NCBI GenBank assembly: GCA_964016885.1
Contig: OZ024754.1
Location: forward strand, 17,112,001 to 17,176,000
Source: Eledone cirrhosa
Taxonomy: Eukaryota
Reading direction: 5' to 3'
Length of the DNA: 64,000 nucleotides
Shown: positions 1-64,000 of the stretch, piece by piece
How positions within the stretch are numbered: position 1 is the stretch's first letter
Layout of the letters: every line of letters begins with the position of its first letter
Notes under the pieces: generated by a model
The model's database searches: none
What the model saw: only the letters and a program-made list of their open reading frames with translations
What the model was told of the DNA's origin: nothing
Translations under genes and position numbers: made by a program

Positions 1-267
1 GGAGACATTTGAAATGAAGTTTCTTGCTCAAGGACAGAATACACTGCCGGGAATCAAACTCACAACCTTACGATCTTGGGCTAAAGACTCTAACCACTAA
101 GTCGCATGCCTTCACTGTGTGTGTGGGTGTGTGTGCGTGTGTGTGTATGTGTGTGTATATGGTAGAGAGCTGGAGAAGGAGGTGTATATATATATCAGAG
201 AAATCTAGAGAAGGAGATGTGTGTATATATATATATGTGTGTGTATTTATATATGTGTGTGTATTTA

Positions 268-349
268 TGGCAGGGGGCTAGAGAAGGACGAGTGTATGTA
301 TATATATATATATGTATATATATGGCAGGGAGCTAGAGAAGGACGTGTG

Positions 350-420
<71 letters not shown>

Positions 421-495
421 GGGAGCTAGAGACGGACGAGTGTATGTATATATATATATGTATATATATGGCAGGGGGCTAGAGATGGACGTGTG

Positions 496-550
<55 letters not shown>

Positions 551-576
551 GGCAGGGAGCTAGAGAAGGACGTGTG

Positions 577-645
<69 letters not shown>

Positions 646-671
646 GGCAGGGAGCTAGAGAAGGACGTGTG

Positions 672-724
<53 letters not shown>

Positions 725-750
725 GGCAGGGAGCTAGAGAAGGACGTGTG

Positions 751-819
<69 letters not shown>

Positions 820-849
820 GGCAGGGAGCTAGAGAAGGACGTGTGTATG

Positions 850-880
<31 letters not shown>

Positions 881-1031
881 GGCAGGGAGCTAGAGAAGGA
901 CGTGTGTATGTATATATATATATATATATGTATATATATGGCAGGGAGCTAGAGAAGGACGTGTGTATGTATATATATATATGTATATATATGGCAGGGA
1001 GCTAGAGAAGGACGTGTGTATGTATATATAT
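268..1031. repeat. Compound minisatellite: ggcagggagctagagaaggacgtgtgtatg + variable (TA)n
   Basis: About ten copies of a constant core separated by variable TA runs. Confidence 0.95.
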
Positions 1032-1253
1032 CTAAACTCTAAAGTCTGTCTTAAGCCAGAAGGCTCATTTGGCCGGTGCTTATCCCGGTTTCATGGTGTG
1101 GAGCGCAAGAGAGTACAAGACTCCCCCCTGGACAGGACGCCAGCTATTGTGCAATGAAGTGTTTTGCTCAAGAACACAACATGTAACCCAGGAATCGAAC
1201 CAACGACACTAGGCCATGTGCCTCCACGTATATACATACACACCTCTTATATA

Positions 1254-1295
<42 letters not shown>

Positions 1296-1312
1296 AGAGA
1301 GCCAGAAAAGGA

Positions 1313-1365
<53 letters not shown>

Positions 1366-1499
1366 CTCCTATATATATATAGGAGGTGTGTTGAGGCAAA
1401 TAACTATGTGTATACTCTGGTAATGTATCTTACATTTCCCATTGAGTGCGCTGAGATACAACCGGTACTGGCATTGATAAATATGCTGGGTCCGTCAAC

Positions 1500-1534
<35 letters not shown>

Positions 1535-1811
1535 AGAGGGCTAGAAAAGGATGTTTGTGTATGTGTGTATATATATATACATACACACCTCCTATATAAA
1601 TATATATATATAAAAGGTAAATAGAAATAACAACACAATCAGTACAGTATATGGAAGGAATATATTAGGTTAACGCTTGAAATAGCAGGAAGAGAGTCTT
1701 AACGTTATTAGTCTTAACGGATGCTAGTCCTTCATCAGAAGAAAGAATGAGATTGAAGGACGGAATTGGAAAAAAAGTTTTTAGAGAAGATATATATGTA
1801 TATATATATAT

Positions 1812-2037
1812 GTGGAATATATGTATATATATATATATGGAATATATATATATATATATATGGAATATATATATATATATATATATGGAATATATATATA
1901 TATATATATATATATGGAATATATATATATATATATATATATATGGAATATATATATATATATATATATGGAATATATATATATATATATGGAATATATA
2001 TATATATATATGGAATATATATATATATATATATGGA

Positions 2038-2070
<33 letters not shown>

Positions 2071-2216
2071 ATATGGAATATATATATATATATATATATG
2101 GAATATATATATATATATATGGAATATATATATATATATATGGAATATATATATATATATATATATGGAATATATATATATATATATATATGGAATATAT
2201 ATATATATATATATAT
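1812..2216. repeat. Compound microsatellite TGGAA(TA)n
   Basis: Directly visible. Confidence 0.95.
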
Positions 2217-2554
2217 AAATGGAAAAAATGAAACAAAATTTCATTTCTCACTCTTAGTACGGCTGTTACTTAAATATAAGTATGTATACGTACATACATA
2301 TATGTATACAGACGTACAGTAATATGTATATATATATATATATACATACATGCACATATATATATGTACGTATGGATTTACCGAACATTTATTATAATGC
2401 TCGGTTTGTTTGTAAACAAACATCCCGAATTAAGCCGTACAGTGTCCAGCAACCATCATTGCACTTTTGTTCAACCCTGACAAAGGAACGCTGTACTAGT
2501 TTTAAGTAACAGCCGTACTAAGAGTGAGAAATGAAATTTCATTTAATTTTTTCC

Positions 2555-2561
<7 letters not shown>
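2215..2561. repeat. Inverted repeat (about 60-bp arms) around an about 225-bp core, flanked by (TA)n
   Basis: aaatttcatttctcactcttagtacggctgttacttaaa versus tttaagtaacagccgtactaagagtgagaaatgaaattt. Confidence 0.85.
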
Positions 2562-2584
<23 letters not shown>

Positions 2585-2593
<9 letters not shown>

Positions 2594-2993
2594 TAAACAA
2601 ATAATGAATAAACAATTCCTTATATTAAACAAAAAAAGTTCATTATTTAACGATCGTTTCTAGGATATATATGTGTTAGAGTTGGCATGCATATTCAACA
2701 GATCTATGTACAAAATTATACAAAATTATACAAACTATCAAGATTAAATATACATACCAACACATATATACGCCGTCTTCAGAAATAATTTATTTCTGAA
2801 GACGGCGTATATATGTGTTGGTATGTATATTTAATCTTGATAGTTTGTATAATTTTGTATAATTTTGTACATAGATCTGTTGAATATGCATGCCAACTCT
2901 AACACATATATATCCTAGAAACGATCGTTAAATAATGAACTTTTTTTGTTTAATATAAGGAATTGTTTATTCATTATTTGTTTAATATTTTAT
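2585..2993. repeat. Perfect palindrome, 204-bp arms, 1-nt centre (2789)
   Basis: The arms are reverse complements throughout (...cgccgtcttcagaaataa t ttatttctgaagacggcg...). Confidence 0.95.
2790..2935 (+). ncRNA. Type I hammerhead ribozyme motif with enlarged stem-loop II (mirror copy on - strand 2643-2788)
   Basis: ttattt-CTGAAGA(2796)-stem II (tatatatgtgttgg/ctaacacatatata)-GAAA(2918)-cgatc-GTT^-aaataa. Stem III is the palindrome ACGATCGT. The base of stem II has mismatches. Confidence 0.6.
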
Positions 2994-3242
2994 CTTGACT
3001 CTGTATACCGTTTATCTTTCACCGAAAGTGATTTTTCATTACATTTCTTCTTTCCATGATATCCGGAATACATTGAGTTCTTCATACGGATTGGACACTA
3101 CCGTAAACTCTTGGTAGATTTATCTACATATATATATATATATATATTTATTAAAATAACAGATTAAAGTTTAAGCAAAGAATCGCTGCTTTCACCCACT
3201 TTGGATTTTAGTCTTCAGATTTATTATTATTACTATATATAT

Positions 3243-3507
3243 ATAGTTATGTAATAAACAACATAAGGCAATTATTTCATTTACCAGTAGTTTCTTGAAA
3301 GCAAACAAATTTTGCTTTCAATCATCAGAATGAAAAAATCCTGGTGTATTTATTGACATTGGATTTTAAAAACCTAGTTTTTAAAATGCAATGTCAATAA
3401 ATACACCAGGATTTTTTCATTCTGATGATTGAAAGCAAAATTTGTTTGCTTTCAAGAAACTACTGGTAAATGAAATAATTGCCTTATGTTGTTTATTACA
3501 TAACTAT
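3243..3507. repeat. Near-perfect palindrome, about 131-bp arms, centre 3375
   Basis: aaaaac cta gttttt centre with one mismatch. A unique tail 3508-3575 follows; a related copy lies at 15340-15481. Confidence 0.95.
3411..3479 (+). ncRNA. Type I hammerhead ribozyme motif (mirror copy on - strand at about 3271-3339)
   Basis: tttcatt-CTGATGA-ttgaaagcaaa/atttg/tttgctttcaa-GAAA-ctactg-GTA^-aatgaaa. Stem I is 7+ bp, stem II 11 bp, full core, GUA cleavage triplet (cut after 3468). Confidence 0.75.
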
Positions 3508-4298
3508 TAAGCTCTGTAACCTACATAGAGCACTCTTTTTTCCTGGACCTTTCCGATGGAATTACTTCATTCACACATATATATATATATAGTCGAGGCC
3601 TATAAAAGGAGGTGTTTGTGTATAAAACAATTTGCTGTACATTCAAGCTAGTTCAATGATATTTAAGTAGAAGACAATGTGGTCTCTGCTTGAAATATTA
3701 TATGTTGTCATATTAAGTTGTCGCAGTATTAAGTATATGTCATGTCTCTTTGGTGATGCTGTTTCAATATGTTCAGCTGCAATCATATCTAGATATTTAA
3801 GTTATATATAGAGGCTTAGTGGTTAGAGCATTGGGCTTGCAATCGAAAGGTTGTGAGTTCAATTCTCAGACCGGGTGATGTGTTGTTTCCTTGATTTCAC
3901 ATTGCTCCAGTTTACTCAGCTGTAGAAATGAGATGATAGCGACTGGGGTCCCTATCATTCCACTGCAAAGTGGTCGTGGAGGTGCCACGGCAAAAAAGCA
4001 CCCAGCACTCACTGTAAATGAGGTTGGTGTTAGGAAGGGCATCCAGCTGTAGAAATCGAGCCAGAATCAGTTCCCGTCCCACCCTTGCAAGCAGGGAAAA
4101 GCGGACGTAAAATGATGATGATGATGATGATGATGATGTATATATAACTTGTGTGAGAGTGTATATATGATATATATGTGAATGTGTGTGTGTATGTATA
4201 TATGTATATATATATATATATCAAAGGTATATATTGAGTTAGAAAATAGTCTCTTACAATTAAAAAGCTCAAGGAAAGAGGTTTTTCCGAGCCGTGTA

Positions 4299-4420
4299 AT
4301 ATAATTGAATATAAAAGAGAGATAAACACAGATATATACATATATGTGTTCAAATCTGGCTCCTTACGATTTGAACACACATATATGTATATATCTGTGT
4401 TTATCTCTCTTTTATATTCA

Positions 4421-4427
<7 letters not shown>
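4299..4427. repeat. Fold-back palindrome, about 58-bp arms, 11-nt loop
   Basis: atataattgaatataaaagagagataaacacag...gttcaaatc tggctccttac gatttgaac...ttcaattatat. Confidence 0.88.
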
Positions 4428-4464
<37 letters not shown>

Positions 4465-4532
4465 TATATACATATAATGTGTGTGCGTATTATATATGTA
4501 ATGTGTATCTGTGTGTATATGTATATTGTGTG

Positions 4533-4564
<32 letters not shown>

Positions 4565-5186
4565 ATATATAAGAACAAAAGAGTGCTTCTTATCCGATAT
4601 CTGCATTGCTTTATTGTACTACAATAAAACTCACCTCCTACATTATGTATATATATATATATATATAATGTGCGTGTATATAGCATATTTCCCGGTGCCG
4701 AAAATGCTTCGTACTCGAGGACGCACAAAAATTTGAAAAGAAATAATTGTTTCTACTATTGGCACAAGGCCAGAAATTACCCAGTACATTACTGGTACTT
4801 TATTTTATCGACCTCGTAAGGATGAAAGGCAAAGTTAACCTCGGCGGGATTTGAACTCAGAATGGCAAGGGCCGTAACTCTATGCGCCAAAGCATGGCAT
4901 CCGACCCTCTACCGATACTGCCAAGCCACCGCGTTTTTCAAAAGAAATAATAAACAGCCTTTGGGCTCCAGGACACTTGGTAGATTTTTAAGACTTATTC
5001 TAGGAAAAAAGTAGTATCTGTGTGTCTATGTATATTGTGTGTGTGTGTATATATATCATAATCTATAATATATATATAATAAATATATTTTATATATATA
5101 TGTGGGTAGCTTAATAGTTATGGTATTCTGCTCATGATTGTAAGGTCTTGAGTTCAATTCCTGATGGCTTGTTCTGTCCTTGAGCA

Positions 5187-5370
5187 GGTAGTGGTAGTAG
5201 TAGTGGTAGTAGTGGTGGTAATAGTAGTAGTAGTAGTGGTGATGGTAATAGTAGCAGTAGTGGTGGTAGTAGTGGTGGTAATAGTAGTAGTAGTAATAGT
5301 AGTAGTGGTGGTAATAGTAGCAGTAGTAGTCGTAGTAGTAGTGGTAGTAGTAGTAGTAGTAGTAGTGGTA
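5187..5370. repeat. (GTA/GTG)n trinucleotide repeat
   Basis: Directly visible. Confidence 0.95.
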
Positions 5371-5377
5371 TGTATAT

Positions 5378-5430
<53 letters not shown>

Positions 5431-6225
5431 AATATATTTTATATATATATGTGGGTGGCTTAATAGTTAAGGTATTCTGCTCACGATTGTAAGGTCTTGA
5501 GTTCAATTCCTGATGGTGTGTTCTGTCCTTCAGCAAGACACTTTATTTCACATAGCTCCAGTCCAGTCAGCTGGCAAAATGAGTCGGATCTGTAATTTGA
5601 AGTGCCAGCCTTATTACATTGTATGTTGTACTTAATCTCCCTGAGAACTACGTTAACGGTAAGCATGTCTGTGGAATACTCAGCCTCATGCACGTTAATT
5701 TGAGGAGCAGTCTCTTCTTTTGATCGTGAGAAATAGAACACTTGTCATTGTAACTGATAGAGTGCCAGTATTAGCAATAATTGTTTCTACTTTAGGCACA
5801 AGGCCAGCAATTACCCAGTACATTACTGGTACTTTATTTTATTGACCCCGTAAGGCAAAGTCAACCTCGGTGGGATTTGAACTCAGAATGGCAAGGGCCG
5901 TAACTCTATGCGTCAAAACATAGCGTCCGACCCTCTACCGATACTGCTAATCCACCGCCTTATTAGCAATAATGTTTGTGTGTACACACATTCACACATT
6001 ACTGCCAATATATACGTTTCTACTGTAGGCCAGCAATTACTGGTACTTTATATCGACACCCAGGATTAAAGGCAAAGTTAAGCTCAGTGGGTTTTACCCT
6101 TTACTTTCTGAATTCAAATCCCGTCAAGGTTAGCTTTGCTTTTCATCCTTACTGGGTCAATAAAATAAAATAAAGTACCAGTAATGCACTGGAGTAATTG
6201 CTGGTCTTGTACTTAAAGTAGAAAC

Positions 6226-6281
<56 letters not shown>

Positions 6282-6327
6282 AAGTTAAATAAAAAGTCAA
6301 ATGTTTAAAATTTAGCTTCGTTTATTG

Positions 6328-6380
6328 CTGCTATATATATTTCAGTGACAGCCATCTTTGGCTGTGACCTCTTCAGGCAG
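6328..6380 (-). ncRNA. Type I minimal hammerhead ribozyme motif
   Basis: The - strand reads ctgc-CTGAAGA-ggtcacagcca/aaga/tggctgtcact-GAAA-tatat-ATA^-gcag. Stem III is the palindrome ATATATAT; stem I is 4 bp. Confidence 0.7.
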
Positions 6381-6763
6381 TCCGAATTGGTGTGCTATAG
6401 ACAAGTACATATGTTGTTGAGGTGTATAATATTGTCAATACTCTGATATGTCCAGTTCCTGGTTGGGTTGTTATTTCCCTGACAACCAACATATACTCAA
6501 AATCTATATATATATAAGGGTGAAAGCAGCGATTCTTTGCTTAAACTTTAATCTGTTATTTTAATAAATATTTGCTCTACGGTTCTTATATATTTGATAT
6601 ATATTTATCCTCATCGAGCCCTCTTTAGATTTTAGTCTTGAAATTTATTATTATTAATATATATATATATATATATATACGTAGGTCCCGGGTTGAGTCG
6701 GGGATAACCACAGTAAGTAAGGTACTCAATACATGGCAGAGTAAAATTTTTTATTTTATAGAA

Positions 6764-6818
6764 GGAGCTTCCTGAAGATTTCATCTGAATGAAACGGTAC
6801 TAGTCCTGTAGAAGCTCC
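6764..6818 (+). ncRNA. Possible degenerate type I hammerhead motif
   Basis: ggagcttc-CTGAAGA-tttcatctgaat-GAAA-cggtactagtcct-GTA^-gaagctcc. Stem I extends to about 25 bp; stem II is weak with a U-U closing pair. Confidence 0.45.
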
Positions 6819-6837
6819 TTCTATAAAATAAAAAAAA

Positions 6838-6874
<37 letters not shown>

Positions 6875-7301
6875 TGTCTGTGTATGTGTATATATCTATA
6901 TATATGTATGTATATTCCGAATACTTTTATATGGCTGCCGTGACTGCTGCGTTCCATATCAGAATATGATATCACATTGTGTATATGTGTATGTGTTTAT
7001 ATATATATATATATATATATATGTGTATATGTGTATGTGTTTATATATATATATATGTGTATATGTGTATGTGTTTATATATATATATATGTGTGTGTAT
7101 ATGGAAGGGGATAATGAATGAGTCATTTGGCAGCGAGATACTATTACACCTACTTCTCATGTAGCCCCCCCCCCTCCTTTATGTTGCCACTAATGTTTAA
7201 GCATTGTAGTTGCTACATGTTGTTATGCTATCAACATATCCCACAAGTCCTTCAGGTGTGTATGGTATGTAGTGAGAGAGTGAAGGTGTGTGCACGTGTT
7301 A

Positions 7302-7346
<45 letters not shown>

Positions 7347-7416
7347 CACAAACACACACACATATATATATAAAACCAGGGTGAAAACTACAAACACAAG
7401 GACAAATATATGTATG

Positions 7417-7477
<61 letters not shown>

Positions 7478-7550
7478 GCACACACACACATATATATATA
7501 TAAAACCTGGGTGAAAACTACAAACACAAGGACAAATATATGTATGTATG

Positions 7551-7585
<35 letters not shown>

Positions 7586-7921
7586 ATACATACACACACA
7601 CATACATACACACGCCCACATAAATATACATATATATATATAAACACACACATTAATATATGGTTTGTTTATCTGTAGGTAGTCATAGTTTGTTTTGAAT
7701 TTCAGCTGAGGTGTCATTAACAATGCTTTCTCCAAATATACTTGAAGAGGTACATTTTTTCTGTTTTTGTTTTTATAAGACAACATTATGTGCTGTTCAT
7801 GCCTTTCCAAAAGTCTTTGGCAGTGTAAATGATATGGAATAGTAAGAATGATAGCTTAATTCTACTTCATAGTTGTTCTCATTTTATATTCTCTCTCTGT
7901 ATATATACTTGTATATATATA

Positions 7922-8300
7922 CATCATCATCATCATCATCATCATCATCAACGTTTAACGTCCGTGTTCCACGCTTGCATGGGTTTGGACGGGGGTAGTC
8001 CCACTTGAGGCAAGAGTGATTGTCTTGCTCGCATAGGACTGTCTGGCAGGTTTTCTACAGTTGGATGCCCTTCCTAACACCAACCACATTTACAGTGTGG
8101 GGCTGGGAGGTTTTTACCGTGTTGCCTACACGGCCACATTGCAGCGTGGACTGTGTGTTTTTTTGTCGTGACACCTACACGATCTCATTTGTTTCGGCCC
8201 GGATGGCGCGGCACCAACATAACTTTACATAGAACGGGGTGGTGTGGGGGTGGTGGTGGTGGGACGGGGTGTATTTTGTTAGAGATGCCTACTGACTGTA
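7922..8300 (-). mobile_element. 3' UTR fragment of the same RTE LINE family
   Basis: Similar to 53862-54232. Confidence 0.85.
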
Positions 8301-8329
8301 GTATATACATATATACATATATATATGTT

Positions 8330-8383
<54 letters not shown>

Positions 8384-8427
8384 CTGTGAGACACTGTTCT
8401 TTGTATAACTTCAATACACCTGCACAC

Positions 8428-8460
<33 letters not shown>

Positions 8461-10249
8461 GTATATATTGTATAACTATTGTATCACACAACAGTTGTAT
8501 CATCAGCAGGCATCTGTGAAATGCAGAGCTGCAACAGTGTAACAATATATATCACAGTGAGGTCATTGAAGTCAGTTAGAGTCCACATATGCTGATATAT
8601 GATTAAAAAAAAATGTGGGAGTAATATGGGATCATTATAGTTTCGGATGCTTTTTAAATACATCTGAAACTATAATAATATCCAGAAGACAACTGATGAG
8701 CAGGAATTGCCAACGTGCTTTTCTCTTCCGAGTTTTTAGCTTCCTATATTTCTCCCATGTGTTCTTTTAATGATATTATCATTTTCACCACAGAGTCTAA
8801 TTTTTAAATTATACTGTTATAGTCACTTTAAATTTTATGATTTTAATTCTTAACATCATCTACCCCATAAAACTGGATCAGCAAAACATTCTTGAAAAGT
8901 ATAAAACTGCAGTATAACTGCATCACATTTAGTAAATTTTAGTAAAATTTCAATCTTTACTCTAACACTGCAAATTTTCACAAGAATTTCCTGTCCAGTT
9001 GTAAAGCTACTGTAAACATTTGAATTAACAAACCAGGTTTTAGATATTTTTTCTGCTAAACCTTTACAGGATATTGAGAGTTGATATAAATTCTTTGGTC
9101 CTGTAGCTTCTGGGGGAGTATTAGGAGCGCCATATTGACATAGGACATTTCGAAACCTGGCAGTACCCATCACTTTCCAAGTCTGAACACTAAAGATTTC
9201 TTCCTTAGAAGGATAGAGAGTGAGAGAATGGAAGTGAGAAAGAGACATAGGAGAAGAATCGACTCCAGTACTAGACTGGTACTTTTTTTTATTGACCATA
9301 AAAGGTGAAGTTTACCTCAGTGGGATTTGAACACAGCAGGCAGAGAACCAAAACGAATACCACAAAGCATTCCATCTGATGTTCAAACGATTCTGCCAAT
9401 TTTCTGCCTCTTGATATAAATTATTGATATATTATTTTATGCCAGGCAATTTATGAACAATAGCATCATTGGATATAAGATTCCAAAGAGTTAATTATTG
9501 ATTATCAGCATTTTCGGAGACAAGGCTGATAAGGGGATGTCAGAGCAACTTGGGCAGAATATATATAATGGAGAGTATAGAGTTTTTATTGAATAAATGG
9601 AATCTTCGCAATCAGATTTTAAGAAACTGAATAACCACAATATAAAAACTTGCACTAATCACATTACTTTCATTGCCATTATCATCATTTAATGTCTGTT
9701 TTTCCCTGCTAGCAAGGGTTGGATAGTACATCACAGACCAAGTCAGTAATTAGTCGCTGCTACTGACCTCTAGAGTCTCCAATTCTTGCTCACTTAACTC
9801 CCATTGCCTGGACTTGTCAATAAAGCCTACATCAGTATAACTGCAAACAACTTTAAGCAATGTTACAATCAACATCTGATTCTTTCTGTATTAAGACTAT
9901 CAAATTCTCAATGGGAATAAATATCTCACTGTACATTTGTATTGAATTCTCTTTTTGTTATTTTGGTTGTTTATTTCAAAAGACAATAATTATTATTAGT
10001 TAACCACAACCCCCCCCCCCCCCCCCTCAATACACATATATACACACACACACACATTTGATAACTCTTGTCTGCTATATTATTTAAGCAAGATAAGAAT
10101 ATAGCATAGAAGTAGCCAATCAAATGAAACATTTGATTACTTGTCTTTATTATGAATTTTTCTTTTAACTTTTAACAATCTGCACTGATTTAGGAGAAAA
10201 TATGTGACAATTTGCAAAAAAAACTAAAAACTTCAGGGGTTTTTTTTTG

Positions 10250-10641
10250 TCTGGAAGGGAAACATGGGCAGAAAAATGTGAAGAGTGGAGAGAAATGAAT
10301 GCTTCAATGAATGTTAATATGCATGAGTTGCAAAGCATAGACGGGTTGAGAGAGAAACTGAGTATAAGGAGGAATTGAATGTAGTGGGCAAGATAGAAGA
10401 CTTGCACTGGTATCAACATGTGATGTGTATGAAGGTTATTCCTTGATGAAGAAGTGTCTGGAATTCCCAATGGAAGGAAGCTGCATTAGAGGAAGACCAA
10501 GGAAAACTTGGGCAGAGGTGGTGAGAGTAGATTCTTAAAATGCTGAAACTCACAGAGAAACACTGTGTGGAGGAAAGCTCTGTTGGAAAAGACCCATCCA
10601 ACCTATGCAAGCATGGAAAGCAGATGATGATGATGATGATG
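10250..10641 (+). mobile_element. RTE LINE 3' fragment
   Basis: Degenerate ETW...ERNE...RRLHWYQHV...RGRPRKTW coding trace with (GAT)n tail. Confidence 0.8.
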
Positions 10642-10934
10642 CAGTCATAGTGTTGTTTTGAACTATTCATTAATTCCATGTTAATGTCGTTTCCTATGAT
10701 AGAATGTGTTAAAATTTGTATGTTCAGAATGAAATATGTCAAATTTAAAAAGTGAAAGCAATGCAATTACTTGGAAGTGCTTTCATTGACTCCCCAAACA
10801 ATAGGAATTCATTTAGACTAGACTTTTGAAGTTTTATTGATGGGAAGATAATAATTTAAAGAAAGAAAAATATTGCTACTGGAAGTCGTGTAAGGGAAGT
10901 CAGTATGAGAATACCAGTGTTAAAATACTGGTTT

Positions 10935-11707
10935 ATGATGGTGGTAATGATGATGGTGGTGGTGATGGTGGTGGTAATGATGGCAGTGGTTGTGGTGGTG
11001 GTGATGGTGGTGGTAATGATGGCGGTGGTTGTGGTGATGGTGGTGGTAATGATGGCAGTGGTTGTGGTGATGGTGGTGGTAATGATGATGGTGGTTGTGG
11101 TGGTGGTAATGATGGCGGTGGTTGTGGTGATGGTGGTGGTAATGATGGCAGTGGTTGTGGTGATGGTGGTGGTAATGATGATGGTGGTTGTGGTGGTAGT
11201 GATGGTGGTGGTAATGATGGTGGTGGTGGTGATGGTGGTGGTAATGATGGCTGTGGTTGTGGTGATGGTGGTGGTAATGATGGCAGTGGTTGTGGTGGTG
11301 GTGGTGGTGGTGATGGTTGTGGTAATGATGATGGTGGTTGTGGTTGTGGTGATGGTGGTGGTAATGATGGCGGTGGTTGTGGTGGTGGTGGTGGTGATGG
11401 TTGTGGTAATGATGATGGTGGTTGTCGTGGTGGTAATGATGGCGGTGGTTGTGGTGGTGGTGGTGGTGATGGTTGTGGTAATGATGATGGTGGTGGTAAT
11501 GATGATGGTGATAGTTGTGGTGGTTTGGTGTTGGTAGTGGTGGTGTTTGGTGTTGGTAGTGGAGGTGGGCATGGTGGCAGTAGTGGTGGTGGCAGTGGCG
11601 GTGGTGGTGTTGATGGTGGTAATGCTGGTGGAGGTAGTAGTAGCAGCAGTTGTTGTGGTGGTGGTGTTGGTAGTCATGGTGTTGTTGGTGGTGGTGATGA
11701 TGATGAT
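10935..11707. repeat. (GTG/ATG/GTT)n degenerate trinucleotide repeat
   Basis: Directly visible; it produces the spurious poly-Val and poly-Thr ORFs. Confidence 0.95.
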
Positions 11708-12350
11708 TGCAATTATTAAATTCAGTTAAGAGTTGTTAGATGCTTTAGTAATTTCATTATGGATATTTTTTTAATATGAAGAAACCCAGAATTATTGTTG
11801 TGAGTTGATTATAATATTTCTCTTTTAGTTTGATCATATGATGTTGAATATTTAGAATCCTTGACAAAAGAAAGCCGTCACAAACATTATTAGCCAATTA
11901 GTTGTGCTCTTCTCTTAATTATGGCCATTATCCTTCATTGGAAATATAATTTGGTAAAATGAAGAACAATAGAAAACCAACCAACTACTGTATAGATAGG
12001 GTCTACTGAGTCTGTCTTCATTGTTGTTACTGTTGTTTGTATAAACTGCCGTTGATATTATCATCTGCTTTTTGTCTTCTTTGAAATAGATATGTTTACA
12101 AATATTAAAACAAAAAAAAACAAAAAACCCAGCTCATTTTGCTGGTTTTCCTTCAAAGACATTGGTTGACTTATTACCTGTAATATTAATCTACTCTTGT
12201 ATTAATTAATATGGTGCTCTGAATCTGAAGTCAGTTCTGAAGTCTCTGTTCATGTCAACTATTACTATATTTACCTGAGCTCTACTGTTAGTAGCAGTAG
12301 TAGCCAAGATAGTATTGATAGAAAATTGGATGTATCATCACCTGTTGCAG

Positions 12351-12482
12351 ATTCAATACTTAATTTCTACTGCTAAATGCAAATGGGGCAACCCAGTCGA
12401 TTCATTTAGAGGGAGTATGGATAGCTTTACTAAGGAAACAATACAAAATGGTATGGGTCCATCAGAATTAGCTGCTTTAATG
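12351..12482 (+). CDS. Candidate alternative or alternative-first TRPM exon (IQYLISTAKCKWGNPVDSFRGSMDSFTKETIQNGMGPSELAALM)
   Basis: ttgcag| acceptor, perfect |gtaagt donor, 132 nt open frame, phase 0-0 compatible with exon 20532, non-repetitive sequence. No recognised homology. Confidence 0.4.
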
Positions 12483-14278
12483 GTAAGTGGTCATGACAAC
12501 ATGCTTCTCTCCTTTCTCTCTCTCTCTCTTTAATCCCCTCTCTCTTTCTCTAGCAAACACACTCTCTTTCACTCTAACTATAACTCTCCCTCTCCTCATA
12601 CTTTCCTTTTTTATTTATCAAGCAGTGGATTCCTACACTTTTTGGTGTCAATTCTTTTTTTTTTTTTGTTTCTATGAAGTTAAAATGAAGACTGCTTTTA
12701 CTACCATATACATTCTCATAATTTTCTCCTATCTATTGATTTTTTTTCTGTCATCCTTTTACCTCTCTGTGTACTTCCTTTCCTTCTCTATCTCTCTCTC
12801 TCTCTCTCTCCATCCCTTCCTCTTCTCTGACTCTCTAAATGACTTTCTCTGGTTCTTCTGTTCAACATTTATGGTGCCTCACATGGTGGTAGTGGTTTAG
12901 GAATTGCCTAACATCATGTTTTTCTGGGTTCATATTGAATGGGGAAAATTAATTCTTCACACACACAGAGATTATTACTAATAATATGGATCTACTGGTC
13001 TTATGAATTAATATTTCAATAGAAATATGAACTGAACATAAAGTGCTCACTAATTTTATTTTCCTCGTAATGTGGGATTTTGGTTAATTTTCGATCTATC
13101 AGTGTATGGATTGAAGGCAGTGGATTGGTAATATTGGTAAAGTGTTGGGCTAAATGTTCTGCAGTATTTAGTCATGACTTTTATGTTCTGAGTTCATATT
13201 CTTTTGTAGTCAGCTTTGCCTTTCATCCTTCTGGGGATTGATAAAATAGGTACCAGTTATGTACAGGGGTCAATATAATCGACTTTCCCATTTATTAACA
13301 TCATTTACGCCGGTCCAGTATCATCGATTTCCAAATCAATTTTTAAGCCAGACACAAACGTTTTATTGATAATGACAACATTAAGCATTAAATAATCACA
13401 ACTCTGCCATTATTATGTAATGGTTCTTCAAGATTATAGTATTCTATTGCCATTATTGTTTGATTTGTGAATGAATAAATACCTGAAGTTGTTGACTGAT
13501 ATCTTATGAAGCCTTTTAATGCTTCTTTTGTTGGTTTTATCAATTATATTCTGTTTACAAAATTTGCATTCTTTTATACTTTCACAAAAACCATTCATGT
13601 GTTTGCAGTACTCATGAAATAGTCTTCCTACACAGACCATATGCATATACAAAACACCCACACACAAACAGTTAATATAAAAGTTCCATATAGGATCAAA
13701 AGAGAAAAATAAGAATCATTCCTAAAGTTGTATAACTGAAATAGTGTTAAATAATAAATTGTTACTTCTCTTTAATTCCTACACATAATATAACAGAGTT
13801 TGTTAATTAATCCATCATTTATGATTAGCTTAAGTTGGCACAACTCTCACACACTCACATAATTTTCTTTATGTTAGGTTAATTTAATCAACATGAGGAC
13901 TAATTAAAAAGTGTTGTTGCTAACACACACACACACACATATATATGTAAGCATATTTTATCCAACATTCTAAGTGAACACCGGCTATTCTGGATTCAGA
14001 CATCTTTTTAGTATGACACCGTCATAATTTTGCCATATTGTGCCATATTGCCACTAAACATTATGTCAAAATAACATAATTAATACCGCCGAGGTTAACT
14101 TTGCCTTTCATCCTTACGGGGTCGATAAAATAAAGTACCAGTAATACACTGGATAATTGCTGGCCTTGTGCCAAAAGTAGAAACAATTATGTCAAAATAA
14201 CATAATTAAAAAAAAAAAGATTGGACCATAAAATTGATGACATTTAGTAAGCAAAAAAATATATTTGCACTTATATAC

Positions 14279-14470
14279 AGGTATATGCTCGAATCTAAGC
14301 CGACCCCACTATTTTATGTCTGTGAAATGGGTCAAAACCCGAACCTTATTTAAATGGAATTTGAAGTTGGTGAAACCATCAAAATATTGACTCCGAATAT
14401 AATCTGACCCCCTTCAACCATAGATCTTTTGGTCATATATTCCTTGGCTTATATTCAAGTATATATATAC
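14279..14470. mobile_element. Short Tc1/mariner-superfamily (Tc2-like) MITE
   Basis: Imperfect terminal inverted repeats gtatatgctcgaatctaagcc / ggcttatattcaagtatatat in a TA context. Confidence 0.55.
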
Positions 14471-15202
14471 TGTATTACAGTTTGGAGGATTTACATTAGA
14501 CCTTTTTATTGCTTTAATCAACTTGCATGATGCTTAAAACTCATCTTTTCGGTCAGCCATTTTATAACCTGTCTTACATATTTGTGTCTTTTAAAATAGA
14601 CTGTTTTTTAATAACTATAATTTTTGGAATATGGCTTGGTATATTTGGGATATGTGATTGCAACAATTAATTAATTAATCTGCAAATCATTATTTCTATA
14701 TTTTTGCAATTGTATTTTGTTAAAATTGAAATGATCATAAATTAAACTTCAGGCACAGATCCATGGTTTTTCGAGACCGATGGATGCCAATAACAATAAC
14801 GTGTGTGTATATATGTATATATACTTATATATGCACACATATACACACATATATATCATCATCATCATCATCATTTCATTTTACGTCCGCTTTCCCCTGC
14901 TTGCAAGGGTGGGACGGGAACTGATTCTGGCTTGATTTCTACAGCTGGATGCCCTTCCTAACACCAACCTCATTTACAGTGAGTGCTGGGTGCTTTTTTG
15001 CCGTGGCACCTCCACAACCACTTTGCAGTGGAATGATAGGGACCCCAGTCCCTATCATCTCATTTCTACAGCTGAGTAAACTGGAGCAATGTGAAATAAA
15101 GTGTCTTGCTTAAGGAAACAACACATCACCCGGTCTGAGAATTGAACTCCCAACCTTTCGATTGCAAGTCCAATGCTCTAACCACTAAGCCATGTGCCTC
15201 CT

Positions 15203-15240
<38 letters not shown>

Positions 15241-15308
15241 TACACATATATATATTATATATTATGAAATACTGTTGGCTTCATGCTCACAATAATTTCT
15301 ATACTTTC

Positions 15309-15342
<34 letters not shown>

Positions 15343-16439
15343 GAAGTAATTCCGTCGGAAAAGTCCAGGAAAAAAGAGTGCTCTATGTAGGTAACAGAGC
15401 TTAATAGTTATGTAATAAACAACATAAGGCAATTAAACCACTGGTAAATGGAATAATTGCCTTATGTTGTTTATTACATAAATATATATATATATATATA
15501 TATACATATATACACACACACACACATTACACACGTTGTTGTTGTTATTGTTATTGTTGTTATCATCCATCGGTCTCGAAAAACCATGGATCTGTGCCTG
15601 AAGTTTAATTTATGATCATTTATGATAATAATTGTTTCTACTTTTGGCACAAGGCCAGCAATTACCCAGTGTATTACTGGTACTTCATTTTATCGACCCT
15701 GTAAGGATGAAGGGCAAAGTTAACCTCGGCGGGATTTGAACTCAGACCGTAAAGGGCCGTAACTCTATGCTGCAAAGCATGGTGTCCGACTCTCTACTGA
15801 TGCTGCCAATCCACCATCATTTATGATAATAATAATAATATATATATTATTATTATTATTATCATCATCATCGACCTCATTTAACATTGATTTCCCTGCT
15901 AGGAAGGGTTGGATGGATCTTCACAGACCGACTCAGTGCTCAAGTTGAGTTACTGACCTTGGAGACAGACTGGGAGTTTACAGCTTGCTTACTATATAGT
16001 CATCATTAGTTTTACAGTTACTTTTCCATGCTTACATGGGCTGGACCATCAGCAATAGTATACCTTCGCTTATCTTCAATGTCACACTACCTTCACACAA
16101 AACACAATTCTTTGAGGGAACCTCTATGCAATGGCTTTAACTGCTGGAAGTGGTAGCATTCTCTTTCTCAAAGCACATGTGATAGTGTAGCACAAGGTAC
16201 ATCATCCACCTCCTCCTTCTTCTTCTTCTTCTTCTTCTTCTTCTTCTTCTTCTTCTTCTTCTTCTTCTTCTTCTTTATTCTGTTAGGAGAAAAGGCTGTG
16301 TTAGGTGTCTATATGTATGTGTGTGTGTATATATATAATTTCTCATATAGGATGGCGATATTTGTGTATGATAAAAAGCTGTGTTAGGAGATCACCATTT
16401 CCTATCCCACCTCCACCACCTTCGGTATACATGCCTGAC

Positions 16440-19400
16440 GCTGTATGCTAACCACTCCCTCGTGCATATACCACCTTAAACCCAATTCCGCTCAGAGCAG
16501 ACATGGGGTGGATGGAGGCTCTGTAAGCCGTAGTGTAGGCAACCTGTCTAGGAGAGCTACCACTCCGAATAAATTGGTCCCCTAAGTCCACTAAGATGAC
16601 TTCCCTAGTGCTGGTAGCACGAATAAAAGCACCCGGTCCATGCTGTAAAATGGAGGTAATGGTAGTAGCATTCAGCTATTAAAAACTATGCCAAACTATG
16701 GGGTGGAGGGGGCCGCTGAGTCCAGTAAGACAACCCCTCTAGTGCTGGTGGCACAAATAAAAGCACCCAGCCCATGCTGTAAAGTGGTGCTGGTGTTAGG
16801 AAGGGCATCCAACCAGTGTATTAATGCCAAAACAATTATGAGCACAACAACAAATATATATCGCAATAACTGCGTGAACAGCAATAAAACTAACCATGTT
16901 AGGGCTGTGCACGGTAGTGGGGTGGCTAGTACGGCCATGTGTGAGAAACCCTGGACCGTCATCAAGCAATCGCACAACAACATTATTATAAACCATTTTT
17001 CATTGCAGAAAAAGAAGAAACAATGAAATACTCATATCTCAGGGTTGCCACACTTAATGTTGGCACCCTGACAGATAGATATGGTGAGATAGTGGAGATG
17101 TTAGAGAGAAGACATGTAGATGTGTGCTGTGTGCAAGAGGTGCGATGGAGAGGTGCCTCTGCAAGACTAATCGCAGGCAAACATCTTAGCTATAAGCTTT
17201 TCTGGGTAGGAAATGATGATGGGTTAGGTGGGGTGAGCATTTTACTGGCTGAGAGATGGATGAATAAGACAATAGAGGTAGTTCGAGTTAGTAATCGAAT
17301 AATTAAGATTAGATTAGTTGTAGGCAAGAGACTACTGATAATCATCTCTATCTATGCTCCCCAAGCAGGCCTAGGCAAAGAAGAGAAAGACGGCTTTTAC
17401 GAGCAACTTCTAGAAACAGCCTCAATGACAGAGGACAGAGACCTAGTTATACTAACAGGGGACTTCAATGGTCATGTTGGACAGCTCCAGGATGGATACA
17501 CTGGGGTACATGGTGGTCACGGTTATGGCTCAAGAAATGAAGAAGGAGTGAGGCTTCTTGAATTTTGTGATGCAAGTGAACTAGCCATTTGCAACGCTAA
17601 CTTCAAGAAACCTACGAACCACCTAATAACCTACAAATCAGGCAAGCACATAAGCCAGATTGACTTCCTGCTAGTTAGACAACGAGACTGATAGATGGTG
17701 TCAAATACTAAGGCATACCCTGGGGAAGAATGTACCCCCCCCCCCCCTCCCAGCATAGGTTAGTTGTTAGTGTCATCTCAATAAGCAAGAGACAAAATGA
17801 GACATACAGGAAGGTGTGGAAAAGGAAGGTCTGGAAGCTAAAAAACCTTTCACTAAAATATAAATTTAGGAAAACCCTTCAAGATGTATGACGAAAAAGA
17901 AGACGAGTTAGAATCGAATGACAGATAATGACTGGAATTTTTTATGTGACAACTTACTGCAAGCTACTGAAGAAATTTGTGGCTGGAGCAGAGCTCCGAC
18001 CTGACAGACAGTGACCTGGTGGTGGAACAGCACAGTAGATAAGGCCATTAGAGACAAAAGACTAGCATCAAAGGCTTGGAAAAAATGGTGGGAGTAGAGA
18101 CCGATACACAGCCGCTAAGAGAGAAGCTAGACATCAGGTGTATTTAGCACACAGGGAAGCTGAGAGTAGGAGGTTTGCCAATGTTCTGCAGTATTCCGCA
18201 TTGCAAGGCAGTGTGTCACTATAAATCAGGATGTTGTTGGAGATAAGTGTGTCCGATATGATGCTGGTGTTCTTAGTGTCACTGATGCTCAGAAAAAGGA
18301 GGCCTGGAAATGTCATTATCAGAGACTGATGAATGTTGAGAACGAATGGGAGAGAAAGAAATTACCCTCAGTAGATCCGACAGAGGGACCAGCTATTGAG
18401 ATTGATGACTATAGGGTCAAAGAAGCAATTAAGGAAATGAAAGGTGGTAAGGCCGCTGGACCGTTGGGGATAGTTGCTGAGATGCTGAAGGCATCAGGAG
18501 AAGTAGGAACTAAACTGGTTGCACACATCATCAATCAGGCTATAAATGATGGTGTCATACCCAAAGACTGGTGCAGCAGTATTCTTATAAATTACTACAA
18601 AGGTAATGGGGATGCTCTGGAGAGGAGCAATTATAGGGGCATAAAACTGATGGATCAGGTTATGAAAGTGGCAGAGAGAATACTAGCATAACTAATTAGA
18701 GAAAGGGTCAAATTAGATAAGATGCAGTTTGGTTTTGTGCCTGGGAAAAGTACAACAGATGCCCTCTTCTTAGTGAGGCAACTACAAGAGAGGTTCTTAG
18801 AGGAGAATAATCCACTATACTTAGCTTTTGTTGACCTAGAGAAGGCCCTTGATAGGGTACCCCGATCTGCCATCTGGTGGTCCCTAAGGAAACTAGGTGT
18901 AGAGGAATGGCTTGTGAGGACAGTGCAAGCTATGTACAGGGGTGCTGTCAGTAAAGTGAGAGTAGGAATGGAGTTTAATGAGGAATTCCAGATACAAGAG
19001 TGTATCAGGGTTTGGTCCTCAGCTTTTGTTCATTATAGTCCTCCAAGCCATAATATAGGAGTTTAAGACTAGCTGTCCATGGGAACGTCTCTACACTGAC
19101 GATCTGGTACTTATAGCAAAATCAGTGGAGGAGCTAGAGTATAAATTCTGGCTCTGGAAACGGCAGTTGGAATCAAGAAGACTGAGAGTGAACATAGCTG
19201 TTGATAAGTAGAAAAGAGGACAATACTCTGATTCCATCAGGGAAATGGCTATGTTAGATTTGTAGAAAAGAAGTTGGCATAAATTCTATAAAATGTTCAC
19301 AATGCAGTTCTTGGGTACACAAGAGATGTAGTGGGATAGCAGGCAAACTAACAGGTAGCGAAAACTACACATGCAGTAGATGTACAGGGAAATTTGACAG

Positions 19401-20030
19401 TAGAAGTCGCAGTGATAGACACATTTTTCAAATGCAGGTAGCATCAATAGAGGTGGTTGATAGCTTCCAATACCTAGGTGATCAGATTAGCAAGGGAGGA
19501 GGGTGCTCCGAGGCCATAGTGTCTAGAATAAGGATGAGTTGGAAGAAGTTTAGGGAGCTGCTTCCTCTGTTGACAAAGAAGGGTTTCTCCTTATGAAAGA
19601 CAGGCCGGTTATACGATGCCTGTGTGAGATGAGCAATGCCGGATGGTAGTGAGACATGGGCAGCAACTGCGGAGGATATGTGATGACTGGAGAGAAATGA
19701 AGCAAGCATGCTCCGTTGGATGTGCAATGTCAATGTACGTGAACAACCAAGCATAGACGAGTTGAGAGAGAAACTGGGTATATGAAGGATAAGCTGTGGT
19801 TTATAGGAGAGAAGACTGCATTGGTATGGACATGTGATGTGCATGGAGGATGACTGCTGGGTAAAGATGTGCCAAGAAATCCCAGTAGAAGGAAGACACA
19901 GTAGAGGAAGACCTCGAAAAACAGATCGCTGAAGCTCACGGAGTAGATGACAAAGGACCGTGACAAATGAAGAGATGCTGTGCTGAATAGGACCTGTCCC
20001 ACCCTTGCAAGCGGACATATAATGATGATG
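16440..20030 (+). mobile_element. Decayed RTE-clade LINE (APE endonuclease + RT + PHD-like finger)
   Basis: 17023-17691 is APE (ATLNVGT, CVQEVRW, GDFNGH, SQIDF). RT fragments include NYRGIKL, QFGF.PGKSTTDA, FVDLEKA.DRV and LYTDD at about 19090. Many stops and frameshifts; (ATG)n tail. The 5' boundary is approximate. Confidence 0.92.
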
Positions 20031-20531
20031 ACCATTACCATCAGCATCATTTAGATATTAGTAGTGATATGTGTGGTTGATTGGTGCTGATTTTGCTGTT
20101 ACATTGACAAATCTCATTCCTTCATTGAGTTTGATTCAAGAATGATTATAAAATTATATGTTGTACTGATCTAATTAATAATTTTTTAAAGAATCATTTG
20201 AAGCATTTAATGACCTTAAAATCTGAAAATACTTAATTACATCGAATGTTGCTTAAGTTTTGATAGGAATCAAATTTTTAAGAAGTAGCTTAATGGCTAC
20301 TCATTTTAAAGTATAGTCAGTTGTGTGGTTTCTTGTAGTTTATGTGGTTGAGGTCAAGGTAAGAGGAGTAAGCTATAGGGAGTTGCGAGGGAGAAGCTAG
20401 TGTATAATACAATAAACGAGATAAAACTTGTTTAAATACTGTATATGTTTTGTGTGTGTTTGTTTGAATGTAAGTAAGCGTATGTGTAAAATGTATTCTT
20501 TTAAGATGTTTCTTTTTCACTCTACATACAG

Positions 20532-20666
20532 GAAGGCTCTCTGGAGCAAGCTATGATGGATGCATTGATCAATGATAGAGTGGATTTTGTTAAACTCCTT
20601 CTGGAGAATGGAGTGAGCATGAGAACATTTCTTACTATTCCACGACTAGAAGAACTCTACAATACG
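20532..20666 (+). CDS. TRPM: TRPM channel internal exon ([45 protein letters not shown])
   Basis: cag| acceptor, |gtaag donor, 135 nt, phase 0-0. Closely matches the TRPM1/3 motif [36 protein letters not shown]. Confidence 0.95.
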
Positions 20667-20838
20667 GTAAGCCACAATTGTATGTCTTAACTCTTTTTTC
20701 ATTTACAAGTGACAAATGTCACTCTGATTGGTTCATTCATTTTACTCTTATGAAGAGGACAACAAATCTCTTGTCCCATTCATGCCACCCATTATATATA
20801 TACTGGAAAATGTGTGACATCCTTGGCACAGTTAGGTA

Positions 20839-21134
20839 TATTTAAAAAAAGGAAAAGAATGACTTCACTTGTGGTTCTGAACAATTTAAAGATTCCTGGT
20901 TAACTTTCCTGGAGAACTTTCTCGCATTCGTTGGTGGTGATTGATGACAATCGCCACCAACAAATGCGAGAAAGTTCTCCAAGAAAGTTAACCAGGAATC
21001 TTTAAAAATTTCCCCACCGAAGTTAACAAAGAACTTACTGGATCTACCAAAACAAATTGTAAAATTATATTATAAAATTAAATTAAATTGTTTAGAACTA
21101 CAAGTGAAGTCATTCTTTTCCCCTTTTTAAATAT
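20839..21134. repeat. Nested inverted-repeat (fold-back) element
   Basis: Inner hairpin about 20886-21005 centred on gattg-atga-caatc. Outer arms aaaagaatgacttcacttgtggttctgaacaattt / aaattgtttagaactacaagtgaagtcattctttt. Confidence 0.85.
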
Positions 21135-21620
21135 CATCATCATCATCATCGTTTAACGTCTATCTTCCACGCTAGCATGGGTTTAGACGGGAATTGTCCC
21201 ACTTGAGGCAAGATTGGTTGTCTTGCTCGTATAGGACTGTCTGGCGGGTTTCCTATGGCTGGATGCCCTTCCTAACACCAACCACGTTTACAGTGTGGAC
21301 TGGGAGGTTTTTACCGTGTTACCTACACGGCCACATTACAGCGTGGACTGTGTGTTTTTTTGTCGTGACACCTACATGACCTCATTTGTTTCGGACTGGA
21401 TGTTGTGGTACCAACATAACTTTACAGAGAAAGGGGTGGTGTTGATGGGGTGAGGATAGGGGTAGTGGGATGGGGGTGTATTTTTGGTTAAGAGGTGCCT
21501 ACTGACTGTAGGTTTCGCTTTGTACTTAGGCAAGGCGGGTTTTCTGTATTACTGCGTAGCGCAAAAGATCTCGGTTCAGTGACATTGTCGTCTTGGAGAA
21601 GTGTAAGCGTGTAAGGTCGA
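21134..21620 (-). mobile_element. 5'-truncated 3' end of the same RTE LINE family as 53862-57960
   Basis: Highly similar to 53862-54340, including the (CAT)n tail. Confidence 0.9.
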
Positions 21621-23182
21621 TATATATATAATCACCAAGGTTCAATACATTGGTGTAATTCCTTTAAAGGAAACAGTTTTGTAACATAGAATCAAGGGTT
21701 GTTTTATGTTGTTTAGTAGGAACAGGGTTAATTTTTCAGTATTCGTCACCTAATAACCTTGTAATTAATATATAGTTGCAAACTTAATTACACCAATGTA
21801 ATATATTGTTAGAAAGTTCATTTTCACAAGCATTATTGGAGTTAAGATTAAATATAGCTTAAATATTGTTGCATACATAAGCCAGCTGATCTATTTTAGT
21901 TGAAATAGAGCCTGCACTGTTGTAGATTGTATCATTACAATACAAAAAGGGCGTTGAATTAATAGAATCATTTAGCATTTACATTACTCTATATTACTGT
22001 TGTATTTTTGTGGTAACATAATTATCTCACATAATATCAAATCTATGAGATTTTGATATTTATTTTGAGAACAATCACTTAACATTGGTATGAGTGGCTA
22101 GTTACAGCCAGTTTGAACAGAAAGAGGTGAGAGATTTCTGGCTGAATATGGCTGGTTTAAATGCTAATGGGTTAAAGCATTGGACAAATGTGTATTTGTT
22201 GTGGCTCTTTACATTCTGAATTCAAATCCTCCCAAGATAAACTTTTCCTTTTATTCTTCAAAGGTTACAAAAATAAACTACCAGTCACATATTTAGTCTA
22301 AAGTCTCAAGCCTGGAGGTTCATCAGACCAGGGCTTTTCCTGGTTTCTGTGGCATGAAGCAACATGAAATGAAGTGTTTTGTTCAAAAACACAATACACA
22401 ACTCAGTCCAAGAATCAAACTCACAACGTTATGATCATAAGTCCAACATCGTTACCACTAGGCCACGCACCTCCACAGTCATGTACTGGAGTTTCTATAA
22501 TTGACTTTCCTCTTCCCCATATTGCTGACTTCATGCCAATGTTAGAAAGAATTATGACAGTACAAAATGAAATGAGTAAAGATGTCATAATTGTAAAGAA
22601 ATTAAGATTTTGAGTTAGAATATAAACAAAAAAACTGTTCTATTGGGAATTTATTACAAACTGTAATATTTATATTTCCAACAGTTTATTTAATAAATGT
22701 TATGGCTTCAATTCCCATCCTAAATCTATCTTAAATAGCTAATATTTGAAAATTATAGGAAGTATTTTTTTTTTTCTTTTGTTAGAAATATGTTAACAAA
22801 AGGGTTGCTGCATTTCTAATGAAATGCACTGCCTGTCTGTGCCAATTAATTCTGTAAATAACTAAAATTTGGAGGAATTTAAATAAAATAACCAGGTTTT
22901 TGATTAGTAAGCTGATATTTAGAACATTACAAACATTTCTGAAATAAAATTATGATGGAAGGATTTCATAATAGTATGAAACTGAGTAGTTTTGTATGAT
23001 AAACCGAGGGCAGATTCAGACAGTTTTGTATAATAAAGAGGAAATAGGAACCCTTTAAAATGGGTTATTTCCTAGAACCAGAGCTAGTTTTGGATAGGTT
23101 AGTATCAAAAGTGTTAACACATTATTATGTTGTAATGTTTAATTCAGTGTGATGATGTTTACTTTCTTTCCAATCATTCCAG

Positions 23183-23233
23183 CGGCATGGGCCAACGAAC
23201 ACCTTACGGTACCTTATACGTGATGTCAAAAAG
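23183..23233 (+). CDS. TRPM: TRPM exon (RHGPTNTLRYLIRDVKK)
   Basis: ccag| acceptor, |gtaag donor, 51 nt, phase 0-0. Matches TRPM3 RHGPSNTLYHLVRDVKK. Confidence 0.93.
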
Positions 23234-24739
23234 GTAAGAATTGCAAACATTATCTCCAACTTTTCCTAACGTTTCTTATATGTTGAAAACTTGTGTTATT
23301 TCTAAAATAAAAAAGAAATATGTCTTTTTCTTCTGTCCCTTTGAGTCATCCTTCCATCACAGGTGAAGCATTCATTTCGCTTTTTCTAATGGCTAGAATA
23401 TATATGGCTCTCACACTTATAGGAATGATCAACAAGATCCCAGACCTGATTCACTTACTGTTTGAGGTGGAGCTTATCAAATCAGTCCAAAGAAACAATG
23501 TTTCCATTAGTCTTTCCATTGCTGTTACAATCTACCAGTTGCAACTCCTGGCAGAATGTGAAAAATGTGTCTTGTTCAAGGACATAACACATCGCCCAGT
23601 CTGGGAATCAAACTAATAACCTTACAATTCTGAATCCAATTCTTTAACCACTAAGTCACCTGCCTTCACGAAATATGTAGAAATATGCAAGTAGATATAA
23701 TCTGGTTTATAAAACTTAAAAATACATTTCACAAATTTTGCAAATGTAAAGCTAGTGGTTTAATAACAATCCAATGTTTGCCATTCCAGTCGTCACTAAT
23801 AAAAATTACTTCTTAGATATACCTGTTTCATTGATGTAATAATCTTTGACTAGTTATCTCAGTTTTATCTTTCTATGGATGGATGTCTTGAGTAGTGAAC
23901 ATGCAAACCAGCAAGGACAAGCTGGGAATATTGACAGGAAAGCATCATTTGCTGTGTAGTTAGTTACTAAGTGATATCTATCTGTCTCTCTCTCTCATTC
24001 TCTCTATTTCCCTCTCAACATTTTGTTTGGGGAAAAATAGTTTTGGTCTACAAACTCCTCAGATGACGAATGGCCTTCAGGAATGAATTTAGCTTGTGAA
24101 CCAAGGTTCCACTCTAGCATGTATCAGTCTATGGGAGGGTATATTTTATTAGCTTATAACCAACACATCACAATTTTTTCTCTTTTTTACTGTCAGACAA
24201 AAAACATGAGATTCTTCACTTCTCATGGCAATTCAACTAATCAAATTTGTGTGTGTACTAAAAAAAAAAAATGCCTGCAGTGGATTTGAAACCATTACCT
24301 CTGGGTTTGCAGTTCCATGATTCTGATTTAGCCCTTTCTGCTGCTTCATAATCTAAACGTACACATGTATAGTTTCACAATATTTTAATTACTGTAAAAC
24401 ATTCTTTCTCTTTGTTATTTTCTATAATATTTTAATGACCAACTGTTTTACACTCTTTTGTTGTGTCTGGTATTTTAATTATGAAATATTAATTTCATTC
24501 TGGCATGACAAATTAGGCGAGTTGTAGTTCCAACCCAGTTAATTATGTTTTAATATTAGATTCTCAGTCATTACAGGAAAATTTGCATATGACAATTTGC
24601 CAACCAACAATTTATCAATTAGCAATTTTACCCACAAGCAATCGACCAATTAACATAATAATTAATTGTAAATTTGGAAGGATTTAGTTAAACAACTAAG
24701 TTTCTTGTTATTTATCTGGGGGCTTGGAGCATAGCTTAA

Positions 24740-24960
24740 CCCTTTAGCATTTAAACCAGCTGTATCTGGCTAGAATTCTCTCACCTCTTTCTCTTCAAAC
24801 CAGCTGTAACCGGCCACTTATACTGACATTAAGGTGTTGTTCTCAAAATAAATAATATCAAAATCTCATAGATTCAATATTATTCGAGATAATTATGTAA
24901 GGTAAAACATTTACCATGAAAAAACAATAGTAAATATAGAGTAATGTAAATGCTAAAGGG
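24740..24960 (+). mobile_element. piggyBac-type MITE (about 220 bp, TTAA target duplication)
   Basis: TTAA|CCCTTTAGCATTTA ... TAAATGCTAAAGGG|TTAA. Other copies at about 21968-22171, 26310-26523, 34893-35100, 35217-35437, 36139-36357, 42872-43016 and 51852-52056. Confidence 0.88.
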
Positions 24961-26933
24961 TTAACAAAGAGATCTTACATAAATTATAGTGGAAGTTTTG
25001 TATCATAGAATACAAGGGTCAGCTGCAAAGTTAATAAGCTGACTAAGATAGTCTCATGGAATGACTAAATGAGGTTTATTTTTCAGCATAGTCCTTGGAA
25101 AGAATCAATACAGTTATTAAGAAGAAGAGTTGAAATTAATACATGCAAGATTTCACAGCTCTAGCACCACTTTTTCATAGTCAGCATATGAACTTTTCAG
25201 TTGACCCTCGTATGTGGCAGTTTCAGGTGGTTTGGTCATGAAAGGATTAATATTATGTCAAAAAAACTGCTTAAAAAGTAAAACAGAAATATATTTGTTT
25301 CCCACAAAATGTATTTGGCAAATAAAAAAACATTGATATGAGTTTAAAAGCATTTCTAAAATGAGTTATGAGCCGAGCCTAATAAATATAGACTCCTGAG
25401 GGTCGTAATTCACAACAAGCCTTTTATTTATTGTTTTAACACATTTGTGATAATTTCAGTTCTTTAAAAGTGGCTTTGATTTGCAATATGTTGTTCAATT
25501 ATGGCGCCCTTTAATGTTTGTACATGTTTAATGCATTTTATGAACTTAGAAGTAAGTGGTAGAGTTATTAGAATATCAGATTGAATGTTTAGTAGTGCTC
25601 TTTTTGACTCTCTGAGTTCAAATCCCACTGAGGGCAACTTTGCCTTTTATCATAGAGTTCTAATGGATGTATAAATAAAAACAGTTTAAAATAAACAACT
25701 TAATATCATAGAACTGGGGGTGGTTTCAGGCAGTTTGGTATTAAAAGAGTTAAAACAAATGCTTTCTTGTGAAAGAAACCCTTAGCAATAATTGTAAAAT
25801 GTATAGGACAATTGATTAGTCGTCTAACCCATGCTAGCTTGGAAAGTGGACGTTAAACAGGGATGATGATGATAAATTTATTAGGGTATTAAAGAAAATG
25901 CTTTCCAGCATTTAGTTACAACCCTTTACATTCTGAGTTCAAATCCTGCTGAGGTCTGTTGGCCTTTCATTCTTCCAGAGTTGATAAAATTTGTCCTTAG
26001 TCATGGGTAGGCTGAAAATTTCATAGGCTGATGATGAAGGAGGGATGCTAGAGCTGTGAAATCTTGCATGCATTAATTTTAACTCTTCATATTAATTAAT
26101 TATACAGTGGAAGTTATTTAGTGTTCGGAAGGACATCCAGCTGTGGTAACCATCCCGAATATGGATCATAATGAGCAAGACATTGATTGTCTGGTCTCCC
26201 ATCGGGTCAACCTGTCCAACCCATGCCAACATTGAAAGCGGACATAAAATGATAATGATGTAGGAGTCAGGTTAGCAAGGATCCAGCCAGATATACAGTT
26301 TTCCTTTAATCCTTTAGCATTTACATTACTCTATAATATTTACTATTGTATTTTCACAGAAAAGTCTTTATCTCATATACTTATCTCACATAATATCGAA
26401 TCTATGAGATTTTGATATTATTTCTTTAGAGAACAATCAGTATGAGCAACCAGTTTCAGCTGGTTTGAAGAGAAAGAGGTGAGAGAATTCTGGCTGGATA
26501 TGGCCGGTTTAAATGGTAAAGGGTTAAATGTAATTTTCTTACACTGTTAATACCTTCAAGAAAGAGACTGACATTTCTTTGTTTCTGCTTTCATCATCAT
26601 CATCGTATGTCCACTTTCCATGACATATTGTGACAATGTCATAAATTATTGTTGGTGGGTTGGCAGAATCAGTAGAGCATCGAACAAACTACTTTGCAGT
26701 ATTTATGTCCCTTTACATTCTGAGTTCAAATACCGCCGAGGTTAGCTTTGCCTTTCATCTTTACAGGGTCTATAAAATAAAGTACCTGTAACACACTGGG
26801 GTCGATTTAGATAACTTTCCCCATCCCTTCAAATTGTTGGCCTTGTGCCTAATGTGGAAACAATTATTAATACTAACTAATGTTTATTGTTTTTAATTAA
26901 ATTTTATATATTTTTCATTTCATTTTATTGCAG

Positions 26934-27065
26934 AATGTTGCTTCAACTTATCGCTGTACTCTACCAGATATTGGTTTAGTACTCCAACACCTTATGGGTG
27001 GAGGTTTTGTTTCATCATACTTAAAGAAGAGCTTCCGTCAAAAATACAACGCTCTTAAGAAAAAT
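26934..27065 (+). CDS. TRPM: TRPM exon (NVASTYRCTLPDIGLVLQHLMGGGFVSSYLKKSFRQKYNALKKN)
   Basis: Polypyrimidine tract plus gcag|, |gtaagt donor, 132 nt. Carries the TRPM DIGLV...LMGG motif. Confidence 0.93.
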
Positions 27066-27679
27066 GTAAGTATCTTTCATTTCCACAGTTATTTTAAGAC
27101 ATTAAAGAAAGACAGGACTGTGCATTCATCAAGTTCCATGCAAACAAAATAAAATTGTGTGTGTGTGTAAAGACCGTCTTCGGTTAGAAATTATGGGTTT
27201 TGCAGCTAGAAAGTTCTCCTCTGAGGCACAAGCTTGGGCAAATAGGTTTTTTTTTTTTTTTTGTGTTTGGAAGACCAACAGTTGCCCATGCATGCCAGTC
27301 ACCTCTCTAAATGCCACCGATGTTGTCTAAGGCAACAGTGACATCACAACTCAATTCTCCAGCTGAGTGAACTGGAGCAAGATGATATAAAGTGTTTTGC
27401 TGAGGACACAACATTCCACCCAGTGCAGGAATCAAACTCACAACCTCATGATTGTAAACCCAACACTTTAACCACTAAGCCACATTCTTTTGTGATATAC
27501 TTTCTGATTATAGTGAATACATGCTTTAGTCAACAAAGACTATGAACCTAATAGTCCCATGAAAATTCAACTAATACCATGTATTAAATATACCCATACA
27601 CACATTTCAGAAATAAGATCAATTGTACATAAAGTAGAGAAATATATTTTCCTAAATATAATATATATATATATATTAT

Positions 27680-28023
27680 GGAGGCACATGGCTTAGTGGT
27701 TAGAGCATTGGCCTTGCAATCAAAAGATTGTGAGTTCAATTCTCAGACCAGGTGATGTGTTGTTTCCTTGAGCAAGACACTTTATTTCACATTGCTCCAG
27801 TTTACTCAGCTGTAGAAATGAGATGATAGGGACTGGGGTCCATATCATTCCACTGTAAAGTGGACGTGTAGGTACCACGGCAAAAAAGCACCCAGCACTC
27901 ACTGTAAATGAGGTTGGTGTTAGGAAGGGCATCCAGCTGTAGAAATCAAGCCAGAATCAGTTCCCGTCTCACCCTTGCAAGCAGGGAAAAAGCAGACGTA
28001 AAATGAAATGATGATGATGATGA
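27680..28023 (+). mobile_element. tRNA-derived SINE family B with RTE-like 3' tail
   Basis: A box tggcttagtgg, B box gagttcaattc, core ccttgagcaagacacttt, tail cacccttgcaagc...(atg)n. Copies at 3811-4138(+) and 14856-15200(-), plus many partial copies. Confidence 0.85.
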
Positions 28024-29986
28024 TTATGTAGAATTTGAAGTTGGTGAAAAATCATCAAAATATTGACCCCCCAAATATATGATGACCTCTCATCCCCCCA
28101 CCCTTCTACCATCAATTTTTTTTTGCTTACATATTCCTTACATATTCAGTATATAGAATTACCAACTTAATTACAGAAAAGTTATATCAATAAATTCCTC
28201 CAAATTCTTGGTTATTTTTCAAAGTAATTTGAAAATTATAGAAAGTCTGTGATCAAAAATCTTGTAATGAAAGGGTTAATACCATTTATTGTTGAAGACA
28301 GTACCACAAGAAAGTGTGCCTGAATTGTCTGAATATTATTGCTGTTTCTTAATTCTTAACATCTTGTATTGATTTTGTAGAAAATTATTAGAGGTTTGTT
28401 AATTCAAATGTTTATAATATCCTTACCAGTTGACAGAATGTGCTGAAAATTTTGTGGTGTAATCATAGTGCTGTTTTGTTTTGCTAATGTGGTTTGTTAA
28501 TTGAAATGTTTATAGTATGTTTACTAATGGACAGATTATTGTGAATATTTGCAGTATTAAAACAAAGACTAATTTTTAATGTGATGCAGTCATTGTGCTG
28601 ATTTGTACTTTTCAAAAATGTTGTGCTAGTGTGGTTTCATGTGGTACAGAATGTTAAAAGTTCATTCAACTATAACTTATGTACTGCAATTTAGTGGGAC
28701 AGATAGAGAGTTGAAATGAAAAACAATTGAAAATGTTAGATCTTGTTAACTTGGTGATTGATTATAACTGACTCTTATTCACTTCAAAAGAAGTTAATGG
28801 TATTGAAACATTTTTTTCTGTCGAATATCTTCCTTCATAGAAATAACTCTAGCATGCTGATTATTAATTATTCTTAAGACTGATATTAATTGGAATTATT
28901 TGTTTTCTTGATTTGATTTAGTTGAATACATATTTCTACTTGGTTGAATATTCAATTTAAATATCAATAGCTCTGGCTAAGTACTGAACGTGGTCTGTGA
29001 TCAACCATCCAATCTATGCTAGCAGGGAAAGCAGACATTAAATGATGACAACCTTCATAGTGTTGGTGGTCTACAAAATAAACTGGTTGGTGATAAAGCA
29101 TCCAGCTTTAGAAATGTTGCAAAACAAAGGGTTGGGAGGACCCTACAGTTTGGGTCAAAGACATAACATCTCTTGTGTACTCGGTGGAACATGAGGCCGT
29201 ACATAAGCTAGACACAGTTCTCTGGCCTGCCTAGCAATCGGTGGCTTCACTTCAGTATTGACTTGGTCTATGTAGACCCGTACAATCCTTGCTAGACGGG
29301 AGAGTGGATGTTAAAATGACAATGATGATGATGAATGAAATTTTGTAAGATAAATGTTGTATCTCCTTTTTATCTATCAGATATTTTTCTTGCTATTTGC
29401 TTTTTTAAAATATATATTTTCTTATGGAATTGTATTTAAACGAGATTACTAATATTTCATTAACTCAAAAAGATAAAAAGAATATTTGGCGTGTGTGTGT
29501 ATGCATTGTATGTGTGTGTGTATGCATTGTGTGTGTGCATGTGTGCGTGTTGTGTTTGTATCTTTTTATACTTCCAATATTTTATTTATACTAATGCAAA
29601 TTATTTCATGATAAAGTGGTTGTGTAGGTGTCGCGATAAAAAGCATCCAGTCCACACTGTAAATGTGGTAGGCGTTAGGAAGAGCATCCAGCTGTAAAAA
29701 CCAAGCCAGAAATAGTTCTGTATGAGTGAGACATGGTCATCTGACCTGACTTGACTCACAATGGCACAACTCGTTTAACCTGTGCTTGCCTGGAAAAATG
29801 GACATTAAGCAGTGATGAGAACATTGGTAGAACACTTTTGGTATTTGAATCAAACAGTCTTACTAACTATTAAAATACTAATTTTGAAGTTATTGTTTGG
29901 CCAAACATTTCCTCACACTAGTAACTTCTCAACCTCTTTATCTTCAAACCACCCAATATTTTACTATTATATATAACTAACTTAAG

Positions 29987-30177
29987 GACGGTGGATTGGC
30001 AGTATCGGTAGAGGGTCGGACGCCATGCTTTGAAGCATAGAGTTACGTCCCTTTACGATCTGATTTCAAATCCCGCCGAGGTTGACTTTGCCTTTCATCC
30101 TTGCGGGGTCGATAAAATAAAGTACCAGTAATGGACTGGGTAATTGCTGGCCTTGTGCCTAAAGTAGAAACAATTAT
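29987..30177 (+). mobile_element. tRNA-derived SINE family A (Deu/Nin-like core)
   Basis: A box tggcagtatcgg, B box (g/t)ttcaaatcc, core gcctttcatcctt.cggggtcgataaaat. Copies at about 4742-4932(-), 5777-5958(-), 15627-15815(-), 26655-26868, 45441-45657, 50366-50943 and 51460-51579. Confidence 0.85.
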
Positions 30178-30375
30178 GTATAACTAACTTTTTATTCTAA
30201 CCTCTGTTAAGTGTTTCTGGGTGACTGTATAAAAAATGAGGTTTTCTGATTCATGGGAATATTGTTTATTGAGAAAGTTGGATTGCTATCAAACTTTACA
30301 TCTGAAGGTTTTGCAGAAATGTTTATCTATTTATTTATTTTTTGGTCACCAAAGAAAGAATTGAGAAGACCCTTC

Positions 30376-31763
30376 TGTGTCAAAGACATGACAGCCTCAC
30401 AAGTACTGGCACTACAGTTGTGTCAAAGACATGACAACCTCACAAGTACTGGCACTACAGTTGTGTCAAAGATGTGACAACCTCACTAGTACTGGCACTA
30501 CAGTTGTGTCAAAGATGTGACAACCTCACAAGTACTGGCACTACAGTTGTGTCAAAGATGTGACAATCTCACTGGTACTACAGTTGTGTCAAAGACATTA
30601 CAACCTCACAAGTACTGGCACTATAGTCGTGTCAAAGACATCTCAACCTCACTGGTACTAGCACTACAGTTGTGTCAAAGATGTGACAACCTCGCTAGTA
30701 CTGGCATTACAGTTGTGTCAAAGATGTGACAATCTCACTAGTACTGGCATTACAGTTGTGTCAAAGATGTGACAATCTCACTAGTACTGGCATTACAGTT
30801 GTGTTAAAGATGTGACAATCTCACTAGTACTGGCATTACAGTTGTGTCAAAGATGTGACAATCTCACTAGTACTGGCATTACAGTTGTGTTAAAGATGTG
30901 ACAATCTCACTAGTACTGGCATTACAGTTGTGTCAAAGATGTGACAATCTCACTAGTACTGGCATTACAGTTGTGTTAAAGATGTGACAATCTCGCTAGT
31001 ACTGGCATTCCAGTTGTGTCAAAGACATGACAATCTCACTAGTACTGGCACTACAGTTGTGTTAAAGATGTGACAATCTCGCTAGTACTGGCACTACAGT
31101 TGTGTCAAAGATGTGACAATCTGGCTAGTACTGGCACTACAGTTGTGTTAAAGATGTGACAACCTCGCTAGTACTGGCACTACAGTTGTGTTAAAGATGT
31201 GACAATCTCGCTAGTACTGGCACTACAGTTGTGTCAAAGATGTGACAATCTCACTAGTACTGGCACTACAGTTGTGTTAAAGATGTGACAATCTCACTAG
31301 TACTGGCACTACAGTTGTGTCAAAGACATGACAACCTCGCTAGTACTGGCACTACAGTTGTGTTAAAGATATGACAATCTCGCTAGTACTGGCATAACAG
31401 TTGTGTCAAAGATGTGACAATCTCACTAGTACTGGCATTACAGTTGTGTCAAAGATGTGACAATCTCACTAGTACTGGCACTACAGTTGTGTCAAAGATG
31501 TGACAACCTCACAAGTACTGGCACTACAGTTGTGTTAAAGATGTGACAACCTCGCTAGTACTGGCACTACAGTTGTATCAAAGACATGACAACCTCGCTG
31601 GTACTGGTACTACAGTTGTGTCAAAGATGTGACAACCTCACAAGTACTGGCACTACAGTTGTGTTAAAGATGTGACAACCTCACTAGTACTGGCACTACA
31701 GTTGTGTCAAAGACATGACAATCTCAGTAGTACTGGTGCTACAGTTGTGTCAAAGATGTGACA
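30376..31763. repeat. 43-bp minisatellite A (about 32 copies)
   Basis: Unit tgtgtcaaagatgtgacaatctcactagtactggca(c/t)tacagt. Confidence 0.97.
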
Positions 31764-32134
31764 ACTCCAGTTGCTATGGTGTATACTGTGCACCCCCAAA
31801 ACAAACAAGGAAAAAAGTGAAAAAAATCTGTGTGCTATACACAGAAGAATACAGTAATTAGAATGGACATCTGTAGTTTTGTAGAATATTTGTCACTGTT
31901 GAACTTTGTTGTGGTTGTAATATGAGTAGACTTTGAAGTTATATGAAATTTAGTTTTAGAATCCATGTCGAAAGTTTACAAAAGCATATTGAATCCCTAA
32001 TTGAAAAGGTGGGGAAGACAGCATTTTAACAACTTTATACATTAACTGAATATTGAAACAGAATTATCTTCAACAATTCTTATTTTAATATCTATTTTCA
32101 TAAGATTATTTTTTATTTATTTTGTTCAATGTTA

Positions 32135-33492
32135 ATTCATCTTAAATATGACATTGTCACTCTATCATTCTCTAATTCATCATCTTTAATATGACATTGT
32201 TATTCTATCATTCTCTAATTCATCATCTTTAATATGACATTGTTATTCTATCATTCTCTAATTCATCATCTTAAATATGACATTGTCATTCTACCATTCT
32301 CTAATTCATCATCTTAAATATGACATTGTCATTCTTCCATTCTCTAATTCATCATCTTAAATATGACATTGTCATTCTACCATTCTCTAATTCATCATCT
32401 TAAATATGACATTGTCATTCTACCATTCTCTAATTCATCATCTTAAATATGACATTGTCATTCTACTATTCTCTAATTCATCATCTTAAATATGACATTG
32501 TCATTCTACCATTCTCTAATTCATCATCTTAAATATGACATTGTCATTCTTCCATTCTCTAATTCATCATCTTAAATATGACATTGTCATTCTACCATTC
32601 TCTAATTCATCATCTTAAATATGACATTGTCATTCTTCCATTCTCTAATTCATCATCTTAAATATGACATTGTCATTCTACTATTCTCTAATTCATCATC
32701 TTAAATATGACATTGTCATTCTACCATTCTCTAATTCATCATCTTAAATATGACATTGTTATTCTATTATTCTCTAATTCATCTTAAATGTGACATTGTC
32801 ATTCTACCATTCTCTAATTCATCTTAAATATGACATTGTCATTCTATCATTCTCTAATTCATCATCTTAAATGTGAGATTGTCATTCCATCATTCTCTTA
32901 TTCATCTTAAATATGACATTGTCATTCTACCATTCTCTAATTCATCAACTTTAATATGACATTGTTATTCTATCATTCTCTAATTCATCATCTTAAATAT
33001 GACATTGTCACTCTATCATTCTCTAATTCATCATCTTAAATATGACATTGTCATTCTACCATTCTCTAATTCATCATCTTAAATGGGAGATTGTCATTCC
33101 ATCATTCTCTAATTCATCATCTTAAATATGACATTGATATCCTATTATTCTCTAATTCATCTTAAATGTGACATTGTTATTCCATCATTCTCTTATTCAT
33201 CTGAAATATGACATTGTCATTCTACCATTCTCTAATTCATCATCTTAAATATGACATTGTCATTCCATCATTCTCTAATTCATCTGAAATATGACATTGT
33301 CATTCTACCACTCTCTAATTCATCATCTGAAATATGACATTGCCATCCCATTATTCTCTAATTCATCATCTTAAATGTGACATTGTTATTCTATCATTCT
33401 CTAATTCATCATTTTAAATGTGACATTGCCATTCCATCATTCTCTAATTCATCATTTTAAATGTGACATTGCCATTCCATCATTCTCTTATT
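32135..33492. repeat. 43-bp minisatellite B (about 32 copies, some 40-bp variants)
   Basis: Unit attcatcatcttaaatatgacattgtcattctaccattctcta. Confidence 0.97.
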
Positions 33493-33559
33493 CTTGATTG
33501 TCCATCTACTTTATCTTAACTGTTCATATTCTTTCATATCCCTGCTCCATCATTTCTAG

Positions 33560-33577
33560 GTGGAGATTACAGCTCAG
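33560..33577 (+). CDS. TRPM: Candidate 18-nt TRPM microexon (VEITAQ)
   Basis: ttaac branch-like motif, pyrimidine tract, ttctag|GTGGAGATTACAGCTCAG|gtagg. Phase 0-0 fits the flanking exons. No homology support. Confidence 0.45.
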
Positions 33578-34892
33578 GTAGGAGCATATTCTCTTAGTAC
33601 ACTTTCTTTTGGTGTCAACTTTGTCATAGCACAGCTACTTACATTTCCTTATTTATATATATTTGTCTTAGCAGTTTGCAGTTTGATTATGCATGTTTTC
33701 TTGTAGAAAGAAGCATTATTCAAGCATATCTTAGATTTATTATAGCATATCAAACAATTACTGCTGTTTGTGTTTTCGTTTTTTTATGAAAATGCCATTT
33801 TATTTAACCGTTTTTAATTAAAAGAAGTCAAATATATTATGTTATTTCAATATTTGGCCCCAACAATTCAACAAACTTCACGCTTTTACCGTGCAAAATA
33901 TTTTTAAAGTGTTGTTGTAAGGTTGCACTTCATGTCCACTATTACAACACCTATTCTGTTGTGTCCCTTGCCAGAGCACAAAACTTTGCCCTTGCTTGTT
34001 TCACAGTTAAAAAATATTAGTGGTAGAAAAAGGGTATCTAGGTGTAAAAACCAAATTCCCTGATTAAGATGTAAATCTGCTGTATTTTTGTTGGGTCTTC
34101 TTCTTTTCTGGAAAATTAGTTTTTGTCTCACTTCATACTAAACTGGTTGCTACTATAATTACCCATGTCCTAAATATTGAGTGGTATAATAAAAGAGAGG
34201 CCCTACTCTCCTGAGAAGTTCATATCTTATCAACAAAATGAATATCAAATATAGTCGCTCTTGTGATAAACAGAGATCGTGCTTTCCCCAATATTTCATA
34301 TTTTATCAACAAAATAGATACCAGATATACTGTGATAATGTAAAAAAAAAAGCAATAAAATAAAAACATACAAATATTTATATTTAATCATCTTTTCAAC
34401 TAATGCCAACATAAGATAACGTAGGATAAGATGAAAGTGAGATAAGGCAATGTTTCTTATCAATCACAATGGAATTTACTTATCTTTTTTAATTTTAAAT
34501 AGCAAAAACAAATTCTTAATCAACTAAAATCTTATAGTATTGGAAAAAAAGCTTAACGTTGAAGTCTTCTGAGAATTAATGCTAGATTGTAAAAAATAAT
34601 CTGTTTAGACACATCTTAGTAATGTTGACATAGTGATAGCAAGGTTATTCACTTTAATTTTTTTTAAATTTACATATTGTTGAATGGATTCCTTATGGAT
34701 TGAGCAGTATTAATATCAAACTTTAACTCTATTGGTTACTATAACGGAGAATAGAGCTGTATAGAAAATAGAGGATAAGGATGAGATGCAGTCCTGATCC
34801 AACTTTGGAGGGCAGCAACTTTGAATAAGAACTGGTTTGGGACTATAAGAATGAAAAGTTGAATGGAACAGAGGACTGAGAATTATCATTAA

Positions 34893-35437
34893 CCCTGTAG
34901 CATTTAAACTGGTCATATCTGGCTAGAATTCTTTGATCTCTCTCTGTTAAAACCAGCCGTAATCGATCACTCATACTGATGTTAAGGTATTGTTCTCAAA
35001 ATAAATAATATCAAAATCTCATAGATTTGATATTATGTGACGTAAAGCCTTTACTGTGAAAATACAATAGTAAATATAGAGTAATGTAAATGCTAAAGGG
35101 TTAAAGATCTCTTATAATGTGTTTGGTAGCTACATTATAAAGTTCAAGATTGAAGGGGTTTAATGAGAGGCTTTTGGGCTAAAAGAAGAAAAAATATATG
35201 GCAAAGCAGAAATTAACCCTCTAGCATTTAAACTGGCCGTATCTGGCCAGAATTCTCTCACCTCTTTGTGTTCAAACTGGCCATTCCTGGCTGCTCAAAC
35301 TTATGTTAAGGTATTGTTCTCAAAATAAATAACATCAAAATCTTGTAGATTCAATGTTATGTGCGATAATTATGTAAAATAAAGCCTTTACCATGAAAAT
35401 ATAATAGTATATATAGAGTAATGTAAATTCTAAAGGG
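34893..35437 (+). mobile_element. Two adjacent copies of the TTAA MITE (34893-35100, 35217-35437)
   Basis: Same terminal inverted repeats and TTAA flanks as 24740-24960. Confidence 0.85.
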
Positions 35438-37071
35438 TTAAAGTTTCATGGTAGCATCTATCTTTTAAAAAAATTCTTCTAATGAAAGTTGTTGACCACT
35501 TCACAAATTTATTTTTATCATTTGTTCTCAATAGTCACTAATATAGATTCTAGAAAACATCTTGTCTTCTAATAGTATCTAGCATCATAAATGTTTCAGT
35601 GAAAGCAAAATCGGCTCTTCCTGATTCTGATAGAAAAAAGATTCTTAACTAATTCTTGTCTGGTTCTCATCAGACACTAAATTTATTATTTCTATTTGAT
35701 ACTTTGTAGCATCAGCTTTAATCTGGTGTAGATAGATGAAGCACCTAATCCTTTTCAAACATATTTATCTCTCTACACCTCTCTCTCTCTACTTTATGTT
35801 GTTTGTTTATTTTCTTTATATTGGTTTGATCTGGAGGAATTCCTAATTATTTTTAAAACTTTAAAAACTGTAGGTTGCATCTTTCTTTAAAAATATGTTG
35901 ACGAAAGGGTTAAACTACAAATATTTACTTATCTCAAGAAAAAGGTTTCCCCACTTATCTATGTGAATGTCTGTCTGTTCCTGGCTGAGAGTTTCATTTA
36001 CTAAAGATATTAGGATAAATTGATAGAGACTTCTGACGACTGTTTCTTCAGTACAGAAAAAATGATATGACCAGAGAAACTGAAGTACAGCTATTTATCA
36101 CAGATAAATCTCAATCAATTCTACAAAAGACAACTTAACCCTTTAGCATTTAAACCAGCTATATCCAGACAGAATTCTCTCACCTCTTTCTGTTCAAATT
36201 GGTCGTAACCAGCCGTTCATACTGATGTTAAGGTATTGTTCTCAAAATAAATAACATCAAAATCTCGTAGATTCAATATTGTCAGATAATTATGTAAGAT
36301 AAAGCCTTTACCACAAAAATACATTAGTATATATAGAGTAATGTAAATGCTAAAGAGTTAATTGATATCAAATCATCATTTGGACAGTAATTTTAGTTGA
36401 CATAGGCTACTCTTTTACCCGTTCTTACCTGTCACCATCATTCTGTGCACAGTATGTGGTCCTTTAGATTTTGTGTTAACCACATGCATTATTATTCTTT
36501 TTTATTGTTTCTCCTCCTCCCCTCTTAATCCTTTGATTACCAACCTGGCCAAAACCAGCTCTGGTTCTATCAAATAAAACCACTCATTTTAAAGTTTTCC
36601 AATTTAAATTAAAATCTTCCAACATATATGAGAACCTTACACAAAGTTTACTATCTTAGTAATGAATTTATTAATAATTTTTGTAAATCCCTCAAAATTC
36701 TTCATTAATTAATTGAAATATTTCATTTGAAATGTGGTCATGAAAGGGTTAAAACATTTGATTTGGTAGAGTCTTCAGGTTGTTGGATGTTTGTTCTGGG
36801 TCTCTGTCTTCTCAGTCTCCTGTTGAAGTCCATTTTGTCTTTCATCCTTTTGGGGTCAATAAACAAAGTACCAGTCCAGTACTGGTGCAGCCCCTTTTCA
36901 GTTCTTGCTCACATCAAGGGAGGGGTTGAGAATGTATCTGTGTTTCTGCTTGTCTATTCATGACTGTATGGTACCTAAAACCCTTACTGAAAGCATGCTA
37001 CATATTACTAAGTCACACTCAATTGTGAGTGACAGCAAAGATGAAGTTGTATTAGTAAAATTTAGTTTCTA

Positions 37072-37720
37072 CTAGCTGACGTACCCAGCTTCGCCCGGGT
37101 AAACAAATGATAAGAGAAGACAGGTAAAAGAGAAAATGGCTGTATTGGATGTTTGTCTGGTTACAGTATGAGGCGAGTCCGTGGTGTCTGTATGATACAG
37201 AAAACAGTAAAAAAAAATCTTCCAGATATACCAGATTCTTCGTTGTACCGTTTGTGAATAGTATATGAACAATTCTAGGTGCTCCCACCTAGAATAGTGA
37301 CCTCTAGGAGATGGTTCATCTTCTGCCTGACTGTAAAACGTGTATCATTGCATAGATGTGGTTGTTCCACGTTTCTCAAAAGGATGATGGAAGTTCCAAT
37401 CTTTTATATTATATGTAGATATAGATAATTAATATAAAAGATGATGCTCAGCCAGTTCATCTTCAACCATCGCAGCACGCCGTCACTGCTTGGCTCCAGT
37501 GTTTCGTTGGCGTTGTTCAGCCAGCTTCTCTTCATTCATGGCGATACGTCTTCGCCTCTGAAGTTCGGCGTTCCGATGGTGCAGTTCGGTCCGTTTTTCT
37601 TCATTCCTGGCTGCACCCCGTCGCCGCTGTAGTTCACTTTTTGATAAAGTTGAATTGCTTTTATTATCAGTATTCATTTCGAGCAATTGTCAAAAAATGA
37701 CACAATAATAAATATAAAAG
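37072..37720 (-). mobile_element. Non-autonomous Helitron-type remnant(s)
   Basis: The - strand 3' end is cccgggcgaagctggg...CTAG at 37072, with a 5'-like end atctacatataatataaaag at about 37420. The adjacent Arg/Glu-rich ORF 37483-37686 resembles the RepHel N-terminus. Confidence 0.55.
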
Positions 37721-38925
37721 ATGTCCGTCAATGTAAAAAAAGGTCCCTATTTACTCCCTTCACAACTCTGTGTATGTTAGACTGACAGACAGGCACACAG
37801 ACAGATAAACTGCATGGCAATTGTGGAACGCCCCACGTACACATATACACGCATGGAAATGCGCACACGCATGCAAACTTACACACGCACCCGTGCACTT
37901 ACACACTCACACATGTTGATAGTTTTTACTTTCTGTGGAACACTGCACGCACGCACACACACACATAAACATACGCACACGTACATACACATGCACACGT
38001 GGTAATAGTTACAGCATTCACTTTGCCTCTCTGTTTCTTACTCTCCCCTCTCACTCCCTCATTGGCATTATGTGTATTAATTTGAGGTGGGCAGAGTCGT
38101 TTGAAACCGATGAACCAATGATAATCGAGAATTATGACACACGGAATACTGACGTTGTTGAAATTAATATATAGATTAAATGAAATATGTGCATGTGTAC
38201 ATACACATGCACACATCAGTCAAAGTCTAGGGAATATGTACTGATTGGTGTATATGATACATTTCTATTTTAACAAAATTTCCCTCACCGACATAAGGAA
38301 AACAATAACCTAAAGGTAATTGTTAGCCACTCTGAATAAGTAAGGGGAGATAATTTTAAGGAATTAAGCACTCATTCATGGTTAAATTAGGACATGCATT
38401 TCAACCATAGCATTGTCCTCATGCCTCCAAACAGGTATAGATATTTTTAAATATACAAAAACAGTTAAAATAGTTTCCTAAGGATTTAATATCTTCTTCA
38501 TCCACTTATTCTTGAGAGGGTCATGATGGCAGAGTCCTCAAACACTCCTGCCAGCAGCTAGTGTCAAAAGCAACTATTGTCAATTGATCTGGCTGGGTCC
38601 CCAAGCAAGACCACCTGAGCTCATGGATGTTATCCAACCATCTTGCTCAGGGTCTACCCCTAGGTCTCCTGCCAGCTGGTTTTGCCCCGTAAAATCTGTC
38701 CAGCAATTCTCTAATATCATTATCATAATATTTAAATTTTATTAATAGACTTAGTATGAAGGAAATATTTCCAACTCTATTTACCTATAAATCTTTGGTA
38801 GTTGTGTAATTTCACATCATTTCTGTAGTTGTTAAACTGCCTGGGTAGTTTCTTTTTATTTATTTATTTATTTATTTTTGCAAGTAGCACTGCATGTTTC
38901 CATGCATCAGTAATCATATTATTAT

Positions 38926-38957
<32 letters not shown>

Positions 38958-40896
38958 AGTTAAAGATGGAAAAACAAATCAATTTTCTAAAGCACAATTT
39001 TCTCATTAAAATATTTTCTCTATCAAATTTTGAAATCATATTTTTAAATAACTTCTTTTTTTTTTACCATTCTCAGACGGACACTTCTATCCCTGCCATC
39101 CTACCATACTATTTTGCTATGAGACTAAATTCTTAATAATATCTGATGTAGACATAATGAAGCTTACCATCATTGTTTATAAAGTCAGTCCATTATCTTT
39201 GTTTTGTATGTGGATTGGCAGTATTGGTAAAGTGTCGGACAATATGCTTTGCAGCATATAGTTACATCCGTTTACGTTCTGAGCTCAATCCCACCAAGGT
39301 TAGCTTACTGGGCCGATAAAGTAAAGTACCAGTAACATAATGGGGTCGATTTAATCGATTTTTCCCATCTCCAAAAATTTATTGTCCATGTGCCTAAACA
39401 TTTCCATGTGCCTAAAAATTGATTGTCCATGTGCCTAAACATTTCATACCTGTACAGTCTTCTGTACATACCTATTGCCATTTATTTTAGATTTCATTGT
39501 TTCAACACCCTTTTAATACCAACCTACCTGAAACAAGCCCTGATTCCTGTGCTCAAAAAGGTTTCCATCATAATTGTTTTAAATGAAATTTCCGTTAAAT
39601 GATGTTTCAAATATTAGCTCACCAATGGAAATGTTATTTTATTAAGTTCCTTCAATTTTTTAAAATTTATTTTCCAAATTATTTCAAAGATACAGCCAGT
39701 GTATTTTATTATAAATGTAGTAATGAAAGGGTTAATTCTCTGTTTTAATCCTCCCATATTTACTGGTATCCTAGGAAAAGCACAATTTTTCAAATCTCAT
39801 CTGCCATTCCAGTAATTCTGACACTACCTGTAAGGAAGTGATAAGGAATTACTGCATTTTCAATATAGATAATATTTTCAAGTCTAATAATTTCCAATTT
39901 GATTTGAATGCTGTCTGTATCCAAACTTTTATGAATAGGAACACCATATCTGAGTGTGTTGTAAGGAGTCCCTAAAAAGGTTGGCATTAGGAAGAGCATC
40001 TGTCTGTAAAACATTGATGATATATATATATATATAGTCTAAAGTCTGTCTTAAGCCAGAAGGCTCATTTGGTCGGTGCTTATCCCGGTTTCATGGTGTG
40101 AAGCGACTGAGAGTACAGGACTCCCTCCTGGACATGACACCAGTCCATCACAGGGTTATACCTCCAGCTATTGCTGGTACTCGTTTTCAGCTGAGTATAC
40201 TGGAGCAATGTGAAATGAAGTGTTTTGCTCAAGAACACAACACGCAACCCAAGAATCGAACCCACAACATTATGATCGTAAGTCCAACACCGTTACCACT
40301 AGGCCACCTGCTTCTACTATATATATATGAATGAAACAGCTGCAATAGAAGCTCCTGTAGAAGTCATTTCTATAATAAAATATATGAGTACCTTATTTAA
40401 CTATGGTTTGTTTCCAATATATATATATGCTACCGTGGAAGATGGACGTTAATCGATGATGATGATGATACACACACACTGAATATATTCCAGCTTTTTA
40501 GAATAGGTTCACTATATCCCTGTGTATCGTAAGATACAACCAAAAGCGTTGGCAACAGGAAGGGCATCAGGCTGTAAAAGATTGTCTCAAAACATCCCAT
40601 CTAACCCATACCAACATGGAAAAGTGGACATATAAACAATAATGATGTTAAATGACTGATAAGCTTCAAAAAGCCAGTACAATGCAGTAGAAATATATAA
40701 AAGGCAAAGGATGACAAACAAAACAAAATAATGTTTTAACCAGTATATTTCAGGGCTATAACACTCTTTTCAAATGTGGAGCAGAAACGGTTCAAAACAA
40801 AAATGAATGATCGATGTATTCTTCTTTAACTGATTTACATGTCTGATGATGATTATGATGATAGTAATGATGATGGTTTGTTTTATTGTTTTCCAG

Positions 40897-41067
40897 GGTG
40901 CTTCATTAGGCAATGTGGTAACATCCGTTCCAACTTTAGTAAATACTAAATCAGTTGAGGAGTTGTTTCCATATCCTTTCCATGATCTTATGGTGTGGGC
41001 TGTTCTGATGAAGCGACAGAAAATGGCTTTATTCATGTGGCAACATGGTGAGGAAGCTATGGCTAAG
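40897..41067 (+). CDS. TRPM: TRPM exon (GASLGN...[34 protein letters not shown])
   Basis: ttccag| acceptor, |gtaagt donor, 171 nt. Carries the hallmark TRPM motif [22 protein letters not shown]. Confidence 0.97.
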
Positions 41068-41257
41068 GTAAGTCCTTACTATCACTACTATCATCACTCT
41101 CACTACTGCCATTATCTTCACTATCATTATCACCACCATTATCACTATCACCAATCACCACAATCATTGACACCACTATCACAATTGTTTATTTTCAAAT
41201 ATATTTATCTAAAAAAAAAACTTTCAGCATAATTTTAGACAGTACTTTATATATATA

Positions 41258-42512
41258 CTAGCTGGCCCGTCTGGCTGGCGCCCGGCTAGGTATACCAGCA
41301 TTTTATCTTTTCAGAAATCCTCCCTACACTCTAGTGCAAAGATACCACACACCCTCTCAAGTCAGCAAGGGGGGAGGGGGGTTAACGTGCTCTAATGTTG
41401 GGTTTGAATAGTTTTTAGGATTCCCCAGTTCAGCAGTCACTACGTTAAAGAAAATTGATAGTTACAACAAGAAAGGCTGAACAGAGAACACATTTGTTAA
41501 CAAACAATAATTTGTACAACCATAATGGAAATTCCAAGTAACAGAAAATATTTAAATTACATTGTTAGAGCCTCAGAGTATACAATATTTTTTGTTTGGC
41601 CCTCCGGAGCAAAGATGAAGAGATTGTTTGGCGAGCTAACCCTAGAGCATCCTACATACAATTGACCATGGGAGAATCACTGATCTCGTAGCTCGTCTCG
41701 CGGAGAAGCTCTGTAGACGTTGACCTCTGGACACTCCTGTCAGGAGCAGGTAAGCTGTAGTGACTTAGAGGCCTACCACCAATCTCCAGGACACTGTTTT
41801 CAAGACAAATGAGCACCTCATTGAAAATGACATCGTATGTTACGTTTGGATTGTGTCTGCGTGTGCGGTGGAGGATGTCCTCAGCTAGACTTTCGCAGTG
41901 GTTGTTCCACATGGCGAGAGGGTCAGCGAGATCGCAGTTGTGCAGCATAATAGCAAAAAGTTTTCCCAGCTGAGAAGGGACTTTAGCAGTTGTTGTTTCT
42001 TGCAGGGTGAGGTGCCAATGGTTGTCATCGTGTAACATTCTACGCATCTGGCAAGCCAAACGGTAAGTGGAACATTGATGGCCATTGCTGGTTCTCAGAT
42101 CTTGGAAAGACTATGGTCCTCTAACCTCGAAGAGTAATAATGACGATAAGCCATCTGTTTAAGCAAAGAATCGTTGCTTTCACCCTTGATGGGATCTTCT
42201 GAAACTAAAAAAATCAGCGTGTGAACGCAGAAGTAAATATTTCGAAAAACGTTATCTAATGCAGACAGCCAGACATACAGAAAAATAGGGGAATGTGCGA
42301 TGTCATAAGAAAAAGTGAGGAATGACGTATAACTGGAAAGTTGAAATTTTAAAGAAGTGAATATTTAAATAATATCTTTAATCTTTTAACAAAAATACCC
42401 TCACTTTTTTACTTGGAAAAAGTTACATCTATGGTGCAAATTTGGTGCTGTTTGGTCCAGCCGTTTGGCGGAAAGTTTGTTACCTACATATGGCCGTCAG
42501 CTTTATAGTGTA
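41258..42512 (-). mobile_element. Internally deleted Helitron
   Basis: RepHel-like peptide (AC...L.DD..W..TLQE.....PSQL.KLFA.ML..C..ADP..W...ESLAEDIL) joined to the Pif1 C-terminus (GQLYVGCSRV...TKNIVYSEAL). The 3' end is a GC hairpin plus CTAG at 41258. Confidence 0.85.
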
Positions 42513-44154
42513 TATATATATATATATATATATTTAACTGCTTCTCATTCTACGATACAATACTGTTTCTTTTAAAGTGTTTATATTTATATAAAATCTT
42601 TTCAGCACAATTTTATGTTCCAAACACCAGCTTAATGAGAAAGTTAGTTATATCTATTTTTAACCAATCCTGGTTCGATGATAGAAAATGTTATTTTTAA
42701 GTGTTTATATTTATCTAAAAGCCATTATAATTTCCATTATAATTTTATGTAAGAGCATTTGTTGTGTTCCAAAAACCAGCTTAATAATAAGAAATTCTCA
42801 ATTATTTTCAAAATGATTTGAAATATGTAGGTTGTGTCTTTCATAAAAAAATATGGTAACAAAAGGTTTAACCCTTTAGCATTTACATTACTCTATATAT
42901 ACTATTGTATTTTTGTGGAAAAGGCTTTATCTCATATAATATTGAATCTATGAGTTTTGATGTTATTTATTTTGAAAACAATACCTTAACATCTGGTCGG
43001 TTTAAATACTAAAGGGTTAATAATGAAAAAGTTAGTTATATTACAAAATCACTTCAAATGCTATTTATTTTCAGAATTATTATAAAATCATAGGCAGTCT
43101 TTCATTGGTAATATGATAAGGGAAGGGTTAAAAATAAAAATACTTTTTGGCGTTTTTACAGAATAAGATCAATAGCTAGTTCTGATTGAACATATATCTT
43201 GAGAGATTATGATACACTTTATAGTACACCTTACTTTCAAACTGTAATTGCCATCATTACAGGTATTGATAAATAAAAGAATAATTTTCTTATGAGATAT
43301 CTTTTAGATGTTTGAGTAAGATTCTAAATCAGAAAGATATCTTTTCCATTAAACAGAAATTCCTCTATTAATGCTAGGACAATACCTAGGCATAATTTTA
43401 AGTATGTACTATGTACTTGTAACATACTATTAAGTAATAAGCCTGGAAGGTCAATATTTGATCATATTCAAGTATAAGTTTAATCCAATTTATGTATTTT
43501 TCATTAAATGGACATTTCCTCACTAATATTAGAACTATCTTTGAGCATAGTATTAAGTATGCACCTATCATATACCACTAAGTTCTAAGCTTTTTTTTAC
43601 AAGATATATTTGTATGCCAGAGTTTTCCGAGTAAAATTAAACCTTTTGATAACCAAACTGCCTGAAACTGCTTTCTACAATAGAATTACTGTCTATTATA
43701 AAAAATTTATATGTATCTAAAATCCTTCCATCATAACTTTATATAAGAAGATTTGTTAAATTCTTTCAAACACTAGATTAACTGAATCACTTCAAATTCT
43801 TGATATTTTTCAGAATTATTTAAAAATCATAAGTAGTGTCTTACATAAGAAACAGTAACAAAATGGCTGAAACAAAAATCATTGTATTCTCAGATCCAAG
43901 AAAGATAACTTTTACATTAACCTATTTTATAAAACTGTCCTAAAGAAAATATATAATAACATAATGATAATAAAGGAAATTTAATGTTTTATTTTATCTT
44001 TGTGAATGATATTAAGATCAAACTAATATTACCCATGATTTAATTTGTTTCTTTACTGTTTTATTTAGTTAGATGTTTCAGACATACTATAAAAATATTC
44101 AGTAACCTACTGATTCAATATTTCAACATTTGTATGTTTGTTCATATATCCAAT

Positions 44155-45100
44155 ATCATCATCAACATCATTTTTATACCTGTTTTTCCATGCTTGGATA
44201 GGTCCCTTTCAGTACAATATCTCTCCACTCGCTGCGCTCCTTCATCATCCCCTCTGTGAGTCTCAGTGATTTGAGATCAGCTCTCACAACCTCTGTCCAG
44301 GTCTTTCTTGTTTTACCTCTAGTGCGGCTTCCTTCCACTGGGATTTCCTTCCACTTCTTCACCCAGCGATTATCACCCATGCACATTACATGTCCATACC
44401 AATGCAGTCTTCTCTCCTGTACACCACCTTGGATTCTTTTTAAACCCAGATTCTCCTTCAGCTTGTCCAAGCTCTGTCTTTCTCTCACACTTACATTGCA
44501 CATCCAACAAAGCATGGTTGCTTCATTTCTCTCTAGTCTATGCATGTTGATGCCCTAAGGACAGACACTGGTCTGTTGGAGATGCAGGACATGGCAGCGA
44601 TAATGAGGGACAGAGACCGCTGGAGAGAACTCGTCCATGGATCTCGGGAATTTTACCCGCCTTAGATAGATAGATATGCATGTCTTCTGCAGTCACAGCC
44701 AATGTTTCACTATCGTGAAATATCGCACTTTACGCACAGGCATCATGCAGTCATTTTGTTGTACATAGGGAGAGACCTTTTGTTGTAGCTCTCTAAACTT
44801 CTTCCATCCTATCCTTATTCTAGCTATTATGCTCTCAGAGCACCCTCCTCCTCTGCTAATTAGGCCACCTAGATTGCAGAAGCTATCAACCACTTCTATA
44901 GACCTTTTCTGTGACTTGAAAAGGTTTATATCACTAACACTCTTCACCTCAATTACTCCTGTGCATCTTCTACATACAAAGTCTTCCTTTCCTGTTAGTT
45001 TATCCGTTATCCCACTACATCTCTTGTGTTCCTAATTTTACCTTGTGTACATTGTATGGAGTTTACGCCTACTCCTTTTCTCAAGGAATCAGGGTCCTAT
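44155..45100 (-). mobile_element. RTE LINE 3' fragment, containing a nested insertion at 44548-44675
   Basis: ORFs 44174-44545 (ERRLHWYGHV) and 44693-44947 (ARIRIGWKKFREL). Confidence 0.9.
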
Positions 45101-45802
45101 CTTCTTGATATAGAATTCAAAATATTTTACAGAAAGAGTTCATATACTAGACCTCACTTTCTCTTCTTCTGGTGAACAGACAACCTCAATGTAACATCTG
45201 AAAGACAGGTCTTCCTTTGCAGAGCTTGTAAAATACTAACAACTACTAGGCATTTACAAAACTCAGCTAGCACCATCCCACACATGAGACAGTACTGTTG
45301 TTATGGTGAATCTAAAAAGAGTATTTCAATTGGAAAGCAACAGTTTGGAAGGATAAAACTGCAGTATAATATAATGTACAATTTGTTGCACAGCCAAGAG
45401 TCTAGAGCCCCTCCTCCCATTACATTATTTCCCCCTTAGAGGGTGGTGGATTGGCAGAATTGGTAGAGCGTCGGACACTATGCCTTGCGACATAGAGTTA
45501 TGGTCCTTGTTCTGAGTTCAAATCCTGCCGAGGTTAACTTTGCCTTTCATCCTTACAGGGTCGATAAAATAAAGTACCAGTAATGCACTGGGATCGATTT
45601 AATCGACTTTACTTCCCCTTCAAAATGTTGGCCATGTGCCTAAAATAGTAACCATTGTCCCCACCTCCATTTTTCTGCTGTTTATTAATTGAATCCATTC
45701 CCCACTCCTTCTACATTTATCATTGTATATAACTTGTGTTTAACAATAAATATTCCCCAGTCTCCTATTTACAGTTTTGTGCTACTTTTCCTTCTATTGT
45801 AG

Positions 45803-45900
45803 GCTTTGTTGGCCTGCAAACTCTACAAGGCAATGGCACACGAAGCAGACCAGGATGATCTGGAAGTAGACATATCTGATGAACTCAGGAAATTTGCTGA
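45803..45900 (+). CDS. TRPM: TRPM exon (ALLACKLYKAMAHEADQDDLEVDISDELRKFA+GA)
   Basis: gtag| acceptor, |gtaagt donor, 98 nt, phase 0-2. Matches TRPM AL.ACKL.KAMAHEA. Confidence 0.95.
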
Positions 45901-47045
45901 GTAAGTATGTGTGTGTGTGTGTTTGTAGTGTTGGTAGCACAATAAAATGCACCTAGTTCACTCTGTAAAATGGAAGTGCTGGTGCTACAAAAGAAAGCAC
46001 CCAGTCCATTCTATAAAGTGGTAATACTGTTGCCACCATCATAGAAAGCACTCCATTTAACTCTGTTAAATGGCAGATAAAAAATGGTGATAAAAAGCAC
46101 ACAATTTACTGTATAAAGTGACAGTGCTGGTGCCATGTTAAAAAAGCACCCAGTCTTCTCTGCGCACTCTATCAAGTAACGTTACTCCAAAGACCCTTCA
46201 GAGGAACCCCATTTCAGCCGGTTGTATTCACAATTGTATTCTTTCGGTCATTACTCAAGATTCATGACCATAGGTTAAGGGTTGGCATGAATACCTAATT
46301 GACATAGCGAGTTTAGCTTTTATGCCTGCCTCCCTTCTTCTCATTACTAAATGCTGAAACTGGCGTATTACTGCACCAGCTCCTGCCTTCTATCACTTGT
46401 GAACACAGCCCCAAAATACTTGAACTTCTCTACCTGCTTCAGTGGAATTCCATTCACATGTAGAGTGCACCACACAGGCTTCCTTGAGGAGACGAGTGTC
46501 TTTGGGTTCTGCCAAATTTATAATGCCCAAGATATGCTGTATGTTACTTAGGCGGCCCTATTTCTCCACATTGAGTTACAAGTTGATACATTCTTTTCTA
46601 TCTATATCTAGTTAACTTTTATATTAGCAATAACATTTCTTATTCCTCTGTAAACTAAGCAATCTCTTTTGAAGCAATTAATCCTCTCCAGGTCTATTTT
46701 AAAATAGAATATACTTTAAATAAGTAGGAGTTATCTCTCTTAGCATTCCTCGTTTAACCTGAAAGAATGTTTCCAAACCTGAAAACACATTTTATTTACT
46801 TTTGTCTTTTAATGTTTTTATATGAAGCTTCTAAATCAATGTAATTAAAGGTAGGGTCATTTGCCAATCATCATCACCATCATCATCATTTTTCTCTTAC
46901 GTCTGTGTTTCATGTTAACCAGGGTTAAATGGGTCGTCACATTCTGAGACTAAACAGATCAGATAACCATATCTTGCTCATATGTTTCAATTTGGCATGG
47001 GTTCTACTGCTGTATGCCATTCATAATGCCAACAACCTTACATGA

Positions 47046-48888
47046 TGTACTGAATCCATTTTATCTTGGCACCAGCACTACCACTTTACAGAATGTAGTG
47101 GGTATATTTTATTGTGGCACCAACACCATTTTACAGAGTGTACTGGTAGCATTTTATTGTGGGACCAACACCACCATTTTACAGAGTGTGCTGGTAGGAT
47201 TTTATTGTGGGACCAACACCACCATTTTACACAGTGGACTGGTAGCATTTTATTGTGCTACCAACACCATTTTACACAGTGGACTGGTAGCATTTTATTG
47301 TGCTACCAACACCATTTTACACAGTGGACTGGTAGCATTTTATTGTGGCACCAACACCATTTTACACAGTGGACTGGTAGCATTTTATTGTGGCACCAAC
47401 ACCACCATTTTACACAGTGTACTGGTAGCATTTTATTGTGGCACCAACACCACCATTTTACAGAGTGTACTGGTAGCATTTTATTGTGGCACCAACACCA
47501 CCATTTTACACAGTGTACTGGTAGCATTTTATTGTGGGACCAACACCACCATTTTACACAGTGTACTGGTAGCATTTTATTGTGCTACCAACACCACCAT
47601 TTTACAGAGTGTACTGGTAGCATTTTATTGTGGCACCAACACCACCATTTTACACAGTGTACTGGTAGCATTTTATTGTGGGACCAACACCACCATTTTA
47701 CACAGTGGACTGGTAGCATTTTATTGTGGGACCAACACCACCATTTTACAGAGTGTACTGGTAGCATTTTATTGTGCTACCAACACCACCATTTTACAGA
47801 AGTGTACTGGTAGCATTTTATTGTGGGACAACACCACCATTTTACACAGTGGACTGGTAGCATTTTATGTGACACCAACACCACCATTTTACACAGTGGA
47901 CTGGTAGCATTTTATTGTGGCACCAACACCATTTTACAGAGTGTACTGGTAGCATTTTATTGTGGCACCAACACCACCATTTTACAGAGTGTACTGGTAG
48001 CATTTTATTGTGGCACCAACACCACCATTTTACAGAGTGTACTGGTAGCATTTTATTGTGGGACCAACACCACCATTTTACACAGTGGACTGGTAGCATT
48101 TTATGTGACACCAACACCACCATTTTACACAGTGGACTGGTAGCATTTTATTGTGGCACCAACACCACCATTTTACACAGTGGACTGGTAGCATTTTATT
48201 GTGGCACCAACACCATTTTACAGAGTGTACTGGTAGCATTTTATTGTGGCACCAACACCATTTTACAGAGTGTACTGGTAGCATTTTATTGTGGCACCAA
48301 CACCACCATTTTACACAGTGGACTGGTAACATTTTATTGTGGCACCAACACCACCATTTTACACAGTGGACTGGTAGCATTTTATTGTGCTACCAACACC
48401 ACCATTTTACAGAGTGTACTGGTAGCATTTTATTGTGGCACCAACACCACCATTTTACAGAGTGTACTGGTAGCATTTTATTGTGGCACCAACACCACCA
48501 TTTTACACAGTGGACTGGTAGCATTTTATTGTGGCACCAACACCACCATTTTACACAGTGGACTGGTAGCGTGTTATTGTGGCACCAACACCATTTTACA
48601 GAGTGTACTGGTAGCATTTTATTGTGGCACCAACACCACCATTTTACACAGTGGATTGGTAGCATTTTATTGTGGCACAAACACCATCATTTTACACAGT
48701 GGACTGGTAGCATTTTATTGTGGGACCAACACCACCATTTTACAGAGTGTACTGGTAGCATTTTATTGTGGTACCAACACTGTCTCTTTACAGATTGTAC
48801 TGTGTGTATTTTATTGTGGTATCAGCACTACTACTTTACAGGGTGTACTGGGTGTATTTTTATTGTGCCACCAGCACTATCATTTTAC
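47046..48888. repeat. 48/45-bp minisatellite derived from a retroelement internal unit
   Basis: Unit tgtactggtagcattttattgtggcaccaacaccaccattttacagag, flanked 5' by a SINE/LINE-like tail at 46868-47045. Confidence 0.95.
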
Positions 48889-49085
48889 ATATTAGATACC
48901 CCAAAATTCTACCATATTAAAATGATGACAATGAATTTCTTTTGTCAAATTTGGGAGTGGGTTGTAACAAATTATTTTTCAAAAATAAAAGGGTGGTAAT
49001 TTAACAAAAATTGGGGAAGGCCTTATCTTGCAGATTTATTGTTTGCTATGTATGCTTCATTGTTTTTTGTTATTGTTTCTTTGAG

Positions 49086-49314
49086 AGAGTTTCAAACTCT
49101 TGCTTTAGAGTTGTTGGAGCATTGCTACAAAGTAGATGATGATTATACACAACAACTGCTGACGTATGAATTGAGGAACTTCAGCGATCAAACCTGTCTC
49201 AGTCTTGCTGTTGCTGCTAACCATAGGGAGTTTGTTGCCCACACCTGTTGTCAGATGTTACTTAATGACATGTGGATGGGAGGGTTACGCATGAGAAAGA
49301 ATACTGCTCTCAAG
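49086..49314 (+). CDS. TRPM: TRPM exon ([15 protein letters not shown]...[53 protein letters not shown])
   Basis: Strong TRPM homology. The only in-frame acceptor is ttgag|A (phase 2); donor is AAG|gtagg. Confidence 0.93.
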
Positions 49315-49393
49315 GTAGGTAACTCTTGTTTGTCTAATCTAACAATTTGAAATAACTCTTGTAACATTTTAAAGCAGATAATTTGTAAAAATG

Positions 49394-49722
49394 GGTTTCT
49401 TCTCCTTCGCCCACTTATTCCTAAGAAGGTCGTAGGCGAAAGTCTTCCAGTGGGTCCTCTCAGAAGCAACCTTCTCCAACTGATCCCGCTGGATCTCCAA
49501 GTGTGACTAGCCAAGCTCATGGATGTTATCCAACCACCTTGCTTGGGTCTGCCCTGGGTCTCCTGCCAGTTGGTTTTGCCCGTAAAATCTGTCCAGTGAT
49601 TCTTTCCAGAGACATTCTGACCACGTGCCCATAGTATCGGAGGTATGATCTCTCAATTCGGAGAAATATCGTCTCTACCTGGAGTGACTCTTTCATCTCC
49701 AAGCTACGCACTTTATCGAGAT
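49394..49722 (-). mobile_element. 3' fragment of another LINE (related pieces at about 38495-38710 and 46165-46510)
   Basis: ORF 49526-49711 reads LRIERSYLRYYGHVVRM...PTGRRPR. Confidence 0.75.
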
Positions 49723-50254
49723 CAAATGGGTTTGATGATTCAACTGTTTATAGTATCTTCTCTAATGAACAAATCATTGGGAAAATCCGTAATTAAATAT
49801 TTAATATTTAAATAAATGTTGCATACGTGTGACTGTTAATTGATTTATAATGATTTAGAAGAAAATATTTAAAAATAGGTTTGATAATTCAAATGTTTAT
49901 AGTATCTTTACTAGAGGACAGATCATTGTGAAAATTTATAGTATTAGAGCAAATACTTAAAATTTTAATGTGATGCAATTATAGTGTTGTTTTGTGCTTT
50001 GCAAGTACATCTTGCTATTGTGTTTTCATGTGGTACACGGCATTGAGCTAAGAGAATGAATTTATTTATAATTTTCTATCAGCTTATGAGAATATAATAA
50101 AGATGTTTCAAATATTTATTTTTAAAAATTTTCTACATAGATATTTATTATCATGTAGTGGAGAAATTTGTATGCATGGATGACAACTGGACTTCCACAA
50201 AAACACCTTACCTGGTCTGATGCCTTTGAGGGGAACTTTATTGGTGCAAACGCA

Positions 50255-50952
50255 TGCTCATTTAACTTTTCCTTTCATCCTTACAGGGTTGATAAAATAA
50301 AGTACCAGTAATATACTGGGTAATTGCTGGCCTTGTGCCAAATGTAGAAACAATAATTACCAAAGGGCGGTGGATTGGCAGTATCGGTAGAGAGTTGGAT
50401 GCCATGCTTTCCAGCATAGAATTATGTCCCTTTACGGACTGAGTTCAAATCCCGCCAAGGTTAACTTTACCTTTCATCCTTACGGGGTTGATAAAATAAA
50501 GTACCAGTGATATACTGGGTAATTGCTGGCCTTCTGCCAAAAGTAGAAACAATTATTACCAAAGGGATTGGCAGTATCAGTAGAAGGTTGGATGCCATGC
50601 TTTGCGGCACAGAGTTACGACTCTTTACGTTCTGAGTTCAAATCCTGCTGAGGTTAACTTTTCCTTTCATCCTTACAGGGTCGATAAAATAAAGTACCAG
50701 TGATATACTGGGTAATTGCTGGCCTTCTGCCAAAAGTAGAAACAATTATTACCAAAGGGATTGGCAGTATCAGTAGAAGGTTGGATGCCATGCTTTGCGG
50801 CACAGAGTTACGACTCTTTACGTTCTGAGTTCAAATCCTGCTGAGGTTAACTTTTCCTTTCATCCTTACAGGGTCGATAAAATAAAGTACCAGTAACGTA
50901 CCGGGATAATTGCTGGCCTTGTGCCAAAAGTATAAACAATTATTACCAAAGG
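50255..50952 (+). mobile_element. Tandem array of four family-A SINE copies
   Basis: Each unit ends ...gaaacaat(t/a)attaccaaaggg. The last two units repeat with a 193-bp period. Confidence 0.88.
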
Positions 50953-51608
50953 GAGCTTATGATATATATTTTTATTTATTATATTAGTTAGTTTTTAATT
51001 TCATTAGTTATATCTTAATTATTAGGAATATGCATTCAATATGAACATATGTAAGTGGGATACAGACCTCCTTGGTCTGTCATGGATGTCAGTGGCCCTG
51101 CTTCAGTACTGACTTGGTCTATGTAGATCAGTCCAACCCTTTTGCTAGCAGGGAAAGTGAACGTTAAATGATTCCATACACATGCACACTTGTGTGTATC
51201 ATGACTCGTGCACTGTTCATTTTCCTGATGTTTGTGCATTGCCCTATGTACTATACATGCACTTTTTGATGAGTTGTGGTGCACCTGGGCACTGTACACA
51301 ATATTTCATTATTATTATTATTATTATATCATGACTCATGCACTGTTCATTTTCCTGACATTTGTACATTATTCTATGTACTATACATGCACCTTTGATG
51401 AGTTGTAGTGCACCTGAGCACTGTTCACAATAATTTCATTATATTATATTATATTATAATCCTGAGTTCAAATCCCGCCGAGGTTGACTTTGCCTTTCAT
51501 CCTTACGGGGTCGATAAAATAAAGTACCAGTAATGCACTGGGTAATTGCTGGCCTTGTACCTAAAGTAGAAACAATTATATTATATTATAATTCTTATTT
51601 CCCCACAG

Positions 51609-51773
51609 GTAATATTGGGTATCTTTTTGGCCCCATACATTTTGCTGCTGGAATTTAAAAGCAAAGAAGAACTACTGTTGATGCCTCAGACAATGGAAGA
51701 ACATTTGGATGATATGGAAGAAGAGGCCAGTGAAAATGATAGAGTCTCTATCAGTTCTTTTGATGAAGCTGAA
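51609..51773 (+). CDS. TRPM: TRPM exon, pre-S1 region (VILGIFLAPYILLLEFKSKEELLLMPQTMEEH...FDEAE)
   Basis: cacag| acceptor, |gtaagt donor, 165 nt. Matches invertebrate TRPM VILG...P..I..LEFKSKEEL..MPQT.EEH. Confidence 0.93.
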
Positions 51774-52332
51774 GTAAGTTGTTTCTTTATTTCTATATTC
51801 TTTTACTACTTTCAGTCATTAGTCTGTGGCCATACTGGGATACCGCCTTAACTCTTTAGCATTTAAACTGGCTGTATCCGGACAGAATTCCCTCACCTCT
51901 TTTTGTTCAAACCAGTTGTAACCAGCCACTCATATAGATGTTAAGGTATTGTTCTCAAAATAAACATCAAAATCTCATAGATTCGATATGATGTGAGATA
52001 AAGCCTTTACCATGAAAATATAATAGTAAATATAGAGTAATATAAATGCTAAAGAGTTAAAGGGATTTAGTTTGTCATATTGATCCCCAGTACTGATTTT
52101 ATTGATTGCTTTTATCAAACAGCTAAGTTACAGGATATAAACACAGACAAACCCACATTATCTCTCTCACACACATATATACTTTCACGTGTGCAAACAC
52201 ATATACATACATATTGTTGCACCTCTGTCATTTTTGACGACATGTGTACCAGGTGATTCAATCAACAGAACTGACTGCTCATGAAATTAAGATGCAAGTG
52301 TCTGAGCATTCCAAAAGTCCATGCACCATTAA

Positions 52333-53424
52333 CCCTTTAGCATTTAAACCGGCCATATCCGGCCAGAATTCTCTCACCTCTTTCTGTTCAAACTGGCTGT
52401 AACTGGCCACTCATACTGATGTTAAGGTATTGTTCTTAAAGTAAATAATAACATCATCAAAATCTCAGATTCAATGTGAATAATTATGTGAGATAAAGCC
52501 TTTACTGTGAAAATACAATAGTATATATAGAGTAATGTGAATGTTATGTGAGATATTGTGAGATATCAATAGTATATATAGAGTAATGTAAATGTTTTGT
52601 GAGATATTATGTGAGGCAAAGCCTTTACTGTGAAAATACAATAGTATATATAGAGTAATGTGAATGTTATGTGAGATATTGTGAGATAAAGCCTTTACTG
52701 TGAAAATACAATAGTATATATAGAGTAATGTAAATGTTATGTGAGATAAAGCCTTTACTGTGAAAATACAATAGTATATATAGAGTAATGTAAATGTTAT
52801 GTGAGATATTATGTGAGATAAAGCCTTTACTGTGAAAATACAATAGTATATATAGAGTAATGTGAATGTTATGTGAGATATTGTGAGATAAAGCCTTTAC
52901 TGTGAAAATACAATAGTATATATAGAGTAATGTAAATGTTATGTGAGATATTATGTGAGGTAAAGCCTTTACTGTGAAAATACAATAGTATATATAGAGT
53001 AATGTGAATGTTATGTGAGATATTGTGAGATAAAGCCTTTACTGTGAAAATACAATAGTATATATAGAGTAATGTAAATGTTATGTGAGATATTATGTGA
53101 GGTAAAGCCTTTACTGTGAAAATACAATAGTATATATAGAGTAATGTGAATGTTATGTGAGGTAAAGCCTTTACTGTGAAAATACAATAGTATATATAGA
53201 GTAATGTAAATGTTATGTGAGATATTATGTGAGGTAAAGCCTTTACTGTGAAAATACAATAGTATATATAGAGTAATGTAAATGTTATGTGAGATAAAGC
53301 CTTTACTGTGAAAATACAATAGTATATATAGAGTAATGTGAATGTTATGTGAGATATTATGTGAGATAAAGCCTTTACTGTGAAAATACAATAGTATATA
53401 TAGAGTAATGTGAATGCTAAAGGG
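52333..53424 (+). mobile_element. TTAA MITE expanded by internal tandem amplification
   Basis: Both termini are retained. The internal segment gtgagataaagcctttactgtgaaaatacaatagtatatatagagtaatgt(a/g)aatgttat is repeated more than ten times (about 59-72 bp units). Confidence 0.9.
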
Positions 53425-53861
53425 TCAACGCAGTTCTCAGAGAGATTCAATGTGGTGTAATGTGTGGTTGATCCCTTGATTCACAGGTACAACTCATCTT
53501 TTTGCCAGGTGAGTGGACCAGACCAAAGCAATGTGAAATATAGGGTCTGGATCAAGGACACAATATAGGGTCCTGTATGAGAGTTGAACTCACAACCTCA
53601 CTATCGTGATTCCAGCACCTTAACCATTTCTCCACATGCTTTCATATATTATTAGATCAACATGCTTTCTTTAAGATAGCATGTTGATACAGTGAAATTC
53701 CGTTATAATGAAATTCACAAGGTATAAAAAAAATTTATTGTAATGAAAAATTCTTTATAATGAGATCTACTGAAACAAATCTACCGTTTGTTTGTTATTA
53801 CCTCGGGAATTGAAAAAAAATTTGTTATACTGAAAAATTCATTATAATGGAATTTTACCTG

Positions 53862-56800
53862 TCATCATCATCATCGTTTAATGTTATTTTTCCACGCTAC
53901 CATGGGTTTAGATGGGAATTGTCCTCCTGGAGGCAAGATTGGTTGTCTTGCTCATATAGGACTGTCTGGCAGGTTTTCTACGGCTGGATGCCCTTCTTAA
54001 CACCAACCACGTTTACAGTGTGGAACTGTGAGGTTTTTACCGTGTTACCTACACGGCCACATTACAGCGTGGATTGTGTGTTTTTTTGTCGTGACACCTA
54101 CACGACCTCGTTTATTTAGGACTGGATGTTGTGGTACCAACATAACTTTACAGAGAAAGAGGTGGTGTTGATGGGGTGGGGGTGGGGTAGTGGGGAGGGG
54201 TATATTTGATTAAGAGGTGCCTACTGACTGTAGGTTTCGCTTTGTACTTAGGCAAGGCGGGTCTTCTGTATTACTGTGTAGCGCCAAAGATCTAGGTCCA
54301 GTGACATTGTCTTAGAGAGGTGTAAGTGTGTAAGGTCGGAATTTATCAAATTGTCCCAGGTTTTTCTGGGTCTGCCTACTCTGTAACTTCCATCAATTTT
54401 GATCGCCCTGCACTTTTTTATACAGCTGTCGTCTTTCATGCACATCACGTGACCATACCAATGTAGTCTTCTCTCGAGTAAACAGCATCTGATCCCTCTT
54501 ATTCCTAATTTCTCACTTAGTTCATTTATGCTTTGCTGTTCACGTATATTACTATTACACATCCAACGGAGCATGCATGCTTCGTTCCTTTCCAGTCTGC
54601 GCAAGTCCTCTGCACACAATGCCCATGTCTCACTGCCATGTAGCATTGGTGTTCGTATACAAGCATCATACAATCTACCTTTGATTTTTAGAGAGAAACA
54701 TTTAGCGGCCAATAGTGGTATAAGCTCTCTGAACTTTTTCCATCCCGTTCTGACTCTGGCTACTGTACTTTCAGAGCACCCTCCACCACTGCTGATTTTG
54801 TCACTCGGGTAACGAAGGTGTCTACTATTTCTATAGAGCCATCTGGGCAATAGAAGGAGCTAGTATCCTGTGGGCACTTGCTATTTATTGCACCTGAGCA
54901 CTAACCACATATAAAATCTGCGTTCTTAGATAGCTTACCTGTGATCTCACTACATCTTTTATGCACCCATACTTTGCATTTGGGACATAAGAGGGGACCT
55001 GTGCCTTATTTTCCTTCCTACATACTAGAACTTTAGTCTTAGACAAGTTAACTTTAAGGCCTTTTGATTCTAGGCCATGCTTCCATGTTTGGAATTTCTT
55101 CTCTAGTTCAGCCATCGATTCAGCTATGAGCCTTAGATCATCTGCGTATAGAAATCCCCATGGGCAGCCGGTCTTGAACTCCTCTGTTATAGTCTGAAGG
55201 GCAATAATAAATAGGAGGGGGCTAAGGACAGAGCCCTGATGAACACCAACTTTTACGCTAAATTCTTCACTATATTCGTTGTTAATTCTAACCTTACTGA
55301 CTGTTTCTTTATACATAGCTTGTATAGCTCTCACAAGCTATTCATCAATCTCTAGTTTTCTAAGGGCCCACCAGATAATGGTGCGGGAGGACTCTGTCAA
55401 AGGCTTTCTCCAAGTCGACAAAAGCTAAGTATAGGGGTTTATTTTTAGCTAGGTACTTCTGTAGTTGTCGTACAAGGAAAAGGGCGTCTGTTGTACTTTT
55501 ACCTGACACAAACCCAAACTGCATTTCATCTAGATCAATTCGCTCTCGGATTAGTTGCACTATAACTTTTTCTGTGACCTTCATGACCTGGTCAATTAAT
55601 TTAATGCCTCTATAGTTTCCCCTATCTAGGGCATCTCCTTTACCCTTGTAGCAGTTAATGATGATGCTGCTATGCCAGTCATTTGGTATGACCCCATTTT
55701 GTATGACTTGGTTTACTACCCGGGAGACCATAGTGTGTCTCACCATTCCAGATGCTTTCAGCATTTCAGCAACTATCTCCGAAGGCCCAGCTACCTTGCC
55801 CGTCTTCATATCTTTGATTGCCTTACTTATTATACTACCTTCAACTAGCACTGCTGCTCCCTCTATTGGATCGATTTGGGGCAGACTATCTTTTTTCCAC
55901 CTATTCTCCTCATTTAGTAGCCTCTGGTAGTGACACTTCCAAGCTACCCTCTTATCAGCATCAGTGATAGCAAGTACACCATCATCATTACGGACACACT
56001 TCTCCCCGACAATATCACGGTTTTCCTTGACACATTGCCTAGCAATCCTGAACACCTCACATTTTTGCTCCTCGCATTGTAGAACATACTTGAACTTTCT
56101 TTCCTCTGCTTCCCTTCTTGCAAGGTACACTTGTCTCTTAACTTCTCTCCTGGCTACTTGATAGTATTCTCTACTTCCCCCATCCTGCCATATTTTCCAA
56201 GCCTGCTTTTTGGCCTTGATAGACTCCTCCACCTTACTGTTCCACCACCACGTTACTCTCCTCCTGTCTATAGGTCTGCTCCAGCCACAGATTTTATCTG
56301 TCACCTTCAGTAGGTTTGCTTTCAGGAATTCCCACTGTTCCTCTATATTGTACGACTCTAAATGCTCTTCCTTACTGTCAAAAGCATCAAGTAATATGCT
56401 TTTAAATTTATTACTGGCTGTGGGGTCCTTTAACTTCCCTATTCTTCTCCTTAGGGTAGTCCTCCTCTGTTGTCGAGTGCGTCTCGTCCTGACTATGAGG
56501 TCGCTAACTATGAGGCTATGTTGGGAGGTGCATTCTTCACGGGGGAGGGATTTAGTGTTTACAACCGACACTCTGTCACGTCTTCTGGTAAGGATATAAT
56601 CTGGCCTGTTCCCCTGATCTATAGGTGATCAAGTGATTGTCTCGTTTTTTGAAGTTTGTGTTACAGATAGTTAGGTTATTAGTGTTACAGAATTCCAGGA
56701 TTCTGAAGCCTTCCTCATTTCTGGTACCAAACCCGTAGCCTCCATGGATTCCGTCATAGCCATTAGAATGTTGTCCAACATGACCATTTAAGTCGGCTGC

Positions 56801-57960
56801 AATAATTATGTAGTCACTGTCGGTTATTTGGGAGGTAGTGAGCATTAGCAACTCATAGAATCTGTCTTTTATAACGCCAGGCAGTCCAGATTGGGGTGCA
56901 TAAGCGGATATTATTGTCACAGTAGTTCTATTTAGGACAAGTCTTATTTTAATTATTCTCTCGTTCACTCTATTTACATCTATTATCTTATCTACCCATT
57001 TTTCTGCTAACATAATTCCTACTCCACCCAGCCCATTGTCTTTTCCCACCCAGAAAAGTTTATAACATGGTTTTTTACCCACAATGAATCTAGTAGACCC
57101 ACCCCTCCACCTGGTCTCTTGAACACAGCAAACATCGACTTCCTTACATTCAAGCATGTCTACAACCTCGTTAGAGCGACCTTTTAAAGTGCCTACATTC
57201 ATGGTACCAACTCTGAAGTTTTGGATTGCATTTGGTGGTTGAGAAGGAGGGGTTGGAGGCGCAGAGAGGGGTGAGGGAGATGGGGTTATGTTAGCCATCT
57301 GCGGCCGAAATAAAGAGGATCCTTGCATTTTCGTCCGGCAACATGAGGTGAATTTATCTTTATTTTTGACATTGTCATTGAGTGTCCAGATTTGTCAGTC
57401 TCTTCAGAATTCTATAGTCCACCTAGCATATCGAAAAGCAACCAGGTCTAAACTTAACGAGGCGGTGGTTTTGTGAAAGAGATTGGTAAGAGAAACATAT
57501 TATAAGCCGCTGAATTATGATTGGACCAAATAGTAATGGTAGCGAGTGGGGGGTGGGGAGGGATATGGGGAAGTTAACTAGAAGGTTATTTTTATAATAT
57601 ACTCCTGCAAATTCGACCATAATTAAACAAACATATAACAGTAATCAGAGTTTAAATATGAGAAGAAGATTGTTTTGAGGGTCTGACAGAATTATGGGAG
57701 TTTAAAATACAAGAAGATTTTTGTGAAGGTCTGACAGAATTATCGAATAACATTGAAAAGATTGGATTCTAAGTTAAACGGGCGATATGATACTGATAGG
57801 TAGATGGACTAGGAAAACATTGGAGAGATGTGAAAAATAGGGTGAAATACATTACATTTCTCAAAAGCAAGCATTCGGCCAAGATTAGTTTAAATTTATT
57901 AATAAACAAGCGAAAGGCTAACTGTTGCCAAAGAGTGCCTAACAGTGTTTTAATCCTGGA
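53862..57960 (-). mobile_element. Near-full-length decayed RTE-clade LINE
   Basis: Consecutive frameshifted ORFs 57328-56576 (APE), 56571-55360, 55334-54885 (GVHQGSVLSPLLF, LYADD) and 54850-54248. The 3' UTR ends in (ATG)n at 53862. The 5' boundary is approximate. Confidence 0.95.
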
Positions 57961-58289
57961 TTTAATCTTCCTTTCAATGTCATTATAACATATTCATAAT
58001 TATCAAAATATTTAGAATTTACAATTAACTCCAAACAGAATTGAAATGCAAACATTAAAAACGGATGTGGAAATATTGAAGTTTTTATAATATTAACCCA
58101 CTTGTGTGATTGCTTGGACAGTTGTCATCTTCATCATATGTCCATTCTTCCACGCTAGCATCAGTTAGACTAGTTGTCCTGTTGTAGGCAATGCTAGGTC
58201 AGGTGACAATGTCTTACTCATACAGAACTGATTCTGGTTTGGTTTCTACAGCTGGATGCCTTTCCTAATGCCAACCTCATTTACAATGA

Positions 58290-58871
58290 GTACTAGGTAC
58301 TTTTTGGCGCGACACCTATACGACCACTTTACAGTGTGGACTGGGTGCTTTTTCTTGTGACACCTACACGTCCACGTTACAGTGTGGACTGGGTGCTTTT
58401 TGTTGTGACACCTACACGTCCACGTTACAGTGTTGACTGGGTGCTTTTTGTTGTGACACCTACACGTCCACATTACAGTGTGGACTGGGTGCTTTTTGTT
58501 GTGACACCTACATGACCACCATTACAGTGTGGACTGGGTGCTTTTAGTAATGACACCTATATGACCACTTTATAGTGTGGGCTAGATGGTTTTAGTCATG
58601 ACACCTACGCAACCACTTTACAGTGTAAGCTGGGTACTTTTTATAATTCAATAGAAATCGGTTAATTTTATTGATTAATTATTCATTAATATAAATTTTC
58701 AAATGAAATAGAATTATAGGAAATTTTAGTAGTGTAGGCTGGGAGCTTTTTGTTGTGACACCTCTGTACACAACCACTTTATAGTGTGGGCTAGGTGCTC
58801 TTTGTCTTGACACCGACATGACCACTTTATAGTGTGGGCTGGGTGCTTTTTTTCTTGTCACCTACATGACC
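58290..58871. repeat. About 48-bp tandem repeat inside a retroelement 3' region
   Basis: Unit acagtgtggactgggtgctttttgttgtgacacctacacgtccacgtt. A single copy of this unit occurs in the RTE 3' UTR. Confidence 0.85.
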
Positions 58872-58905
58872 ATTGACTAATTATTATTTTTGTTTCATTA
58901 TACAG

Positions 58906-59121
58906 AATGAATATGGAGAAGATCTTGATAATAACTCCATTGGAAGTGACAATGCACCACCTCTATCAGCTATCAATAAAGAGGTAGATGTGATACCACC
59001 GGTTACACTTCATCCAATTCCATTTCCAGATAAACCAGATAAGAAGAAATCACCTTTAAAACCTGGGAAGAAACTCTATGAGTTTTATAACGCACCTATA
59101 ACAAAATTCTGGGCACACACT
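58906..59121 (+). CDS. TRPM: TRPM exon (NEYGED...GKKLYEFYNAPITKFWAHT)
   Basis: tacag| acceptor, |gtaagt donor, 216 nt. Ends in the K.YEFYNAPI.KFW motif preceding S1. Confidence 0.94.
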
Positions 59122-61618
59122 GTAAGTATAACAGACATCATCATCATCTCATAACATCCTGTTAATATTTAGCAGAAAATATCTAAACCTGGGTTTGTTA
59201 ATTAGAATGTCCACTGGTAGACAAATAGAATGTCCACTGGTAGACAAATAGAATGTCCACTGGTAGACAAATTGTTTTGAAAATTTGTTGTATTATCTCA
59301 TAACATCCTGTTAATATTTATCAGAGACTGTCTAAAAATGGGTTTGTTAATTCAAATATTTATTGTATCTTTACTGGTGGACAGAGTGTATTAAAGTAAA
59401 GACTTCAATTTTCAAATGTGGTACAATTATAGTGCGCTATGTACTTTTCAAATACGTCTTGCTAATGCGTTTTCATGCAGTACAGGACATTAAGAGTTGG
59501 TGCAACAAAGATAGATATTCTGCAGCTTGGAGATATGTCAAAATTACAAAGGAAATTTATCAGTTGTGTATCTTTCACAGCAATGTATGAAAACAATATG
59601 TAGGTTATATGATGCTATAATCAATCATGATATGAATCTTAACAAATGTATTGTTTCTGCACCAACACCACCACCACCAGTAAAACAATATGTAGAATTG
59701 AATTTTATTTTAATTTAAATTTTTTTTTTTTTTTGTTAAATATAATTTTATTCAACACATACAGACATGGCTGTGTGATATAGAAGTTCACTTTGCAACA
59801 ACATAGATAATTGTTTTCAGTCCTATTGTGTGGCACCATGGGCATGTGTCTTCTACTATAGCCTCGAGTTGACCAGTACCTCATCAGTGGGATCTTGGTT
59901 GACAGAAATTATACTGTATTCCTTTGTGTTGTAAGAAGTGACTTAAAGCATTGGTGTTAGAATGGGCAGCCAGCTGTAAAACATTGCCTCAAAAAGTCTT
60001 GGCTAATTCATGCCAACATGGAAAAGTTGATGTAAAAACAATGATGGTGGTGATATATACACATACATGCATGTGCACACACACATACATACGTCTGTAT
60101 TTATGTTGCTGCAAGTTAGCAGCTTTACAAATGGAAATCTATAAAATAAATACCAGACTTAAAAAATATGTAATGGGTTTGATATAATCAATTAAAAACC
60201 ATTCAAAGCATTGCCCCAGAATGGTCTCGGTCACATGGCTAAAATCAGCAAAAGAATATTTTTTAAAAAGCAGGCTTTTAGTTTTACAGTGAAAGAGTTC
60301 CTGAACTACAGCTTTTTAGGGAATACATTCAATACTTATATTTTAGAACCTTAATTAGATTTTTCATTACCTGATACTCTTGGGTCTCCAATAGAATAGG
60401 GGTGGGGGGTTGGAATAAGCGTAACAGTTGGAAAATCGATCATTTTCCTAGGTTGTCTCCCTTGATTTTTTAAAAATCCAAAATTAGTTGTTTAGTTTAC
60501 ATATTGAGACCCCAACCCTTCCTATTTATTTTATAATGTATGAGATTTTTCGTGATGATATTTTTCTGTCATGTATAATGTTTTTTAATGTATATAGAAA
60601 ATTGTCACCAGAATGCTACCACTTAAAATAACATTTCGCCAGAGATAGGTTAGCAAAATTTAATAAGTGGGTTTTTTTCTCTCTCAAATTTGAAAACTTA
60701 ATTTGCAGGGGACAAACACACATGGTTATTCAAGACCTGAGAGTGCAAACATAACTATGGTTAATACACTTTGAAACCACATGTTTTCAGGTTCAATCCC
60801 AATGTGTGACATCTTTGACAAGTGTCTTCGATTATAGCATTGGGCTAACCAATGCTTTGTGAATGAAATTTGGTAAATGGAATATGTATGGAAACCCATT
60901 GTGTGTGTGTGTGTGTGGTATGCATGTATATGTGTGTGTTTTCATACATCCATGTGTGTGTGAATGTTTCCATGCTTGCATGTATATTTTCATGCATGCA
61001 TAGGTGTGTATGTTTTCATTTATGTGTGTGTTTGTCATTGACACCCCTTAAGTAACTGTGAAGTTTCTTTATCTCACATAAACAGTATGTTGTCCTTTAG
61101 CCAAATGGTTAAACATCCAAAGACCAGTGGAATAAAGCACCTTGAAAAACTAGAATTGGCAGCACAAACTGTAAAATTCTGCCTCGAAAAGTCACATCCA
61201 ACCCATGCCAGCATGGAGAAAGTGGATGTAATGATGATAACAATGATGATGATATTCCATGAGGGAAAACCTTGTGCTCTTTTTTCCCTTTAAACTCTAG
61301 TCTTTCATGAAGTATATATGGTTTCTAGTTTGAAAATATAGTCACTACAATGCAGATAACTACAATAATAGTTGGTAACCATAAATAATAGTCAAATGAA
61401 TCGGGTAACTTACCCCTGAAAATGGAAAAAAATGTGGACAGAGACACCTGCAAAGAATCAAACCATGCATCTCTTGTATATGGGGTGAACATGTTTAACC
61501 CTTATGTTAAAGGATTCCTGGTTAATAATTACTGCTGTCTATTTAGAAGATTTGAGTGTGATGTTAGAATTGGTTTTTTTTTTCTTTTTTCTAATTTAAT
61601 TCTTGTTTTTACTTTCAG

Positions 61619-61747
61619 ATTTCTTATATGACATTCCTTGTCTGTTTTACATATATTGTCTTATTAAGAACTATACCAGTGCCTCGCTGGCAGGAGTATT
61701 ATGTTATTGCTTACATCGGAACTCTTGCATTAGAAAAGATGCGCATG
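61619..61747 (+). CDS. TRPM: TRPM exon, S1-S2 (ISYMTFLVCFTYIVLLRTIPVPRWQEYYVIAYIGTLALEKMRM)
   Basis: tttcag| acceptor, |gtaagt donor, 129 nt. Hydrophobic S1, P..QE..VI.YI motif and EKMR. Confidence 0.95.
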
Positions 61748-61857
61748 GTAAGTATTGGCTTTGAATTTCTTTTATTGATTCTTCCTTCAATCATTCCTTC
61801 CATGTTGTTATTTACTTCTCTTTTCGTTTGTATTCTGAAGAAATGTTATCTTAGAAG

Positions 61858-64000
61858 ATATGGTGTTACTGTTGGACTAATGTCATTTCCTATATGGTGT
61901 TACTGTTGGACTAATGTCATTTCCGATATGGTGTTACTGTTGGACTAATGTCATTTCCGATATGGTGTTACTGTTGGACTAATGTCATTTCCTATATGGT
62001 GTTACTGTTGGACTAACGTCATTTCCTATATGGTGTTACTGTTGGACTAATGTCATTTCCTATATGGTGTTACTGTTGGACTAATGTCATTTCCTATATG
62101 GTGTTACTGTTGGACTAATGTCATTTCCTATATGGTGTTACTGTTGGACTAATGGCATTTCCTATATGGTGTTACTGTTGGACTAATGTCATTTCCGATA
62201 TGGTGTTACTGTTGGACTAATGGCATTTCCTATATGGTGTTACTGTTGGACTAATGGCATTTCCGATATGGTGTTACTGTTGGACTAATGTCATTTCCGA
62301 TATGGTGTTACTGTTGGACTAATGTCATTTCCGATATGGTGTTACTGTTGGACTAATGGCATTTCCGATATGGTGTTACTGTTGGATAACGTCATTTCCT
62401 TTATGGTGTTACTGTTGGACTAATGTCATTTCCTATATGGTGTTACTGTTGGACTAATGGCATTTCCTATATGGTGTTATTGTTGGACTAATGTCATTTC
62501 CGATATGGTGTTACTGTTGGACTAATGGCATTTCCTATATGGTGTTATTGTTGGACTAATGTCATTTCCGATATGGTGTTACTGTTGGACTAATGTCATT
62601 TCCGATATGGTGTTATTGTTGGACTAATGTCATTTCCGATATGGTGTTACTGTTGGACTAATGTCATTTCCTATATGGTGTTACTGTTGGACTAATGTCA
62701 TTTCCTATATGGTGTTACTGTTGGACTAATGTCATTTCCTATATGGTGTTACTGTTGGACTAATGTCATTTCCGATATGGTGTTACTGTTGGACTAATGT
62801 CATTTCCGATATGGTGTTATTGTTGGACTAATGTCATTTCCGATATGGTGTTACTGTTGGACTAATGTCATTTCCTATATGGTGTTACTGTTGGACTAAT
62901 GTCATTTCCGATATGGTGTTACTGTTGGACTAACGTCATTTCCGATATGGTGTTACTGTTGGACTAATGTCATTTCCTATATGGTGTTACTGTTGGACTA
63001 ACGTCATTTCCGATATGGTGTTATTGTTGGACTAATGTCATTTCCGATATGGTGTTACTGTTGGACTAACGTCATTTCCGATATGGTGTTATTGTTGGAC
63101 TAATGTCATTTCCGATATGGTGTTACTGTTGGACTAACGTCATTTCCTATATGGTGTTACTGTTGGACTAATGTCATTTCCGATATGGTGTTACTGTTGG
63201 ACTAATGTCATTTCCGATATGGTGTTATTGTTGGACTAATGTCATTTCCTATATGGTGTTACTGTTGGACTAATGTCATTTCCGATATGGTGTTACTGTT
63301 GGACTAACGTCATTTCCGATATGGTGTTATTGTTGGACTAATGTCATTTCCTATATGGTGTTACTGTTGGACTAACGTCATTTCCGATATGGTGTTACTG
63401 TTGGACTAACGTCGTTTCCTATATGGTGTTACTGTTGGACTAATGTCATTTCCTATATGGTGTTACTGTTGGACTAATGTCATTTCCTATATGGTGTTAC
63501 TGTTGGACTAATGGCATTTCCTATATGGTGTTACTGTTGGACTAATGTCATTTCCGATATGGTGTTACTGTTGGACTAATGTCATTTCCGATATGGTGTT
63601 ACTGTTGGACTAACGGCATTTCCTATATGGTGTTACTGTTGGACTAATGTCATTTCCGATATGGTGTTACTGTTGGACTAACGGCATTTCCTATATGGTG
63701 TTACTGTTGGACTAATGTCATTTCCGATATGGTGTTACTGTTGGACTAACGGCATTTCCTATATGGTGTTACTGTTGGACTAACGTCATTTCCGATATGG
63801 TGTTACTGTTGGACTAATGTCATTTCCTATATGGTGTTACTGTTGGACTAATGTCATTTCCTATATGGTGTTACTGTTGGACTAATGTCATTTCCGATAT
63901 GGTGTTACTGTTGGACTAACGTCATTTCCGATATGGTGTTACTGTTGGACTAATGTCATTTCCGATATGGTGTTACTGTTGGACTAACGGCATTTCCTAT
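61858..64000. repeat. 34-bp minisatellite (about 63 copies, runs off the window)
   Basis: Unit atatggtgttactgttggactaatgtcatttcc(g/t). Confidence 0.98.

Follow-up and report, generated by a model that had tools for sequence, protein, structure and literature searches.

A palindrome with a hammerhead motif on both strands, lying between TRPM exons of Eledone cirrhosa, is an ordinary end of a Penelope-like element

How did a hammerhead ribozyme motif come to lie on both strands of a short palindrome in what appears to be a TRPM intron, and does the host gene need protection from it? The initial annotation of the window (the whole stretch of 64,000 nucleotides analysed here) had proposed that the motif is tolerated because the upstream arm of the palindrome, already transcribed, could sequester the downstream ribozyme. 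We are highly confident of a simpler account: 3243-3575 is the short, protein-free 3' end of a Hydra-clade Penelope-like element (PLE), inserted in (TA)n between TRPM exons, likely primed on two strands and joined head to head, and its hammerhead is the ordinary ribozyme of the element's pLTR.

The palindrome (3243-3507) is 265 nt long, with two 131-nt arms, a 3-nt centre and a single mismatched pair (3362/3388). The positions of arms and motifs confirm that a 265-bp palindrome places a hammerhead motif on each strand. SLOG-domain exons lie on the + strand upstream of the window, and TRPM2-like exons were found on the + strand at 20505, 40834 and 49000 (150 of 278 candidate frames scanned). 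Since TRPM exons on + stand on both sides of the palindrome, we infer with good support that it lies within a TRPM intron transcribed on +, as had been presumed. The features of the locus are the following.

3232-3242, no strand: (TA)n target, left flank
3243-3373, - strand: inverted, 5'-truncated PLE pLTR arm, terminating at the first fixed end of the family (the mirror image of 3507) and adjoining (TA)n
3275-3335, - strand: mirror copy of the hammerhead, starting at 3328, antisense to TRPM
3374-3376, no strand: 3-nt centre where the arms are joined head to head, different from the family's upstream sequence
3377-3507, + strand: direct arm, from a Hydra-clade PLE: its 3' end (pLTR) as far as the first fixed end
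3415-3475, + strand: type I hammerhead motif, with stem I at 3415-3421/3469-3475, CUGAUGA at 3422-3428, stem II (11 bp) at 3429-3455, GAAA at 3456-3459, stem III ACUACUGGU at 3459-3467 and A3468 as H17, the cut being predicted after A3468
3508-3575, + strand: tail on one side only, about 65 nt long and made up of the first part of the next unit's 5' UTR, with a GCUC...GAGC stem at about 3511-3532
3576-3591, no strand: (CA)/(TA)n target, right flank

The + strand motif has every part of a type I hammerhead: a CUGANGA and GAAA core, three stems and an NUH cleavage site. The complete core, the 11-bp stem II and a stem I of 7 bp or more, all described in the initial annotation, are present in the sequence, and the 7 contiguous pairs of stem I are extended beyond one mismatch. 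Of 30 windows shuffled locally (an approximate dinucleotide-block shuffle), none produced a motif of this strength and one produced a loose motif of any kind, while the bare core pattern has 8 matches in the window against a mean of 2.5 in shuffles, with none of 100 shuffles reaching 8. Rfam returned no hammerhead at the gathering threshold, nor among 53 matches at E<=10, and its sub-threshold matches were generic hairpins of the miRNA type only.

Within its family, the window copy is a weaker one. Against the family majority it has changes at 3 of 195 positions. The one that weakens the ribozyme is C3461T, a rare T that turns stem III from the family form ACCACUGGU into ACUACUGGU. Exact matches in the genome to the 26-mer across the cut site number 4,574 for the family form vs 70 for the window form. 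The predicted self-duplex of stem III drops from -8.2 kcal/mol in the family to -3.6 kcal/mol in the window, and the predicted hammerhead fold is -12.6 kcal/mol for the window copy vs -14.3 kcal/mol for the family. The reading of stem III as quasi-palindromic and suited to a dimer is upheld, but "best-formed" does not describe a copy whose stem III pairs with itself less well than the far commoner family form. The U-A pair closing stem II is there as had been pointed out, yet it is nothing exceptional: U-A is often the first stem II pair among the Hydra hammerheads tabulated in the supplement of Craig et al. (2021, PMC8557442).

The core is intact in 318 of 319 cells from 29 close copies, chosen for similarity. 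Among relatives N7 varies among U, G and A, stem changes are mostly compatible with pairing (95.8% of cells paired) and 2 of 8 relatives picked by hand have lost the first stem II pair; covariation over the eight hand-picked rows did not rise above shuffles (184/500). Compared at the sequence level, the source elements give modest signs that the ribozyme may be under selection in them.

The stretch 3377-3575 belongs to a high-copy repeat, with 2,044 candidates in the 3.0-Gb genome and 40 scored copies at 96-100% identity. Two fixed ends account for all of the 30 family-form loci listed first, 20 stopping at the point that corresponds to 3507 and the other 10 at about 3571-3577 (query positions 128-131 and 199-201, respectively). 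All 30 of these ends run into (TA)n or (CA)n, as do the flanks of the window copy. A few bases past each fixed end stands a GCUC...GAGC stem followed by ACUC, as seen in the window (3511-3532) and, past the end of the tail, in two other loci (L035 and L071). Tailed ends (window 3572-3577 and many copies) also often show a short CA run before the (TA)n that is missing from the 5' UTR of full copies, and which is either derived from the target or added during priming.

Head-to-head pairing is a recurrent state of this family, though not the rule. An adjacent inverted arm ending at 130-134 (the 3507 point) is present in 9 of the 40 scored copies, the window included, and 12 close head-to-head pairs occur among the first 100 matches listed, which extrapolates over 4,574 to roughly 500 short palindromes in the genome. 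At 26 distinct sampled sites, 6 have a partner arm inside the 3-kb locus, one further pair lies 4.5 kb apart, and 20 show no inverted arm within about 1.5 kb. Both arms of the window copy carry the rare variant (T3461/A3289), and it is the only close pair among the 70 T-variant matches. In the other T-variant loci with a partner arm, that partner has C in 5 of 6, one being uninformative; the two arms usually mutate independently and are not routinely homogenised, and we rejected routine arm-to-arm conversion as a rule.

What is this repeat the end of? The window copy itself has no ORF, yet two loci that match its arm closely (L035 at 97.4% and L071 at 95.4%) continue into a frame 90-91% identical to a 714-aa protein, P0001. 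The frame of full copies begins about 105 nt after position 3571, and P0001 is a single ORF that has a reverse transcriptase (RT) plus, at its C terminus, a GIY-YIG endonuclease (EN), linked in this way to the pLTR of the window. It contains RWK, DKT, YRDD, a CxCX5C linker and CxxC..E..N..CxH, with YRDD and VY...YVG read by eye. RWK is shared with L071, as is SDKT, in which DKG has changed to DKT; by eye, the N-terminal GxKF/Y and CCHH are absent. Pfam searched with P0001 gave no RT or GIY-YIG match and nothing informative. The hammerhead lies downstream of the frame on the same strand (L031, L078, L079, L067-L077), placing the motif in the pLTR.

These motifs indicate that the parent is a Hydra-clade PLE, a membership that rests on them. 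Insertion is into (TA)n, as in that clade, and the architecture is that of PLE insertions: at the 5' end stands a 5'-truncated copy in inverted orientation, and a tail is present on one side. Size departs from the "generally short (<3 kb)" description of the clade, as a sister subfamily has a tandem period of about 4.3 kb, because of a long, microsatellite-rich 3' UTR; in Craig et al., <3 kb is worded as a tendency, no strict criterion (PMC8557442). The family's 3' UTR, as seen in L070 4355-6860, is 1.5-3 kb long and rich in microsatellites, and it attracts nested insertions into its own (TA)n.

Other insertions surround the locus. The neighbour at 2585-3130 is a perfect 409-bp palindrome with a tail of about 137 nt, from another Hydra-type family with the same architecture. 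All 40 scored copies of that family are 100% identical, 22 of them with an inverted arm, and intact 824-aa frames, 40% identical to P0001, are arranged in tandem, the period being about 6.9 kb; the family looks very recently active. It too has a hammerhead motif, found at +2796 and -2782, whose stem II is 115 nt long and whose stem III is palindromic. A short head-to-head remnant of the same family as the window copy lies at 15340-15485, where the turn falls inside the hammerhead and leaves no intact motif. More short inverted repeats adjoining (TA)n, at 4299-4427 and 2195-2274/2501-2580, are probably remnants of other insertions. Broken fragments of LINE-type RT/endonuclease are found in the TRPM gene span (16945-19063 on + and 54888-57394 on -), and partial tRNA-like matches barely over the Rfam threshold (3813-3869 on + and 15137-15192 on -) would probably be the heads of a tRNA-derived SINE.

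The way in which the two arms were joined can be approached by analogy with the Poseidon element PAc, described as cutting and extending both strands, with two RT starts that bound the tail (PMC11167929). On that model we infer priming on two strands: the element's endonuclease would cut both strands of (TA)n, each cut end would prime reverse transcription at one of the two fixed internal starts, and the two short cDNAs would be joined head to head. The hammerhead would be the element's standard pLTR ribozyme, predicted to act on multi-unit RNA, either in dimeric form or together with the protein of the element; in the account given of PAc, the hammerhead requires the element's protein and cleavage is dispensable for insertion in vitro (PMC11167929). 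Alternatively, the same element could have produced the palindrome by fold-back and self-priming of a single cDNA, as Arkhipova et al. proposed for such junction palindromes (PMC3846280), and the rare T shared by both arms (3461/3289) in the only close pair of its kind points that way. The shared variant fits a single template RNA equally well, though, the independence of arms at other T-variant loci (partner C in 5 of 6) goes against a fold-back origin, and the arms end at two different fixed points, like the two RT starts that PAc uses in vitro (PMC11167929). We consider self-priming unlikely, if worth keeping in mind, and two-strand priming the better description.

Two further rival origins can be named. 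A fold-back artefact of sequencing or assembly could be suspected, as no read or contig among those listed bridges the central junction of the window locus (short-read runs, multi-copy reads). Against this, the two arms are not identical (one site differs) and stop at unequal points that are fixed in the family, many copies have the same architecture with different turning points, and head-to-head joints of this PLE family occur at many positions in independent short-read contigs; we give an artefact hardly any credit. Retrozymes carry a type I hammerhead with a palindromic stem III. The same combination in the window could suggest a non-LTR retrozyme, or an intronic ribozyme domesticated to regulate TRPM; the locus shows a single head-to-head pair and no tandem non-coding monomers, its relatives run into a coding PLE frame, and compared with the family majority the copy has changed at just 3 of 195 positions, with a loss of ribozyme strength at one of them. 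Such origins are extremely improbable, and a truncated PLE end remains our reading.

We then come to tolerance. With the host gene on +, the antisense arm is transcribed first, and folding of the whole palindrome gives a predicted -199.6 kcal/mol with the core bases paired at P>=0.997, so that sequestration by the upstream arm holds up as a prediction. It is a different matter to claim that the hammerhead is potent in TRPM pre-mRNA and that the copy is tolerated only through sequestration, which we find improbable in spite of this fold. Any head-to-head PLE insertion has this geometry automatically, 20 of the 26 sites, sampled without regard to genes, have no nearby arm, and stem III is weakened in the window copy. 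Published metazoan PLE hammerheads either show no cleavage as monomers, with low cleavage of one motif as a dimer (PMC4209133), or need the element's protein (PMC11167929), and splicing can go on without a continuous transcript, according to a review (PMC5126111). A motif on both strands, as described at the outset for this locus, is the usual inverted 5' arm of a high-copy PLE, a 5' inverted copy with the motif on both strands being tabulated for Penelope-13_HM (PMC8557442 supplement).

The TRPM gene itself does not help to decide. Beyond two palindromes, no non-palindromic sense-strand hammerhead was found in the window and four 10-kb upstream stretches, where four loose core matches do not fold as hammerheads; therefore, the gene offers no internal test of sequestration. 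The window copy is probably silent in TRPM pre-mRNA, because it stands alone, because its stem III is weakened and because folding is predicted to lock it in a 131-bp hairpin. Such silence is a by-product of insertion geometry and not an adaptation, and nothing shows that sequestration is needed to explain tolerance. A 131-bp intronic hairpin might also be a substrate for RNA editing or small-RNA pathways.

A younger sister subfamily (L067-L077, L153-L221), in which many 714-aa frames are intact, has a second hammerhead motif inside the element, lying 0.3-0.7 kb past the stop codon and 0.9-1.8 kb ahead of the terminal GUA motif; the window's own subfamily has no internal motif. The internal cut site reads GUG, contrary to the NUH rule. 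Its G17 pattern has 710 exact matches and, with duplicates removed, G17 is found in 53 of 53 internal-type motifs and A17 in 64 of 65 terminal-type ones, 11 being unclassified, in a sample that was partly picked by G17 patterns. With N17 left free in the pattern, G stands in 95 of the first 100 matches listed, and both A copies inspected are terminal. Pairs that have diverged least differ at as few as 5 of 83 positions, G17 included. GUG is one inherited event.

Stem II of the internal motif has decayed, its core is changed in two copies with intact frames (L067 and L068), and retention of the core falls short of significance (P 0.13-0.56, under a pattern biased towards intact cores). One suggestion would be that the internal copy was disabled since cutting there would be harmful, which we hold as a tentative possibility. 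A more elaborate one, that it serves as an uncleavable helper, keeping its catalytic core to act in one transcript as the dimer partner for the terminal GUA cut, seems rather doubtful. If this helper reading were true, it would mean that PLE hammerheads cut in vivo and that a monomeric RNA can satisfy a dimer-dependent ribozyme. A narrow literature search found nothing on internal inactive GUG hammerheads in PLEs.

The locus is an ordinary truncated, inverted Hydra-clade PLE end with a standard hammerhead motif. In itself it matters little, being one of roughly 500 short palindromes of a known retrotransposon type. The family is of more interest as material. Its ends run to thousands and stop at two fixed points, some relatives are young and intact, and one subfamily has the internal GUG hammerhead; together these could test what PLE hammerheads do in vivo and how an inverted arm and a tail arise.

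Comparison with known systems places the window family close to the Hydra clade as characterised by Craig et al. (PMC8557442). Both have RWK, DKT, the CxCX5C linker, CxxC/CxH in the EN and a (TA)n target, and both have a canonical 3' hammerhead with a 4+1+4 palindromic stem III. An octopus family, Hydra-1_Obim, is among the Hydra hammerhead entries of the supplement, but it is a different family: its hammerhead sequence is another, and a count by eye over one RT block found about 60 of 99 residues identical. Type I fold, long helix II and a weak palindromic helix III suited to dimers are shared with the metazoan PLE hammerheads of PMC4209133, where dual motifs on opposite strands 100-700 bp apart are also known; the G10.1-C11.1 pair, highly conserved there, is not the first pair in the window family, whose helix II is longer (10-11 bp).

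Likeness extends, less completely, to other elements. As presented by Frangieh et al. (2024, PMC11167929), Poseidon PAc of Anolis shares two RT starts bounding the tail, an AT-rich target and a hammerhead upstream of the starts, but it belongs to a different clade and its ORF begins inside the hammerhead, whereas the frame of the window family begins well after the tail. The Penelope elements of Adineta vaga (Arkhipova et al. 2013, PMC3846280) share head-to-head inverted pLTRs, junction palindromes and an optional one-sided tail; in the portions of that paper on these junctions, they differ in being low-copy, in having TSDs and in being read as self-priming, with no hammerhead analysis. Metazoan non-LTR retrozymes, in the part of the preprint that describes them (bioRxiv 10.64898/2026.07.22.740005), share a type I hammerhead, non-coding insertion and a relationship to PLEs, yet they are tandem non-coding monomers, while the window copy comes from a coding element, of which it is a truncated end. 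The hammerheads of the Hydra clade, the inverted 5' copies that put the motif on both strands and the two internal starts of RT have all been published before. In the window family they come with a unit of about 4.3 kb against <3 kb in the printed descriptions of Hydra (PMC8557442), a microsatellite-rich 3' UTR, thousands of copies and a tail of about 65 nt against the published 30-40 nt, the length given for PAc (PMC11167929).
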